From assembly GCA_963666315.2 (NCBI GenBank), contig CAXXHG010000043.1:256001-320000 (forward strand): DNA of 64,000 nucleotides. The letters run 5' to 3'. The DNA comes from Candidatus Binatia bacterium (GTDB lineage: Bacteria; Desulfobacterota; Binatia; Bin18). Both the position numbers and the translations under genes were made by a program. Shown one piece after another: positions 1 to 64,000 of the stretch (position 1 is the first letter of the stretch; every line of letters begins with the position of its first letter). The notes under the pieces were generated by a model, which was not told the origin of the DNA, made no database searches, and saw nothing but the letters and a program-made list of their open reading frames with translations.

Positions 1-170
1 TCCAGTTTGAGCGGCCCAAACAGGGCTTTCATGACCGGCGCACCAGCGCCGCTCAGCAAGTCAAATAGAAAGGAGACTAGTAAATACGTGGCGACCAGTG
101 GGATAAGAATGAGGAGTCCGGTCAGCAATGTGTTGCGCAAGAAACGCGATTTCGTCCTTTTCCGCTTCAA
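1..170 (-). CDS. DUF502-like membrane protein, N-terminal part (runs off window edge)
   Basis: Manual translation from TTG at 170 (GGAGG SD upstream): MKRKRTKSRFLRNTLLTGLLILIPLVATYLLVSFLFDLL, resembling the DUF502 N-terminus. Not in the ORF track. Confidence 0.7.
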   Translation of the reverse strand, partial: MKRKRTKSRFLRNTLLTGLLILIPLVATYLLVSFLFDLLSGAGAPVMKALFGPLKL

Positions 171-267
171 AGCGAGACCTCCATACTACAGTGGTACTGT
201 TCACTGCAAATGGTAAAGCAACAGCACAGGGTTTAGCAAGAAAGGAAACGAGTCCGCTAGCCCGGAC

Positions 268-567
268 TCACACCTCAAGGATCTGAGAGACGATCTGCCA
301 CAAACAGGCGGCGCTAAATGGCTTAGAGAGTATGTGAACATCGGGGTGCTGACGGGGATCGGTTTGTTTAATTTTCTCAGCCAGCTCAGCGCCTGACATG
401 GATGGCATGCGCACATCAGAGATATACAGGTCATAACGCTGGCGACAGACCCGTTGATAAGCCTCCCAAGCATCTGTTGTCTGCTCGACTTGGAGCCCTT
501 TTGCTTCGAGTATCTCAGCTAAGAATTGGCAAAAAGTCGCGTCATCATCAACAACGAGTACGCGCAT
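268..567 (-). pseudogene. Single-domain response regulator (REC), apparently with an internal deletion
   Basis: VLVVDDD, DVRMPSMSG and KPF motifs are present. The beta4-alpha4 segment with the conserved Ser/Thr is missing between DPR and QHPDVHILSKPF, leaving only 99 aa. Confidence 0.65.
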
Positions 568-613
568 ATACCTCTCCTCTCCAGAATCTTCTGTTCAGAA
601 TCCCCCGTAACGG

Positions 614-630
614 GGCAAAAGATATGCCGA
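614..630 (-). promoter_or_regulatory. Putative sigma54 (-24/-12) promoter for the REC gene
   Basis: The minus strand reads CGGCATATCTTTTGC, i.e. GG-N10-GC with TTGC, about 50 nt upstream of the REC start. Confidence 0.55.
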
Positions 631-735
631 ACGGCGAGCGCGTAGTGTGAGCTGAAAAAAGCGGAATTTTCAGGAAACCGGTGTCTTCGGCGAGTCCTGT
701 TCCACACCACTATGGGCACACTGCGGCATTGTGCC

Positions 736-1638
736 TCAGCTTTTTTTGCGCGGCGAGACGATCTGATAGCGCTCCATCATGCGGTATAGGGACCGCCGAT
801 CAACATCCGGGACCTCGGCAGCACGGGAGACATTTCCGGTCGTATCATGACGCAAAGCGACTTCCATGCGTCGTCTCTCAGTGATGTCACGATAGATCCC
901 CTGGAAGCCGCTAGGCTGCCCCGTTCTATCACGCAGGAAGCGATCCCGTACCTCAACACTGCGAATCTGCCCATCCCCGGGCACAAACTCGAGCTCAAAG
1001 ATCTCTGAAACCGGCTGCCCAACTAAAGCATGCTGAGCTCGCTCAGTTGCCAACAGACATGAGGCCGGAGTTGTAAACTCACGGTAGTGCCGACCAATGA
1101 GTTCCGCCCGTGGTCGCGCGAACATGGCTTCAAGTTCACGGTTCACACTGGTGACAGTTCCGTCTAGGTCAAAAGTTGCAATCCCGACACTCGCATTCTC
1201 AAACAAATCACGATAGTGCCGCTCTCTGTCTTCCAATGCCTCTACCGTTTTAGCGTGCTCTTCGACCGTAGCTCGGAGCTCCTGAGACAGGTGCTGCAGG
1301 TGTAAGAGGTGGTGGACACGAGCGCGGACAGTAGGCTCACTGAGTGGACGGACGAGGATATCATCGACCAGAGAGGCAGGCTCTCGCAGCGATGGCAACA
1401 TTTCATGCGCAGAGAGAATAAGTAGCACTGGTATCAGGCGGGGCCGGCCTACCTCTTTCCGTTCTCTCAGAGTCTCTCTCATCTGACGCAAGAAAGTACT
1501 ATCAATAATGCACAGGTCAAAGGGTACACCTAATGCATCGGTCGTCTCGGCCGCACATACCTGACCTACTCCCGCAAGCCAGGCTTCAAGTATGCGGGCC
1601 GTGCGCTCATGTTTAAAAAAAAGGAGAATCCGCCGCAT
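736..1638 (-). pseudogene. REC-like + PAS sensor fused by deletion to a Fis-type HTH (kinase and AAA+ parts missing)
   Basis: A PAS/PAC domain (YRDLFENASVGI...GIYRDITERRRME) is joined directly to GNVSRAAEVPDVDRRSLYRMMERY, the C-terminal HTH of NtrC-type activators. Confidence 0.65.
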
Positions 1639-1781
1639 AGCTGCCCCTTACCAAGTGAATACCTTTCCCCTTGCTCATCTACACAAAGATTGTCATCAGA
1701 CCCAAGCGAGAACAGACAAAAAGTTAAAATATAGCCTGTTGTGCCGATAGCCCTTTCGATCTCCACAGGAGTCTTCGACCT

Positions 1782-2084
1782 ATGATCCGTCTCGAAGGGG
1801 TCTTGTTGGAGATTTCCGCTTCTCTGCAACGAGCCGGCGTTGTTGAACCCGCAGACGGGCCTTTACCACAAGACGTGGTGAATACGATCTCAAGTCTTTC
1901 TTCCAGAGAAAAAGACGTTTTAAGCAGACTCGTCACCGGGCAGCGCGTCTCAACGATTGCGGGTTCGCTGTACATCAGCCCCAATACAGTGCGCAATCAT
2001 CTCAAATCGATCTTTCTCAAAATTGGGGTGCATTCTCAAGCGGAGCTGCTTGAACATCTCCGCAAGCAGACTAACAAAGGCTAA
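1782..2084 (+). CDS. LuxR-type HTH transcriptional regulator (possibly N-terminally truncated)
   Basis: LSSREKDVLSRLVTGQRVSTIAGSLYISPNTVRNHLKSIFLKIGVHSQAEL is a canonical LuxR C-terminal HTH. Confidence 0.8.
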   Translation: MIRLEGVLLEISASLQRAGVVEPADGPLPQDVVNTISSLSSREKDVLSRLVTGQRVSTIAGSLYISPNTVRNHLKSIFLKIGVHSQAELLEHLRKQTNKG

Positions 2085-2140
2085 CGTCAGCTTACTGCGA
2101 AGCTTTCTCTTCCCCCATCTTGCCGAAACAGGCGTACCCA

Positions 2141-2407
2141 TTACTGTTGACGATTGCGCACAAGCGCAACCGTCGCAATCACACCCCAGACTCCTTCAAG
2201 TATAACAAAGGGAAGAAACCCGATAAGGTAGGAGGCATAACATGCCGCCCGAGCCCCAAGAGCATTCAGCGCTTGATAGATCCACGATTCGCTTTGCAGC
2301 CAGCCAAATAGGTTTAGGAAAAAGGTGCCGAGCAGAATTGCAACACCCGCTGATCCGACCCACTCTGGGCACGCTGAGCATTCTGAGAAAGACATCTGCA
2401 TGCTCAT
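2141..2407 (-). CDS. Small membrane protein (CBU_0592-like)
   Basis: Three hydrophobic helices, with YQALNALGA and PFVILEGVW motifs. Confidence 0.6.
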   Translation of the reverse strand: MSMQMSFSECSACPEWVGSAGVAILLGTFFLNLFGWLQSESWIYQALNALGARAACYASYLIGFLPFVILEGVWGVIATVALVRNRQQ

Positions 2408-2525
2408 GCTGTCTGCATCGTTCCGGTTACAGATGCAGTGTAATCCGATAGGTGCTCCATCTCTCCCATAGTAAGGAGCAAGGTTTCCGAAGCCAAGGGG
2501 CAGCCGGGCAGCCTAGCCGTCGTCC

Positions 2526-3038
2526 CTATCTGTCCCCTCTCAGGTCTTTCCTAATCCGTACGACAAGCGCTCCCGGCGCTTGGGTAATATCGAGCACTAG
2601 CCCATCTTTTGGCTCTTCTAGTATTGCAAACTGGCTTTTTAATAGCTCCACCGGCATAAAGTGGTCTTCTCTTTTTCTGAGCCGCTGACAGATTTGCTCA
2701 TAGCTCCCGCGTAAGTACACAAACCGGACAGCATCCGCATCAACAGTCAGTTGCCGTCGATAGGCATATTTTAGCGCAGAGCACGTCACCACCGCCGCTT
2801 GCTTAGTTTGCAGTCTTTCGCTGATGAGCGTTCGGAGTCGTGCAAGCCAAAGACTTCTATCCTCGTCAGTAAGCGCAATACCTCGTTGCATTTTGTCTAT
2901 ATTTGTTTGGGGATGAAAATCATCGCTATCATAGAATGGCCAACCCAAATCCTTGGCTAAGAGCTTTCCAACCGTTGTCTTGCCCGCTCCAGAAACTCCC
3001 ATCAAGATCACGACTAGACAACGCGGATTCTGTAGCAT
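2526..3038 (-). CDS. gntK: Gluconokinase (GntK/IdnK type)
   Basis: MGVSGAGKTT P-loop plus DSDDFHP, LTDEDR, CSALK and HFM...SQF motifs. Start placed at ATG 3038, after a GGAGG. Confidence 0.92.
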   Translation of the reverse strand: MLQNPRCLVVILMGVSGAGKTTVGKLLAKDLGWPFYDSDDFHPQTNIDKMQRGIALTDEDRSLWLARLRTLISERLQTKQAAVVTCSALKYAYRRQLTVDADAVRFVYLRGSYEQICQRLRKREDHFMPVELLKSQFAILEEPKDGLVLDITQAPGALVVRIRKDLRGDR

Positions 3039-3200
3039 TATCAATCCCTCCTGCCTTCTTACCTTCCTATATCTACTCGATTGAGAGGTTGAGGCGAAAC
3101 CACCCAAGCGTGGCATATTGCCACACTTGTATTCGTTCATACAGTATGAATTTTAGACAAATATGAAACGTCTATCGAGGGTTAGACATCAAAGAAGTCA

Positions 3201-3215
3201 TGGCATAGCCCTTGC
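3201..3215 (+). promoter_or_regulatory. Putative sigma54 promoter, with an upstream palindrome GTGGCA-TAT-TGCCAC (3110-3124) as a possible enhancer site
   Basis: TGGCATAGCCCTTGC matches TGGCA-N6-TTGC and lies about 75 nt upstream of the SD and ATG at 3289. Confidence 0.6.
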
Positions 3216-3288
3216 GTACCTTGTTCATATAGTATGAGAGGCCAGCTAGCCGAGGATATAGTGGGGCAACCCAGGGGAGGGTCAACAC

Positions 3289-3777
3289 ATGAAAACAGCA
3301 TCTTCTAACTTATGCGGTGTCGTCGCTGCGTCTTCTTCTTAAGTAACGCAACGTCCGGAAATCCGCTTCAATGATTTCATCTCTGAGCGGGGCAGGGCAG
3401 CCGAACGGGAAACCGTTGTCCCAGCCGCTGTTTTACCCGAACAGTTCTACGGCTCACGACGTCAGGACTATCAGGTTCGTGGGGAAATGGCCCTTATTCA
3501 GTCCGTGCTTGAGGACGCCATTGATTGCTTTCAGAAACAGTTTGGCGCACCACGGTTCCGCGATTATCGCATCGCCAAAGAGGCAAAACAGTGGTTCTTC
3601 ACGGACGACTATCAATGGCCGTTCTCCTTTGTGAATATCTGCTCCGTGCTAGACATTGATCCTGAGTATATTCGGCGAGGACTCAATAAGAAGAAAACCG
3701 AGCTTCCGGTCGAAATCCCACAACGCGCACTGCGCCGGCCCATCATCGTCCAGCCACGGTTACAAGCTGCAGCGTAG
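3289..3777 (+). pseudogene. Conserved hypothetical protein (VLEDAIDCFQ...WPFSFVNICSVL family) with a premature TAA
   Basis: The SD and ATG at 3289 are in frame with ORF 3487-3777. A single TAA lies at 3340-3342, and family-like sequence (AVLPEQFYG...RGEMALI) continues upstream of 3487. Confidence 0.6.
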
Positions 3778-3920
3778 ACAAAGTGTCCCTCCCTCCTGCA
3801 TGTACGAAGTCGCAATCTGTAAGACTGCCCCTTCTTATATGTCAACTTTTTGTGTCAGCCTGGTAAGAGAAAGGGGCGATCGAATGATCTCCCCTTTCAC
3901 ACTGAAAACTCGACGCGACA

Positions 3921-4466
3921 CTACGCAGCCTGCTGCGCTTTTTGGGTAAGTAGCCTGCCGACGATCTGATCAATAACCTGATCAGCCAATGCCCGGACTT
4001 CGTTTTTGGTCTTGGGCTGAATAGGATGCTCGACCAAGATGGGTTGGTATTGCGCCATTCCTAGCGCGGAACACTGCGCATTGGCCGCGCCAATGAATTC
4101 CGTGGTCGTTACGTTTGCCGTTGGGATACCGTTTTCTTCAAAGTGAATGACATCGTGCGAACTGCACGAGATGCAGGCCCCTCAATCGCTGAGGGCTTCG
4201 ATCACCGCATCGCACTGCTCGCGGAGTTCCGCCCGGATCGGTTCCGGTGCAGGTCGTGCAACCGTGGGTTTCATGCGTCGCAGCACCTCCTTGACTCCGT
4301 ACTGCTCGCGGAGGACTTCCTCCACACGGTCGAGGAAGAAAGAGCCCTTGGCTTTACTGATGTCGAGCAAGCCGACGGTAGTCCCGGCTAGACTATCGAG
4401 CCGGGGTGCAAAATCTTTCCGAGAACGTTCGACCTTATCGGTCGGATCGAGTAAGAGCTCACCCAT
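3921..4466 (-). CDS. UGSC-family selenoprotein, 181 aa, Sec at codon 95 (D-U-G-A-C-I-S-C)
   Basis: The ORF stops at TGA 4182-4184, but the frame stays open for 86 more codons (GACISCSSHDVIHFEENGIPT...EHPIQP...AA*) to TAG at 3921-3923. A SECIS-like hairpin follows the UGA. Confidence 0.88.
4153..4169 (-). promoter_or_regulatory. Putative bacterial SECIS element
   Basis: mRNA UCGUGC-AGUUC-GCACGA forms a perfect 6-bp stem with G at loop position 2. The loop begins 18 nt after the UGA. Confidence 0.75.
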
Positions 4467-4480
4467 AGCATACCTCCTCT

Positions 4481-5572
4481 TTAAGTGTGAATCTCCTTGG
4501 TCGTAATACGGCTACCGGCATCAAAGCCGGCCCAGCCTTGCACCGCAGCGGAAAATCGGCCGGCCGTGCCGCCGGCCACGATAATAACAATGTTTTCCGC
4601 TTTAGGAAACTTCGGAAATAGAGTGTCATCGGTGGGGGGTTCGCGGTCTTTCTTGGACGTACGTAGCATGCTGACCCCAACCCCTTCACCGCCATTCACA
4701 CCAGGACGCAGCTCCCGTAAGGGGCGGCGAATATTCTCATACAGGAATTGCCGCAGGTCGTTCTTGGACCAGCCGTCTTGAGCAAACGTTTTGGCATGTT
4801 CGGGACAGACCACGAGAACGGTATCGGAAAATAAGGGATAGTTTTTATGGTTCCATAGTGATCCCATGGACCAACCCAGCGACAACGCCAGCTGTCCCGC
4901 CGTGCGACTGGCGTGATCGTTAATCTGCATGGGAGAGTGGCCGCCAAACAGCGTAATCGTACTTTGATCAGGTTGATAGCCCTTCTCCACATGCAGCGGC
5001 TCCCAGGGGCTGTCTTCTTCATTTTCACCCACACAAAATGTGTACTGCGCGGGGTGGCCTAAAGTGGCTTTGGTAATCTCGTGCGGCTTGGCCCCCCCAA
5101 TATTAATAATAATGAGCCGGAGCGCACGACCTATCGTCGCATTGGCACGAAAACCGTGACCCAAGGCGTTGTGGCCGCCATTCACGCCAATGGCGTTCCG
5201 TATCGGCCCGTTGATGATAGCCATGGGCGTGGCAGAGAAGGTGGTTACGTTGAGGCCATGAATGCAGAACTGCTCTTCACACATGGCCTCAACGCCGGCC
5301 AGCACAACGGGCAGGTAAGACGGGTGGCACCCGGCCATGACGGCGTTGATGGCAATCTTCTCCACCGTCGCTCGACCATAGTTTGGCCCAATTTCTCCAA
5401 CTATCTCCTGTGGATCACGCGTAGTTGCCGCCAACATTCGCGTGACACGATCTTCGGTCGGCGGCACAACGGGTAAACCATCAGTGACACCGCGTTCGTA
5501 CAGGAGCTCAACCGGGTCGTCTTGCGCTTGTATGCGTTGGGAGTGCAATTCAGCGATTTCTGGCATAAGCAT
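4481..5572 (-). CDS. Conserved protein of unknown function, typical partner of UGSC selenoproteins
   Basis: TDGLPVVPPT, KIAINAVMAGC, GFRANATIGRALRL and ATLGHP motifs. It lies directly upstream of the UGSC gene; the start may be ATG 5566. Confidence 0.8.
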   Translation of the reverse strand: MLMPEIAELHSQRIQAQDDPVELLYERGVTDGLPVVPPTEDRVTRMLAATTRDPQEIVGEIGPNYGRATVEKIAINAVMAGCHPSYLPVVLAGVEAMCEEQFCIHGLNVTTFSATPMAIINGPIRNAIGVNGGHNALGHGFRANATIGRALRLIIINIGGAKPHEITKATLGHPAQYTFCVGENEEDSPWEPLHVEKGYQPDQSTITLFGGHSPMQINDHASRTAGQLALSLGWSMGSLWNHKNYPLFSDTVLVVCPEHAKTFAQDGWSKNDLRQFLYENIRRPLRELRPGVNGGEGVGVSMLRTSKKDREPPTDDTLFPKFPKAENIVIIVAGGTAGRFSAAVQGWAGFDAGSRITTKEIHT

Positions 5573-5590
5573 TCTCCATATAGCTCAGTG

Positions 5591-6544
5591 CTATTTAATC
5601 GCCTGGGGATTAATCGGTGAGCCCACCGCACCGGTGATGGGCAACGGCGGGGCAACAAACATGAACTCGTATACCCCGTCATTGGCACAGTCATCAGCCA
5701 GCCCTTCAAGGTCGAAAATCTCCCCGATCAGCATGCCGGCATGCACAATCAAAATCATATGCAGAGGCTGAAAGATGTCCGGCGTTTCGTTGGGAATGAC
5801 TTCAGTGCCCCAGGTGTCCGTGGCATAGCCGGCAATTTCTTTTTCACAGATCCAGGTTGCGCAGTCGACGCCCATCCCTGGCGCTGAACCGCCACTGTAT
5901 TCGCCCCAGCTATCTTCTGCCCGTACTTGGCCGATTTGACCAGTCCGAATCATCACAATATCGCCAGTGCCAACGCTAACTTTACCCATATCGGCTGCGC
6001 CATCGAGGTCGGTAGGATAAATGGCTTCGCCTGGCTCTAGCCACTGCTTGCCTTTGAAACGCGGGATATCCAGTAGTACGCCTCGCGAGACGATCTTGTC
6101 TTTCGCGTTCTCCATGCCGTTTTTCTTTGCGCCGGTGCTATTCACTTCACTAGCCGGATAGCCGTTGTACATTTGGCCTTGGTACATGATATGGGCCAGA
6201 GCATCCCACTGGGTGGCGCACTGGAGCGGCATGGTCACAGCGTCATCGGTATACTGAATATTCGGTAAATGATCCTGCGCACCGATGCTGATGTCGCCTC
6301 CGTCTTGGAGCATGAAATGGATGGGGTTAAAGCGCCCAAAAGACCCGGTCTGAGGACCTTTATCGTCAAATGGGATAGACAGAGAAATCACCTTGCCTTG
6401 TTTGACGAGCTTAGAAGCTTCAATAATCTTTTGTGGAGTAATGTAATTGAGCGTCCCGAGTTGATCGTCGTCGCCCCAACGGCCCCAGTTTTTGTACTTC
6501 TCGGCAAGAGCCTTTACATCGTTCATTGAGTAGTGTTTTGCCAT
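5591..6544 (-). CDS. Cyclase-family (kynurenine formamidase-like) metal-dependent hydrolase
   Basis: NWGRWGDDDQLGTLN, QCATQWDALAH, RGVLLD, GDIVMIRTG and GAVGSPINPQAIK motifs. Confidence 0.9.
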   Translation of the reverse strand: MAKHYSMNDVKALAEKYKNWGRWGDDDQLGTLNYITPQKIIEASKLVKQGKVISLSIPFDDKGPQTGSFGRFNPIHFMLQDGGDISIGAQDHLPNIQYTDDAVTMPLQCATQWDALAHIMYQGQMYNGYPASEVNSTGAKKNGMENAKDKIVSRGVLLDIPRFKGKQWLEPGEAIYPTDLDGAADMGKVSVGTGDIVMIRTGQIGQVRAEDSWGEYSGGSAPGMGVDCATWICEKEIAGYATDTWGTEVIPNETPDIFQPLHMILIVHAGMLIGEIFDLEGLADDCANDGVYEFMFVAPPLPITGAVGSPINPQAIK

Positions 6545-6611
6545 GGTCGTTCTCCTCTCGACTTTTGTGTTTCATATCTCTAAGCGGCCCGTCAACAGGT
6601 TGCCGCATTTA

Positions 6612-7598
6612 TTATATACCAAGGCGAAGACCAAGCACTATATTTCGGCCTTTCAGGAACTCTGAAATGGGGAGGGTTTTCTTACCTTCAAGCTGAACCG
6701 TGCTTATGTGAAGACAATCTTTTCCCGTTGCAATAGAGAGGTGGGTTGCTTCAATACCCAGTACCGAACCAGGGGCGACAGGGACAGATGGAGCAAAAAC
6801 GTTTTCTTTACCAACACCAGCGCCAAGGATTTTAAGCCGCCTACCCGCGAGGTAGGTGTAGGCAGACGGCCAGGGATAAAACGCCCGGACGCGTTGCTCT
6901 ATGCTGACCGCATCCTGCGTCCAATTGATCTGGCCATCTTCCTTTTTGAGCATGGGCGCGTAGCTGGCCGCTGCTTCGTTTTGGGGAGACGCAGAAAGTT
7001 TGCCCTGCTTAAAGAGCGCCAGTGCCTCTCCAAGCGCCTGCGCCCCAAGAATAGCGAGCTTATCGTGCAGACTCCCTCCGGTTTCATTATCTCCTAACTC
7101 AACCTGCGTCTGGACCAGAATGTCACCTGCGTCCATTTGCTCACTCATTTTCATGATCGTGACGCCGGAGTGTGTTTCTCCTCGGGCGATCGCCCACTGA
7201 ATAGGAGCAGCGCCACGATACTTGGGGAGGAGTGAAGCGTGCACATTGATGCAGCCGTATGGCGGCAGATCGAGAATCGGACGGGGGAGAATCTTCCCGT
7301 AGGCAGCAACAACAATCAGATCGGGTTGCCAGTCTCGGAGGTGAGCAAGCGTTTCGGCAGCGCGTATCTTTTGCGGCTGAAAAACGGGCACCTGATGTGC
7401 GAAGGCATATTTTTTGACGGGCGGGGCATGGAGGACCATATGACGCCCAGACGGCTTATCGGGTTGCGCCACAACGCCGACAACCTCCTCCTCCCTAGTG
7501 AGGAGAGCCTGGAGCGAGGGCACGGCAAAATCCGGCGTACCCATGAAAACGAGCCGAAGCGGTCGGGACAAGTCAGGAGGCGGAATAGGCATTGTCAT
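6612..7598 (-). CDS. fmt: Methionyl-tRNA formyltransferase
   Basis: FMGTPDFA, INVHASLLPKYRGAAPIQ and MDAGD motifs; adjacent to def. Start approximate. Confidence 0.97.
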   Translation of the reverse strand: MTMPIPPPDLSRPLRLVFMGTPDFAVPSLQALLTREEEVVGVVAQPDKPSGRHMVLHAPPVKKYAFAHQVPVFQPQKIRAAETLAHLRDWQPDLIVVAAYGKILPRPILDLPPYGCINVHASLLPKYRGAAPIQWAIARGETHSGVTIMKMSEQMDAGDILVQTQVELGDNETGGSLHDKLAILGAQALGEALALFKQGKLSASPQNEAAASYAPMLKKEDGQINWTQDAVSIEQRVRAFYPWPSAYTYLAGRRLKILGAGVGKENVFAPSVPVAPGSVLGIEATHLSIATGKDCLHISTVQLEGKKTLPISEFLKGRNIVLGLRLGI

Positions 7599-7672
7599 CA
7601 CAGGAGCACTGCAGACTCTGGCAAGGATCGAGAGTCCCGCGTCAAGACAGGACAAAGCAAAAGGCGCGCGCC

Positions 7673-8212
7673 TTAGATCCCGGTAGATTCTTTACCGCGT
7701 TCAAGTGGCCGGCCTTCTCGGATCAGTTTTTTTACCCGACGAGAGTAGAGTTCGCGTTTGAGCCGACTAATCCGATCAATGAACAGCTTTCCGGTGAGGT
7801 GATCGAGTTCGTGTTGGAGGCACACGGCAAGTAATTCCTCAGCCTGGAACGTAATTTCTTCTTGATCCAGCGTCCAGGCTGTGACCTCAACTTTGGCGGC
7901 GCGTTTGACTTCGGCGGTATAATCCAGCACGCTCAGACAGCCTTCTTCCCACACGATGGAACCCTCACTTGTAGTGATTCTCGGGTTGATGAGTTTGAGC
8001 AGCTCTTTCCCCTTTTCGTCAGGATGCGCATCAATGACAAGGATGCGGTCTTGCGCGCCGATCTGGGTCGCGGCCAGCCCAATCCCTGGGGCGGCATACA
8101 TGGTTTGGACCATATCCTCGACCAACTCAGCCAGGCTGCCGTCCATACTGGCCACTTCTGTTGCCGCTTTTTTGAGGCGTGGATCCGGATAGGTCAAAAT
8201 CTCTCGAATCAT
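7673..8212 (-). CDS. def: Peptide deformylase
   Basis: GIGLAATQ, EGCLS and QHELDH motifs. Confidence 0.98.
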   Translation of the reverse strand: MIREILTYPDPRLKKAATEVASMDGSLAELVEDMVQTMYAAPGIGLAATQIGAQDRILVIDAHPDEKGKELLKLINPRITTSEGSIVWEEGCLSVLDYTAEVKRAAKVEVTAWTLDQEEITFQAEELLAVCLQHELDHLTGKLFIDRISRLKRELYSRRVKKLIREGRPLERGKESTGI

Positions 8213-8221
8213 GTTGCCCTT

Positions 8222-10588
8222 CTATACCACGCTGTACGGATCCACATCAACGATTGTGCGCACACCTCGGGGGGGGTTGGCCTGATCAAAGGCGTCACGC
8301 GCTTTTCTCACCAGGGAATGCAGCATCGGACGATTGGGACCCTTGACCAGCAATTGCCAACGCTCACGTCCCTTGATGCGTTCGATGGGAGCAGGAGCGG
8401 GACCCAATATCTCCAGGCTTGATGGACCTGCTGAGACGAATTCGGCAGACCGTAGTATGTCTTCAAGCTGCTGCGCGAACAGCGTGGCACTCGCCTCGAC
8501 CTGCTGTCCGTCTCGTCCTTCAAAGCGCATATTGATCATCCGCGTAAAGGGCGGATAGCCCAGACGTTTACGATAGCGCAATTCCTGAGCGGCGAAGCGA
8601 GTAAAGTCATGTTGGGCAGCACACCGAATACTGTAATGCCTCGGCGCATAAGTCTGGATGATGACTTTCCCGATGTCCTCACCCCGTCCCGCTCTTCCAG
8701 CCACTTGCGTCAGCAGTTGAAAGGTACGTTCTGCAGCCCGAAAGTCAGGTCGATTGAGCGTCACGTCGGCGAGAATCACCCCGACAAGCGTTACCCCGGG
8801 GACGTCGTGTCCCTTGGCGACCATTTGGGTTCCAATCAATACATCGAACGCATGCCCGCGCCACGCGCGTAAAATTCGATCGAGCGTTCCTCGGCGCTTT
8901 ACAGTGTCCCGATCAAGCCGCGCAACGCGGACTTCTGGCAGAAAATTCTTGAGTGCATCTTCAACCTGCTCCGTTCCGATCCCACTCCCAACCAGGCTAG
9001 GCTGGTTGCAGGCAGGGCACTCTTCTATGCTCCGTCTGGTAAATCCACAATAATGGCAGCATAGCGCTCTCCGATGAAGGTGAAAGGTCAGGGTCACGCT
9101 GCAGTGCGGACACGAGAGGACCTCACCGCACAGGCGGCATTGAAGATAATTCGCATATCCACGCCGATTGAGAAAGAGGACGCTTTGTTTTCCAGCCTGA
9201 TGGTTGGCAATGAGCGCGTTTCTCAAGCGTGCTGAAAAGATGGGGGCCGCATTCCCGGATCGGGCCTCGTTGCGGAGATCGATAATCTCAACTTTTGGTA
9301 AGGGGCGCGATGCAACACGCTCAGGAAGAGTCAGAGCAGTGTATTGCTGTGTTTGGCTATGTGTATAGCTCTCAAGGGAGGGCGTCGCGGAACCCAAAAT
9401 TACAGGACAGGATAAGATTTTACTACGTATAATGGCAATATCTCTTGCATTATAGCGAACCCCGTCCTCCTGCTTATATGCTGTTTCATGCTCTTCATCC
9501 ACGACAATAAGTCCAAGATCAACCAGGGGAGCAAAGACAGCTGAACGCGCACCAACAACAACCGACACCTCTCCACGGGCAATACGTTTCCACTCGATCC
9601 AGCGTATTTTATCCGTCATTGCACTGTGCAGCACAGCAACCCTGTCGCCAAAACGTTGCTGGACCTGAGTAACGAGTTGTTGCGTGAGTGCAATCTCTGG
9701 AACAAGGATAAGCGCGCTTTTCTTTTGTCTTACTGCTTGCTTTGTCGCTCTCAGATACACTTCTGTTTTCCCACTGCCAGTAACTCCGTACAGTAGAAAA
9801 ACTCGAAATTCGCCCTTTTTTAGCGACTTTTCTATCTCACTGTGCGCATTTATCTGGGCATCAGTCAAAGTGAGAGCTTTCCAGTGAGTTCCTTCTGCTT
9901 TCTCTCCTGGAATGTCCCTAGACTCGCCAGATCCACTAATAGTCCGAGGTCGGGAGAATGACTCGGTAACCCGTACAAGGTTAAGCAGCTCAAGATGCTG
10001 GAGTTTCTTTCCCATAGCAAGCTGAGGAAAACGTCGTTGTAGAGTTTGCACTGCCACCCGCTTCTTCCCCATCATATAGGAGAGCAAGTCTCGCTCATCA
10101 CCACTGAGGCCGTCAATCAGCGTCTTTTCTTTCTCCTGATCATCATCAGCGTCTCGTTCTCCGCCTGTATCAGGCGTCCTCTTCTTCCTGCCTTTTTTCT
10201 TTCTAGGCCGTGTCACGAACAAAGCACTCTCACTACGCGCTGTACGAGGAAGTATGGTCTGAAGCGTAGCTCCTGGCGAAGAAAAATAATATTTCGATAT
10301 CCATTCCCAAAGCTGTCTCATGTATTGAGTAAAAATAGGAACTTCGTCTATAATATCGAGAATGTACTTCACCTTTTTTTGATCGATATCTCCTGAGTGC
10401 GAATTGAGTCCAACGATAATTCCTGTTATTTTCCGGCTATTTACAGGAACGACAACGCGAACCCCCTCTTGGACACGCGAAATGAGGGGCACTGGAACAC
10501 GATAAACCAATTCACTATTCCTGCCGATAGGAAATATGAGTGCGACAGAAGCAAAGCAAGGATCCGTGAAACATTGATCGTTAAACAT
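8222..10588 (-). CDS. priA: Primosomal protein N' (replication restart helicase)
   Basis: GVTGSGKTEVY, DEEH, GSATPSLES, CxxC zinc clusters and QVAGRAGR. Confidence 0.97.
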   Translation of the reverse strand: MFNDQCFTDPCFASVALIFPIGRNSELVYRVPVPLISRVQEGVRVVVPVNSRKITGIIVGLNSHSGDIDQKKVKYILDIIDEVPIFTQYMRQLWEWISKYYFSSPGATLQTILPRTARSESALFVTRPRKKKGRKKRTPDTGGERDADDDQEKEKTLIDGLSGDERDLLSYMMGKKRVAVQTLQRRFPQLAMGKKLQHLELLNLVRVTESFSRPRTISGSGESRDIPGEKAEGTHWKALTLTDAQINAHSEIEKSLKKGEFRVFLLYGVTGSGKTEVYLRATKQAVRQKKSALILVPEIALTQQLVTQVQQRFGDRVAVLHSAMTDKIRWIEWKRIARGEVSVVVGARSAVFAPLVDLGLIVVDEEHETAYKQEDGVRYNARDIAIIRSKILSCPVILGSATPSLESYTHSQTQQYTALTLPERVASRPLPKVEIIDLRNEARSGNAAPIFSARLRNALIANHQAGKQSVLFLNRRGYANYLQCRLCGEVLSCPHCSVTLTFHLHRRALCCHYCGFTRRSIEECPACNQPSLVGSGIGTEQVEDALKNFLPEVRVARLDRDTVKRRGTLDRILRAWRGHAFDVLIGTQMVAKGHDVPGVTLVGVILADVTLNRPDFRAAERTFQLLTQVAGRAGRGEDIGKVIIQTYAPRHYSIRCAAQHDFTRFAAQELRYRKRLGYPPFTRMINMRFEGRDGQQVEASATLFAQQLEDILRSAEFVSAGPSSLEILGPAPAPIERIKGRERWQLLVKGPNRPMLHSLVRKARDAFDQANPPRGVRTIVDVDPYSVV

Positions 10589-10617
10589 TTGACAAGTTAG
10601 TTTTTATATTGCATAGT
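10589..10617 (+). promoter_or_regulatory. Putative sigma70 promoter of the pil operon
   Basis: TTGACA-N17-CATAGT. Confidence 0.5.
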
Positions 10618-10650
10618 AAGTGGTTGAAATACCTTGTTGTTGAGACTCTG

Positions 10651-11757
10651 ATGGAAGCCTTGAGAAAAACCCTTGAAAGCATATTGAAACCTATCTCTCC
10701 TATTCTGCCCTTTGGAGGAGAAAAAGGCTATATCAGCCTTGATATTGGTTCAAGCTCAATAAAGATGGTGGAAGTCGGTGGACATGGCCCTAGCCTCAAG
10801 GTGACAAACGCAGGGATCATCCCGCTTCCCCTTGACGCTATGCCAAGCAATTCTGTACAGGATTCTGGCCGTGTTTCCCAGGCTATCCGCACCCTCATTG
10901 ATGAGAATCGGATCAAATCAACGGACGTCATAACTGCGGTGCCTAGTCCGGCCGTTATTATTAAGCGCGTTGCCTTTCCTATCCAGGATCCGGAAACGTT
11001 AGAGGGGACGATCCTGTTCGAAGCAGGAAACTTCATACCCGAAAGCCTCGATAATGTAAATCTCGACTATCAAATTCTTGATATAGATACGGAAACTGAC
11101 AATGTAGACGTCCTCCTTGTTGCAGTCCGGAAAGACGTTATCAACAGCTACCTCAGCGCTATTCGCGAAGCAGGCCTTACACCGTCTATCGTCGATGTCG
11201 ATTATTTTGCTATCGAGAACATGTTTGAGGCGAACTATACCCCAGCACCGGATGAGGTTATTGCCCTGATAAATATTGGCGCTCGTTACTCCTCCATCAA
11301 CATCATGAAGGGCGGACGCTCATCTTTTACCGGCGACGTACCCCTGGGGGGGGAACAGTTCACGGATTTGCTCATGCAAGAGCTGGGCCTTGACCGAGAC
11401 CAAGCAGAAGAGGCAAAAATTCTGGGCTCGATAGAAGGACACGAAAAGGACGACATTGACCGCGTCCTTTCTGTTACTTCGGAGCAGCTTCTGGACGAGA
11501 TACAGCGGGCGTTGAGCTTCTTCTGGACAGGTTCAACAGAAGAGCAGATTAGCTCCGTCTATTTAAGCGGGGGGACAGCCCAGCTCCCAGATCTGGCCTC
11601 AGCTGTTAGCACGCGCCTTCAGGTTCCCGTCGAAGTGTGTAATCCCTTCCGCTCACTTACTATCGGCCGCCACGTTGATGAAGACTTCATAGAGCATCAC
11701 GCGTCATCCTTAGCCGTCAGTGTTGGTCTCGCAACCAGAAGGCCAGGAGACAAATGA
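10651..11757 (+). CDS. pilM: Type IV pilus assembly protein PilM
   Basis: LDIGSSSIK, VLLVA, VDVDYFAIEN, LSGG and AVSVGLA motifs; first gene of the pil cluster. Confidence 0.93.
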   Translation: MEALRKTLESILKPISPILPFGGEKGYISLDIGSSSIKMVEVGGHGPSLKVTNAGIIPLPLDAMPSNSVQDSGRVSQAIRTLIDENRIKSTDVITAVPSPAVIIKRVAFPIQDPETLEGTILFEAGNFIPESLDNVNLDYQILDIDTETDNVDVLLVAVRKDVINSYLSAIREAGLTPSIVDVDYFAIENMFEANYTPAPDEVIALINIGARYSSINIMKGGRSSFTGDVPLGGEQFTDLLMQELGLDRDQAEEAKILGSIEGHEKDDIDRVLSVTSEQLLDEIQRALSFFWTGSTEEQISSVYLSGGTAQLPDLASAVSTRLQVPVEVCNPFRSLTIGRHVDEDFIEHHASSLAVSVGLATRRPGDK

Positions 11758-12386
11758 TTCATATTAACCTCCTGCCAGCTAGAGAAGTCGAGGAAGCCTC
11801 GTCAAGAGGGAAAGAAGTCGTGATTGCGGGTGGAATCCTCATCCTCGCCCTTACCGCGGTATCCACTATCCATCTATTCCAATTACAAAATATTCGTCTC
11901 GCGCAGGCGAAAGTTGATGGTCTTGAAAGTGAAATTACGCAAATACGTAAACAAAACAGCGAAGTAAATGAGTTGTTCAAGAGAAAGGATTTACTTGAGC
12001 AAAAGTTGAAAGCTGTGAGATCTCTTACATTTCCGCCACGCAGAGCTACTTCTGTCCGTATTCTCGATGATTTAAGCCAGAGCACTCCAGAATTGACGCC
12101 GCTGCAGCGCTTTGACCTCAGCCAGCTCAGGCTTGTTGGAGTTGTCTGAGAAATGCAGCAGCCGAAGGCATTAATCGAAGACAGTGGCGGGCTCGGCTAC
12201 ATCGTAGAGGCGGGCACGCTCATCGGTTCCAACGGTGGGGTCATCAAGTTAATTGAACCGAGACGGATCGTAGTCGAAGAGTACAAGACAGACTTTTACG
12301 GCAAACGTCAGATTCAACAGCGAGAGCTGAAACTCGTGATTGTGAACTCAGCCCCCAAGGGTGGTGGGACAAACGCAAAGAAATAG
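11754..12386 (+). pseudogene. pilN(5')::pilP(3') deletion fusion; pilO absent; TGA at a Trp position of the PilP part
   Basis: MIHINLLP + TM + coiled coil (PilN) runs to DDLSQSTPEL, then continues in one frame as TPLQRFDLSQLRLVGVV*EMQQPKALIEDSGGLGYIV...IGSNGG (PilP). Confidence 0.8.
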
Positions 12387-12421
12387 ACAACTAGTGTCCT
12401 AAATTAAGTGGGGATGAAGGG

Positions 12422-14683
12422 ATGCGGAGCTTGTTATACGGACACAGGATAAAGGTAGCAGTCCTTTTATGGGCTTGTTTGGTCGCTGGAGCCTGTGCTC
12501 ATCCAGGTAGGTCTACAGGTAGGTCTAAGGGAGTACTTGGAGCAAAACCTCCTCCAGTAACACCGACGCCGGCTCTCCCTGAACCGCTGGGTAAGCCACC
12601 ATCACTTCCTGAACCGACATATACAGGGCCGCTCCAGCTTCACGAGGTCCGAGTGATTACAGATTCCGGCCAACGGCACGTAGTATTTCGCTTTTCGCGT
12701 CCACCGGAAGACATCAATTACTTTCCCCTACGCGATCCTAGCCGCATTGTCATTGACATAAAAGGACTGGTCGAATCGCTCCCTCAGGTCGCAATTTATA
12801 AGGCTGACGACCCCCTTATCGAGGCGGTCAGAGTCGGGAGTTATGAAGGCAGAATGCGTCTCGTCGTAGATATAGTGTCTGAGGAACTCCCCGAATTCTC
12901 AGTGCAAAGCGGCAATGTCGTCCTGATGGCGACGCTCGGAAAGAAAACCGAGGGAAGCGCTCCAGGACAGAAGGACGCTCAAGTCCTTTTTATCGCAGAG
13001 AACGCCCGTCTTGATCAGTTAGCCCAAGCCCCGCCTGTTGTCGCTAGGCTTCCAGCAGCCTCCAGACGCATAGAAGAGTCCTCCTTGGCTCCGGCGGCGC
13101 ACCCCCTTGCAGCTACTCCTCGTCAGCTGGTGCAAGCTGAGCCGCCGGCAGGTCCGGCTCCTTCAGCATCCGATCCAATACAAGCCACAGTCTTTAGTCG
13201 TCAGAAGCTTGCTGCCTCTGCGTTCGCACCGGCTCAACCGGAGTATATCGGACAGAAGATCTCGCTGGATTTTAAGAATGCAGATATTCACGACGTTCTG
13301 CGGATTCTTGCTGATGTGAGTGGTCTGAACCTTGTTTCTACAGACGACGTAAAGGGCAAGATTACCCTCCGTTTAGTCGATGTCCCGTGGGATCAGGCGT
13401 TTGCCGTCGTACTGCAAGCAAATGGATTAGAAAGCGTCCAGTCCGGCAATGTCGTCACCATCTCGACGACCAAGCGACTAGGCGAGGAGATTAACGCTCG
13501 ACTCAAAGCCCAAGAAGCTGAACAGAAGCTCGCACCGCTGGAAACCGTCTATGTCAAAATCAATTATGTCAAATCGACCGACCTAGTCAGTCTGATCGGC
13601 CGTCAGTCCGGGTCCGGGAAATCAGCTGGGGCTGCGAAAAAGCCTGGAAAAGGTCGCCGCGGGGGCGGCACCCAGGTGGCCCTCATGTCTCCACGCGGGA
13701 CAATTGCCGCCGATGAGACTTCGAATGTTGTCATCATCCGTGATGTCCGAGAAAACATTGGTGCGATCCAAGAGCTGATTAGGAATATTGATGTCCAAAC
13801 GCCACAGGTTCTCATCGAATCGTATATCGTCACGGTAAATGAAAACATTAACCGCTCTCTGGGAATCCAATGGGGATACCAACACATCGCAAGTCCGCAA
13901 ACGGGAAATCCAACCGGTCTCAATTTTCCAGGCCGCATCGCGATCGGAGGGGCCGGACCTACATTGGGTGCTGGCGGGATCCCTTTTATTGCCGACTTTC
14001 CTGCTATGCCAGGAGCATCCACATTGGACCTCTTCCTCGGCTCGCTTGACGGAGCGAATTCGCTCAGTGCACGCTTGAGTGCCCTTGAGTCGGAAGGGAA
14101 AGCGCGTGTGATCTCCCGTCCTCGAGTCGTGACCCTGAATAATGGACAAGCATTGATTAAGTCGCGCAGAGAAGTGCGGGTGCCGGTCACGTCAGGAAAT
14201 CTGACTGTTGGAGGCGCCGGCACTTCCGGCGGCGGCGATGCGTTTGAAACATTTGATGTCGGTATTACTCTGAGGGTCACACCCCAGATCTCTTCTGACG
14301 GATATGTTCTGATGAAAATCGAGGCAGAAAGTAGCGAGCTGGTACCTTCAAGCGTTACCACATCGGCTGCTTCTTCCACGGTACCAAGCATCCCCGACGT
14401 CCTCTCACGAACAACGAATTCAACAGTCTTAGTCCGTGCAGGATCAACCTTTGTTTTGGGCGGCATCCTGCAAGATGAGTTAAAACGGGAAGAAACCGGT
14501 ATTCCATATCTGAGAGACACTCCGGGCATAGGCTGGCTGTTTAAAGGGAAAACCGACCTCAGGAACAAAAATGAACTCTTAATTTTCCTCACCCCGACGA
14601 TTATTACTGGCGTGTCGACTACGACTTTACCCTCAGCGAGCCAACTGTGGGAAAAACGGCCGGGTGGCGGAGTCGGGCCGTAA
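12422..14683 (+). CDS. pilQ: Type IV pilus secretin PilQ
   Basis: AMIN-like domain, YIGQKISLDFKNADI, VPWDQA, QVLIES and secretin C-terminus (GIPYLRDTPGIGWLF, ELLIFLTPTI). Confidence 0.95.
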   Translation: MRSLLYGHRIKVAVLLWACLVAGACAHPGRSTGRSKGVLGAKPPPVTPTPALPEPLGKPPSLPEPTYTGPLQLHEVRVITDSGQRHVVFRFSRPPEDINYFPLRDPSRIVIDIKGLVESLPQVAIYKADDPLIEAVRVGSYEGRMRLVVDIVSEELPEFSVQSGNVVLMATLGKKTEGSAPGQKDAQVLFIAENARLDQLAQAPPVVARLPAASRRIEESSLAPAAHPLAATPRQLVQAEPPAGPAPSASDPIQATVFSRQKLAASAFAPAQPEYIGQKISLDFKNADIHDVLRILADVSGLNLVSTDDVKGKITLRLVDVPWDQAFAVVLQANGLESVQSGNVVTISTTKRLGEEINARLKAQEAEQKLAPLETVYVKINYVKSTDLVSLIGRQSGSGKSAGAAKKPGKGRRGGGTQVALMSPRGTIAADETSNVVIIRDVRENIGAIQELIRNIDVQTPQVLIESYIVTVNENINRSLGIQWGYQHIASPQTGNPTGLNFPGRIAIGGAGPTLGAGGIPFIADFPAMPGASTLDLFLGSLDGANSLSARLSALESEGKARVISRPRVVTLNNGQALIKSRREVRVPVTSGNLTVGGAGTSGGGDAFETFDVGITLRVTPQISSDGYVLMKIEAESSELVPSSVTTSAASSTVPSIPDVLSRTTNSTVLVRAGSTFVLGGILQDELKREETGIPYLRDTPGIGWLFKGKTDLRNKNELLIFLTPTIITGVSTTTLPSASQLWEKRPGGGVGP

Positions 14684-14702
14684 GCGAGAGAGATTTCAAA
14701 AG

Positions 14703-14724
14703 AGAAAGCGCCCGGGCGTTTTCT
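14703..14724 (+). terminator. Hairpin downstream of pilQ, possible intrinsic terminator
   Basis: AGAAAGCGCCC/GGGCGTTTTCT near-palindrome 20 nt after the pilQ stop. Confidence 0.4.
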
Positions 14725-15020
14725 GCTGAAGATGGTGGTGGAAGAATCGGAAAACCTAGAAGCCTAAGAGCTCAATGGTGGCGGGGGTGGAGACGTGGGG
14801 GAGCTCTTAGACCTGTGGGTTTCTCATCCATGAGAGAGTTGAGAAGAGAGTACAAGCCCTAAAGGGTCGGGACACTCGGAGGCTTGGACGCCAAATGCGG
14901 ACATGCGGATGTGGTGGGGTGGTGGAAGCGAGGGACGGATCTTTTTGGCTCCGAGCTTCCGAGCGTCTCTATCAGGGGTGGGGTAAGGTGGTGTGGTGGT
15001 GGTGGACATGGAGAGACGAA

Positions 15021-15055
15021 TATAGGGGCGGAGATTTACCCCATCCGCCCCTATA
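15021..15055. repeat. REP-like palindrome
   Basis: TATAGGGGCGGA-N11-TCCGCCCCTATA is a perfect 12-bp inverted repeat resembling GTAG-family REP elements. Confidence 0.55.
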
Positions 15056-15149
15056 CACACAGACATCAGCGTTTGAAGGCGGGGAGGAGGATACGCACGA
15101 GAGCAGGCGGCAGGTTACGAAAGGTTCTGTGCATTAGAGGTCATCCACA

Positions 15150-16310
15150 ATGTTACGCTTTTTTACGGCAGGAGAATCCCACGGGCCATGTTTGACTGCG
15201 ATTGTCGAAGGATTCCCCGCCGGGGTCCCAATTGACGTTACCCAAATAAACCATGATCTCTCCCGTCGCCAGCAAGGTTATGGTCGTGGCGGACGTATGA
15301 AGATTGAAAAGGACGAAGCCTTGATTCAGTCCGGAGTCCGTTGGGGAGAAAGCCTTGGATCTCCCATCACCTTGATGGTCCAGAATAGAGATTGGCGGAA
15401 CTGGGAAAAGCGCATGTCCCCATTTGCTGAGGATAAGGACGAGAATATTGCCGTCACGCGTCCGCGTCCAGGTCATGCCGACCTCACAGGTGTGTTGAAA
15501 TACAACCACCGAGACATCCGGAACATCCTAGAGCGAGCGAGCGCACGTGAGACAGCAGCTCGGGTAGCCATTGGCGGGCTCGCGAAATGTCTCTTATCCC
15601 CCTTTGGCATTCAAGTCATAGGATATGTGACAGAAATCGGGGGAATTGTTGCCAACCATGAAAGTCTCACAACCCAAGAGATCTACGAGAAAGCTGAAGT
15701 TTCTCCGGTGCGCTTGGCTGATGGGGAAGCAGAGAAAAAAATTATTGCCCTGATCGATCAATGTAAAAAGCAGGGCGACACGTTGGGTGGGGTGGTGGAG
15801 GTGGCGGCAACAGGGTTGCCGCCAGGGCTGGGGAGTTTTGCTCAGTGGGACCGCAAGCTTGATGGGCGGCTCGGTGCGGCGCTCTTAAGCTTGCAGTCGG
15901 CGAAGGGCGTGGAGGTGGGGTTGGGGTTTGCCACTGCAAAACTTCCCGGCTCGCAGGTGCATGACGAGATTGCCTTTGACCATAATACAGGCTTCACTCG
16001 CCAAAGCAACAATTCCGGCGGAACTGAGGGAGGAATGAGTACCGGTGAACCGCTGCGCATCAAGGTGGCTTTTAAGCCGCTCTCTACACTGATGCGACCT
16101 TTGCGGTCGGTTGATATTCGTACCAAGGAACCCATCGAAGCAACAATAGAGCGCTCGGACGTGTGTGCGATTCCTGCTGCGGCTGTCATAGCGGAAGCGG
16201 TCATGGCATATGTCCTCGCCCAAGTGTTCCTGGAAAAGTTCGGTGGAGACTCCCTTGCCGAGATCACACGGAATTATGACGGCTATCTTGAACATGTGAG
16301 ACAATTCTAA
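15150..16310 (+). CDS. aroC: Chorismate synthase
   Basis: TAGESHG, RPRPGHAD, ERASARETA, GGTEGGMS and ERSD motifs. Confidence 0.98.
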   Translation: MLRFFTAGESHGPCLTAIVEGFPAGVPIDVTQINHDLSRRQQGYGRGGRMKIEKDEALIQSGVRWGESLGSPITLMVQNRDWRNWEKRMSPFAEDKDENIAVTRPRPGHADLTGVLKYNHRDIRNILERASARETAARVAIGGLAKCLLSPFGIQVIGYVTEIGGIVANHESLTTQEIYEKAEVSPVRLADGEAEKKIIALIDQCKKQGDTLGGVVEVAATGLPPGLGSFAQWDRKLDGRLGAALLSLQSAKGVEVGLGFATAKLPGSQVHDEIAFDHNTGFTRQSNNSGGTEGGMSTGEPLRIKVAFKPLSTLMRPLRSVDIRTKEPIEATIERSDVCAIPAAAVIAEAVMAYVLAQVFLEKFGGDSLAEITRNYDGYLEHVRQF

Positions 16311-16855
16311 TGGCCGCCCGTTTGATACGCAACATCATCTTGACTGGTTTTATGGGAACAGGAAAAAGTGTAGTTGGTAAAAGTCTGGCAAGGCAACTCA
16401 AACGCCGATTTATTGATACGGATACTCTTATCGAACAAGAGGCGGGCATATCGATTGCCCAGATCTTTGAGACAGAAGGGGAGCCAGCCTTCCGAAAAAG
16501 AGAAAGACAAGCAATCACATGGAGCTGTCAAGAAGACGACATAGTCATAGCCACGGGCGGTGGAGCGATCATGGATGCGGAGAATGCCAGGATGCTGAAA
16601 GAGAGTGGCATCGTCATCTGTCTCACTGCGCGCCCAGAGGTCATACTCCAGCGTCTTCACAATACTTCATCGCGCCCGCTTTTGCAGGAGCCAAAACCGC
16701 TCGAAAAGATACAAAAGCTGATAGCGGATCGGGCTGACGCCTATGCACAAGCCGACCTTAGCATCGATACTTCGTGTTTAGGCCCGGATGCTGTTGTGGA
16801 GGCTGCGCTTACAGCACTGTCAGAAAAGAGCTACGCGGCGGAGAAAATAGCGTAA
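16310..16855 (+). CDS. aroK: Shikimate kinase
   Basis: GFMGTGKS, GEPAFRKRE, ATGGG and RPLL motifs. Confidence 0.97.
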   Translation: MAARLIRNIILTGFMGTGKSVVGKSLARQLKRRFIDTDTLIEQEAGISIAQIFETEGEPAFRKRERQAITWSCQEDDIVIATGGGAIMDAENARMLKESGIVICLTARPEVILQRLHNTSSRPLLQEPKPLEKIQKLIADRADAYAQADLSIDTSCLGPDAVVEAALTALSEKSYAAEKIA

Positions 16856-17928
16856 TGGACACTGTCACAATGAATCTCGGGACCAGGTCATACCCCATCC
16901 ATATTGGGTCAGGCGTCCTCAGTATGCTTGGGCAACTGCTCAAGCAGCAAAATTTCCCTGCCGGTCGCATCGGGGTCGTGACAGATACGCATGTTGGCAA
17001 ACATTACCGGGAGCACGTTACTCAGACGCTTAGCGCATCCGGATTCAACCCGGTTGTCATTGAAATTCCTGCCGGTGAAGACCATAAGAACTTGGCGTGG
17101 CTCGCCTTTCTGTATGACAAGCTCGTCGAGGGACGCCTTGAGCGTACGTCCCCCCTGCTTGCGCTCGGCGGTGGTGTCATTGGAGACCTCACGGGTTTTG
17201 CCGCCGCAACATTCCAGCGCGGAGTGCCGTTTATTCAAATCCCGACAACACTGCTGGCCCAGGTTGACGCCAGCGTTGGGGGAAAAACTGGGGTCAATCA
17301 TCCTGCGGGAAAGAATTTGATCGGCGCATTCTACCAGCCGCGTATGGTCGCGATCGATGTCGAGACCCTGAAAACCTTGCCGCGGCGCGAATTTGTGGCA
17401 GGGATAGCGGAAGTTATTAAATACGGCGTTATTCTCAGCCCGGAACTTTTTCTGTTGTTGGAAGAAGAACTTCCGGCGCTACTCGACCTGAAACCCTTCC
17501 TCTTAACCCGTATTGTCAAAACCTGTTGCCAGCTCAAGACACGCGTGGTGGAAGAAGACGAAACCGAAAGGGACTATCGGGCTATTCTCAACTTCGGTCA
17601 CACGTTAGGCCATGCCATTGAGAGTGCTACGGACTACAAATGTTTTCTGCATGGAGAAGCCGTCGCTCTGGGGATGGTTTTTGCCCTCCGTCTATCCCAG
17701 CGTCGCGGCCTGTGTCGTTCCCCAACGAGCGAGCGGGTCTGCCGTTTGATTAAACAAGCCGGGCTACCAGTTGATATTCCTAAGAACATTGTAGCACAAC
17801 GCCTACGAATTGGGGTAGAGACAGACAAGAAGGTTGTTGGTGGAAAAGTCAAGTTTGTGTGTATCGAAGACATTGGGAAGACGTGCTTTGAATTTCTAAG
17901 CGTAAACGAGATTGCTGAACACTTGTAA
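16855..17928 (+). CDS. aroB: 3-dehydroquinate synthase
   Basis: LGGGVIGD, PTTLLAQVDASVGGKT, LNFGHTLGHAIE and HGEAVA motifs; the ATG overlaps the aroK stop. Confidence 0.97.
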   Translation: MDTVTMNLGTRSYPIHIGSGVLSMLGQLLKQQNFPAGRIGVVTDTHVGKHYREHVTQTLSASGFNPVVIEIPAGEDHKNLAWLAFLYDKLVEGRLERTSPLLALGGGVIGDLTGFAAATFQRGVPFIQIPTTLLAQVDASVGGKTGVNHPAGKNLIGAFYQPRMVAIDVETLKTLPRREFVAGIAEVIKYGVILSPELFLLLEEELPALLDLKPFLLTRIVKTCCQLKTRVVEEDETERDYRAILNFGHTLGHAIESATDYKCFLHGEAVALGMVFALRLSQRRGLCRSPTSERVCRLIKQAGLPVDIPKNIVAQRLRIGVETDKKVVGGKVKFVCIEDIGKTCFEFLSVNEIAEHL

Positions 17929-17954
17929 AGTGTGTGTTGGGAAGGAGGCGTGGC

Positions 17955-18541
17955 GTGGGTGTGGAAGGACGGATGCATTGGCTGGTGGTGCTGCTCCCGC
18001 TGATGTGTGGAGCCTGTGGCAATGAGGGGGAAAACGACAGGAGGCTCAGTGTCAGGTTCCGACAACGGATAATGCCATTTCTGATCAAAGCATTGCTCTT
18101 CCCCTCAATAGTAGCTCGATTAGTAATGGCTATCCAGACTCTTCGAGTTTTCTCAGTTTCTGTCGCGGATTTCTTCAGCTTCAAAATAACCTTTTCGGTC
18201 AAAGAATTCTTGTCGACCGGATCGATTTTGAATATGAGGTACCAGGCAGTTCTATCGCTGTCCCATCGGGTTCGTTTCCAACGGGCTTGAGCCAGAACCC
18301 GGCAGATGCCGATGTAGAGCAGAACCCCAATTCGTTTGGTGCGGTAAACACGTTCTTTACCCAACTCGATGGACAACTCGTTCCCAGTGCGCTCATCCTA
18401 TTTCTGCGCCGAAATCAGCCTTCTCTGCCCCAGCTTCCCTACGTCATGATCGTGCACGTGACGGCGCGGGGCCAGACAGAGAGCGGAGACCTCATTGTCA
18501 GTAATGAGACCCGCTACACCATCGAGTGGGTGGCAGGTTAA
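17955..18541 (+). pseudogene. Frameshifted lipoprotein of unknown function
   Basis: SD + GTG at 17955 encodes a signal peptide and lipobox (LLPLMCGAC). The frame changes near 18050 to a long open frame QVPTTDNAISD...RYTIEWVAG* ending at 18541. Confidence 0.65.
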
Positions 18542-18651
18542 TCCCCTCTCTAAGCGGGACCCACAGGCGGGCAGAGAACACGAAACAATATATATTCAAA
18601 CAAGAATACTGAAGCAGTTCTGGAAGAGGCTTGCAGAAGGAGAGGTGTGGT

Positions 18652-20177
18652 ATGGGACGTCGTGTGTGGAGCATCCGGATAACTGTCCTGCTTGCAGCAT
18701 TCGGAGTGGGCTGCGGCGGCTCCGGTGGTGGACCTTCCAATTCAGGCTCACAGTTTGTTTTTGAAGCGCGCGGACGACTGAGTTTGTCTTTTGCGCAGCC
18801 GATTTCAACGATATCACCATCATTCAGCGGGATATCGATCCGAGCACCTGCAATCCAACCACGTGTTCGAATCGCGGAGCTGCTCTCACGGACGACAACG
18901 GACAGGCGCATATCACAGTTATCGCCGGTCTCACCACCGGCTGGTCACGGATCATTGCTGAGGCTCCGCCTGCGTTGAACATCTCTACAGGCATTACTGT
19001 CACCATTACCGGACAAGGCTTTATCTCGCTCGGGACGCTGAGTATTGTTCAGTCCACCGTCACTTTTGTGAATCCAACTCTCGGACCGGACGACCCGGGC
19101 TCTCCGCCGACAACGGCCACCTTTCAAGCCCTCGGTGGTACTCCGCCGTATAGGTGGGTGCATGGCAATCAAGCGTTAGGCTCAATCGTAGCGACTGGCA
19201 TCCCAAATGTGAATGAAACGGCTGAGTACACCTTAATCGGCCCCATCCCTACGCCTCCTCCGTCAATAGCGCTGGAAGATACGATCACACTGTATGATGC
19301 TGATGGGAGCGAAGCCAACGCAACGGTGAGCGTCATCTTTGCCGATTGTACACTCATGGCCGACCAAACAATGGTTACGTTGGTCGGAAGCACCGGAAAT
19401 AATTTTCAGATTGACGTGAGTGATGGTGTGCCACCATTTGCTGTGACCCAGCTATTCCCGGACATTGCATCCACATCCGCAGTTGAGGTCTTGGGTGAAG
19501 TCATCGATGGCAACGGTATGGTCATCCCCTTCGAAATATGTGACGCAATAGGCGAACGGTGTGCCATCACATTCACTTTACCCACCGATTTTCGGGTAGT
19601 AACCCCTGGTACGATTCTCATTCCTGACGTCCGCGGTTGTAAGGCAACAATAGAACTCACCATAGAACCGTGCGGAAATGGGGTCATTGATAGTGGCGAG
19701 GAGTGTGATGGATCGGCCTTCCCACCTGGGCGCAGCACCTGTGAAAATGTAGAAGGAACGGGGGCTTTCGGGATCCTCTGCTACACGGACACATGCACGA
19801 TTGATACGAGCAACTGTCAGGCTCCTATTGTCGCACCAGCAACAGCACCATCTTCGCTGTGTAATAATGGGATCATTGATGTAGGCGAATTGTGTGACAT
19901 CGACGATTTTCGCGGTCTCACCTGCGCCAATTACAAAGGACCGGGAGCAATAGGCCCTTTATTCTGTACGGCTACCTGCACTATAGATAGTAATAATTGT
20001 ATAGCTCTTGATCCAGATAGTTCGTGTGGCGATGGGATCATCGATCCAGGCGAACAGTGTGACACTCTTAACCTCGGTGGGACCAGCCGCGAAGACCTAG
20101 GCTTCGTATGTGGCGATCTGGCATGCAATGCCGATTGCACCCTTAACATCGTAAACTGTTCTGACGTCCCCCTCTAA
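18652..20177 (+). pseudogene. Frameshifted surface lipoprotein with an Ig-like segment and three Cys-rich (Myxococcus-type) repeats
   Basis: Lipobox LLAAFGVGC in one frame. From about 18790 the 18975 frame is open (ALTDDNGQAHITV, GGTPPY) and ends in three CxxGxIDxGExCD repeats. Confidence 0.7.
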
Positions 20178-20351
20178 TGTGGGCCATGGTAGGGTTAGCG
20201 TCTCCGTCGCGTCCTTGCCCACTAGGCGGATCAACACGGCGTCCAGTTCCAGTTCAGTCGGCTGGGAACGCCGACCAACATCGCTCTTATCGATCCGTTC
20301 CATAGAACAACGGAGATCAGATGGGAATGAGTCTTTTCATCCGTCCTATCA

Positions 20352-20380
20352 TTGACGCCTCCTGAGGGGCTTTGTAGTGT
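20352..20380 (+). promoter_or_regulatory. Putative sigma70 promoter of rlmD
   Basis: TTGACG-N17-TAGTGT, ending 6 nt before the GTG start. Confidence 0.5.
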
Positions 20381-20386
20381 ATCGGA

Positions 20387-21688
20387 GTGGCAGACCAGCG
20401 ACACGCACGACCGCGCAAACCTCTGAGCGGGAAACCGTATGCGAAACCGTCCGCAACGTATCCGCACAAGCCGTATCAAAGAAAGCCAGAGCGCGAGAAA
20501 AGACATGCTCCGGCTGTTTCTGACAGACCCTGGCGGCCGCCGTGTCCACACCAGCCGCATTGTTACGGCTGCCCGTTTGTCGCTATTCCCTACGATCAGC
20601 AGCTTGAAAGAAAGCAAAAGATTGTCCGTGAGGCATTGGCCACCTTCTCCTCTCTCAGTGATATCAGTACTCCGCTGCCGGTCGCCTCGCCCCAGAAGTT
20701 CGGCTACCGCTCTCGGGTCAAATTAGCCGTCCGGCGCGTCAAAGGCGAAACCCTGATCGGTCTGTATATACCTGAAACACATAAGGTTTTCGATATTTCA
20801 GCGTGCCCTGTGCATCCGAAACAAATCAACGAAATTTTATCCTTCCTCAAACAAGCCATCGAGCGTCTGAACATTAGCCCGTACGACGAAGAACGAGATA
20901 CCGGCCAACTTCGTTATATAGACCTGCGCTATAGTTTTTGGCAACGCAAAGCATTACTCATGCTGGTCACCCGGCATATGCACTTTCCTCAGGTTCAGGA
21001 ACTCACCCGGCAGCTTGAGCGGCGGTTTCCATTTTTGAGCGGTATTGTTCATAATATCAACGAAAAGCCGGGAAACGTGATTTGGGGCAAGCGGTTTCGG
21101 CCGCTGCGGGGACGCGACTCGCTTCTGGAACAAGTTGGCCATTTACGCCTCAATGTCCCGATTGATACATTCACCCAGGTGAACCCGCCTGTGGCAAAAC
21201 GGATCTACGAGACCATAGTACGCTGGGGCAATCTCACTGGACAAGAAATTGTGATGGATGTGTACTGCGGGATTGGGCCCATTACCCTATACCTGGCGTC
21301 ACAGGCAAAGCTGGTCGCCGGTATTGAGGAAAATGTGCGCGCTGTAAACGTTGCCAAAGAAAATGCCCGGCGGAGTGGTTATCACAACACGCGTTTCTTT
21401 GCCGGAGACGCGGCTGAGAAGGTGGCCGAAGTAGCACTCAAGCTGCCGCCAATCGGCATGGTTGTTCTCAACCCACCGCGTAAGGGATTGAGCCCGGAGG
21501 CTTTCTCCGCGGTGGTACACGTGAATGCACCAAAGCTGGTGTATGTCTCGTGCTCCCCGCAGACTCTTGCACGAGACCTTGATCGATTCTCCCAAGCCGG
21601 GTATGCCGTAGGGCGCATACAGCCGTTCGATATGTTTCCGCAGACAGACCAGATAGAAACTCTCGCCCTTATTGAAAAAACGGAGTAA
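20387..21688 (+). CDS. rlmD: 23S rRNA (uracil-5)-methyltransferase
   Basis: CPHxxxCxGC Fe-S motif, FTQVN, DVYCGIG, NPPRKG, YVSC and DMFPQT. Confidence 0.93.
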   Translation: MADQRHARPRKPLSGKPYAKPSATYPHKPYQRKPEREKRHAPAVSDRPWRPPCPHQPHCYGCPFVAIPYDQQLERKQKIVREALATFSSLSDISTPLPVASPQKFGYRSRVKLAVRRVKGETLIGLYIPETHKVFDISACPVHPKQINEILSFLKQAIERLNISPYDEERDTGQLRYIDLRYSFWQRKALLMLVTRHMHFPQVQELTRQLERRFPFLSGIVHNINEKPGNVIWGKRFRPLRGRDSLLEQVGHLRLNVPIDTFTQVNPPVAKRIYETIVRWGNLTGQEIVMDVYCGIGPITLYLASQAKLVAGIEENVRAVNVAKENARRSGYHNTRFFAGDAAEKVAEVALKLPPIGMVVLNPPRKGLSPEAFSAVVHVNAPKLVYVSCSPQTLARDLDRFSQAGYAVGRIQPFDMFPQTDQIETLALIEKTE

Positions 21689-22451
21689 CGCGGTGGAGCA
21701 ACTCCAGACTAGCCCACTTCAGGGGAAGACCCAAAACCAGCACCTATGGCTGCATGCTGAGGGCTGGGCGCGCTTTCCAGGTCTTGTCCACGGCTTCTCT
21801 CAGCGTCTTCCAAGAATGCATCACAGTGACGCTGGCACGCCCTGTATTCCGACCCTTGCAGGTCTCGCTCCCCATACGCTTACACAAGTGCATGGCAAGG
21901 ATATTGTGCATATCAAGGGAACGGAAAGAGGACCGACCAAAACGGAAGCAGACGGTATGTTCACCGATGATGCAGAAGTTCTGCTCGGTATTTTGACTGC
22001 AGATTGTGTCCCTGTACTTATGGTCGTACCCCAACGGAGGATAGTCATTGCCTTACATGCCGGTTTGAGAGGAACCCAGAAAGCGATTTGCCTGCACGCA
22101 GTAGAAATATGTACGAAAAAGTGGCGCCTCGACCCGTCCCAGCTTTGGGTCGCCCTAGGCCCGTCGATAAGCGGGTGCTGTTACGAAGTCGGATATGAAG
22201 TAGGGGAACCGCTTTTCCAGCGTTGGGGAGATGGAGAAAAAGAGGCATGGCACGTTCAAGGAGACGGAAAGGGGTTGCTTGACCTCCGGGCCATAAACAA
22301 GGCGCAATTGACCTGGGCCGGTATTCCGGATGAGCAGATCCAGAGTGTCGGCCCCTGTACCTGCTGCAATCGGGTCGAATTTACTTCGTATCGGAGAGAG
22401 GGTCCGCAATCCGGACGACAGATCAGTGTGATTGGCTGGAAACCCTCTTGA
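21672..22451 (+). CDS. pgeF: YfiH/PgeF family protein
   Basis: QVHG, TADCVP, HAG(L)RG, GPSISGCCYEV and SYRR motifs. Confidence 0.92.
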   Translation: MKKRSNAVEQLQTSPLQGKTQNQHLWLHAEGWARFPGLVHGFSQRLPRMHHSDAGTPCIPTLAGLAPHTLTQVHGKDIVHIKGTERGPTKTEADGMFTDDAEVLLGILTADCVPVLMVVPQRRIVIALHAGLRGTQKAICLHAVEICTKKWRLDPSQLWVALGPSISGCCYEVGYEVGEPLFQRWGDGEKEAWHVQGDGKGLLDLRAINKAQLTWAGIPDEQIQSVGPCTCCNRVEFTSYRREGPQSGRQISVIGWKPS

Positions 22452-22479
22452 ATCATTTGGACTTCATATTTTAGCAGTT

Positions 22480-23493
22480 ATGCATATTGCAGTCATTGGT
22501 GCGGGAGGGTGGGGGACAGCTCTGGCTTGCCTCTTAGACACTGCCGGTCATCAGGTCTGTATGTGGGTCAGACGCGAGGCCGTGTATCGACAACTGCAAA
22601 GAACAAGTGAAAACCAAGCCTATCTGCCCGATATTCGTCTCCCCAAAACTCTTCGCTTTACTACGAACCTGGCTGAATCAGTGGCTGGAGCCGAGCTTAT
22701 TGTTTTTGCTGTTCCATCGCATGCGATCCGGTCCATGGCGTCACAACTTGGTCCGGTTGTCACCGGCTCACCACTATTCGTGAGTACGAGTAAAGGCATT
22801 GAGGAAGAGTCTCTCCAAACCATGAGCGGCGTGCTGAGGGCTACGCTCCCGGAGCAATTCGCACACAGGATCGCCGTTCTTTCGGGTCCGAGCTTTGCAG
22901 TAGAAGTGGCGCGCGGGTTCCCCACAGCAGTCACTGCGGCGGCGCAAGACCAAGAGCTCGCAAAGACCGTCCAGGAGACGTTCTCCGCGCCCACATTCCG
23001 TGTCTATACTACGATGGACCTCATTGGCGTTGAGGTCGGTGGCGCAGTTAAAAACGTGATCGCTCTCGCAGTGGGAGTGAGTGACGGACTAGGCTATGGC
23101 TATAATGCCAGAGCCGCGTTAATCACGCGTGGCATGGCTGAGGTAGTGCGTTTGGCAATACGAATGGGGGCAAATCCACAGACATTATCAGGTCTGTCTG
23201 GAATGGGTGATCTCATCCTTACTTGTACGAGTGATCTCAGCCGTAATCGCACGGTTGGGATACGGTTGGGAAAAGGGGAGAAGATTGACGAGATCCAGCA
23301 GAGTATGTCGACTGTTGCAGAGGGGATACGGAATTGTCGGTCAATTCTTGCTTTAGCACGCCGTTTGGCTGTAGAAATGCCTATTGTTGAACAAATTTCA
23401 GCGCTTTTGTATGCCGGAAAACAGCCCAAGAATGTCGTCGCGGATTTGCTATCCCGTCAAATGAAACCCGAGTTTCCACAGGAGGAAAATTGA
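22480..23493 (+). CDS. gpsA: NAD(P)H-dependent glycerol-3-phosphate dehydrogenase
   Basis: GAGGWGTALA, SKGIE, LSGPSFA, GGAVKNV and GDLILTCTSDLSRN motifs. Confidence 0.97.
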   Translation: MHIAVIGAGGWGTALACLLDTAGHQVCMWVRREAVYRQLQRTSENQAYLPDIRLPKTLRFTTNLAESVAGAELIVFAVPSHAIRSMASQLGPVVTGSPLFVSTSKGIEEESLQTMSGVLRATLPEQFAHRIAVLSGPSFAVEVARGFPTAVTAAAQDQELAKTVQETFSAPTFRVYTTMDLIGVEVGGAVKNVIALAVGVSDGLGYGYNARAALITRGMAEVVRLAIRMGANPQTLSGLSGMGDLILTCTSDLSRNRTVGIRLGKGEKIDEIQQSMSTVAEGIRNCRSILALARRLAVEMPIVEQISALLYAGKQPKNVVADLLSRQMKPEFPQEEN

Positions 23494-23562
23494 CATCTAG
23501 GTAACGGTATGGTGAGATATACGATCACTGAAACACAGCACTCTAGAAACGGATGAGCATAG

Positions 23563-23724
23563 ATGAAAAGGACTTATCAACCAAGCAATACCAGTCGGAA
23601 ACGCACCCACGGCTTTCTGGTTCGGATGAGGACGGCAGGCGGGCGTGCCGTCATCAAACGTCGGCGCGCAAAAGGGCGCAAACTATTAAGCGTTCTGATA
23701 CCACCAAAACAAGCGCGCCGCTGA
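23563..23724 (+). CDS. rpmH: 50S ribosomal protein L34
   Basis: Manual translation: [44 protein letters not shown]... (53 aa, below the ORF-track cutoff). Confidence 0.97.
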
Positions 23725-24083
23725 CCACCGAGTACGGCAGGTACGCTTTTCCAAAAACGGCACGGCTTCGCGTTCGTCGAGAGTTCCTCGCTATCCAAAA
23801 GACGGGGAAGCGACGCCAGAGCCGCCACTTCGTCGTTATCACGTCCCCGGTATGGCAGCAGCGACCCCGTCTCGGCATAACGGCCTCTCGTCGGTTTGGG
23901 AATGCGGTTATTCGGAATAGAATGAAGCGGATGCTGCGCGAATTTTTTCGTGTCCGGCAGGCGCGCATTTCTCCGGCACGTGATATCCTGGTCATCCCGA
24001 AATCAGCGGCTAAAGAGCTGTCTTTCGCGCAGATTGTCAAAGAACTGGAGAAGGTTCTTCCCCTTGCTCAACGCACTGACTGA
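23721..24083 (+). CDS. rnpA: Ribonuclease P protein component
   Basis: FPKTARL and [25 protein letters not shown] motifs. Start uncertain (CTG overlapping the rpmH stop). Confidence 0.92.
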
Positions 24084-24342
24084 AATCTCCCGCTTTCTGC
24101 TTGTGTTAGGTTTTCAAGGCGCAGCTCGGTTTTGTAAAGCCGTACTGCTCGGGGGACTGCATGGATACCGTCTGATAGTGTCTCCCGTACTTGGTCCGGC
24201 TTGTCGTTTCTATCCGAGTTGCTCGCAGTATGCGCTTGACGCAGTGGAGAACTATGGAGTGCTCAGAGGAATCGAGCTCTCTATTCGGCGGCTGACAAAA
24301 TGCCACCCATGGCATCCAGGCGGAATAGACTTCGTGCCGTGA
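24064..24342 (+). CDS. yidD: Membrane protein insertion efficiency factor
   Basis: SPVLGPACRFYPSCSQYA and CHPWHPGGIDFVP motifs. Start approximate. Confidence 0.93.
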   Translation: MLNALTEISRFLLVLGFQGAARFCKAVLLGGLHGYRLIVSPVLGPACRFYPSCSQYALDAVENYGVLRGIELSIRRLTKCHPWHPGGIDFVP

Positions 24343-24369
24343 TCTACATACTATGTTTTCAGAATTTCT

Positions 24370-26040
24370 ATGGATAATAAAAGCCTTCTTACCATTGTTC
24401 TTTGCATCCTGATTCTCATTGGTTATCAGGTGCTTATATCGTATATTTACCCTCGACCGGACGCCCTTCCGCCGGCACAACGGTTTACTCAGGCCGATCC
24501 GGACTCCCCCCCCGCGGCAGTTCAACAGCCGATCTCTCCGTTGGAACCATGGAAAGCAGTTGAACAGGCTCCTGTGGAGCAGCAAAAAACCCCATCAGTT
24601 TCTCTCCCACCAGAACGAGAAATTACTGTAGAAACCGAAGCCTATAGAGCAGTGTTCACTTCTCTAGGCGGGCGCCTCAAGAGTCTGCGTCTCAAACAGT
24701 ATCCAGAGAGTCTCGAATCCGACAGTCCTCTCTTGGAAATAGTCCACGCGGGACCGTATGGAGAGCTTCCGTTCGCAGTCGGCATTGAAGGAAAAGACCT
24801 GACGCTCACTGACGCCACGCTCCCGTATGTGATCACAGGCGAGCCTCTCTTTCTCCTCGCCGAGGATCAGGCAAGCCTCACATTCTCAGGAGCCACCGAG
24901 GTTGGCGTACATTATACGAAAACATACTCTTTCTCTGGACAAGGGTATGGCATTGGACTTGAAGTTGAGGTCTCTAATATTCCGTTTCAGGTATCATCCC
25001 TCTCCTTGTCGTGGATCGAAGAATCTCGTTCCGGAAGTGAATCAGGCTATTATAGTGTGTATGGACCGGTTGCCCTTATCGGCAGAAAGTTTCTGTATGA
25101 AAGCGCTCCAGATTGGGAAGCTGGAGAAATCTATGGGCCTGGAAATATCCGCTGGGCTGGATTTACTAATAGTTATTTCTTGGCAGGAATGATGCCTTTA
25201 GGGGACCAACAGAAAGAAGCTGGAGACGCGCGGCTCTTCTTCAGCGAGGACAACGGAATGTTTGAGGCGCGACTTACTATTCCGTGGAGCGGAGAAAACG
25301 TCTCGTATACGTTATATCTTGGCCCAAAAGAGACCTCTGCCCTCAATGCGGTCGATCCAGCCTTTGACCGTGCTATCGATTTTGGTTGGGCCCATTTCAT
25401 TGCCCGCCCATTAGTATTGCTGCTCAGAATGCTGTATTCCGCGACGGGCAACTATGGAGTTGCTATTATCTTACTGACCATCATGGTCAAGCTGGTATTC
25501 TTCCCGCTGAGCAACAAAAGCTTTAAGTCCATGTCGGCGATGAAGAAAATTCAGCCGCAGATGGAACGATTACGCGAGCAGTATAAGGATGATAAAGAAA
25601 AGCTGAACAAGGAAACGATGGAGCTGTATCGAAATAATAAGGTGAATCCGCTCGGTGGATGTATACCCATGCTGGTCCAGCTTCCCGTATTCATCGGACT
25701 CTATCAGGGTCTGCTGTATGCGATCGAACTCCGTCAAGCCCCCTTTTTCGGCTGGATTTTGGATCTGTCACAACCCGATAGACTTGGGGTGCTTGCCATT
25801 CCGTTTGTTGAGCCGCCAGGTATCCCGGTCCTGACTTTGCTCATGGGTGGATCGATGCTTGTTCAACAGATGATGACCCCCACAACTGGGGATCCGATGC
25901 AGCAGAAAATGATGCTCCTTATGCCGGTGGTCTTCACAGCCATGTTCATCAGTTTTCCAGCTGGACTCGTGCTGTACTGGCTCGTCAATAATATCCTGAG
26001 TGTAGCCCAGCAGCATTGGTATACAAGAAAATATGCTTGA
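24370..26040 (+). CDS. yidC: Membrane protein insertase YidC
   Basis: GNYGVAIILLT, NPLGGCIP, ELRQAPF, WILDLS and GLVLYW motifs. Confidence 0.97.
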   Translation: MDNKSLLTIVLCILILIGYQVLISYIYPRPDALPPAQRFTQADPDSPPAAVQQPISPLEPWKAVEQAPVEQQKTPSVSLPPEREITVETEAYRAVFTSLGGRLKSLRLKQYPESLESDSPLLEIVHAGPYGELPFAVGIEGKDLTLTDATLPYVITGEPLFLLAEDQASLTFSGATEVGVHYTKTYSFSGQGYGIGLEVEVSNIPFQVSSLSLSWIEESRSGSESGYYSVYGPVALIGRKFLYESAPDWEAGEIYGPGNIRWAGFTNSYFLAGMMPLGDQQKEAGDARLFFSEDNGMFEARLTIPWSGENVSYTLYLGPKETSALNAVDPAFDRAIDFGWAHFIARPLVLLLRMLYSATGNYGVAIILLTIMVKLVFFPLSNKSFKSMSAMKKIQPQMERLREQYKDDKEKLNKETMELYRNNKVNPLGGCIPMLVQLPVFIGLYQGLLYAIELRQAPFFGWILDLSQPDRLGVLAIPFVEPPGIPVLTLLMGGSMLVQQMMTPTTGDPMQQKMMLLMPVVFTAMFISFPAGLVLYWLVNNILSVAQQHWYTRKYA

Positions 26041-26058
26041 TAAAAGGGGAAAGACGTA

Positions 26059-26856
26059 ATGAGTTCTGTGGAAACCCAAGGATCTTCGATTGAAGAGGCG
26101 GTTGCTACTGCCCTCGCCCAACTTCAGGCAGAACGAGATCAGGTCGAAATCGAAATCATCGCCCAGCCGACCAAAGGATTTCTTGGTATAGGCGGGAAAA
26201 AGGCGCGGGTCCGGGCAACACTCCGCAGTTCCCTCGTCCCTCAGGAGCTGGAACCTGAGTCAACGGCCGTAGCTCCTGCGGAGCGGCCCGCTTCGCGCCG
26301 TTCCGTCTCCTCAGCAGCAGATACTCAGCCCACTCCAGTCTCTTTGGAGACTGGAAAAAAGGCGTACCAGGCCCTTACAGAGACCCTGCGGCTTATGGGG
26401 ACGGAAGTGCCGGTTTCGCTCGATGTCCAAGGGCCAGAAGCTGTTATCAACTTAGAGGATACCTTAGGCGGCTTGCTCGTCGGCCGGAAAGGCCAAACAC
26501 TCGATGCCCTTGAATATTTGCTCAATCGTATGATCGCACGGGGTGATGAAGAAGAAGCGCATCTCGCCCTGGATGCAGAAGGCTACCGAGAACGGCGCCG
26601 GCAGAGCCTCGAAAGTTTAGCCCTGCGCTTAGGAGAGCGGGCGAAACGCCGCAGGAAAACCGTGACCCTGAATCCGCTCAGCCCTCGTGATCGTCGCGTT
26701 GTACATCTAGTCCTTGAAGATGATCCGCTTGTGAACACGAGAAGTGTGGGGCGCGGACATCTTCGTCGCCTCTCTATTGTTCCGGAGAACGGCGGTAACG
26801 AGCGCCGAGAGCGGCCGCGAAGCGCCGAACGGCCGCGAGGGGCTGCCCGTTCGTAA
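26059..26856 (+). CDS. jag: Jag/EloR RNA-binding protein (Jag_N, KH, R3H)
   Basis: KGFLGIG, GRKGQTLDALEYL and RRVVH motifs. Confidence 0.93.
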   Translation: MSSVETQGSSIEEAVATALAQLQAERDQVEIEIIAQPTKGFLGIGGKKARVRATLRSSLVPQELEPESTAVAPAERPASRRSVSSAADTQPTPVSLETGKKAYQALTETLRLMGTEVPVSLDVQGPEAVINLEDTLGGLLVGRKGQTLDALEYLLNRMIARGDEEEAHLALDAEGYRERRRQSLESLALRLGERAKRRRKTVTLNPLSPRDRRVVHLVLEDDPLVNTRSVGRGHLRRLSIVPENGGNERRERPRSAERPRGAARS

Positions 26857-26874
26857 CCTCATGAGCGAGGAGTT

Positions 26875-28293
26875 GTGTACGCACATGACACCATTGCCGC
26901 TATTGCAACTCCTCCAGGGCAAGGTGGGATTGCGATTATTAGGATCAGTGGTGCACGTTCAGAGACTGTAATACAAACACTGTTTCTGCCGGATACGCCT
27001 TGGAAAGAACAGCATACACACCACTTCTATCTCGGCCGGATTCTCGATAAGCCACACGGAACACCGATTGATCAGGGGGCGATCATGCTTATGCGTGCCC
27101 CCAAAAGCTACACCTGTGAGAATACGGTTGAAGTACACCTCCACGGCGGCAACTTTCTGACCCGTCGTGTATTGGAGTCCGTTCTGTGCCAGGGCGTTCG
27201 CTTGGCTGAGCCAGGCGAGTTCACTAAGCGGGCCTTTCTTAACGGACGTTTGGACCTCGCGCAGGCTGAAGCAGTTTTGGATCTCATTCAGGCCACAAAT
27301 GAGACAGGCTTACACCTCGCTTGGGAACACTTAACCGGCCGGCTCTCACAGGCATGTGATGAAATTAGGGACAAGCTCCTCTCACTGACTGCTCATCTCG
27401 AAGCCTTAATCGACTTTCCTGAAGAAGACATTCCTGAACATAGCCAAGAGGCTATGCAGAACGAATTCTCTATAATTCGCGATAACTTAGAAGCGTTAGA
27501 AGCCACGTTTTCACAGGGTAAAGTATACCGGGATGGAGTCCGCACTGCTATCGTTGGAAAACCCAATGTCGGCAAGTCGAGTTTACTCAACCTTCTCACA
27601 GGAACGGAACGGGCGATTGTGACAAAAGTCCCCGGCACAACGCGAGATATTATTGAAGAAACGGTTCTCGTCGACGATATTCCTCTCATAGTGTGGGATA
27701 CAGCTGGTATTCGACACACAACAGACGAGGTTGAACGGATAGGCATTGAGCGCGCGCTTGCCGGGATCGAACAGGCCGAACTGATTCTTGCGGTTTTTGA
27801 CGCTGCACAGCCGTTTGATGCAAGCGATGCACTGATTTGTGAAAAGCTGAAAGGGAAAAAGTGTATCCCCCTGGTCAACAAGAGCGATCTTCCTCAAGAA
27901 CTTGATCCAGCTGACGTAATAAGCCGTATCGATCAAGAACCCCTTATCCATATTTCAGCCAAATACGGAACCGGCATGAAAGATTTAGAAGAGCGAATCC
28001 AGAATGTTATCCTTGGGGACGGGGAAGGCGTGTTGGATAAGAAGAGACGGGCTATCGGTAAGAACAACGTTTTAAATTATCCGTTTATTACAAAGATGCG
28101 CCATAAAAATGCACTTACGAAGACAACCCAAAGTCTTGAAAATGCTTCAGCCAGCCTCAAAGACGGCGTCCCTCTCGACCTCGTCGCTGTTGATCTGCAT
28201 ACTAGCCTCTATCATATTGGTGAGATAACCGGACACGTGAGTAGCGAAGATATCCTCGATCGCGTGTTCCAAGACTTTTGCATTGGCAAGTAG
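26875..28293 (+). CDS. mnmE: tRNA modification GTPase MnmE
   Basis: [26 protein letters not shown] and FCIGK motifs. Confidence 0.97.
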
Positions 28294-28313
28294 CGCGAAG
28301 GACGGTAGGGAAT

Positions 28314-30176
28314 ATGGACTACGACGTTATCGTTGTCGGGGCTGGACACGCCGGCATAGAGGCTGCTCTTGCTGCTGCACGACTAGGTAGCAAAACCCTC
28401 ATGCTCACGCTCAATCTCGACCATATTGGTCAGATGTCTTGTAATCCGGCAATTGGTGGGATTGGAAAAAGCCATCTGGTAAAGGAGATCGATGCACTCG
28501 GCGGTGAGATGGCACGAGCGATTGATGAGACGGGTATTCAGTTTCGCGTTTTGAATACCAGAAAAGGGCCGGCGGTTCGAGCCACACGTGCGCAGGCTGA
28601 TAAGGCACTGTATCGGCTCTATATGAAAAAAATTGTCGAGACGACACCGAATCTCACCCTGCGACAGGGCAGCGTAGAGAGCATTATTACTGATAATGGT
28701 GCTATTAAAGAAGTCGAGACACAGATTGGAGAGCGTTTCTCCGCAAAGACGATCATTCTGACAACGGGAACCTTTCTCAAAGGGCTCATCCATGTAGGTC
28801 TCAAGAACTATGCAGCGGGACGTGCAGGAGATTTTTCGGTCGAGGGCTTGAGTGGCATTCTGTGTGAACTGGGGTTCCGCATTGGCCGCCTCAAAACTGG
28901 TACGTGTCCAAGATTAGACAGTCGAACTATCAATTATGACGTTTTGGAACCCCAATACGGAGATACTCCTCCGCCGCCACTATCTTTCTCAACAGCGGCG
29001 ATCAAACAGGAACAACTGCCCTGCTATATTACCTATACGAATGAGCACACGCATGCAGTGATTGAGTCTGGGCTTGATCGCTCCCCTATGTATTCCGGTG
29101 CTATCCAGGGCAGGGGACCTCGCTATTGCCCATCTATCGAGGATAAAGTCGTACGCTTTAAAGAGAAGCCGCGACATCAGATTTTTCTTGAGCCAGAGGG
29201 GCGAGATACTGTGGAAGTGTATCCCAATGGTCTTTCTACAAGTCTACCGCTCGATATTCAACTGAGCATGGTCCGTTCAATTCAGGGCTTGGAGCAGGCA
29301 GAGATCATGCGTCCTGGCTATGCCATTGAGTATGACTACGCAGACCCAACCCAGGTCTACTCCAGCTTGGAAACCAAACTACTGAAAGGCCTCTATTTCG
29401 CCGGCCAGATTAATGGAACGACTGGTTACGAGGAAGCCGCTGCACAAGGACTCATGGCTGGTATTAATGCTACCCTCAGTATCCGAGGCGAAGATCCCCT
29501 GATATTTTCAAGAGATCAAGCGTATATTGGTGTTCTTATCGACGACTTAGTAACAAAGGGAGTTGGGGGAGAGCCCTACCGCATGTTTACGTCTCGGGCC
29601 GAGCACCGATTACTTTTAAGGGAGGATAATGCAGATCTCAGACTTAGAGAAATCGGGCATAGAGTCGGTCTCATAGACTCGTTAACATACCAGAACACCA
29701 ACAGAAAACAGGCTGAAATTGAAAAAGAAACGCAACGTCTTGAGGAAACCATCTTGACTCCAAATGGAGAAGTAAACGCCCGTTTAGCTGCTTTGGGATC
29801 GGCTGAAATAAAAACCCCGACGCCGCTTGCAAAATTGCTGAGACGTCCAGAATTATCTTGGGCAGACATACAAACTATGCATCCCTCTCCCAATCCTCTC
29901 TCCAAAGACGCTAGTATAGAAGTAGAAATAGGCGTGAAGTATGCAGGCTATATCCGTCGGCAGGAGGAAGGCGTAAATCGACTTCGACATCTGGAAAAGG
30001 CTCTCATTCCAAATACGATGGATTATTCAGGCGTTCGTGGCCTATCGTCAGAAGTACAGGAAAAACTCATTACGCTGCGTCCGCGCTCTTTAGGCCAGGC
30101 CTCACGTATTCCCGGGGTGACGCCGGCAGCTTTGTCTTTACTTGCGGTGCACTTGAAACGCGCCGGAGCTTCCTAA
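28314..30176 (+). CDS. mnmG: tRNA uridine-34 carboxymethylaminomethyl enzyme MnmG (GidA)
   Basis: [25 protein letters not shown] and [13 protein letters not shown] motifs. Confidence 0.98.
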
Positions 30177-30179
30177 TAT

Positions 30180-30839
30180 ATGGACCGGGATGCTCTACCC
30201 CTCTTGCTGAAAGGCGCTGGTTTTTTAAACATTTCACTTTCTCCACTAACCCTTAGTATTCTGAACCTTTACCTGGACGAGCTCAAGCGCTGGGCGCTGG
30301 TTTTTAATCTTGTAGGTCAACATGACGCGACAACGGTTATTCAAAGGCATGTTCTTGATGCGCTCGCCATTTCCCACCTACTTCCATCTTGGGGTTCCTT
30401 TGTCGATCTAGGCAGCGGAGCTGGATTTCCAGGATTCATACTCGCGGCAGTAGAGCCAGGGAGAGAGTACGTACTAGTAGAGGTACGTAGAAAGCGGGCA
30501 AATTTTCTTAGAGAAGTAACAAGATCAACCGGAATCAAGAATATCATGGTCCTCGAGGGAAGGGTGGAGTCTCTTTCGCAACAAAACGGACTGGTTTCTG
30601 AGTTTAACGTTGTGACAACACGAGCGACATGGAGTATCTCTCAATTTCTTGCTTTTTCTGCACCTTTCCTTAAGACAGATGGCATAGCGCTAGCAATGCA
30701 AGGTCCGCGCAAAGGGGACTCCGCCCTAATTTCAGAAACAGATTGCGAGTCATTAGGCTTTGATAGGGATAGCACCCATGATTACTCCCTGCCCTTGGGG
30801 GGGGATAGATGCGCCATGCTCTTCAGAAAACGAGGTTGA
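30180..30839 (+). CDS. rsmG: 16S rRNA m7G527 methyltransferase (GidB)
   Basis: RHVLD, DLGSGAGFPG and TRA motifs; follows mnmG. Confidence 0.93.
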   Translation: MDRDALPLLLKGAGFLNISLSPLTLSILNLYLDELKRWALVFNLVGQHDATTVIQRHVLDALAISHLLPSWGSFVDLGSGAGFPGFILAAVEPGREYVLVEVRRKRANFLREVTRSTGIKNIMVLEGRVESLSQQNGLVSEFNVVTTRATWSISQFLAFSAPFLKTDGIALAMQGPRKGDSALISETDCESLGFDRDSTHDYSLPLGGDRCAMLFRKRG

Positions 30840-30843
30840 TGAA

Positions 30844-30859
30844 TGTTTCACGTGAAACA
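30844..30859. promoter_or_regulatory. parS site (perfect)
   Basis: TGTTTCACGTGAAACA, the canonical chromosomal parS palindrome, upstream of parAB. Confidence 0.92.
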
Positions 30860-30876
30860 AGGAAGAAGGAGATAAA

Positions 30877-30892
30877 TGTGTCACATGAAACA
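30877..30892. promoter_or_regulatory. parS site (degenerate)
   Basis: TGTGTCACATGAAACA, two mismatches to parS. Confidence 0.65.
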
Positions 30893-30989
30893 TGGCGAAT
30901 CTAGATCAGGGTGTCAAAAAAACTCTTTGTAAATAAATACTTACGCTGCGTCTTTTATTCATTTTCTTAATGTGTTAGGAGAAACGGAG

Positions 30990-31877
30990 GTGGCTCGAAC
31001 TATTTGCATTGCGAACCGAAAGGGCGGGGTCGGAAAAACAACCACGGCCATCAACCTGTCGGCTGCAATCGGTATCTCTGGAGAAAAGACCCTCCTTATC
31101 GACTGCGATCCCCAAGGGAACGCGACAAGCGGCATAGGGGCACGCATAACCCCCGATGCAGCCACCATCTATCACCTTCTTCTAGGGGAGTGTACGCTTC
31201 CGGACACTATCCAAAAGACTGCTATTGAGAACCTTGATATCATTCCCGCAACCCACGACCTCATTGGTGCAGAAGTCGAACTGCTCAATGTCGAAAATCG
31301 CGAATATCGTCTTAAAAATATCATCCAGCACTACGCTTCCGCATACAAATACATATTTCTTGACTGTCCTCCTTCTTTAGGATTACTCACGATCAATGCC
31401 CTTACCGCCGCAGATAGCGTACTTATTCCACTTCAGTGTGAGTATTATGCGCTTGAAGGGCTCCGATCATTATTGGAAACTCTACACATTATCAGAGATC
31501 GATTGAACCCCGATCTAGCAATTGAAGGCCTTTTGTTGACTATGTTTGACGCGCGCAATAGGCTGTGTCATCAGGTTACCGACGAAGTACGGCAATTCTT
31601 CCCCCAGCATGTTTTTGAAACCATCATTCCTCGAAATGTGAGGCTGAGCGAGAGCCCCAGCCATGGTTTGCCCGTCATTCTATATGATCCGTCATGCCGT
31701 GGCGCCAAAAGCTATACGGAACTCGCCCAGGAACTCTTACATAAAGAGCAAACAAAACCGATGGATTATGGGCCGCGTGCGAGTAGCACTGCAGGTGTCA
31801 GAAGCACGACAGAAGTAGCGTCAATAGCGGCGTTGCAGGCAGATTCGTTTCCAGGCCAAAAAAGGGAGCCCGAATGA
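30990..31877 (+). CDS. parA: Chromosome partitioning ATPase ParA/Soj
   Basis: KGGVGKTTT, DCDPQGNATSG, DCPPSLG and IPRNVRLSESPSHG motifs. Confidence 0.96.
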   Translation: MARTICIANRKGGVGKTTTAINLSAAIGISGEKTLLIDCDPQGNATSGIGARITPDAATIYHLLLGECTLPDTIQKTAIENLDIIPATHDLIGAEVELLNVENREYRLKNIIQHYASAYKYIFLDCPPSLGLLTINALTAADSVLIPLQCEYYALEGLRSLLETLHIIRDRLNPDLAIEGLLLTMFDARNRLCHQVTDEVRQFFPQHVFETIIPRNVRLSESPSHGLPVILYDPSCRGAKSYTELAQELLHKEQTKPMDYGPRASSTAGVRSTTEVASIAALQADSFPGQKREPE

Positions 31878-32758
31878 GTGAAGCTGTTGCAAGTGTGAAA
31901 AGGCGCTCTCTAGGCAGAGGTCTGAGTGCTCTCATTCCGCAAGGGACATCACTGGATACTCCAGCTGAGCGTCGTGTTCCCATAGCTGATATTCGTCCCA
32001 ATCCACGCCAACCAAGACGCTATTTTAATGAAACAAAAATTGCCGAGCTGGCTGAATCCATACGGAATCAAGGTATATTACAGCCGCTTTTGGTTAGAAA
32101 GGTGATTAAAGGTTACGAACTAATTCTCGGTGAGCGCCGTTTTCGCGCTGCTCACCGTGCTGGACTTGAGCGTGTTCCCGTCATCGTAAAAGAAGTCAGC
32201 GACGCGGAAAGCCTGGAAATGGCCCTGGTTGAGAACATACAGCGAGAAGAACTTACCCCCATAGAAGAGGCCCTTGCCTATCGTCAGCTGATGCAGGAGT
32301 TTAATCTTACCCAAGCGCAGGTTGCCCAACGCGTTGGTAAAAGCCGCCCTGTAGTCACCAACCTTCTGCGTGTCTTAAATCTGCCGGATGAAATAAAAGA
32401 TGAGGTTGATAAGGGAACCATATCTGTCGGCCACGCTCGAGCGCTGCTCGCCCTCAATTTAACTGAACAGCAGTTGGAAATGGCTCGTCATGTAATGAAA
32501 CATGGTCTTTCAGTACGCGAAACCGAAACCCTCGTTGCTCAATCGAACGTTCAAGAAATACCCACACAGTCGTCTTCACCGCAAAGACAGACGATATCGA
32601 CAAAAGCTGATATCTACCTCACTGCAGTACAGGAAGATCTCATTCAAGCCCTTGGGACAAAAGTAAAAATTCTTCCTCGTCAAAATGGGGGAAGAGTCGA
32701 AATTGAATATTGCTCTAATGAAGAACTAGAGGGGCTTGTACAGCGTCTAAAAGGATGA
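31874..32758 (+). CDS. parB: Chromosome partitioning protein ParB
   Basis: LGRGLSALI, QPR, GERR, ENIQREEL and HTH. Confidence 0.96.
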   Translation: MSEAVASVKRRSLGRGLSALIPQGTSLDTPAERRVPIADIRPNPRQPRRYFNETKIAELAESIRNQGILQPLLVRKVIKGYELILGERRFRAAHRAGLERVPVIVKEVSDAESLEMALVENIQREELTPIEEALAYRQLMQEFNLTQAQVAQRVGKSRPVVTNLLRVLNLPDEIKDEVDKGTISVGHARALLALNLTEQQLEMARHVMKHGLSVRETETLVAQSNVQEIPTQSSSPQRQTISTKADIYLTAVQEDLIQALGTKVKILPRQNGGRVEIEYCSNEELEGLVQRLKG

Positions 32759-32878
32759 AATTAAAAAGGCCGCATAATAATAGCGCCAGAAATAATTACG
32801 GCCATTCCTTATTATAGTTTCTAGCCCTTTGTCTTCTACACTTCGTATTAATTCGTATTAAGAGGAGACCATTCTTCG

Positions 32879-33319
32879 GTGCTTTCTTTCCCTCCAGACT
32901 GGACTTTTATCGCCCAAATTGTTCTTTTTCTTACCGTTTGGACCTGTTTACGCCGCCTTTTGTTTGAACCTAACCTCGCTGTGCTCAAGACACGTAAACA
33001 GCGCACGGAAGGGGCCATGCAAGAGTCGGCGCAGGTCAAAGCTGAAGTCGAGCAGATGAATGAACAGTACAGGGCACGCCTGGCCACAACACGGACTGAA
33101 GCGCGACAAAAGGTCGACACCATTTACAAGGATGCCGGGCTCCAAGCCCGCTCAGTTGTAGAGGCCGCGCGCAAAGAAGCAGGCAAGTCAGTCGTCAGTA
33201 TTCGGCAAACGCTCTCTCAAGATGTTGAAAACACCCGTCTAAGCCTCGAAGCGCAGCTGCCTCAATTCGCTCGTGAAATAAGTGAGAAACTACTGGAGAG
33301 ACCCCTCACCCAGTCATGA
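32879..33319 (+). CDS. ATP synthase F0 subunit b'
   Basis: N-terminal TM plus coiled coil; first of two b-type genes before atpH. Confidence 0.85.
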   Translation: MLSFPPDWTFIAQIVLFLTVWTCLRRLLFEPNLAVLKTRKQRTEGAMQESAQVKAEVEQMNEQYRARLATTRTEARQKVDTIYKDAGLQARSVVEAARKEAGKSVVSIRQTLSQDVENTRLSLEAQLPQFAREISEKLLERPLTQS

Positions 33320-33921
33320 TACAGTCTAAACAGCCCATAATTATTTTCGGCCTCCACATCTCTCTCCTGTGCGCCTTGCCCTCACTGGGCTGGTCTGCCG
33401 AGGACACACATGCTGAGCACGCGGGTAGCTCCCAATTGCTCACACTGCTCTTCTTTACTATTAATTTTCTCATTTTCGTCTTTGTCCTACGCAAATTCGC
33501 ATTTGGCATTATCAAACAAAAGCTCAAGGAACGTCATGCCTCAGTCGTGCAAGCCCTGGATGAAGCCAAGCGAGCCAAAGAAGAAGCCGAACAGCTCCGC
33601 CAAGAATACGAGCAGAAGATAGCCAATCTGGCGGCCGAGGAGGAGCAGTTCCGTACGCAAGCTATTGAGGCTGCAGAACGCGAGCGTACGCGTATCATGG
33701 AAGAAGCCCGACAGATGGCTGAACGAGCGACAGCCGAGGTCCAACTCATCGCTCAACGCGAAATCGAAGCGGCACGCCAGTTGCTGCGCAAAGAGGTCGC
33801 ACGACAAGCGGTGCAGATCGCGACTGCGCTTATTCAACAAAACGTCACATCGAGTGATAATAACCGTTTGTGTCAAAATCTGGTTCGTGAGGTCGGCAAT
33901 GCCGGGAACGCAGGCAGCTAG
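33316..33921 (+). CDS. atpF: ATP synthase F0 subunit b
   Basis: INFLIF TM plus long coiled coil, in atp operon context. Confidence 0.88.
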   Translation: MIQSKQPIIIFGLHISLLCALPSLGWSAEDTHAEHAGSSQLLTLLFFTINFLIFVFVLRKFAFGIIKQKLKERHASVVQALDEAKRAKEEAEQLRQEYEQKIANLAAEEEQFRTQAIEAAERERTRIMEEARQMAERATAEVQLIAQREIEAARQLLRKEVARQAVQIATALIQQNVTSSDNNRLCQNLVREVGNAGNAGS

Positions 33922-34441
33922 GCGCTACGCCAAAGCACTCCTCAGTCTTGCTCAAGAACAAGGCGAGGGAGAAAAAATCGGGTCGCAACTCACCCAAGTA
34001 GCGCAGCTATTCACCGATCCGGAATTAGCAAAAATACTCACCCTACCGGCCCTCCCGCTGAGGGCCCGTCAGAGTATTGTGCAGCAGGTGATCTCTCAGG
34101 CCTCATTACATGACACCTTCGTAAAGTTCTTGCGTGTCCTGGCCGACAATAACCGCTTACGCGACTTAGTCGATATAGACCGGGCTTACCAACGCCTTCT
34201 TGATAAAGTCCTCGGTCGCATTCAAGCCCAGATCCGCTCTGCAGCTGCCCTTTCAGAAGAGGAAGCGCAAATTATTACCGCTGCGTTTAGCCGCCTCACC
34301 AAGAAAACGGTGGAAGCGTCTTTTGCCGTTGATACGGAACTCTTAGGCGGAATCATCGTTGAGGTTGAAGGCCGGGTATACGACGCGAGTCTCAAGACAC
34401 AGCTTGCACGGCTTGAGAGTCAACTTGCGCAACAGCTGTAG
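33899..34441 (+). CDS. atpH: ATP synthase F1 delta
   Basis: ARRYAKAL, LLGG and YDASLKTQL motifs. Confidence 0.95.
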   Translation: MPGTQAARRYAKALLSLAQEQGEGEKIGSQLTQVAQLFTDPELAKILTLPALPLRARQSIVQQVISQASLHDTFVKFLRVLADNNRLRDLVDIDRAYQRLLDKVLGRIQAQIRSAAALSEEEAQIITAAFSRLTKKTVEASFAVDTELLGGIIVEVEGRVYDASLKTQLARLESQLAQQL

Positions 34442-34496
34442 AGAGAGCTGAAAGATCATTAAGAAATAGTACACAACGTATTAACGAGAGGGACGA

Positions 34497-36005
34497 ATGG
34501 AACTACGTGCCGCTGAGATCAGCGAAATCATCAAGCAACAAATTCAAGGCTACGACCAGCAGGTCGAACAGCGGGAGACCGGTACCGTACTCTCAGCCGG
34601 AGATGGAATCGCTCGCATCCATGGACTAGATCGGGTCGCATCCGGAGAACTGCTGCAGTTCCCCGGCGACCTGTACGGCTTGGCGCTCAACCTCGAAGAA
34701 GACAACGTTGGTGCCGCCATCTTCGGTGAGGTGCAGTCTATTAAAGAGGGCGACGAGGTTCGACGCACCGGCCGTATTGCCGAGGTCCCCGTTGGCGATG
34801 CCATGCTCGGTCGAGTCGTGAACGCTCTCGGCCAGCCGCTGGACGGGAAAGGCCCGATTGAAACAACCGAAATGCGCCGGATTGAGGTCAAAGCTCCGGG
34901 CATCGTCCTACGCCAGCCTGTCACAGAGCCCTTACAAACGGGAATCAAAGCCATTGATTCCATGATCCCCATCGGTCGCGGTCAGCGCGAACTCATCATC
35001 GGTGACCGACAAACCGGCAAGACGGCTATTATCGTTGATACCATTATCAACCAAAAAGGTGGCGATGTATCCTGTATTTATGTCGCCATTGGTCAAAAGC
35101 AATCCACAGTAGCCCAACTGGTTGAGCGGCTGACCCGCGCCGGTGCGATGGACTATACCACGATCGTTATGGCCGCAGCCTCCGATGCGGCACCGCTTCA
35201 GTTTATTGCTCCGTACACCGGTTGCGCCATAGGAGAATATTTCCGTGATAACGGTCGGCATGCGTTACTCGCCTATGATGATTTGTCCAAGCACGCCGTG
35301 GCCTATCGACAGCTCTCGCTACTGTTACGCCGCCCACCGGGCCGCGAGGCGTTTCCGGGTGACGTATTCTATCTGCACTCAAGACTATTAGAGCGTGCGG
35401 CAAAAATGAGCGATGCCGAAGGGGGTGGATCCTTGACAGCCTTACCGGTGATTGAGACCCAGGCTGGCGACGTATCCGCCTACATCCCGACCAATGTGAT
35501 TTCTATTACCGACGGCCAAATCTTTCTTGAGTCTGACCTCTTCTTCTCTGGTGTCCGGCCTGCGGTGAACGTGGGTATCTCGGTCTCTCGGGTCGGTGGC
35601 AACGCCCAGATTAAAGCCATGAAACAAGTCGCCGGCTCACTCAGACTGGACTTGGCACAGTACCGTGAGATGGCCGCCTTCGCGCAGTTCGGATCTGATC
35701 TGGATGTCACTACTCAGCGCATGCTCTCGCGAGGAGCGCGCCTCGTCGAAATTCTCAAGCAAGGCCAGTACGAGCCGATGCCGGTCGAACGACAGGTTGT
35801 GATCATTTACGCCGGAACAAACGGCCTCCTGGACGCCTTCCCTGAATCTGCACTAGTCACATATGAAGCGGAACTCGCCCGTTTCATCGAAAATACTCGC
35901 CCGGATATCTATTCTGACATCCTCGCAAAAGGTGAGCTTGACGACGATCTCAGAGGGCAGATCGACACTGCGCTGAAAGCATTCAACGAGAGCTTTTCGG
36001 CGTAA
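34497..36005 (+). CDS. atpA: ATP synthase F1 alpha
   Basis: GDRQTGKT and [22 protein letters not shown] motifs. Confidence 0.99.
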
Positions 36006-36013
36006 CTGACACT

Positions 36014-38364
<2,351 letters not shown>

Positions 38365-38435
38365 CAAAAAGGACAAAAAGGAAACCCCCGGCTCGGAAAC
38401 TTCGCCGTCAAGAGAAAGAGCATCCAAAGAGAATT

Positions 38436-38843
38436 ATGGCTGATACCCTGCGTCTGCGTTTAGTGACCCCAGAGCGTTTCATCCTCGATGAGGAGGTTGA
38501 TGAAGTGACCGCTCCGGGTACAGTTGGTGAGTTTGGTGTGCTGCCTAACCACACGACCTTTTTGTCCTCGCTCCAGCCTGGGCGACTGTCCTATAAGCAG
38601 GGCGGACAAAACCAATCATTGGCAGTGAGTGACGGATTCGCTGAAGTGGTAGAAAATCTCATGACCGTGTTGTGTACCGACGCCGCCTACGCAAATGAAA
38701 TCGATGCCGAGCAGTCACAAGAGGCGGTCAGAGAAGCCGAAAAGGCGCTCAGCGCCCTCTCCCCAAACGACGCTGGTTTTGACGACGCCCAAAACGCCCT
38801 CCGCCTGGCCGAAGTCCGCTTAGAAGTTGCGTCCGACAACTGA
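38436..38843 (+). CDS. atpC: ATP synthase F1 epsilon
   Basis: LVTPE, GEFGVLPNH and GFAEV motifs. Confidence 0.96.
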   Translation: MADTLRLRLVTPERFILDEEVDEVTAPGTVGEFGVLPNHTTFLSSLQPGRLSYKQGGQNQSLAVSDGFAEVVENLMTVLCTDAAYANEIDAEQSQEAVREAEKALSALSPNDAGFDDAQNALRLAEVRLEVASDN

Positions 38844-39079
38844 CCCTGTTGTGCTGGCACGCGTGTCCTGAACAGGATAAAAGCCCGTAACTTATCGGTC
38901 TATTCTAGTGCTGCCGTATCACCGTCTGAGTAAAATCCTCACGCTCGGCAATGCTGGCTTGCCTATCCGGCTTAAACAGCGGACCCCGATCTCTTATCAA
39001 GCAGAGCTGTCAAAGGCATTGTGACGGGTCACATGGTAACATCGGTCATATAAACGTATGGCTAGGAAACAAGACCAGA

Positions 39080-39394
39080 ATGCGACCGCTTATCCATATT
39101 GCTCTCCATTTCATTGTCCCGGCTCTTGTGGCAGGGAAGTTCTATTGGGGTCACTCGAAGTGGGCTTTCCTCGTGATGGTCGGAACGATGCTGGTTGATA
39201 TCGACCATCTTCTGGCCGACCCAGTGTTCGACCCCAACCGCTGTGGCATAGGCTTTCATCCCTTGCATTCATATCCTGCGATAGTGGTCTATCTGGTGCT
39301 GCTGGCTATCCCCAAAGTACGACTTGTCGCCCTCGGGCTTGCTATTCATATAGCACTAGACAGTGTTGACTGTGTCTGGATGAAGCTCGAATAG
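39080..39394 (+). CDS. DUF6122-like membrane protein
   Basis: HFIVP, TMLVDIDHLLADPVFDPNRCGIGFHPLHS and HIALD motifs. Confidence 0.8.
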   Translation: MRPLIHIALHFIVPALVAGKFYWGHSKWAFLVMVGTMLVDIDHLLADPVFDPNRCGIGFHPLHSYPAIVVYLVLLAIPKVRLVALGLAIHIALDSVDCVWMKLE

Positions 39395-39543
39395 AATGTC
39401 AAGCATGCACAGGGCACGGCATCGCCCTTGCGCTTGGCGCGTTTCTCATTTATGCCGCCAGATGAGTTTGATGGTCTGGTACGTTGCCGGACTCGCACTA
39501 TCTGACACAACGCTACAATCTCGACCGAAATCTGAAAGACAGG

Positions 39544-40332
39544 ATGCAAAAAATTATTGAGATAAAAAATGCCACGGTCTTTCGTGGCCAAACGCGTGTG
39601 TTTGACAACCTCTCGCTCGAGCTCATCCAAGGTCGCAACACGGCTATTCTTGGTCCAAATGGCGCAGGGAAATCGACCTTGCTCAAGCTACTCTCACGCG
39701 AGCTATACGCTGTCCAACGTGCTGACAGTTACGTACGTGTATACGGCAAGGAACGTTGGGACGTGTGGGAGCTGCGTGCCCACTTTGGTCTGGTATCGCA
39801 TGATTTACAGCAACAATACGTTGGAAACGCACGAGGCTTTAATATTATTTTGTCAGGATATTATTCGAGCATAGATACGGCCTGGCACCACACCTTCAGC
39901 CACACAGATAAAGCCCGTGCGCAGCAAATCCTACAAACCTTGGGGATTCACCATCTTCAAGACAAGATTTTTTCTACTATGTCGACCGGCGAGCAGCGCC
40001 GCTTTCTGCTGGGTCGGGCACTCATCAACGATCCCGATACGCTCATCCTGGATGAGCCGACCAGTGGGCTCGACCTGAAAGCCTGTTTTCAATATTTGGA
40101 GATCATCCGTCGATTAATGCAAGAAGGAAAGACCGTTGCTCTGGTTACGCATCATATTCATGAAATTCCTCCCGGGATTTCACGCGTCATACTGCTCAAA
40201 GAAGGCCGGGTTATCGCAGATGGTGAGAAACAAGACATTCTTACCAGTGCGAATCTGAGTATGCTGTTCGATACCACTGTCGAATTGGTCCAGACCAACG
40301 GATACTATCAAGCTATGCCTGGTACTGCCTAA
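39544..40332 (+). CDS. Orphan ABC ATP-binding protein (ModF-like)
   Basis: GPNGAGKS, MSTGEQRR, LDEPT and VTHH motifs. Confidence 0.88.
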   Translation: MQKIIEIKNATVFRGQTRVFDNLSLELIQGRNTAILGPNGAGKSTLLKLLSRELYAVQRADSYVRVYGKERWDVWELRAHFGLVSHDLQQQYVGNARGFNIILSGYYSSIDTAWHHTFSHTDKARAQQILQTLGIHHLQDKIFSTMSTGEQRRFLLGRALINDPDTLILDEPTSGLDLKACFQYLEIIRRLMQEGKTVALVTHHIHEIPPGISRVILLKEGRVIADGEKQDILTSANLSMLFDTTVELVQTNGYYQAMPGTA

Positions 40333-41384
40333 GATAGCGAGCTGTCTACAGCTATGCTTGTAGACAGCCGTGCTGCTGATTTCAGGCGATAGACGCGTGC
40401 CGCGGTATCATGGAAGAGGGCAAGCCGTTCAGTGGGCGAGAAATCGTCAGTAATGCGTTTGAACGAGTTCCATAGCACCGTATAGGAACACGACGCCTTA
40501 TCAACCGGGAAATTACTCTCAAACATACAGCGCTCAACTCCGAATTGCTCAATGCATAAAAGATAATAGGGTGCAGTTGCTTCAGCGATTTCTGCAGATG
40601 TCGGTGGTTCGTCCCTTTTGTGCCAACCAAAGCCACACATCGGCATGGTGACCCCACCAAGTTTGATCACAACATTCTGACACGCGGCAAGATCGACGAT
40701 TCCACGCCTCCACTCGGTGAAAACCTCGTCTTGCTTGCCTGCGTACGGACCTATCCCCAGCAGTCCACCAACATGATCAAGGATAATTGGCGCATCGGGG
40801 AAGGCCTGAGCGAGATCTACCAAGTCGGCAAGCTGGGTGTGGTAGAGCCAGGCATCAAAGCTGAGGCCCAGTTTATAGAGACAGGCAAAGCCCTGCCTAA
40901 ATGTCGCATCCAATAAGAGGCCTTCGGTAGGATTCGTGTGAGCGTTGCGGATCTTGTCACTCACATGCCAGCTTGAGGCATGCCGAATCCCGCGAAAGCG
41001 ACTCTGGCTGGCGGCAATATGCGCCTCAAGTACGGGTTCGACAGCAGAACCAAGTGCAAGGTCGGCCAAGCTCACAATTCCTGCCGCAACCGCAGTCGGT
41101 CCGTAGTGTCCACTCGCACTCTGGGCTGCGATTCCTTGTACAAACTCCGTCTCCCCAACGGGCTTCATCTCTTCGGGACCGTCTTTGCGGTACATCGAAG
41201 CACATTCGACAAAGACCGTTTGAGCGATCCGGTGGCCACCGCCTAGATCCTTGACTAGCTCATCCAGGAGATAACGATCCCGTGGAGTATCCCACAAATG
41301 GTGGTGCGGATCACAAATAGGAAGCTCGGGAGCAAGGGCTTCCTCCATGATCAACCTAAGCCGAGCCTCACGATCCACTGCCAT
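40329..41384 (-). CDS. Amidohydrolase_2 family protein
   Basis: DPHHHLWD, RFRGIR, ILDHVG and MFESNFPVDK motifs. Confidence 0.9.
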   Translation of the reverse strand: MAVDREARLRLIMEEALAPELPICDPHHHLWDTPRDRYLLDELVKDLGGGHRIAQTVFVECASMYRKDGPEEMKPVGETEFVQGIAAQSASGHYGPTAVAAGIVSLADLALGSAVEPVLEAHIAASQSRFRGIRHASSWHVSDKIRNAHTNPTEGLLLDATFRQGFACLYKLGLSFDAWLYHTQLADLVDLAQAFPDAPIILDHVGGLLGIGPYAGKQDEVFTEWRRGIVDLAACQNVVIKLGGVTMPMCGFGWHKRDEPPTSAEIAEATAPYYLLCIEQFGVERCMFESNFPVDKASCSYTVLWNSFKRITDDFSPTERLALFHDTAARVYRLKSAARLSTSIAVDSSLS

Positions 41385-41626
41385 ATCCTTCCTCCTTTAT
41401 TCTGATAGCACGCTTCTATTCTGAAAGCAGACTTCTTGGTCATATACCGAGGCGCTCGGCCAGGCGCAATATCCTGCTCATGTTCTGGGCAGAACGACTC
41501 AAATCAATATGCTCTGCCACGCTCAGCCCAGGCGAATATTCCTGTTTTTTTTTAAATTTTATCGCGCGAAGCCCGATCATTTCTACACGGACCCCGTCCG
41601 AGCGGACCCGTCCGAGAGGAGTACGT

Positions 41627-42601
41627 ATGTCTTGGGTTGATATAACAGTGATTGTTGTCCCGCTTGTCCTTGCAGGGACTGTGGCCCTCCTACTCATCCG
41701 AACTATGGTGCGATCTCGACAACAATCAAAGCCTAAGGCGTCGTCCCAAGTCTCCCGGCCTAAGCGCTCAACGGCAGATCAGTCCCCGCCTGTCCGGCGT
41801 GATCCTCCATCCATGCACTCGTTTACGCCAGAGGTAAAGGCGAGTCAGACAACGGACGAAGACTCGGTATTCGGGCAAGCAGGACGAGACAGGATGTCGT
41901 CCCCACCGTCAAGCGCAGCACCTTCTTCAGACGCGATATCGTCCCCAGCGCCAAGCCCGCCACCTTCTTCAGTAGAGACATTCTGGTCGGATTTTAAGGG
42001 GGAGCGCAGCGCAAAGTTCATTAGTTTTATCAATTTTAAAGGCGGCGTAGGAAAGAGTACATGCGCCGCCGAACTTTCGGCTGCGCTTGCCAGTCAGCAT
42101 GGGAAACGTGTTCTTCTTATTGATCTCGATCCACAGACTAACGCGACATTCTATTTTATGGATTACAGTCAGTGGGAGCATTGGCAACAAACCGCTGGTT
42201 CACTCAGAACCCTCTTTGACGCGTTTCTGGCGGGTAATGGTGAACAGTTTGATATTTCCCGTGTTATTAAGCGCGATCTCATGAGCATTGACGGCGAATC
42301 AATTGTCCCCAATCTTCATCTGCTGCCATCCCATCTAGCTCTCGTCCTCATTGATATTCAGCTCGCAGCAAAGGCCGAAATCTTACACCTAGCCCAAGAA
42401 TTCTTGGCTCGCTTTGAGCAACCTGACATGCAGCAGGAGGCAGCGGCCGACGCTGCTTCTGTCCCTGCCCCTATCAAGCTATATACACCCGCCATGACTC
42501 AAGACGAGATGTCGCCTATCCAGGGTGGGCACTCTGATGCGGAGACATCCGCATCAGAGACAACAGCGGAGACCATCACTCTTGCGGCGAAATCTTCTTA
42601 A
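41627..42601 (+). pseudogene. Membrane-anchored ParA/MinD-like ATPase with an internal deletion
   Basis: N-terminal TM, Pro/Ser linker, NFKGGVGKST and LIDLDPQTNAT are present. Walker B (DCPP) and most of the C-terminal half are missing after QLAAK. Confidence 0.65.
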
Positions 42602-42615
42602 GACCCGCCTCTCCA

Positions 42616-43899
42616 TCAAAGCTGGGGAGGCGCGTTTTCGTCTTCCGTGATCCACTTACGTACCCACGGCAATAGGGCGAAAGCGGGCCAAGCGAGGAAG
42701 AACGTTACCGTAAAATACATCGCATATCCCACACTTTGGGTGAGCCAACCTGAGAGCGCGCCGGATAGGGAACGGCCGAGACCGAAAAGTGCGCTGAGTA
42801 GCGCATACTGCGTTGCGGCTTGACGTTTCTCACATACGCTCATCAAAAACGCTAGGAACGGGGCAGTGCCCAATCCGCCGCAGAATGACTCCACACAGGA
42901 AGCAGCGTACATGAGCAGTTCAGAGCGGGGCAGGGCGGCGGTGGCAGCATAGAATAAATTAGACCCTGCTTGTGCAATGCCTAAAACCCACAAAGCACGG
43001 AATAATCCCCACTGCTTTGTGAGGCGACCGCCTAACAGGGCACCAAGAATAGTACTCACCACCCCCACTGTGCCTGGAATCGCGCCAATCTGAATTGGAG
43101 TAAATCCTCGATCCACCCAAAACGGTCTGACCATTGGGCCAAGCGCCATATCCCCGAGTTTGAAAAGCAAGACAAAGAGAAGAACCTGGACAACGCCCGG
43201 ACGCTGCCAAAAATTTTGAAGCGGGTCGAGAAAACCATTCTTAAAAGCTGTAGGCCAAGACTGAGAAGATTGCAGACCCTTTGGATCCTTTTGATCTTGG
43301 GACAGACTCGCCACAAGAGGCATCTGACTAGAAATACAAGCCAGCACGGCCAGAAGAACGGCTGCGGTAAGAAAAGCAGCTTGCCATCCAATCAGACCAG
43401 CGGCTCCAACAAAGACGCCTCCGGCAGCAATCAGTGCGACACGGTAGGTGCTGACCCGCACCCCATTGGCAGGACCCATTTCGGTTTGGTCCAACAGCTC
43501 AATAGTGTACGCGTCAATGGCAATATCCTGAGTCGCAGACAGCACGGCAAGAACGATAAGTCCTAGCCACAACACGCTCCCCAAGCTGTTACTAGCGGCT
43601 GGATCAAAAAAAAAGAGCAGACACAGATCAATGGCCAAAAGCCCCTGGCAGGCAACGATCCAGCTGCGCCGCGAACCCCAGACATCAACTATCGGCGCCC
43701 ACAGAAACTTGAGCGTCCACGGCAGTCCGACCAGGCTCAGCAGTCCAATCTCTGTCAGACCGACCCCGTGCATGCGGAAGTAGACGGGAAACGCATCAAA
43801 GAGGAGGCCGAACGGCAAACCCTCCGCAAAATAGAGCAGGGCTACCCAGGTCAGTTTCGTTCGAGTTGAGAGTGGTTGTGTCACTGAGGGAATGGCCAA
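42616..43899 (-). CDS. AmpG-like MFS permease
   Basis: LYFAEGLP, LPWTLKFLWAP, SATQDIAIDAY and ATQYALLS motifs. Confidence 0.88.
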   Translation of the reverse strand: MAIPSVTQPLSTRTKLTWVALLYFAEGLPFGLLFDAFPVYFRMHGVGLTEIGLLSLVGLPWTLKFLWAPIVDVWGSRRSWIVACQGLLAIDLCLLFFFDPAASNSLGSVLWLGLIVLAVLSATQDIAIDAYTIELLDQTEMGPANGVRVSTYRVALIAAGGVFVGAAGLIGWQAAFLTAAVLLAVLACISSQMPLVASLSQDQKDPKGLQSSQSWPTAFKNGFLDPLQNFWQRPGVVQVLLFVLLFKLGDMALGPMVRPFWVDRGFTPIQIGAIPGTVGVVSTILGALLGGRLTKQWGLFRALWVLGIAQAGSNLFYAATAALPRSELLMYAASCVESFCGGLGTAPFLAFLMSVCEKRQAATQYALLSALFGLGRSLSGALSGWLTQSVGYAMYFTVTFFLAWPAFALLPWVRKWITEDENAPPQL

Positions 43900-43934
43900 G
43901 AGAACGGAGCCAACATAGCGAACATCGCTTGAGA

Positions 43935-44594
43935 CTATCGACTCCGCTTCACATCGATTTTCTCGCAGTAGCGCTCAATCGGGCATAGGCTACACTTGGG
44001 TGAAGTCGGATGGCACAGGGTCTGACCAAAGGCAACTAGGAGGTCATTATAGCCGATCCAGAAACGTTTAGGCAAAATCGCACGCAGTGCCATTTCGGTC
44101 CCTTCTGGATTTTTGGTTTCGACATAGCCCCAGCGGTTTGAAATGCGATGCACATGCGTGTCGACACAGATTCCCGGCTTTTGAAATCCCAAGGTCACGA
44201 CCAGGTTCGCAGTTTTTCGTCCTACCCCTTTGAAGACGAGCAGCTCGTCGATTTCATCCGGCACTTGGCTCCCATATTTGTCGATCAGGATCTGTGAGAT
44301 ATCGAGCACGGTCCGTGCTTTTGTTTTGTAGAACCCAACCGGATAGATGGCCTGCTTCACTTGGGCTGGCGTGAGGGTGACCATTTGCTCTGGTGTATCT
44401 GCCAGAGCAAACAACCGCCGCGCGGCAGGGCCGGTTGTTTCGTCCTTGGTGCGCAGGCTGAGCAGACACGCGATCAGGACTTGGTAGGGGTCACGTGACA
44501 AGCCGGCCATTTCTGTCACAACAGGCGCGTCCCATCCCGTAGACCCTGTGCGCAGTGTTTGAATGACCCGAGAAATCGTGCGATTAGTAACCAC
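43935..44594 (-). CDS. nth: Endonuclease III
   Basis: HhH GVGRKTANLV, VDTHVHRI and C-x6-C-x2-C-x5-C Fe-S motif. Confidence 0.93.
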   Translation of the reverse strand: MVTNRTISRVIQTLRTGSTGWDAPVVTEMAGLSRDPYQVLIACLLSLRTKDETTGPAARRLFALADTPEQMVTLTPAQVKQAIYPVGFYKTKARTVLDISQILIDKYGSQVPDEIDELLVFKGVGRKTANLVVTLGFQKPGICVDTHVHRISNRWGYVETKNPEGTEMALRAILPKRFWIGYNDLLVAFGQTLCHPTSPKCSLCPIERYCEKIDVKRSR

Positions 44595-44598
44595 CTCG

Positions 44599-45278
44599 TT
44601 ATCCCCCCTCTCCCCTCCCTTGTATGGTGACAATGCTGACCGGCAGTGGCAGATTATCTTCCCGTTCGTTTATTTCTTCGCGCGTCCATCGCATTCCGGC
44701 CTGATCGAGCCAGTCATAAAACTCTTCGGTATTCGTGCGTTTCGCGTCGGCAATAATCACGTGTCCATCAGGATGGAGATGAGTAGCAAGAAAGTTCACC
44801 AGAGCTGGAAACGTCGGTCGATCATACAGAATTCCTGCTTGAATGAGCGAGAAACGCATATCGAGCATGTCCCGCGTAAAGTCGAGCGGCTTGCCTCGCA
44901 CCGAGAGCAGGCGTTGAGTTGCGCGTTGACAAGCGCAAAAGACACGGCTGCGGGCTCCTTATCCACAAACGTTACCCGTCCACCTTTCAATGCTGCCATT
45001 ATCCCGGTCAGTCCCAGTCCACAGCCCAAATCCAGAACAGCCAGGTCTCGACAGTCGACCTGCGCGTCAATATAGCGTGCAAGCGTGAGTGCACCCGTCC
45101 ATAGATGTGCCCAATACGGCGGCTCCTCAGTGTCGTCTCGGAGTAAGGCGGCACGGTCGACGAAACGTTCAAAGTCTTTGACACGGAACAGGCTGAGATT
45201 ATGGGAACCCACTGTGACAGGGCGGGGTTCCGCATCATACGGCAAGACGCCTGGCAAGACGTTTGGTAAAACGCTCAC
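44599..45278 (-). pseudogene. Frameshifted SAM-dependent (protein) methyltransferase
   Basis: PYWAHLW and VLDLGCGLGL lie in ORF 44796-45278. The continuation LDFTRD...ILYDR...IIAD is in another frame (44599-44901), consistent with a 1-nt loss near 44890. Confidence 0.75.
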
Positions 45279-46456
45279 TCAAAAGCACTCAGACCGGTGA
45301 TATATCGACCCAGCGTGAGCCGATGGATATCCTCAGTCCCTTCGTATGTGTTGACCGTCTCAAGATTGAGCATATGCCGAATGATAGGATACTCATCCGT
45401 AATGCCGTTGGCACCAAGGATATCTCGGGCCAATCGTGTGGTGTGCAGTGCGGTTGAAACATTATTCATTTTGGCCATGCTGACATGATCCGGACGCATC
45501 TTACCCGCGTCTTTGAGCCTGCCAAGACGATAGGCTAAAAGCTGCGCCTTAGTGATTTCGGTCAGCATAGTAACCAGTTTAGCCTGGACAAGTTGATAGC
45601 CGCCAATAGGACGCGAAAACATGACTCGATTTTTGGCATAATCCACAGCGCACTCATAACAGGCTATGGCAGCACCGGTCGCGCCCCAGGAAATGCCGTA
45701 GCGTGCTTGGTTGAGACACATAAGCGGAGATTTGAGACCGCCGGATTTCGGCAGGAGATTATCCTCCGGAATCCAGCAATCTTCGAATATCAGCTCAGAT
45801 GTCACAGACGCCCGAAAACTGAATTTGCCCTCAATATTCAGTCGCGAGAATCCTTCCCGCTCTTTTTCTACTAAGAATCCACGGATGACGTCTTTGCCGT
45901 CTTCTTCGATCTTGGCCCAGACCACGGCAATGTCAGAGATTGAACCATTCGTGATCCAGCGTTTCGTGCCGTTCAGGATGTAGCCACCGTTCTCTTTTCG
46001 GGCACGAGTAATCATTCCAGACGGGTTAGAGCCGTAGTCCGGCTCGGTCAAGCCGAAACAACCAGTCGCCTCAGCCGTGGCCAGACGCGGCAGCCAGAAC
46101 TTCTTTTGCTGCTCGGAACCAAAAGTAAAGATGGGATACATAACCAGCGACGACTGTACGCTGGCGAAGGAACGCAGCCCGCTGTCCCCACGCTCGAGCT
46201 CCTGACTCACCAGGCCATAGGCGACACTGTTCATACCAGCGCCGCCATATTCTGTCGGCAGGGTCATGCCCAAGAAGCCCAGCTCACCAAGACGTGGGAC
46301 GAGTTCCATAGGAAAAGAGCCTTCGCGGAAGCACTGCTGAATGCGTGGGAGGAATTCCTCGTCGACAAAACGACGCGCCACATCGCGCACCATACGCTCC
46401 TCTTCGCTCAGCAGTTCTTCAATTTGGTAGAAATCGGTGTCAATGAGATCGGCCAT
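45275..46456 (-). CDS. gcdH: Acyl-CoA dehydrogenase, glutaryl-CoA dehydrogenase-like
   Basis: ERGDSGLRS, GCFGLTEPDYGS, WITNG and NLETVNTYEGT motifs. Confidence 0.85.
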   Translation of the reverse strand: MADLIDTDFYQIEELLSEEERMVRDVARRFVDEEFLPRIQQCFREGSFPMELVPRLGELGFLGMTLPTEYGGAGMNSVAYGLVSQELERGDSGLRSFASVQSSLVMYPIFTFGSEQQKKFWLPRLATAEATGCFGLTEPDYGSNPSGMITRARKENGGYILNGTKRWITNGSISDIAVVWAKIEEDGKDVIRGFLVEKEREGFSRLNIEGKFSFRASVTSELIFEDCWIPEDNLLPKSGGLKSPLMCLNQARYGISWGATGAAIACYECAVDYAKNRVMFSRPIGGYQLVQAKLVTMLTEITKAQLLAYRLGRLKDAGKMRPDHVSMAKMNNVSTALHTTRLARDILGANGITDEYPIIRHMLNLETVNTYEGTEDIHRLTLGRYITGLSAFE

Positions 46457-46509
46457 GTAAGCCTCCCTTCACCTGTATTCTGGTCTTATCCTAACGAGGC
46501 GACGCTGGT

Positions 46510-48360
46510 TCAGCTACCCAGGGATTCAAGATCCCTGCCCTCAGTCGGGCTTCTCACTCCCGGTCTTTTTCTCGATGAAATTGGACGAACTGAAGGTCCG
46601 CGAGGCCGTCCTTCCCCACGCGGATCAGAGACACCGGTTATAAGGCCGGAACTTAGATCTACATGAATTGCCTGTATATTCCCAAAGCGGGAGCGTTTAT
46701 CAGGACCCCACTCAACGATTTTGACCGTATGTCCCATTGTCCGTAGCTCTGCTGCAAGCCCGCTGCGGCCACTATCCGTTTTCACCTCTAGGCTGAGCCT
46801 ATCGGGATACCACTGATGATGAATACGTGGTGCAAACATAGCCTCAGGTAAGGACATTTTGTACGCAAGGACATTCAGCATGACTTGCATAACAGAGCTG
46901 ATAATCCGTGATCCCCCTGGCCCGCCAATAACCAGCTCAACTTTCCCATCGCGCGTAACAATAGTTGGGCTCATGCTGCTCAGCGGCGTTTTCTGCGGCG
47001 CAACGGCATTCGCATCGGTATTACCAAGCAGGCCGAAGGCGTTCGGTTGACCGGGCTGGGCGATGAAATCGTCCATCTCGTCGTTGAGCATAATGCCCGT
47101 GCCAGGCACCAGCACCCCGCTCCCGAAATACAGATTCACAGTCTGGGTTGTCGCCACCGCGTTGCCCGCTTTATCAAGCACAGACAGGTGGGTGGTGCTT
47201 GTGGACTCAATCATTCCTACTGAGGTTTTCGGAATACCCTGACTTGGCGTGGCTTTGGAGATATCAATCTTCGCCCGCTGGTCTGTTGCATATGCCTGTG
47301 AGATCAGCCGATCAATGGGAACGGAAACAAAATCGGTATCGCCCAGGTAGCGGGCTCTGTCACGAAAGGCCAAGCGCAGGGTCTCGGTCAATACATGCGT
47401 CGCCCTAGGAGTCTGGAAGCCAAGCTTTTGCAACGGAAAGCCTGAGAGGACGTTAAACATCTGGACAATCAGCACGCCTCCAGAACTTGGCGGCGGCATA
47501 GAATCAATACGCGCGCCCTGAAAGGTTCCGGTAATCGGAGTGCGCTCAAGCACGCGATAGAGGTCTAAGTCTTGCTGGGTGAGTAGTCCACCACGTGTCT
47601 GCATCTCTTTGATAATGGCCTGTGCGACCCAGCCTGTGTAAAAGGCGTCTTTTCCCTTTTTGGCGATGGCGCGGAGCGTTTTAGCCAAATCTTTCTGGAT
47701 AAAGAGCTCACCTTGCTTGAGCGGATGATCGTTTCGAAAATATATCGCTCGGCTTGCAGCGGATTCTCCAAGCGTTTCCGCTCGGTAGCCTATTGCCCGA
47801 GCCAGATGCGGATAAATGGGAAATCCCTCTTCTGCCAGGCGGATTGCCGGTTGCATGACCTCTTCAAGCGACACGCTTCCGTAGCGTTTCTGCACGGCAA
47901 CTAATCCTGCAACTAAACCAGGCACAGCAACAGCTAGGGGTCCCGTGCGGCTCAGGGAAGGAACAGCCTTGCCATCGCGCACAAACATGTCACGTCTTGC
48001 TTTGAGAGGCGCGCGTTCACGAAAATCGATTGCGCGTGTTTTTTTATCTTTGGCGAGATACAGAAGAAGAAAACCACCGCCCCCAATCCCTGTCGATTGC
48101 GGCCGGATCACACTGATTGCAAACGATGCAGCAACAGCCGCATCAACAGCGTTTCCTCCGCGGCGGAGCATTTCGGCTCCGGCTTCGCTCGCTTGCTCGT
48201 TGGCTGCGGCGACCATACCGTGATGAGATGTTTCTGCAAAGGGAACGTGGTCCGCGAGTCTGAAAGTCTCGTCAGCATGGGCGCTCCCGGGTGCAGGAAC
48301 AAACGAGACCAGGAAGAAAAAAACGATAGATACCCTTTGGAAATTTTGCAGCCACGGCAT
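46510..48360 (-). CDS. ggt: Gamma-glutamyltransferase
   Basis: GGNAVDAA, TTHLS catalytic Thr, LNDEMDDF, PLSSMSP and GGSRI motifs; signal peptide. Confidence 0.95.
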   Translation of the reverse strand: MPWLQNFQRVSIVFFFLVSFVPAPGSAHADETFRLADHVPFAETSHHGMVAAANEQASEAGAEMLRRGGNAVDAAVAASFAISVIRPQSTGIGGGGFLLLYLAKDKKTRAIDFRERAPLKARRDMFVRDGKAVPSLSRTGPLAVAVPGLVAGLVAVQKRYGSVSLEEVMQPAIRLAEEGFPIYPHLARAIGYRAETLGESAASRAIYFRNDHPLKQGELFIQKDLAKTLRAIAKKGKDAFYTGWVAQAIIKEMQTRGGLLTQQDLDLYRVLERTPITGTFQGARIDSMPPPSSGGVLIVQMFNVLSGFPLQKLGFQTPRATHVLTETLRLAFRDRARYLGDTDFVSVPIDRLISQAYATDQRAKIDISKATPSQGIPKTSVGMIESTSTTHLSVLDKAGNAVATTQTVNLYFGSGVLVPGTGIMLNDEMDDFIAQPGQPNAFGLLGNTDANAVAPQKTPLSSMSPTIVTRDGKVELVIGGPGGSRIISSVMQVMLNVLAYKMSLPEAMFAPRIHHQWYPDRLSLEVKTDSGRSGLAAELRTMGHTVKIVEWGPDKRSRFGNIQAIHVDLSSGLITGVSDPRGEGRPRGPSVRPISSRKRPGVRSPTEGRDLESLGS

Positions 48361-48494
48361 GGTATTTTCCTCATTCAGACGTCATTCAGACGTTATCCAG
48401 ACGTCGTCGAGTATATGCGAGCGCGACAGGGACAACAATAAGATTGACTTCAAAAACCCAGATTGGTAGGCTACCTGCCAGGGAGGATTCTGCC

Positions 48495-48935
48495 ATGGCT
48501 TCGGTGAATAAAGCGATCATTGTCGGAAATCTCGGGAAGGACCCTGAAGTTCGTTTCACCCAGAGTGGACGGGCAATGGCGCGGTTCTCTGTGGCAACGA
48601 CAGAGTCCTGGATGGATAAAGAAAATGGGCGGCAGGAACGCACCGAGTGGCACAACGTGGTTGTGTGGGGCAAGCAGGCAGAATCGTGCGGTCAGTATCT
48701 CGCCAAGGGGCGACAGGTCTATATTGAGGGTTCCATCCGCAACCGCAGCTACGACGATAAAGAAGGCAACAAGCGCTATATTTCAGAAATTGTCGCCCAG
48801 CGCGTCCAATTCCTCGGCGGTAGCGGTGGTGGCGGAGCGCGTTCAGGTACGCCGTCTGATGAAGAATCAGGTGGCGGCGGGTTTGATGATTTCGGGGCAG
48901 GTGCTATCCCGCCCGATGATGACGTGCCGTTCTAG
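48495..48935 (+). CDS. ssb: Single-stranded DNA-binding protein
   Basis: SVNKAIIVGNLGKDPE, TEWH and DDDVPF tail. Confidence 0.97.
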   Translation: MASVNKAIIVGNLGKDPEVRFTQSGRAMARFSVATTESWMDKENGRQERTEWHNVVVWGKQAESCGQYLAKGRQVYIEGSIRNRSYDDKEGNKRYISEIVAQRVQFLGGSGGGGARSGTPSDEESGGGGFDDFGAGAIPPDDDVPF

Positions 48936-49793
48936 TCAGTGCTCATTATTCTCGGCAGTTGCAACCTCGGCAGAGCCGGGTTTTATCACTGCCCGGCGGT
49001 CAGGATTCACGATCTCATACACATACCTCCCATCTCCTTCACCGGGCCACAGCACAGTCGTAATAGTCTGACCAGGAAAAACTGGCCGTGCAAATTGAGC
49101 GGTGAGCCGTTTGAGCCGGCGGGGATCGCCTTCACACACACTGTCGATAATCACTTTTGAGGCACAGGCCATGGTGCACAGGCCGTGGACGACGATGCCA
49201 GGCAGACCTGCCATCTTGGCTACGTTTTCATCCACATGGATCGGGTTTCGGTCTCCTGACGCTTCGGCGTAGCGGAATGTCTGGTCAGGATCAATTCGTT
49301 GGGAAACCCGAAGCAGCGGCTCCTCTTTTGGAGTCTCATGCGTTGAGGCTACGCTACGTTGGCGTCGTCCCTGGCCGCGAATGAAGGCAGTAAAAGTGAG
49401 CTGCTGAACGGCTTCCTTATGTTGGTTGTGACTGTGAATCTCAAGAGTCATCGATTCCCCACCACGTTGATCCTCAATTGCTCCAACTACTGCAGTGCTG
49501 GTAATCGTATCCCCGGGAACAATAGGACGGAAAAAGCGCATATCTTGCCGACTATGTAATAAGCGCAGTACATCAACGTTCAGCTCGCTGTCCGTCACCA
49601 CCATCATGATGGAAAGCCAGCCGGCAACAACGCCAAACATGGGCGGGGCGATCATGTCTTCGGATGTATCCATACCAAAGAACCAGGCGTTGTCTTCGTT
49701 ATACGCCCGCGCATATGCTGCTGTCGCTTCTGCTGTTACGTCATGATCCTGAGAGGCGTATTCTTTTCCAATCAAGTTTCGGTTGAGCCCCAT
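48936..49793 (-). CDS. MaoC-like double hot-dog dehydratase
   Basis: YAEASGDRNPIH and IVVHGLCT motifs. Confidence 0.88.
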   Translation of the reverse strand: MGLNRNLIGKEYASQDHDVTAEATAAYARAYNEDNAWFFGMDTSEDMIAPPMFGVVAGWLSIMMVVTDSELNVDVLRLLHSRQDMRFFRPIVPGDTITSTAVVGAIEDQRGGESMTLEIHSHNQHKEAVQQLTFTAFIRGQGRRQRSVASTHETPKEEPLLRVSQRIDPDQTFRYAEASGDRNPIHVDENVAKMAGLPGIVVHGLCTMACASKVIIDSVCEGDPRRLKRLTAQFARPVFPGQTITTVLWPGEGDGRYVYEIVNPDRRAVIKPGSAEVATAENNEH

Positions 49794-49811
49794 AGTTTCT
49801 ATTGTTTCTTT

Positions 49812-50503
49812 CTATTTCCAGTATGCATCATCGACGAAACTCACGTAGCGCCCTTTGCCTATGATGGGGTGGTCGAGAATGTGAACTCCCAGCATCTCGC
49901 CTACGTCTCTCAGGGCTGCGTGATCTGGAGGTCTTCCTGGCTCGGCATAGGATCGCCACTGGGATGATTATGGATCAGGATAGCGGCGGCGGCTAACTCA
50001 CGAATGATGGGCTGAAATACCTCACGCGGATGTACGAGCGAAGATGTGAGAGACCCTTCAGATACACGCACGTCTTTAAGCTTTCTGTTCTTGGCATCAA
50101 GGAGAAGCACATGAAACTCCTCTTTCTTGAGACTGCCGAGTTGCTCACGATAGTGATTAAAAACATCGGCCCTTGAGCGGAAGGACTCCCCACGTCGTAT
50201 TTCTTCTTGGGAAAAGCGCTTGGCAATTTCCAGAGCCGCTTGTATCTGTGTCGCCTTAGCCGGACCAATGCCCTTCACTTCACACAGTTCGGTGATGCTC
50301 GCTTCTTCAAGTTCTCGAAACGAATCTCCGAAACGCGTGACGAGAGTCCGTCCGTCGTCGAGGGCACTTTGGCCTGAGCTTGCGTCCCTGGTTCTAAGCA
50401 GAATGGCTAACAATTCCGCATTGGAGAGCGTTGCAGGACCATGTTCTATAAGCTTCTCACGAGGTCGGTCAGACTCCGGCCAGGTTGGAATAGGCTGGCG
50501 CAT
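49812..50503 (-). pseudogene. radC: RadC/JAB-domain protein, frameshifted near the 3' end
   Basis: RPREKL, GIGPAKA, VHPREVF and HNHPSGD motifs. After ITQ a 1-nt loss gives TGA at 49910, while LRDVGEMLGVHILDHPIIG...YVSF continues in another frame to TAG at 49812. Confidence 0.8.
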
Positions 50504-50901
50504 TACTGTATGGTCACCATCACGCGGCGATCGCGTGGACCATCGAGCTCAACCAGCATGATCGCTTGCCAGGTGCCCAGCGCAAGCCGTCCTCGTTGGA
50601 TAGGAATAGTCTCACTAGGGCCAAGAATTGATGCTTTAAGATGGGCTGCTCCATTATGGTCCACCTTGTCATGCCGCCATACCCCTTCCGGGATCAGCTT
50701 GTTCAGTACGTCTAGGAGATCTTCGCATATGTGTGGATCGTCATTCTCGTTGACAATAATGGCAGCAGTTGCATGTGGGACATAAACGCAACACAAGCCT
50801 TGGTCGATATTGGCTTCTCTCACCGCATCAGCTACCTGAGAGGAGAGATCTATGACCTCGTATTTTGTCTGGGTGCGTACCTTCAGCTCCATCTCGCTCA
50901 C
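50503..50901 (-). CDS. yjbQ: YjbQ (UPF0047) family protein
   Basis: PHATA, NEN, NGAAHLK and GTWQ...ELDGPR motifs. Confidence 0.92.
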   Translation of the reverse strand: MSEMELKVRTQTKYEVIDLSSQVADAVREANIDQGLCCVYVPHATAAIIVNENDDPHICEDLLDVLNKLIPEGVWRHDKVDHNGAAHLKASILGPSETIPIQRGRLALGTWQAIMLVELDGPRDRRVMVTIQ

Positions 50902-50911
50902 TCTTTACTCC

Positions 50912-51937
50912 CTATTGTCCATTGCCTAGTGAGAGAAAGTGTGAGGATTTCGTGATATCAATCGGAACTCCAGTCTTTTCTCTTACTGCCCTGGCAAGAC
51001 GATTCTGATCAACAAACTTCGTCCAGCCTCCCGTTTTGAGAACCTTGCGCGCCTCTTCCAGGTAATCCGGGACCAATTGATAAATGTCTTTGTGGACCTC
51101 TGCATAGACTCGATTATGACGGACTCCGATTTTTATGGGCTGATACACAACCTCTCCGGTGACTCCGATGCGGACGATGTCAAAGAATTGCTCAATGTCT
51201 TCGGGGTAGAGACGGATACAGCCGTGCGTAACAAGTCTGCCAACCGCCCACGGCGTGTTTGTATCATGGATGGAATACGATCCCTTGGTCTTGGTCGAAC
51301 TCAGTTCGATACGATATTTTCCAAGTGGGTTGTCTGGAGAACCTCCTGGGATACGATCCTCCGACCAGCCGTTTTCTGCAATACGTTCCTTTTTTATGGA
51401 TTCAGGGATCACCCAGACCGGGTTCCGCGTCTTCCCTCTTACCCGAAAGTGAGTTTGTGGCGTGGGCCACTCTTCTCGTCCGAGTCCAACAGGAAGAGTA
51501 ATGACAGTGCGTTCCCTGTTTTTCTTCTTGTGCGGAGGAAAATAATAGAGCCGCATTTCGGGGATATTCACGATCACCCCTTCGTGGCGGCTGTTCGGTA
51601 CGATCCAGGAGGTTGGCATCGATATCAACGCTCCCACTTTTGGGAGCCACGGACTCATATTGGGGTATGCTTCAGTCAGTTCGTTATATCCAAGATCATA
51701 ATAACGGGCGACATCTAGAAGAGTATCTTTTTTCTGTATTATATACGAATGGGGTGATCCGACAAGGGTCTGGGCTGTCATGTCGCCTGAACGTAAAGCG
51801 GGGACAAATGAACGCGTCACAATTCGTTTTTGGAAAAACTCCTTTTCGTTCCACGCCAGCCCTGCCGTAGAGCGGAAAAGACAGGAAAATGCAATAAACA
51901 AAGCTATTCCGATTGCTCGTGCGCCCCGGCTCTTCAT
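50912..51937 (-). CDS. L,D-transpeptidase (ErfK/YcfS-like, LysM)
   Basis: IVNIPEMRLYY, NPLG and IHDTN...THGCIRL catalytic motif. Confidence 0.92.
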   Translation of the reverse strand: MKSRGARAIGIALFIAFSCLFRSTAGLAWNEKEFFQKRIVTRSFVPALRSGDMTAQTLVGSPHSYIIQKKDTLLDVARYYDLGYNELTEAYPNMSPWLPKVGALISMPTSWIVPNSRHEGVIVNIPEMRLYYFPPHKKKNRERTVITLPVGLGREEWPTPQTHFRVRGKTRNPVWVIPESIKKERIAENGWSEDRIPGGSPDNPLGKYRIELSSTKTKGSYSIHDTNTPWAVGRLVTHGCIRLYPEDIEQFFDIVRIGVTGEVVYQPIKIGVRHNRVYAEVHKDIYQLVPDYLEEARKVLKTGGWTKFVDQNRLARAVREKTGVPIDITKSSHFLSLGNGQ

Positions 51938-52096
51938 CCTCACTCCTCCCCTATCTCTCAATAATCTACATAGTACAGGGAAAATTCAAGGCGTGACGGG
52001 GAGAAAACCACGGAAGAGGCCTTCACCGCTGTTGATCGGTCGTACGGAGTGACGTCGTGAAAAGTCGAGAAAGAAAAGGATAAAGACGGGGAGGTA

Positions 52097-52444
52097 TTAT
52101 TCCTCCACTCTTGTTGTCTTTCTTTTCGCAGTTGAACGCTTTTGCGGCTTTTCCCTCTCAGCAAGCAATCGGTCGAGCTTCATACTCACGTTGACAATAT
52201 TGCCTTGTACTTCTTCAACCTTTGCCAGTAAATGTTCGTAATAAGTCTTAGAAGGAATATTCAGAAGCGCAAGCAAAGCCTCCATATTCTGGTCGACTTT
52301 TTCCTTCGTTTCCGTAGCGTTCTGTAACGTTTTCTCTACGACTTCGCACACAGGAGATTGCGAAAAGAGGTCTTTTACAAGCTTTGTAAAGTTCTCTCTG
52401 TTTGCCTCGTAGAGTTTCTCGAAAACGGTTTTTTCTTTGTCCAT
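52097..52444 (-). CDS. Phasin-like coiled-coil hypothetical protein
   Basis: Amphipathic helical protein with LNIPSK and a basic tail; family assignment tentative. Confidence 0.5.
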   Translation of the reverse strand: MDKEKTVFEKLYEANRENFTKLVKDLFSQSPVCEVVEKTLQNATETKEKVDQNMEALLALLNIPSKTYYEHLLAKVEEVQGNIVNVSMKLDRLLAEREKPQKRSTAKRKTTRVEE

Positions 52445-52510
52445 AACGTGGGAAGGTTTTCTGCCAAAGAAAATCAGGTATAACAACCTCGTTGATAGTA
52501 AGGAGAATAT

Positions 52511-52774
52511 GTGGATTTCGAAGTTTTTCTTGGGTATTTCAGCGGCTTGCGCTTCCTCGACGAGACGATCACGTTTTCTACCCTTATTGGGACGGCACTA
52601 TTCATTCACTTGCTTGACGGAATTATCTGCGGTCTCATCGCTAGGAAGGGCGGGCGCTCTCTGTATATTTGGATCATTGTCGGCACTCTCTTTGGAATGT
52701 GGGCACTGACGATCCTGATCCTCCTTATGGCGCAAGGAAAGGACCGGGGACGGGGCCTATCCCCGTCCCCATAA
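52511..52774 (+). CDS. Small hypothetical membrane protein
   Basis: AGGAG SD, hydrophobic helices and an ARKGGRS..W...G..FG motif. Confidence 0.6.
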   Translation: MDFEVFLGYFSGLRFLDETITFSTLIGTALFIHLLDGIICGLIARKGGRSLYIWIIVGTLFGMWALTILILLMAQGKDRGRGLSPSP

Positions 52775-52777
52775 TAT

Positions 52778-53248
52778 TTATCCGCACTTCTGTAGACAAT
52801 CTCGTATGGGATCGAGTTCAGGCAGCTTGCTGGCATCTTCTGTGGTCCAGGCATACTGCACCGTTCCACTCTTGTCCACAACGAAGGCCGAACGCTTCGA
52901 TACGCCTTTGAAGCCAAGAAGATCCTCGTACAAAGAATCGTAAGCCTGAGAGACTTCTTTATTAAAGTCGCTTAAGAGCGGGAAATCATATCCCTCTTTT
53001 TCTGCCCAGGCATCAAGGGCGAATGGACTATCCACACTGATGGCAACAACTTGGGTGTCTTCGTTCTGCAACGTATTTATATTGTCTCGTACCGAGCACA
53101 ATTCTTTCGTTCAACCACCTGTGAAGGCCAGCGGTACGAAGAGGAGGACCGTATTCTTTTTCCCCTTCGCTTCGCTAAGTGAAAAATCTTTCATTTTATT
53201 TGTCTTGAGTGAAAAATCTGGGGCTGCTTGTCCGACCTGAATACTCAT
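52778..53248 (-). CDS. Selenocysteine-containing peroxiredoxin (AhpC/TSA; BCP/AhpE-like), 156 aa, Sec46
   Basis: ATG 53248 overlaps the gyrA stop. Translation reads [14 protein letters not shown]...[12 protein letters not shown](53111-53113)-TKELCSVRD...ISVDS...FPLLSD...RSAFVVD; the TGA falls at the peroxidatic PxxxTxxC position. Confidence 0.9.
53081..53102 (-). promoter_or_regulatory. Putative bacterial SECIS element
   Basis: mRNA AUUGU-G-CUCG-GUA-CGAG-ACAAU forms a bulged hairpin whose loop starts with G, 18 nt after the UGA. Confidence 0.75.
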
Positions 53249-55761
53249 TGCTGTCGCTCCTCCGTTGAGTGTGAATTGAGAGTTCCTTCTTCGTTTCCTT
53301 CTCTACTTGCTTCGCTGTCCTCTTTTACTTCATCTTCTTCTACAAGCGCAAGACTGGACACGCGTTCCTGCGCGCCGATATTAAAAAGCTTAACCCCCTG
53401 GGTATTTCTCCCAATAATTCGCAGCTCAGCGATCCTGAGTCGGATAATCTTACCGCCGTCTGTGATGAGCATTAGATGATCGTTCTCTGTCACTTGCCTA
53501 ACGCCGCAGACTTCTCCAGTTTTCTCAGTCGTACGCATGGTACGGGCTCCCTTTCCCCCGCGTGACTGAACACGATAGGCGTCTATGCTACTGCGCTTGC
53601 CGTATCCTTGAGACGAAACGGTGAGTAGCGTAGCCTCTTGATAGAGTATCTCAAGGGACACCACCTCATCTTTCTCTTCGAGCGTAATGCCTCGGACACC
53701 GAACGTCCCACGGCCAGTTGCTCTTACTTCTTTTTCTGCAAATCGAATCGCTTTTCCTTTTTTTGTCGAAAGCAATATCTCTTGTTTGCCATCAGTCAGC
53801 TGAGCTCTAATCACCTCGTCATCTGCTCCGAGGGAGAGAGCAATGATTCCGCCACGGCGTGGATTTGCATACGCCATGAGTTCAGTTTTCTTGACGTGCC
53901 CTTTGCGGGTCGCAAAGACGATGAAGCGGTCGTCTTGAAACTCTCGTATAGGAAGAAAGGATGAAATTTTCTCACCTTCTTGAAGCTGCAGAAGATTGAC
54001 GATCGCTTTTCCTTTTGCCGTACGACTCCCATGCGGAATTTCATAGACTTTGACCCAATGTACTTTTCCAATTGAGGAGAAAAATAATAGGAAGGCGTGC
54101 GTGGAGGAAATAAACATGTGTTCAACAAAGTCTTCCCCCCGCGTTGTTGCTCCGACAACGCCTTTCCCCCCACGACGCTGTGAGCGATATTCAGTGACTG
54201 GATTTCTTTTGATATACCCGGCGTGCGATATCGTCACGACCACGTCTTCTTCAGCAATGAGATCTTCATCGGAAAGATCCGCACTATCAGGCAGTATTAC
54301 GGTCCGTCGTTCGTCAGAGAATCGTGAACGCAGGTCGGCGAGCTCTTCTTTGATAACCGCGTCGATCTTTTCCGCGCTGGCCAGAGTACGTTGTAAAGCG
54401 GCCATCAGACTCACCGTTTCGTTGTGCTCTGACAGAATCTTCTCTTGTTCAAGCTGGGTGAGACGTTGCAGACGCATATCGAGAATGGCCTGAGATTGCG
54501 TTTCACTCAAAGAAAATTGATCCATGAGGGTTTGACGCACGCTGGCCGGATTCTGTCCTTGACGGATGACCTGAAGCACAGGGTCAAGGTTATCAAGGGC
54601 AATTTTGAGCCCTTCAAGAAGGTGAAGACGCTCCCCCGCTTTCTTCAGGTCGAACGCAGTCCGACGTCGGACGACCTCACGGCGGTGTTCAAGAAAGTGC
54701 ATCAGGGTATCTTTGAGGGTAAGGAGACGTGGGCGACCATCGACAATGGCGAGAAGAATAACCCCAAAGGAATCCTGAAGCGGTGTCATTTTATAGAGCT
54801 GGTTGAGTATCACCTCCGGAACAACGTCTCGCTTGAGCTCGATAACAATGCGCATCCCATCTCTGTCAGACTCGTCACGCAGGTCAGAGATTCCCGTGAT
54901 GCGCTTCTCGTTGACGAGATCCGCGATACGCTCAATCAAACGAGCTTTATTGACTTGAAAAGGAATCTCATGAGCAATAATGCGACTTCTGCTTGTCTTC
55001 TCGTTCTCCTCAATGGACATTCGGGCCCGCATCCGGATAATGCCTCGTCCCGTTTCATAGGCAGCACGAATCCCAGCTTTTCCATGAATAAAGGCCCCGG
55101 TTGGAAAGTCCGGGCCTGGGATATACTGCATCAAATCGCGGTTTTCGAGAGTCTGATTCTCAAGAAGGGCAAGAAGGGCATCGGTGACTTCGCCAAGATT
55201 ATGCGGAGGAATGTTTGTTGACATTCCCACCGCGATCCCCGAAGAACCATTGACAAGCAGATTTGGAAGTTTACTCGGGAAAACAGCAGGCTCATGACTC
55301 GTATCGTCATAGGTAGGAATGAAATTTACCGTTCCTCTATCGATATCCGCCAGTACTTCCCCAGAGATGCGGGTCATCCGAACCTCGGTATACCGCATCG
55401 CAGCAGGAGAATCGCCATCAACCGAACCAAAGTTTCCCTGTCCGTCGATGAGAGGGTAGCGAAGCGAAAAGTCCTGTGCCATGCGGACAAGGGTGTCGTA
55501 TACGGCCGAATCTCCATGCGGGTGGTATTTTCCAATTACGTCACCGACGACGCGCGCAGACTTTTTATACGAACGGTTCCATTCATTCCCAAGGTCGTGC
55601 ATGGCATACAGGACGCGCCGGTGAACTGGCTTCAGTCCATCACGGACATCGGGCAGCGCTCGACCAATGATCACACTCATGGCGTAATCCATATAGGACT
55701 GCCGCATCTCTTGTTCAATATTGACAGAGGGAAGGGGCTGGGAATCCGAATGGTCTTCCAT
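53245..55761 (-). CDS. gyrA: DNA gyrase subunit A
   Basis: [15 protein letters not shown] and GyrA-box QRRGGKG. Confidence 0.98.
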
Positions 55762-55840
55762 ACAGAGAAGATTCCTTTTTGATTGCTAGTGTTGGGCGTG
55801 GAGGTCTAGAACAAAACAGCACGAACGGCCTATTGTGAGA

Positions 55841-58288
<2,448 letters not shown>

Positions 58289-58360
58289 TTAAAGAGTAGC
58301 ATTTTCTCTGTCTTACGTAAACCGGAGGGGATATCATATATTCAGTAAAACACGTTTTTA

Positions 58361-59515
58361 CTAATTAATTTTCATGGGCATAATGATATAAGAAAATTGG
58401 TCGTTTTCTTTGGTCTGGAGCAGTCCTGGACTCATCTCATCTTTAAGGGAAAGTATGACCGTTTCTCCCTCAGTCATGACATGTAACGCCTCTATAATAT
58501 ATCTCCCATTGAACCCGATAGATAACCCGTCTCCATCGTATGAAGTAGGAATCTCCTCTGTTCCCTCCCCCAAGTCAGGAGTATTGACCGAAATATCTAC
58601 CTTGCCTTTCTCAAATTGTAATTTTACGCCGCGGGATCTTTCTGTAGTCAATATGAGAATGCGGCGAAGAGCACTGAGAAAGTCGTCACGTGAAAATTCG
58701 ATGCGGTGCTTATGCTCTTTTGGGACAATCTGCTGGTAATCGGGAAAGTCTCCTTCTATCAGACGCATAGAGAGTTCAGTTGTATTTTTCCTCAGGTTTA
58801 CGACTGACTCATTGATAGATATTTCTATTGTTTCCTCGCTCCGCTCAAGGAGTTTCCGTGTTTCAACCAAACCTTTTTTAGGAAGAATGACACTCGGCCA
58901 ATCGGGTAGAGAAGGAAGATCAACCTCCTTTTCTATAAGAGAGAGGCGGTGGCCGTCGCTGGCAACCATACGAATCTTTCCCTCTTTATGTGTTTCTAGA
59001 TGCACGCCGTTCAGGTTGAGACGGGTCTCATCTGGCGAGGTCGCAAAGAGAGTCTTCTCAATCATGTCCCGCAGCATTGGTCCGGGGAGGGAGATAAATT
59101 GATCAGCCAAGGCAGCGTTTTCTTCTTTGTGTTCCTTTCGTCCGGTTATAGTAGGAAACTCTTTTGGATCCAGGCTTGCGATTCGGAAGCGAGATTTTCC
59201 ACTATTGATCTCTATCCATCCGTTTCCGCTCGAACGTAAAAGGACCTGGCCTGACGGCAGTTCACGAATAATCTCATAGAGTTTTCTTGCATCTGCTGTA
59301 ATTGCTCCAGTAGTTTTCACCTTAGCCTTACACTGCTGACGAATCCCAATTTCAAGGTCGGTTGCTCCAAGGGAAATGATTCCCTTTTCCCCTTCCTGTG
59401 GGTCCGCTTCGATGAGAACGTGAGAAAGCATAGGAAGAGATGAACGTTTTTCAACCACACCTTGGACGAGGTATAAACACTGAAGGAGGTCTTCCTGATT
59501 GACGCTGAATTCCAT
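58361..59515 (-). CDS. dnaN: DNA polymerase III beta sliding clamp
   Basis: ATDLE, ASDGHRL, RLIEGDFPDY and IIMPM motifs. Confidence 0.97.
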   Translation of the reverse strand: MEFSVNQEDLLQCLYLVQGVVEKRSSLPMLSHVLIEADPQEGEKGIISLGATDLEIGIRQQCKAKVKTTGAITADARKLYEIIRELPSGQVLLRSSGNGWIEINSGKSRFRIASLDPKEFPTITGRKEHKEENAALADQFISLPGPMLRDMIEKTLFATSPDETRLNLNGVHLETHKEGKIRMVASDGHRLSLIEKEVDLPSLPDWPSVILPKKGLVETRKLLERSEETIEISINESVVNLRKNTTELSMRLIEGDFPDYQQIVPKEHKHRIEFSRDDFLSALRRILILTTERSRGVKLQFEKGKVDISVNTPDLGEGTEEIPTSYDGDGLSIGFNGRYIIEALHVMTEGETVILSLKDEMSPGLLQTKENDQFSYIIMPMKIN

Positions 59516-59696
59516 ATTCCTCCCTTCTTCACTTTCTTATGAGCTGAATTTTTTACTTCTCGCTCTCTTATTATTTTTATGATTACTATTATTTCTTATA
59601 CTTCTATTATTCTTATTATTCATTAATATATAAAAGTAGTTAATAGTAGTAGGGCCTGTGGATATGTGAATAAGTGGGTTAAGTATTTGATTTATA

Positions 59697-59735
59697 AAGA
59701 CAAGTTATCCACAGGGGCTGTGGATAACTTGTCTT
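59697..59735. repeat. Perfect 18-bp inverted repeat containing two DnaA boxes
   Basis: AAGACAAGTTATCCACAG-GGG-CTGTGGATAACTTGTCTT. Confidence 0.9.
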
Positions 59736-59754
59736 AGTCTCCTTTAACTGAAAC

Positions 59755-59834
59755 AGGTTATCCATAGGTTATCCATAGGTTATCCATAGGTTATCCACAG
59801 GTTATCCACAGGTTATCCACAGGTTATCCACAGG
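59755..59834 (+). repeat. Tandem array of seven 11-bp DnaA-box repeats
   Basis: (AGGTTATCCAT)x3 (AGGTTATCCAC)x4 AGG; gives four TTATCCACA and three TTATCCATA. Confidence 0.95.
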
Positions 59835-59843
59835 GAGAACGGC

Positions 59844-60496
59844 CTAGTGGGCAATCATGATTTCAATCCGGGTGAGGATATCGCGCAGCTCCCCGTCCTG
59901 TTTGAGCCGGGTCTCTATCGTATGACACGCATACAGCACCGTGGTGTGATCCGTCGACTCCGAGGAGAGATACACCACGCTGCCGCCGCCCTTTTTGACC
60001 AGCGTCTCGTGGCCAATGGCATTAATCAGATGCGTCTTCCGTAACCCCACCCCACCGTAAATGAACAGCGGATTGTAGTTCTTGCGGGGGTGTTTGCTCA
60101 CCGCCCGGGCGCCGTATGCGCAAATTGATTGCTGCCGCCCACCACAAACGAGGCAAACGTGTAGTGCGCCACCAGCCCGTTCTTCTGGGCCGCGGCTTTG
60201 TCTTCGGCCTGGGCCGCCTGCTGTTGCTCTTCGGCTGGAAACAGTTCGCCTTGGAGCTTTTCTCGCACATGGAGTACGAGGTGCGTCGGCTGCCCCCGCA
60301 CCGCGGCAAACGCCTCCTCTATGGGACCCACGAGATGGCTCAGCAGCCAATCGCGAAAGAGCGCACTGGGCACCTCCAGATGAAAGGTGTCCGCATCGAC
60401 GGACAGCGGCCGCAGTGGCTTCAGCCACGTCTCCGTCGACGTCTTGCCCACGCGCTCCTCCACCAGCCCCAACACCTGCTCCCACACCCGTTGCAT
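59844..60496 (-). pseudogene. dnaA: Disrupted chromosomal replication initiator DnaA
   Basis: Domain I ([14 protein letters not shown]) and [15 protein letters not shown] are in one frame. After a frameshift near 60110 comes [17 protein letters not shown]...YLSSES joined directly to DHTTVLYA. Confidence 0.9.
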
Positions 60497-60524
60497 ACCG
60501 GCCCCTCCCGCCCCGGCGTCTCAG

Positions 60525-60602
60525 TTATCCACACTTGTGGATAACTCTCCAACTCCTTCTCTCCCCTATGAAAATCCCCTGCCCCCTCCGGAGTTGTCCA
60601 CA
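60525..60602. promoter_or_regulatory. DnaA boxes upstream of dnaA
   Basis: TTATCCACA (60525-60533), TGTGGATAA (60536-60544) and TTGTCCACA (60594-60602). Confidence 0.8.
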
Positions 60603-61118
60603 CATACCTCTCTCCGTACCTGTCTCTCTGCCCCAGGGGTACCCCGGTGTACCGACCACGAGATCGGGGGCAAGAGAAGCAGACCCATTGCTACTCAAAA
60701 ACTTGGTCTCTGATTTCGTCAGCCCTGACGGGCTAACGGTCTTGTGTCTTGAATGCGTCTTAAACGCTTTGGACACACAATGCAAGAAAAAATGCCCAAG
60801 CCGGGCGAAGTATGGTATTTTACTCACCAATCTCGCTCGTCTAACCCCGAGTGATACCCGCCGGTTGCCCCGCCGTGGCCGCCCCGGCCCTTAGCCTCTC
60901 GTTTTTCCAGGCCTTTCTTCTGCCCGCCGCGGGATAAAAACCCTCGTACGTCTCACTTTTAGTCCTATACTTGGCAGATTCACTATATCATCCTGGATAA
61001 GTGCCCCAATTCTCAGCGGGAGCGCCTCTTTTTGTAAGACCTGGTTTTTCCCCTTGACTCTCCTCTGGGCGGATGGTAGCAGAGGAAAATCTCAAAATTT
61101 GGGTAGTGGGTAGGATGG

Positions 61119-62402
61119 ATGTCTATATCGCAAAAGCTTTTCAAAGAAGCACAAAAATATATTCCCGGTGGAGTAAATAGTCCCGTCCGTGCATGGCGTG
61201 CCGTTGGTGGCGATCCGCTTTTTATCCAAAGAGGGAAAGGCTGCCGCATTACTGACGCGGATGGGCGGGAATATATTGACTACGTTGGATCGTGGGGGCC
61301 CTTGATCGCGGGGCACGCGCATCCACAGGTGGTCGGTGCACTTGAGCGTGTGGTGAAGCAAGGAACAAGTTTCGGTGCACCAACCGTAAAAGAAATTGAG
61401 CTGGCAAAAATACTCATTCAGACAATTCCCTCCCTTGAGAAAGTCCGCCTGACATCTTCCGGCACTGAGGCGACTATGACCGCACTGCGTCTTGCACGCG
61501 GCTATACCGGACGCGCAAAGATTATCAAGTTTTCCGGCGGTTATCACGGCCACAACGATGCGCTGCTGGTGAGAGCCGGTTCAGGAGCGCTCACGTTTAG
61601 CACCCCGGATAGCGAGGGCGTCCCTGAGGCGTTTTCCAGCCAAACATTAGTAGCGGAATACAACGACCTGGCGAGTGTGACAGCCTATCTTGAGGCCGAT
61701 CCCGGAGGGGTGGCCGCTGTTATTGTTGAGCCTGTTCCTGGCAATATGGGGCTTATTTTGCCAGAGCAAGGATTCCTCGAAGGATTGCGTAGGCTCACGC
61801 AAGAGTATGGAGTAGTCCTCATCTTTGATGAAGTGATGACGGGCTGCCGTTTGGCCCGTGGTGGGGTGCAGGAGATCTACAACATAGACCCGGACGTAAC
61901 GTGCTTAGGAAAGGTGATCGGCGGCGGTCTTCCTCTCGCTGCTGTTGGGGGCAAAGCGGCTATAATGGATGTGCTTGCCCCTTCGGGGGCTGTCTACCAA
62001 GCGGGCACGCTGTCAGGAAATCCATTGGCTGTGACTGCAGGTATTGAAACGCTCAAGCTCGTGCAGGGTCCTGGAGCCTATGAGCGCCTGAATGCACTTG
62101 GGGATATGCTTGCCGAAGGATTAAGAAAGGCTATTCGAGAGACTGAGACGAAGGCGTGCGTAAACCAAATGGGATCCATGTTCACCATTTTTTTTGGGGT
62201 GGAGCACGTCCGTGATTATGAGACGGCGACCCAGAGTGACACAGAGATGTTTGCTCGGTATTTTCACGGAATGATAGCACACGGCATCTATCTTCCCCCG
62301 TCTCAATTCGAAGCCGCGTTTCTCTCCGTAGCCCATGGCGAAGCTGAAATCCAAGAGACGATCCAAGCGGCCGGTACCGTCCTCAAGAGTCTGCGCGCAT
62401 GA
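61119..62402 (+). CDS. hemL: Glutamate-1-semialdehyde 2,1-aminomutase
   Basis: PGGVNSPVRA, SGTEATM, FDEVMTG, GKVIGGGLP and YQAGTLSGNP motifs. Confidence 0.98.
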   Translation: MSISQKLFKEAQKYIPGGVNSPVRAWRAVGGDPLFIQRGKGCRITDADGREYIDYVGSWGPLIAGHAHPQVVGALERVVKQGTSFGAPTVKEIELAKILIQTIPSLEKVRLTSSGTEATMTALRLARGYTGRAKIIKFSGGYHGHNDALLVRAGSGALTFSTPDSEGVPEAFSSQTLVAEYNDLASVTAYLEADPGGVAAVIVEPVPGNMGLILPEQGFLEGLRRLTQEYGVVLIFDEVMTGCRLARGGVQEIYNIDPDVTCLGKVIGGGLPLAAVGGKAAIMDVLAPSGAVYQAGTLSGNPLAVTAGIETLKLVQGPGAYERLNALGDMLAEGLRKAIRETETKACVNQMGSMFTIFFGVEHVRDYETATQSDTEMFARYFHGMIAHGIYLPPSQFEAAFLSVAHGEAEIQETIQAAGTVLKSLRA

Positions 62403-62408
62403 GATAAC

Positions 62409-62642
62409 ATGTCAAAGGAAAACCCCCTTACCACCTATGGCCGATACGGTGCGCTAGGGTTTGAGTTTGCCGGAGCGATAGTGGCCGGGCTCCTGATAGG
62501 GAACTATGCTGACACCAGGTTTGGGACCGCGCCGCTCCTGATGGTCCTTGGCGTCGTCGTTGGTATGGCTGGCGCAATATACCGACTGATAATTGTGCTC
62601 CAGCGGCTATCTGCTCGTGAAAAAGACAATCGAGAAGATTGA
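62409..62642 (+). CDS. AtpZ/AtpI (ATPase gene 1) family protein
   Basis: Two TM helices with a G...D..FGT.P motif, upstream of atpB. Confidence 0.85.
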   Translation: MSKENPLTTYGRYGALGFEFAGAIVAGLLIGNYADTRFGTAPLLMVLGVVVGMAGAIYRLIIVLQRLSAREKDNRED

Positions 62643-63009
62643 AAGACTCAATCTCGTGCTGATTGGGGCCGGAGCGTTTGTTGGGGGGGTGACAGGACTC
62701 CTCCACGTCCCCAGCTTTCTACTTGGTGGAGGGGTCATGCACGTTAATTTCTGGCTGCTCAAAAAAATTGTTCGCTCTGTTTTCTCTCAATCCCAGGTTC
62801 GGCCGGGTACAAAAATGCGGGCCGCTTTGTGGTTTTCCGCCAAGGGTCTGTTTTTTATTCTTCTTCTGAGCGCTGTATTTTTTCGCTATCCGATTCAGGC
62901 CAAGAGCTTTGCAGCTGGGGTCCCTTTACTGCTTATCGCGTGCGTGATAATCACCCTGTTCGAGTCAAAGAGCGAGGAGGAATCCCCTCCTTCAGCAGGA
63001 GCTGAGTGA
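62617..63009 (+). CDS. atpI: ATP synthase protein I-like membrane protein
   Basis: Four TM helices (LLGG...NF) between the gene-1 protein and atpB. Confidence 0.7.
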   Translation: MKKTIEKIERLNLVLIGAGAFVGGVTGLLHVPSFLLGGGVMHVNFWLLKKIVRSVFSQSQVRPGTKMRAALWFSAKGLFFILLLSAVFFRYPIQAKSFAAGVPLLLIACVIITLFESKSEEESPPSAGAE

Positions 63010-63067
63010 GTCCTTGTTCAGCGTCCTCTCATCAAGAAAGAGCGAGTGAGAGAACTAGATCGATAAT

Positions 63068-63769
63068 ATGGAACACCATCCCTTTACCTGGGTCTCTGTT
63101 ATTCCTGGGCTCAATCTCCTCCCAGGCCACATCGCAACCTCTCTTCTTGTTTGCGCAGCTCTTATCATCTTTGCCTATCTGGCGAACCGCCAACTCGCGA
63201 ATGCTGAAGACTTAGCTGTTCCTGACGACTCCCTTACGCTCCGGAACTTCGCAGAGCTTCTGGTTCAAGGTGTATCTGATATGGCTGAGGGAGTGCTGGG
63301 CGATCAGGCGCATAAGTATATTCATCTCTATGGCAGCTTCTTTCTTTTTATTCTGGCCGCAAACCTCTCTGGACTTTTACCTGGATTTTCCCCTCCAACG
63401 AGCAATTTCAATGTGACCCTCGCTTTAGGCGTCCTCTCCTTCTTTGCCTACAACTTTTATGCTTTTCAGGAACAGGGTCTTGCCTATTTGAAGCACTTTG
63501 TTGGACCGATTTGGTGGCTGGGTATCCTGATGATCCCGCTGGAACTCATAGACAATTTCGTCCGCCCTTTCTCTCTTTCCCTGCGACTCTTTGGGAATAT
63601 GACAGGCGACCATGTTGTCTTAGAGATCTTTACGGATCTGACGAAAATTGGTATTCCGGTCGTTTTTTACGCGCTTGGGGCGTTTGTTTCTTTAATACAA
63701 GCTTTTGTTTTTACCCTGCTCAGTATGGTGTACGTCTCTCTGGCGATCCCGCATAATGGTCACCACTAA
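63068..63769 (+). CDS. atpB: ATP synthase F0 subunit a
   Basis: NLSGLLPG, RPFSLSLRLFGNM and IQAFVFTLL motifs. Confidence 0.97.
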   Translation: MEHHPFTWVSVIPGLNLLPGHIATSLLVCAALIIFAYLANRQLANAEDLAVPDDSLTLRNFAELLVQGVSDMAEGVLGDQAHKYIHLYGSFFLFILAANLSGLLPGFSPPTSNFNVTLALGVLSFFAYNFYAFQEQGLAYLKHFVGPIWWLGILMIPLELIDNFVRPFSLSLRLFGNMTGDHVVLEIFTDLTKIGIPVVFYALGAFVSLIQAFVFTLLSMVYVSLAIPHNGHH

Positions 63770-63907
63770 GACGCTGACAAGATGCAGACAAGATAAACAG
63801 TGCGATAAAACCCGTTGTCCTGGTGCGAAAGAGGTACGGTGTGGCGAGGAGGACAAGAGGAGGCAGACCTCAGACTTCGCCGTTAGGACACGAAAGGAAT
63901 GGTAGGT

Positions 63908-64000
63908 ATGAAGAAAGTATGTGTAACCGGAGTGCTGGCAGTGTTTATGCTGCTGCTGACCACTGGTGCAGCTCTCGCAGCTGACGGAGGTGGCGATTCA
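63908..64000 (+). CDS. atpE: ATP synthase F0 subunit c, N-terminal part (runs off window edge)
   Basis: MKKVCVTGVLAVFMLLLTTGAALAADGGGDS is a signal-like leader typical of deltaproteobacterial AtpE. Assigned by position after atpB. Confidence 0.6.
   Translation, partial: MKKVCVTGVLAVFMLLLTTGAALAADGGGDS

Follow-up and report, generated by a model that had tools for sequence, protein, structure and literature searches.

Gene content and origin of the dnaA locus

The window analyzed here is the whole 64,000-nucleotide stretch of DNA, which lies on contig C43 of the source genome G000, a MAG that is 92% complete and comprises 47 contigs and about 5 Mb. The part described in this study carries gyrB, dnaN, a predicted oriC, a damaged copy of dnaA, and hemL (Table 1). 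A first-pass annotation of this DNA had described dnaN and gyrB as intact and the origin beside dnaA as preserved. Both genes were confirmed as full ORFs, and the description of the origin was borne out by its DnaA boxes, AT-rich stretch, and GGGCC motif.

Table 1. Features of the dnaA region in window coordinates
Feature	Positions	Strand	Remarks
gyrB, intact, 795 aa	55841-58228	-	
dnaN, intact, 384 aa	58361-59515	-	
oriC between dnaN and dnaA remnant	59516-59843	.	AT-rich stretch, motif, paired boxes, box array
Segment shared with C15:279960-281767 (dnaA and 475 bp upstream)	59843-60971	-	1,808 bp in C15
dnaA pseudogene at ancestral locus	59844-60496	-	98-99% identical to intact C15 dnaA
Internal deletion junction	59952-59955	-	C15 280070-280749 (680 nt) absent; 2 filler nt at 59953-59954
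Walker A codon 153, GGG to CGG (GGVGLGKT to GGVGLRKT)	60039-60041	-	GGG in C15 and G036
132-aa ORF before frameshift (DnaA domain I and linker)	60098-60496	-	PF11638, 49.7 bits
1-nt deletion, frameshift, codon 129	60110-60110	-	C15 and G036 both with extra base
dnaA upstream (promoter/autoregulation) region	60497-60971	-	Inside duplicated segment
hemL, intact, 427 aa	61119-62402	+	Conserved neighbor on the other side of dnaA

The predicted origin comprises an AT-rich stretch (approximately 59566-59650), the motif TAGTAGTAG with GGGCC, paired boxes, and a 7.5-copy tandem array of an 11-bp DnaA-box unit at 59753-59834. Eleven DnaA boxes with at most one mismatch were located in 59657-59832, and the GC content of 59500-59799 is 0.32. 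The whole window contains 33 DnaA boxes against 9.96 expected, a count that was reached in none of 100 shuffles. The box cluster lies beside the AT-rich stretch between dnaA and dnaN, as in origins of the dnaA-dnaN type, and the TAGTAGTAG-GGGCC-box motif is common to four of the five congeners compared and to the sister species G036; the oriC layout of the high-GC congener G016 deviates from the genus pattern. In sequence, the origin conforms to the pattern of the genus. The cumulative GC skew of C43 exhibited a broad rather than sharp minimum at 220-380 kb, which spans the oriC of the window (approximately 315.6 kb) and, because of its breadth, gives the location of the origin only roughly. 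No switch was found in the cumulative GC skew of contig C15, which carries the second dnaA locus described below.

The promoter scan revealed nothing resembling a sigma-70 site upstream of dnaA; its three matches, against 1.3 expected from shuffles, all fell in the AT-rich oriC stretch and are uninformative. Two Rfam miRNA matches in 59400-61200 (E values of 0.3 and 0.67), the only ones obtained, were at chance level and were rejected.

Lesions in the window copy of dnaA

Lesions were called against two references, the intact paralog on C15 and the ortholog in G036. The remnant retains the start codon, domains I and II, and the first part of the AAA+ domain, and then continues with the last 36 codons and the stop codon. 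The first-pass annotation had called the gene multiply disabled, citing a frameshift near 60110, a Walker A motif altered to GGVGLRKT, and a junction near 59955 that takes out Walker B, the sensors, and the beginning of domain IV, together more than 200 residues. All three lesions were recovered at these positions. At the frameshift, one C of a CC pair present in both references is absent, and the Walker A change is G153R, both references carrying G. At the junction, window positions 59952 and 59955 meet C15 positions 280069 and 280750, so that 678 nt net, corresponding to 226 codons (approximately residues 182-407), are lost, and the deleted part includes the lid as well as the elements named by the annotation. 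No usable microhomology was found at the deletion ends, where there are 2 filler nt only.

The frameshift divides the dnaA frame into the 132-aa ORF and a 213-aa ORF at 59844-60485. The former matched DnaA_N alone, retains the start codon and the unaltered upstream region, and differs from the C15 protein by D22E, V59I, E65A, and A128T. The latter matched PF00308 at positions 13-80 of 162 only, and a profile search for PF08299 (Bac_DnaA_C) found no match in the window copy. The uninterrupted ORF, the intact Walker A motif, and the complete domains III and IV of a functional DnaA are all missing, and the copy, as judged from these lesions, is certainly non-functional.

An intact dnaA on another contig

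An intact dnaA encoding 443 aa, with all domains present, was found at C15:279961-281292. The genome-wide PF00308 search matched two places, namely C15 (229.9 bits, in a 451-aa open frame) and the window remnant (58.7 bits), and C15 was the sole match of the genome-wide PF08299 search (99.8 bits). In the C15 protein, PF00308 scored 227 bits over positions 3-161 of 162, PF08299 scored 101.7 bits over positions 1-69 of 69, and PF11638 (DnaA_N) and PF22688 (lid) scored 45 and 36 bits, respectively. The translation contains GGVGLGKT and VLILDDVQF, which we take to be the Walker A (GxxGxGKT) and Walker B (hhhhDD) motifs. The protein is 91% identical to that of G036 and 74-79% identical to those of 20 congeners, and it is nested within the genus tree. 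The dN/dS between the C15 and G036 genes was 0.126, which indicates that both have evolved under purifying selection. With its full ORF, motifs, orthology, and purifying selection, the C15 dnaA is predicted to be functional.

Ancestral and ectopic copies of a duplicated segment

The shared segment of the two loci differs between its copies by 11 substitutions, one indel, and the deletion. Window positions 59955-60971 correspond to C15 280750-281767 at 99.0% identity and positions 59843-59952 to C15 279960-280069 at 98.2%, and the sequences flanking either locus occur nowhere else in the assembly. Within the segment, the region upstream of dnaA contains DnaA boxes at 60525-60533, 60536-60544, and 60594-60602. 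The gene order gyrB-dnaN-dnaA-hemL was observed in all five congeners inspected, and dnaA and dnaN are separated by less than 450 bp in 24 of the 25 congeners with both genes, the exception being G008, in which the two are on separate contigs. Because dnaA is beside dnaN in these congeners, the window locus is ancestral and the C15 locus ectopic.

The ectopic copy has a luciferase-like monooxygenase gene on one side and a CoA-transferase gene on the other. This site is vacant in all three distant congeners considered (G004, G031, and G012), in which the gap between the two genes is 58-147 bp. The sister species G036 and G037 have the same insertion with the same boundaries as G000. Their contigs syntenic with the C15 left flank stop 75 and 57 nt inside the 3' end of dnaA, and those syntenic with the right flank begin inside the distal end of the segment; the ends of these ectopic copies alone were assembled, the interiors not. 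The native dnaA of G036 is intact.

When the surroundings of the insert were searched for repeats, none, direct or inverted, bracketed the ectopic segment, and the neighboring genes included no transposase, integrase, or tRNA; a mobile-element origin of the duplicate was dropped on these grounds. An independent pair of dnaA duplicates is present in G019, whose segment takes in 35 nt of the divergently transcribed hemL. An RNA-mediated (retro-copy) origin was considered in view of the position of the segment end at the box array, but the hemL piece in G019 fits duplication at the DNA level better. In the main texts covered by our literature search, we encountered neither near-identical duplicates nor concerted evolution of dnaA, and no dnaA pseudogene accompanied by an intact paralog was described.

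Concerted evolution and base composition

The two dnaA copies of G000 are 99% alike, compared with 85% to G036. Over the 124 nt available, the ends of the G036 ectopic copy are identical to the native copy of the same genome at 68 of 69 and 55 of 55 positions, and the ectopic 3' end of G036 is 88-90% identical to the G000 copies. The greater likeness of copies within a genome than between species suggests that gene conversion is the process that homogenizes them. Nine coding substitutions separate the G000 copies, eight of them nonsynonymous. When polarized with G036, six substitutions, the frameshift, and the deletion fell on the window copy and one substitution on the C15 copy, two being ambiguous.

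The GC3 of dnaA is 0.795 in G000 and 0.761 in G036, versus 0.44 for dnaN in both genomes, 0.44 for gyrB (G000 only), and 0.53 for hemL. In 22 low-GC congeners the GC3 of dnaA is 0.42-0.53, and in the high-GC congeners G013 and G016 it is 0.76-0.78. The difference between dnaA and dnaN GC3 was +0.35 in G000 and +0.33 in G036, compared with -0.07 to +0.04 in 24 congeners, and the difference for the independent duplicate pair of G019 was +0.16. The raised GC is confined to the duplicated segment, and synonymous sites are saturated relative to outgroups (pS of 0.77-0.83). The tuf pair of G000 is 99.9% identical and, like the dnaA and inositol-1-phosphate-synthase pairs, which presumably also undergo conversion, ranks among the ORFs of highest GC3 in this genome.

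We tentatively propose a broader scenario, which we regard as possible rather than probable. The dnaA gene with its promoter region would have been duplicated ectopically at least two times in the order (in G000/G036/G037 and in G019), each segment ending 8-14 nt short of the oriC box array, and the copies would have evolved in concert. GC-biased gene conversion may have raised the GC3 of dnaA from approximately 0.5 to approximately 0.8, against the 0.44 of its neighbors. G000 would then represent a hand-over of the initiator from the origin to a site approximately 80% of the way towards the terminus, provided that its synteny with complete congeners is preserved.

Read support and alternative explanations

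Read evidence was drawn from Logan contigs (k=31) of four runs at 2-6x depth; two of these, X1 and X2, come from a single study and are possibly the data from which the MAG itself was built. An X1 contig of 3,606 nt covers 59843-61300 gap-free relative to the window, and an X2 contig of 82 nt extends across the junction of the deletion, with 50 nt lying to its left and 30 nt (32 with the filler bases) to its right. Runs X3 and X4 are uncovered over parts of 59848-60295 and are therefore silent on the deletion. The first-pass annotation had called for reads across the lesions. The support from the X1 and X2 contigs, which carry the deletion, is thin; contigs with k=31 cannot phase the deletion with its flank. 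The extra base of the intact copy at 60110 was present in no contig of the four runs, which is weak evidence because contigs drop variants, and none of the contigs listed bridges 59833-59843, from the box array to the remnant. One X1 contig is a mosaic that passes from the C15 left flank through the deleted form into the native right flank, so it is the MAG assembly that assigns the deleted copy to its locus.

The main proposal of the first-pass annotation was that the lineage lives without a functional DnaA and initiates replication through a PriA/R-loop or recombination-dependent route or a foreign initiator. The state of the dnaA copy beside oriC, which is surely non-functional on the lesions described, would agree with this proposal. 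A lineage of that kind would have no intact dnaA anywhere in its genome, and the Bac_DnaA and Bac_DnaA_C profile searches of the assembly, which the annotation had suggested as a check, both matched the intact C15 copy, an outcome that the annotation itself had named as refuting its proposal. That copy is typical in sequence, contains all four domain families, and has a dN/dS that indicates purifying selection, and oriC retains its full set of DnaA boxes. DnaA-independent replication is refuted, and we give it practically no credence. An intact paralog elsewhere implies that dnaA moved by duplication and loss and not that the organism lives without DnaA; a false lead, that of a free-living bacterium replicating without DnaA, is thereby removed. 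A different doubt concerns the assembly or the population sampled. The deleted allele might be ectopic or belong to a minority strain, with the native dnaA intact and repeats of 99% identity mis-phased. The X1 contig in which the deleted form adjoins the left flank of C15, the visible mosaicism of contigs between the copies, and the intact native copy of G036 are all in line with such an artifact. So is the presence of both forms in X2 at similar depth (4 for the junction contig and 3-3.6 for intact-form contigs), but equal depth also fits one copy of each form per genome, and Logan contig depth is unusable as copy number. Moreover, the junction is 110 nt from the native left boundary and the interval holds two linked variants (59893 and 59933), which puts phasing of the deletion within reach of ordinary reads or large k-mers. 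In the MAG, all lesions and six of the seven polarized coding substitutions are on C43, with C15 ancestral, a pattern that a random mosaic is unlikely to produce. We therefore consider an artifact improbable, and because an intact dnaA exists even in that case, the main conclusion stands.

The base composition might alternatively reflect a foreign GC-rich dnaA cassette whose donor was a higher-GC relative outside the sampled genomes and which first inserted at the C15 site and then overwrote the native gene. Such a transfer would account for the GC3 contrast of dnaA with dnaN, gyrB, and hemL and with dnaA of the 22 low-GC congeners and for the limitation of the elevation to the duplicated segment, and high-GC species (G013 and G016) do exist in the genus. 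However, the DnaA and DnaN trees both pair G000 with G036 at 100% support, apart from G013 and G016, with similar stem lengths (0.20 in the DnaA tree and 0.16 in the DnaN tree, the latter being a quick version). Identities to G036, G012, and G016 run in parallel for the two proteins (91/77/61% for DnaA and 88/81/65% for DnaN), and the best match outside the genus was 72% among 56 genomes of the order. Conversion over a native gene of approximately 70% identity and an unalignable upstream region is, furthermore, hard to picture, and a foreign origin thus appears unlikely. Finally, the remnant may not be inert: its upstream region and the 132-aa ORF may still work, as one half of a bipartite origin, in DnaA titration, or as a domain-I regulator. 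The window and C15 copies exhibit no differences over the 501 bp of 60432-60932, compared with 10 in the remaining 587 bp of gene body (Fisher p = 0.0024). Approximately six changes would be expected on the pseudogene lineage (P(0) = 0.0025), and the ORF has kept its start codon and DnaA_N domain. A recent conversion tract over 60432-60932 would nevertheless give the same pattern without function, and the four differences in the ORF (three in the DnaA_N part and A128T) show no sign of purifying selection; we doubt that the remnant is active.

Proposed history of the two copies

The interpretation that we favor, and hold to be very probable, is that the window dnaA is a decaying ancestral copy and that DnaA from the ectopic C15 gene serves the native oriC in trans. 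The first-pass annotation had offered a relocated copy acting in trans as its fallback, and the ancestral and ectopic synteny together with the unchanged origin lend support to it. An ancestor of G000, G036, and G037 would have copied approximately 1.8 kb, consisting of dnaA and approximately 475 bp upstream with DnaA boxes, and the copy would have been inserted at a second chromosomal site in the interval between the monooxygenase and CoA-transferase genes. Gene conversion between the loci would then have kept the copies near-identical within each genome. In G000, the native copy would have been hit by the 680-nt deletion, the frameshift, and the glycine-to-arginine change in Walker A, and the ectopic copy would have stayed intact under purifying selection. 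DnaA from the ectopic gene would bind the unchanged, box-rich oriC beside dnaN and initiate replication in trans. The ectopic gene is presumably expressed and functional, and the origin probably still fires at its native site.

Relation to known systems and significance

In many bacteria oriC lies apart from dnaA; the E. coli oriC is between gidA and mioC, and the Caulobacter Cori is beside hemE. As in both of these systems, the product of a distant dnaA gene would act in trans on a box-rich origin in G000. In contrast to them, the separation in G000 appears to be caught in progress, with the dead ancestral dnaA still in place and the ancestral dnaA-oriC-dnaN arrangement retained by 24 of 25 congeners. 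Loss or pseudogenization of dnaA is known from insect endosymbionts (e.g., Blochmannia) and some cyanobacteria, which share with G000 a disabled dnaA at the usual locus. Those organisms are not known to have another dnaA, whereas G000 has an intact paralog, a genome of about 5 Mb, and no sign of genome reduction.

Lassalle et al. reportedly described GC-biased gene conversion in bacteria in 2015, with often-recombining sequences having raised GC3. The high GC3 of the presumably converting dnaA, tuf, and inositol-1-phosphate-synthase pairs of G000 resembles this pattern, and the process is not known from duplicates, within one genome, of a gene that is essential and normally single-copy. The GC3 rise, which is limited to the duplicated segment in G000 and G036 and smaller in G019, offers a testable case of the process in bacteria. 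If the broader scenario is true, dnaA would be a natural, datable case of intragenomic GC-biased gene conversion in a bacterium and, in addition, a core replication gene relocated through duplication and reciprocal loss. The duplicated tuf genes (tufA/tufB) undergo concerted evolution (PMC6053082). The G000 copies resemble them in being two copies in different genomic contexts that are more alike within a genome than between species, a likeness maintained, in the case of tuf, by gene conversion (PMC6053082), and the main text of that source contains no mention of dnaA. The G000 gene differs from tuf in that it encodes the replication initiator and that one of its copies has become a pseudogene.

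Automated origin and essential-gene calls in MAGs require caution, since assemblies collapse or break at near-identical dnaA copies, as in G036 and G037. For the biology of the group, the locus cleanly illustrates, in nature, a way in which the conserved dnaA-oriC-dnaN arrangement may be broken: dnaA and its regulatory region would be duplicated, the copies would be homogenized for a long time, and the ancestral one would be lost. The three sister species, which appear to be at different stages of this process, could reveal whether its dosage or regulation is altered when dnaA lies far from the origin.

Disabled and intact dnaA copies in one genome

The dnaA gene beside oriC was aligned with an intact paralogue on contig C15 of the genome under study (G000) and with the orthologue in the sister species G036. 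The alignments revealed that the window copy lacks one C at 60110 (codon 129), which shifts the frame, and that codon 153 (60039-60041), in the Walker A loop, reads CGG (arginine) in place of the expected GGG (glycine). Moreover, positions 59952 and 59955, separated by 680 nt in the intact gene, abut with 2 filler nt between them, a net deletion of 678 nt (226 codons) that removed Walker B, the sensors, the lid, and the start of domain IV. Because paralogue and orthologue together place these lesions exactly, the first-pass annotation, which had reported a frameshift, a Walker A glycine-to-arginine change, and an internal deletion at these places, is confirmed in its observation of a multiply disabled gene.

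The annotation had further proposed DnaA-independent replication and had recommended an HMM search of the assembly. Our profile search covered the whole assembly (47 contigs, 4.99 Mb, 92% complete), in which the window is C43:256001-320000. PF00308 matched two places, the remnant (58.7 bits) and C15:280489-280965 (229.9 bits, within a 451-aa open frame), and PF08299 matched on C15 only. An intact dnaA elsewhere was the finding that the annotation itself had named as refuting, and the C15 gene refutes DnaA-independent replication. The annotation's fallback, a relocated dnaA copy serving the native origin in trans, is supported by this intact ectopic gene and by the ancestral character of the window locus.

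Coordinates of the dnaA genes, their fragments and duplicates, and the DnaA-box array
Feature	Location	Strand	Basis or description
dnaA remnant	window 59844-60496	minus	table-11 ORF listing, Pfam, alignment with intact paralogue
132-aa ORF of remnant	window 60098-60496	minus	DnaA_N the only Pfam match
213-aa ORF of remnant, overlapping the 132-aa ORF	window 59844-60485	minus	Bac_DnaA positions 13-80 of 162 only
Tandem DnaA-box array	window 59753-59834		perfect 11-bp repeat, 7.5 copies, repeat unit ACAGGTTATCC; stops ~10 nt short of the dnaA stop codon
Intact dnaA, 443 aa	C15:279961-281292	minus	DnaA_N, Bac_DnaA, lid, Bac_DnaA_C, full model coverage
dnaA segment copies in G019	L159 (G019:C17) 4719-6461; L160 (G019:C32) 3857-5635		one native, one ectopic

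The read evidence consisted of assembled Logan contigs from four runs (X1-X4) of three studies, of which X1 and X2 may represent the MAG's own source sample. A 3,606-nt contig of X1 spans 59843-61300, is gap-free against the window, and so carries the deletion junction and the frameshift. An 82-nt contig of X2 crosses the deletion junction, and other X2 contigs run into the undeleted form at both breakpoints, the depths being similar (4 at the junction versus 3-3.6 for the undeleted form). The ectopic left junction was present in X1 and X2, and the right junctions of both the ectopic and native loci were present in X3 and X4. The X1 contig is a mosaic in which the C15 left flank leads into the deleted form and from there into the native right flank; because Logan contigs mix both copies, the deletion cannot be phased with a flank from them. 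The deleted copy is assigned to the native locus on the basis of the MAG, in which a single contig carries every lesion and almost every derived change.

Ancestral and ectopic sites

Among the 27 other genomes of the genus, 25 contained both dnaA and dnaN at E <= 1e-50, and G009 and G037 yielded neither. The two genes lie less than 450 bp apart on one contig in 24 of the 25, and at contig ends in the remaining genome (G008); the order gyrB-dnaN-(about 280-390 bp)-dnaA-hemL was found in all five congeners examined in detail. The adjacency in 24 of 25 congeners indicates that the window locus is the ancestral dnaA site.

On C15, the insert is flanked by a luciferase-like monooxygenase gene and a CoA-transferase gene. 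These genes are separated by 58-147 bp in the three distant congeners examined (G004, G031, and G012) and by ~3.5 kb in G000, a gap comprising the dnaA segment and ~1.5 kb that holds a 320-aa ORF weakly matching Pyr_redox_2. Arithmetic from coordinates in the same three genomes, which are complete or near complete, places this site ~1.9-2.1 Mb from dnaA, or ~41% of the chromosome, a distance that applies to G000 only if synteny is kept. A ~40-nt sequence at L020 14670-14711 (about 284670 on C15) recurs at many places with 86-100% identity in all five congeners searched, as would be expected of a short interspersed repeat in this genus.

The unit common to both loci is 1,808 bp, reaching from 1-2 nt past the dnaA stop codon to a point 475 bp ahead of the start codon. 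In the window copy 680 nt of this unit are missing; the flanks beyond it are each unique in the assembly. Identity is 99.0% between window 59955-60971 and C15 280750-281767 (9 mismatches, 1 gap) and 98.2% between window 59843-59952 and C15 279960-280069 (2 mismatches). The copies differ by nine coding substitutions (eight nonsynonymous, one synonymous), the frameshift, the deletion, and two substitutions at the distal upstream end. When polarized with G036 (by eye at 59893 and 59933), six coding substitutions and both the frameshift and the deletion were derived on the window copy and one (E65) on the C15 copy; two were ambiguous. The dN/dS of 0.126 between the C15 and G036 genes indicates that the ectopic copy has remained under purifying selection while the native copy drifts.

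Window 60432-60932, comprising the promoter region and the first 65 nt of the gene, shows no difference between copies over 501 bp, versus 10 differences in the remaining 587 bp of gene body (Fisher p = 0.0024), which suggests that the stretch was converted recently or else that selection acts at both loci on the upstream DnaA boxes. Within 59933-60431, three of six pseudogene-derived substitutions are G:C->C:G transversions, two of them changing glycine to arginine codons; with so few changes, this spectrum is odd. The dnaA upstream region also contains, at 60794-60806 (minus strand) and ~300 nt before the start codon, a terminator-like hairpin with a T-run after it; the hairpin had no Rfam match and may mark a small transcript.

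Organization of the native origin

The dnaN-dnaA spacer (59516-59843; GC 0.34) contains 11 DnaA boxes, those of the tandem array included, and its elements run in the order AT-rich stretch, TAGTAGTAG, GGGCC, paired boxes, inverted box pair, and tandem array, in which three of seven boxes are TTATCCATA. Four of the five congeners displayed (G012, G001, G018, and G014) and G036 have this layout; the high-GC G016 differs. Array length in the dnaA-dnaN spacers (loci L015, L016, L017, L018, and L027) ranges from 2 copies (G036) to 14 (G012), and this variation, with box spacing of one helical turn, is unusual for an origin. Cumulative GC skew on the window's contig, C43, declines as far as ~220 kb, stays level until ~380 kb, and rises thereafter, so that its broad minimum takes in the origin at 315.6 kb; skew on C15 is uniformly negative, with no switch at the ectopic dnaA. 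The conserved layout and both skew profiles suggest that DnaA from the C15 gene would likely act in trans at the native oriC, an ordinary mechanism.

In X1, X2, and X4, contigs of much higher depth (41-65 in the longer contigs, 500-1,000 in array words) contain the array segment 59788-59833; they run on into a different dnaA 3' end and so belong to a more abundant relative in the same samples. The origin-proximal dnaN and gyrB (window 55000-60000) have a GC3 of 0.44, below the first percentile (0.50) of long ORFs and far below the genome mean (0.61), as is likewise seen in G036 and G019.

Concerted evolution and compositional shift

G036, the closest relative of G000 (85-90% DNA identity), carries an intact dnaA between hemL and dnaN on C75. 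Its contig C47, syntenic with the C15 left flank, stops 75 nt inside the dnaA 3' end, and its C79, syntenic with the right flank, begins with the last 55 nt of the segment's distal end. In the second sister species, G037 (80% complete), C109 and C201 break off at the same two junctions, so the three species share one insertion with identical boundaries. The assembled 124 nt of the G036 ectopic copy match its own native dnaA at 68/69 and 55/55 positions, whereas its 3' end is only 88-90% identical to the G000 copies; those are 99% identical to each other and 85% to G036's. Paralogues closer than orthologues at orthologous loci, a pattern observed in G036 over those 124 nt, are the hallmark of concerted evolution through gene conversion.

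The GC3 of dnaA is 0.795 in G000 and 0.761 in G036, alongside 0.44 for dnaN and 0.53 for hemL in both genomes and 0.44 for gyrB in G000. The difference between dnaA and dnaN lies between -0.07 and +0.04 in 24 other congeners, and among the 1,939 G000 ORFs that are 300 aa or longer (mean GC3 0.612, sd 0.051) dnaA ranks within the top 11. Transfer from a high-GC lineage might produce such a value; the DnaA tree and a quick DnaN tree, however, both pair G000 with G036 (100% support) and ally neither with the high-GC G013 and G016. This agreement makes vertical descent with a compositional shift more likely than transfer. Across G000, the 69 of 3,039 ORFs with a second copy have a GC3 of 0.657 versus 0.607 for the rest (one-sided Mann-Whitney p about 1e-7); each pair enters this comparison twice, and genes that are mobile or highly expressed confound it. 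Near the top of the ranking are the tuf (EF-Tu) pair (C10:138902-140092 and C10:152757-153947; 99.9% identical, GC3 0.78) and the myo-inositol-1-phosphate-synthase pair (C21:202779-203891 and C37:40187-41299; 100% identical, GC3 0.80). The raised GC3 of two-copy genes is consistent with GC-biased gene conversion without proving it.

A second case was found in G019, of another family in the same order, whose two intact dnaA genes differ at 1 of 441 residues. One occupies the native hemL-dnaA-dnaN-gyrB locus; the other is on another contig, where its neighbours are luciferase-like genes unrelated to those of G000 (24-31% identity). The ~1.79-kb segment stops 14 nt past the stop codon, immediately ahead of the box array; at its other end it extends 35 nt into hemL. 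Its dnaA GC3 (0.59) exceeds that of native neighbours (0.43-0.46) and equals that of ectopic neighbours (0.56-0.60), which makes regional composition an alternative to GC-biased gene conversion there. Among 56 genomes of the order, G019 alone has two assembled full-length near-identical copies, and the G000 clade has one assembled dnaA with remnants or broken contigs, in short-read assemblies that would hide further such pairs. Several of the same-class genomes G020-G030 encode a further full-length DnaA homologue that is divergent (35-47% identity to the query), and a 213-aa open frame at G064:C347:1534-2052 matches DnaA residues 3-176 only; by these matches, DnaA paralogy seems common in this class.

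No report of such dnaA duplication, concerted evolution, or loss was found in the literature searched. The dnaA GC3 jump and the recurrence of a segment boundary at the DnaA-box array are worth following up. Duplication, concerted evolution, and loss of the ancestral copy are known processes, and the present case is a new example of them in a gene usually fixed in position.
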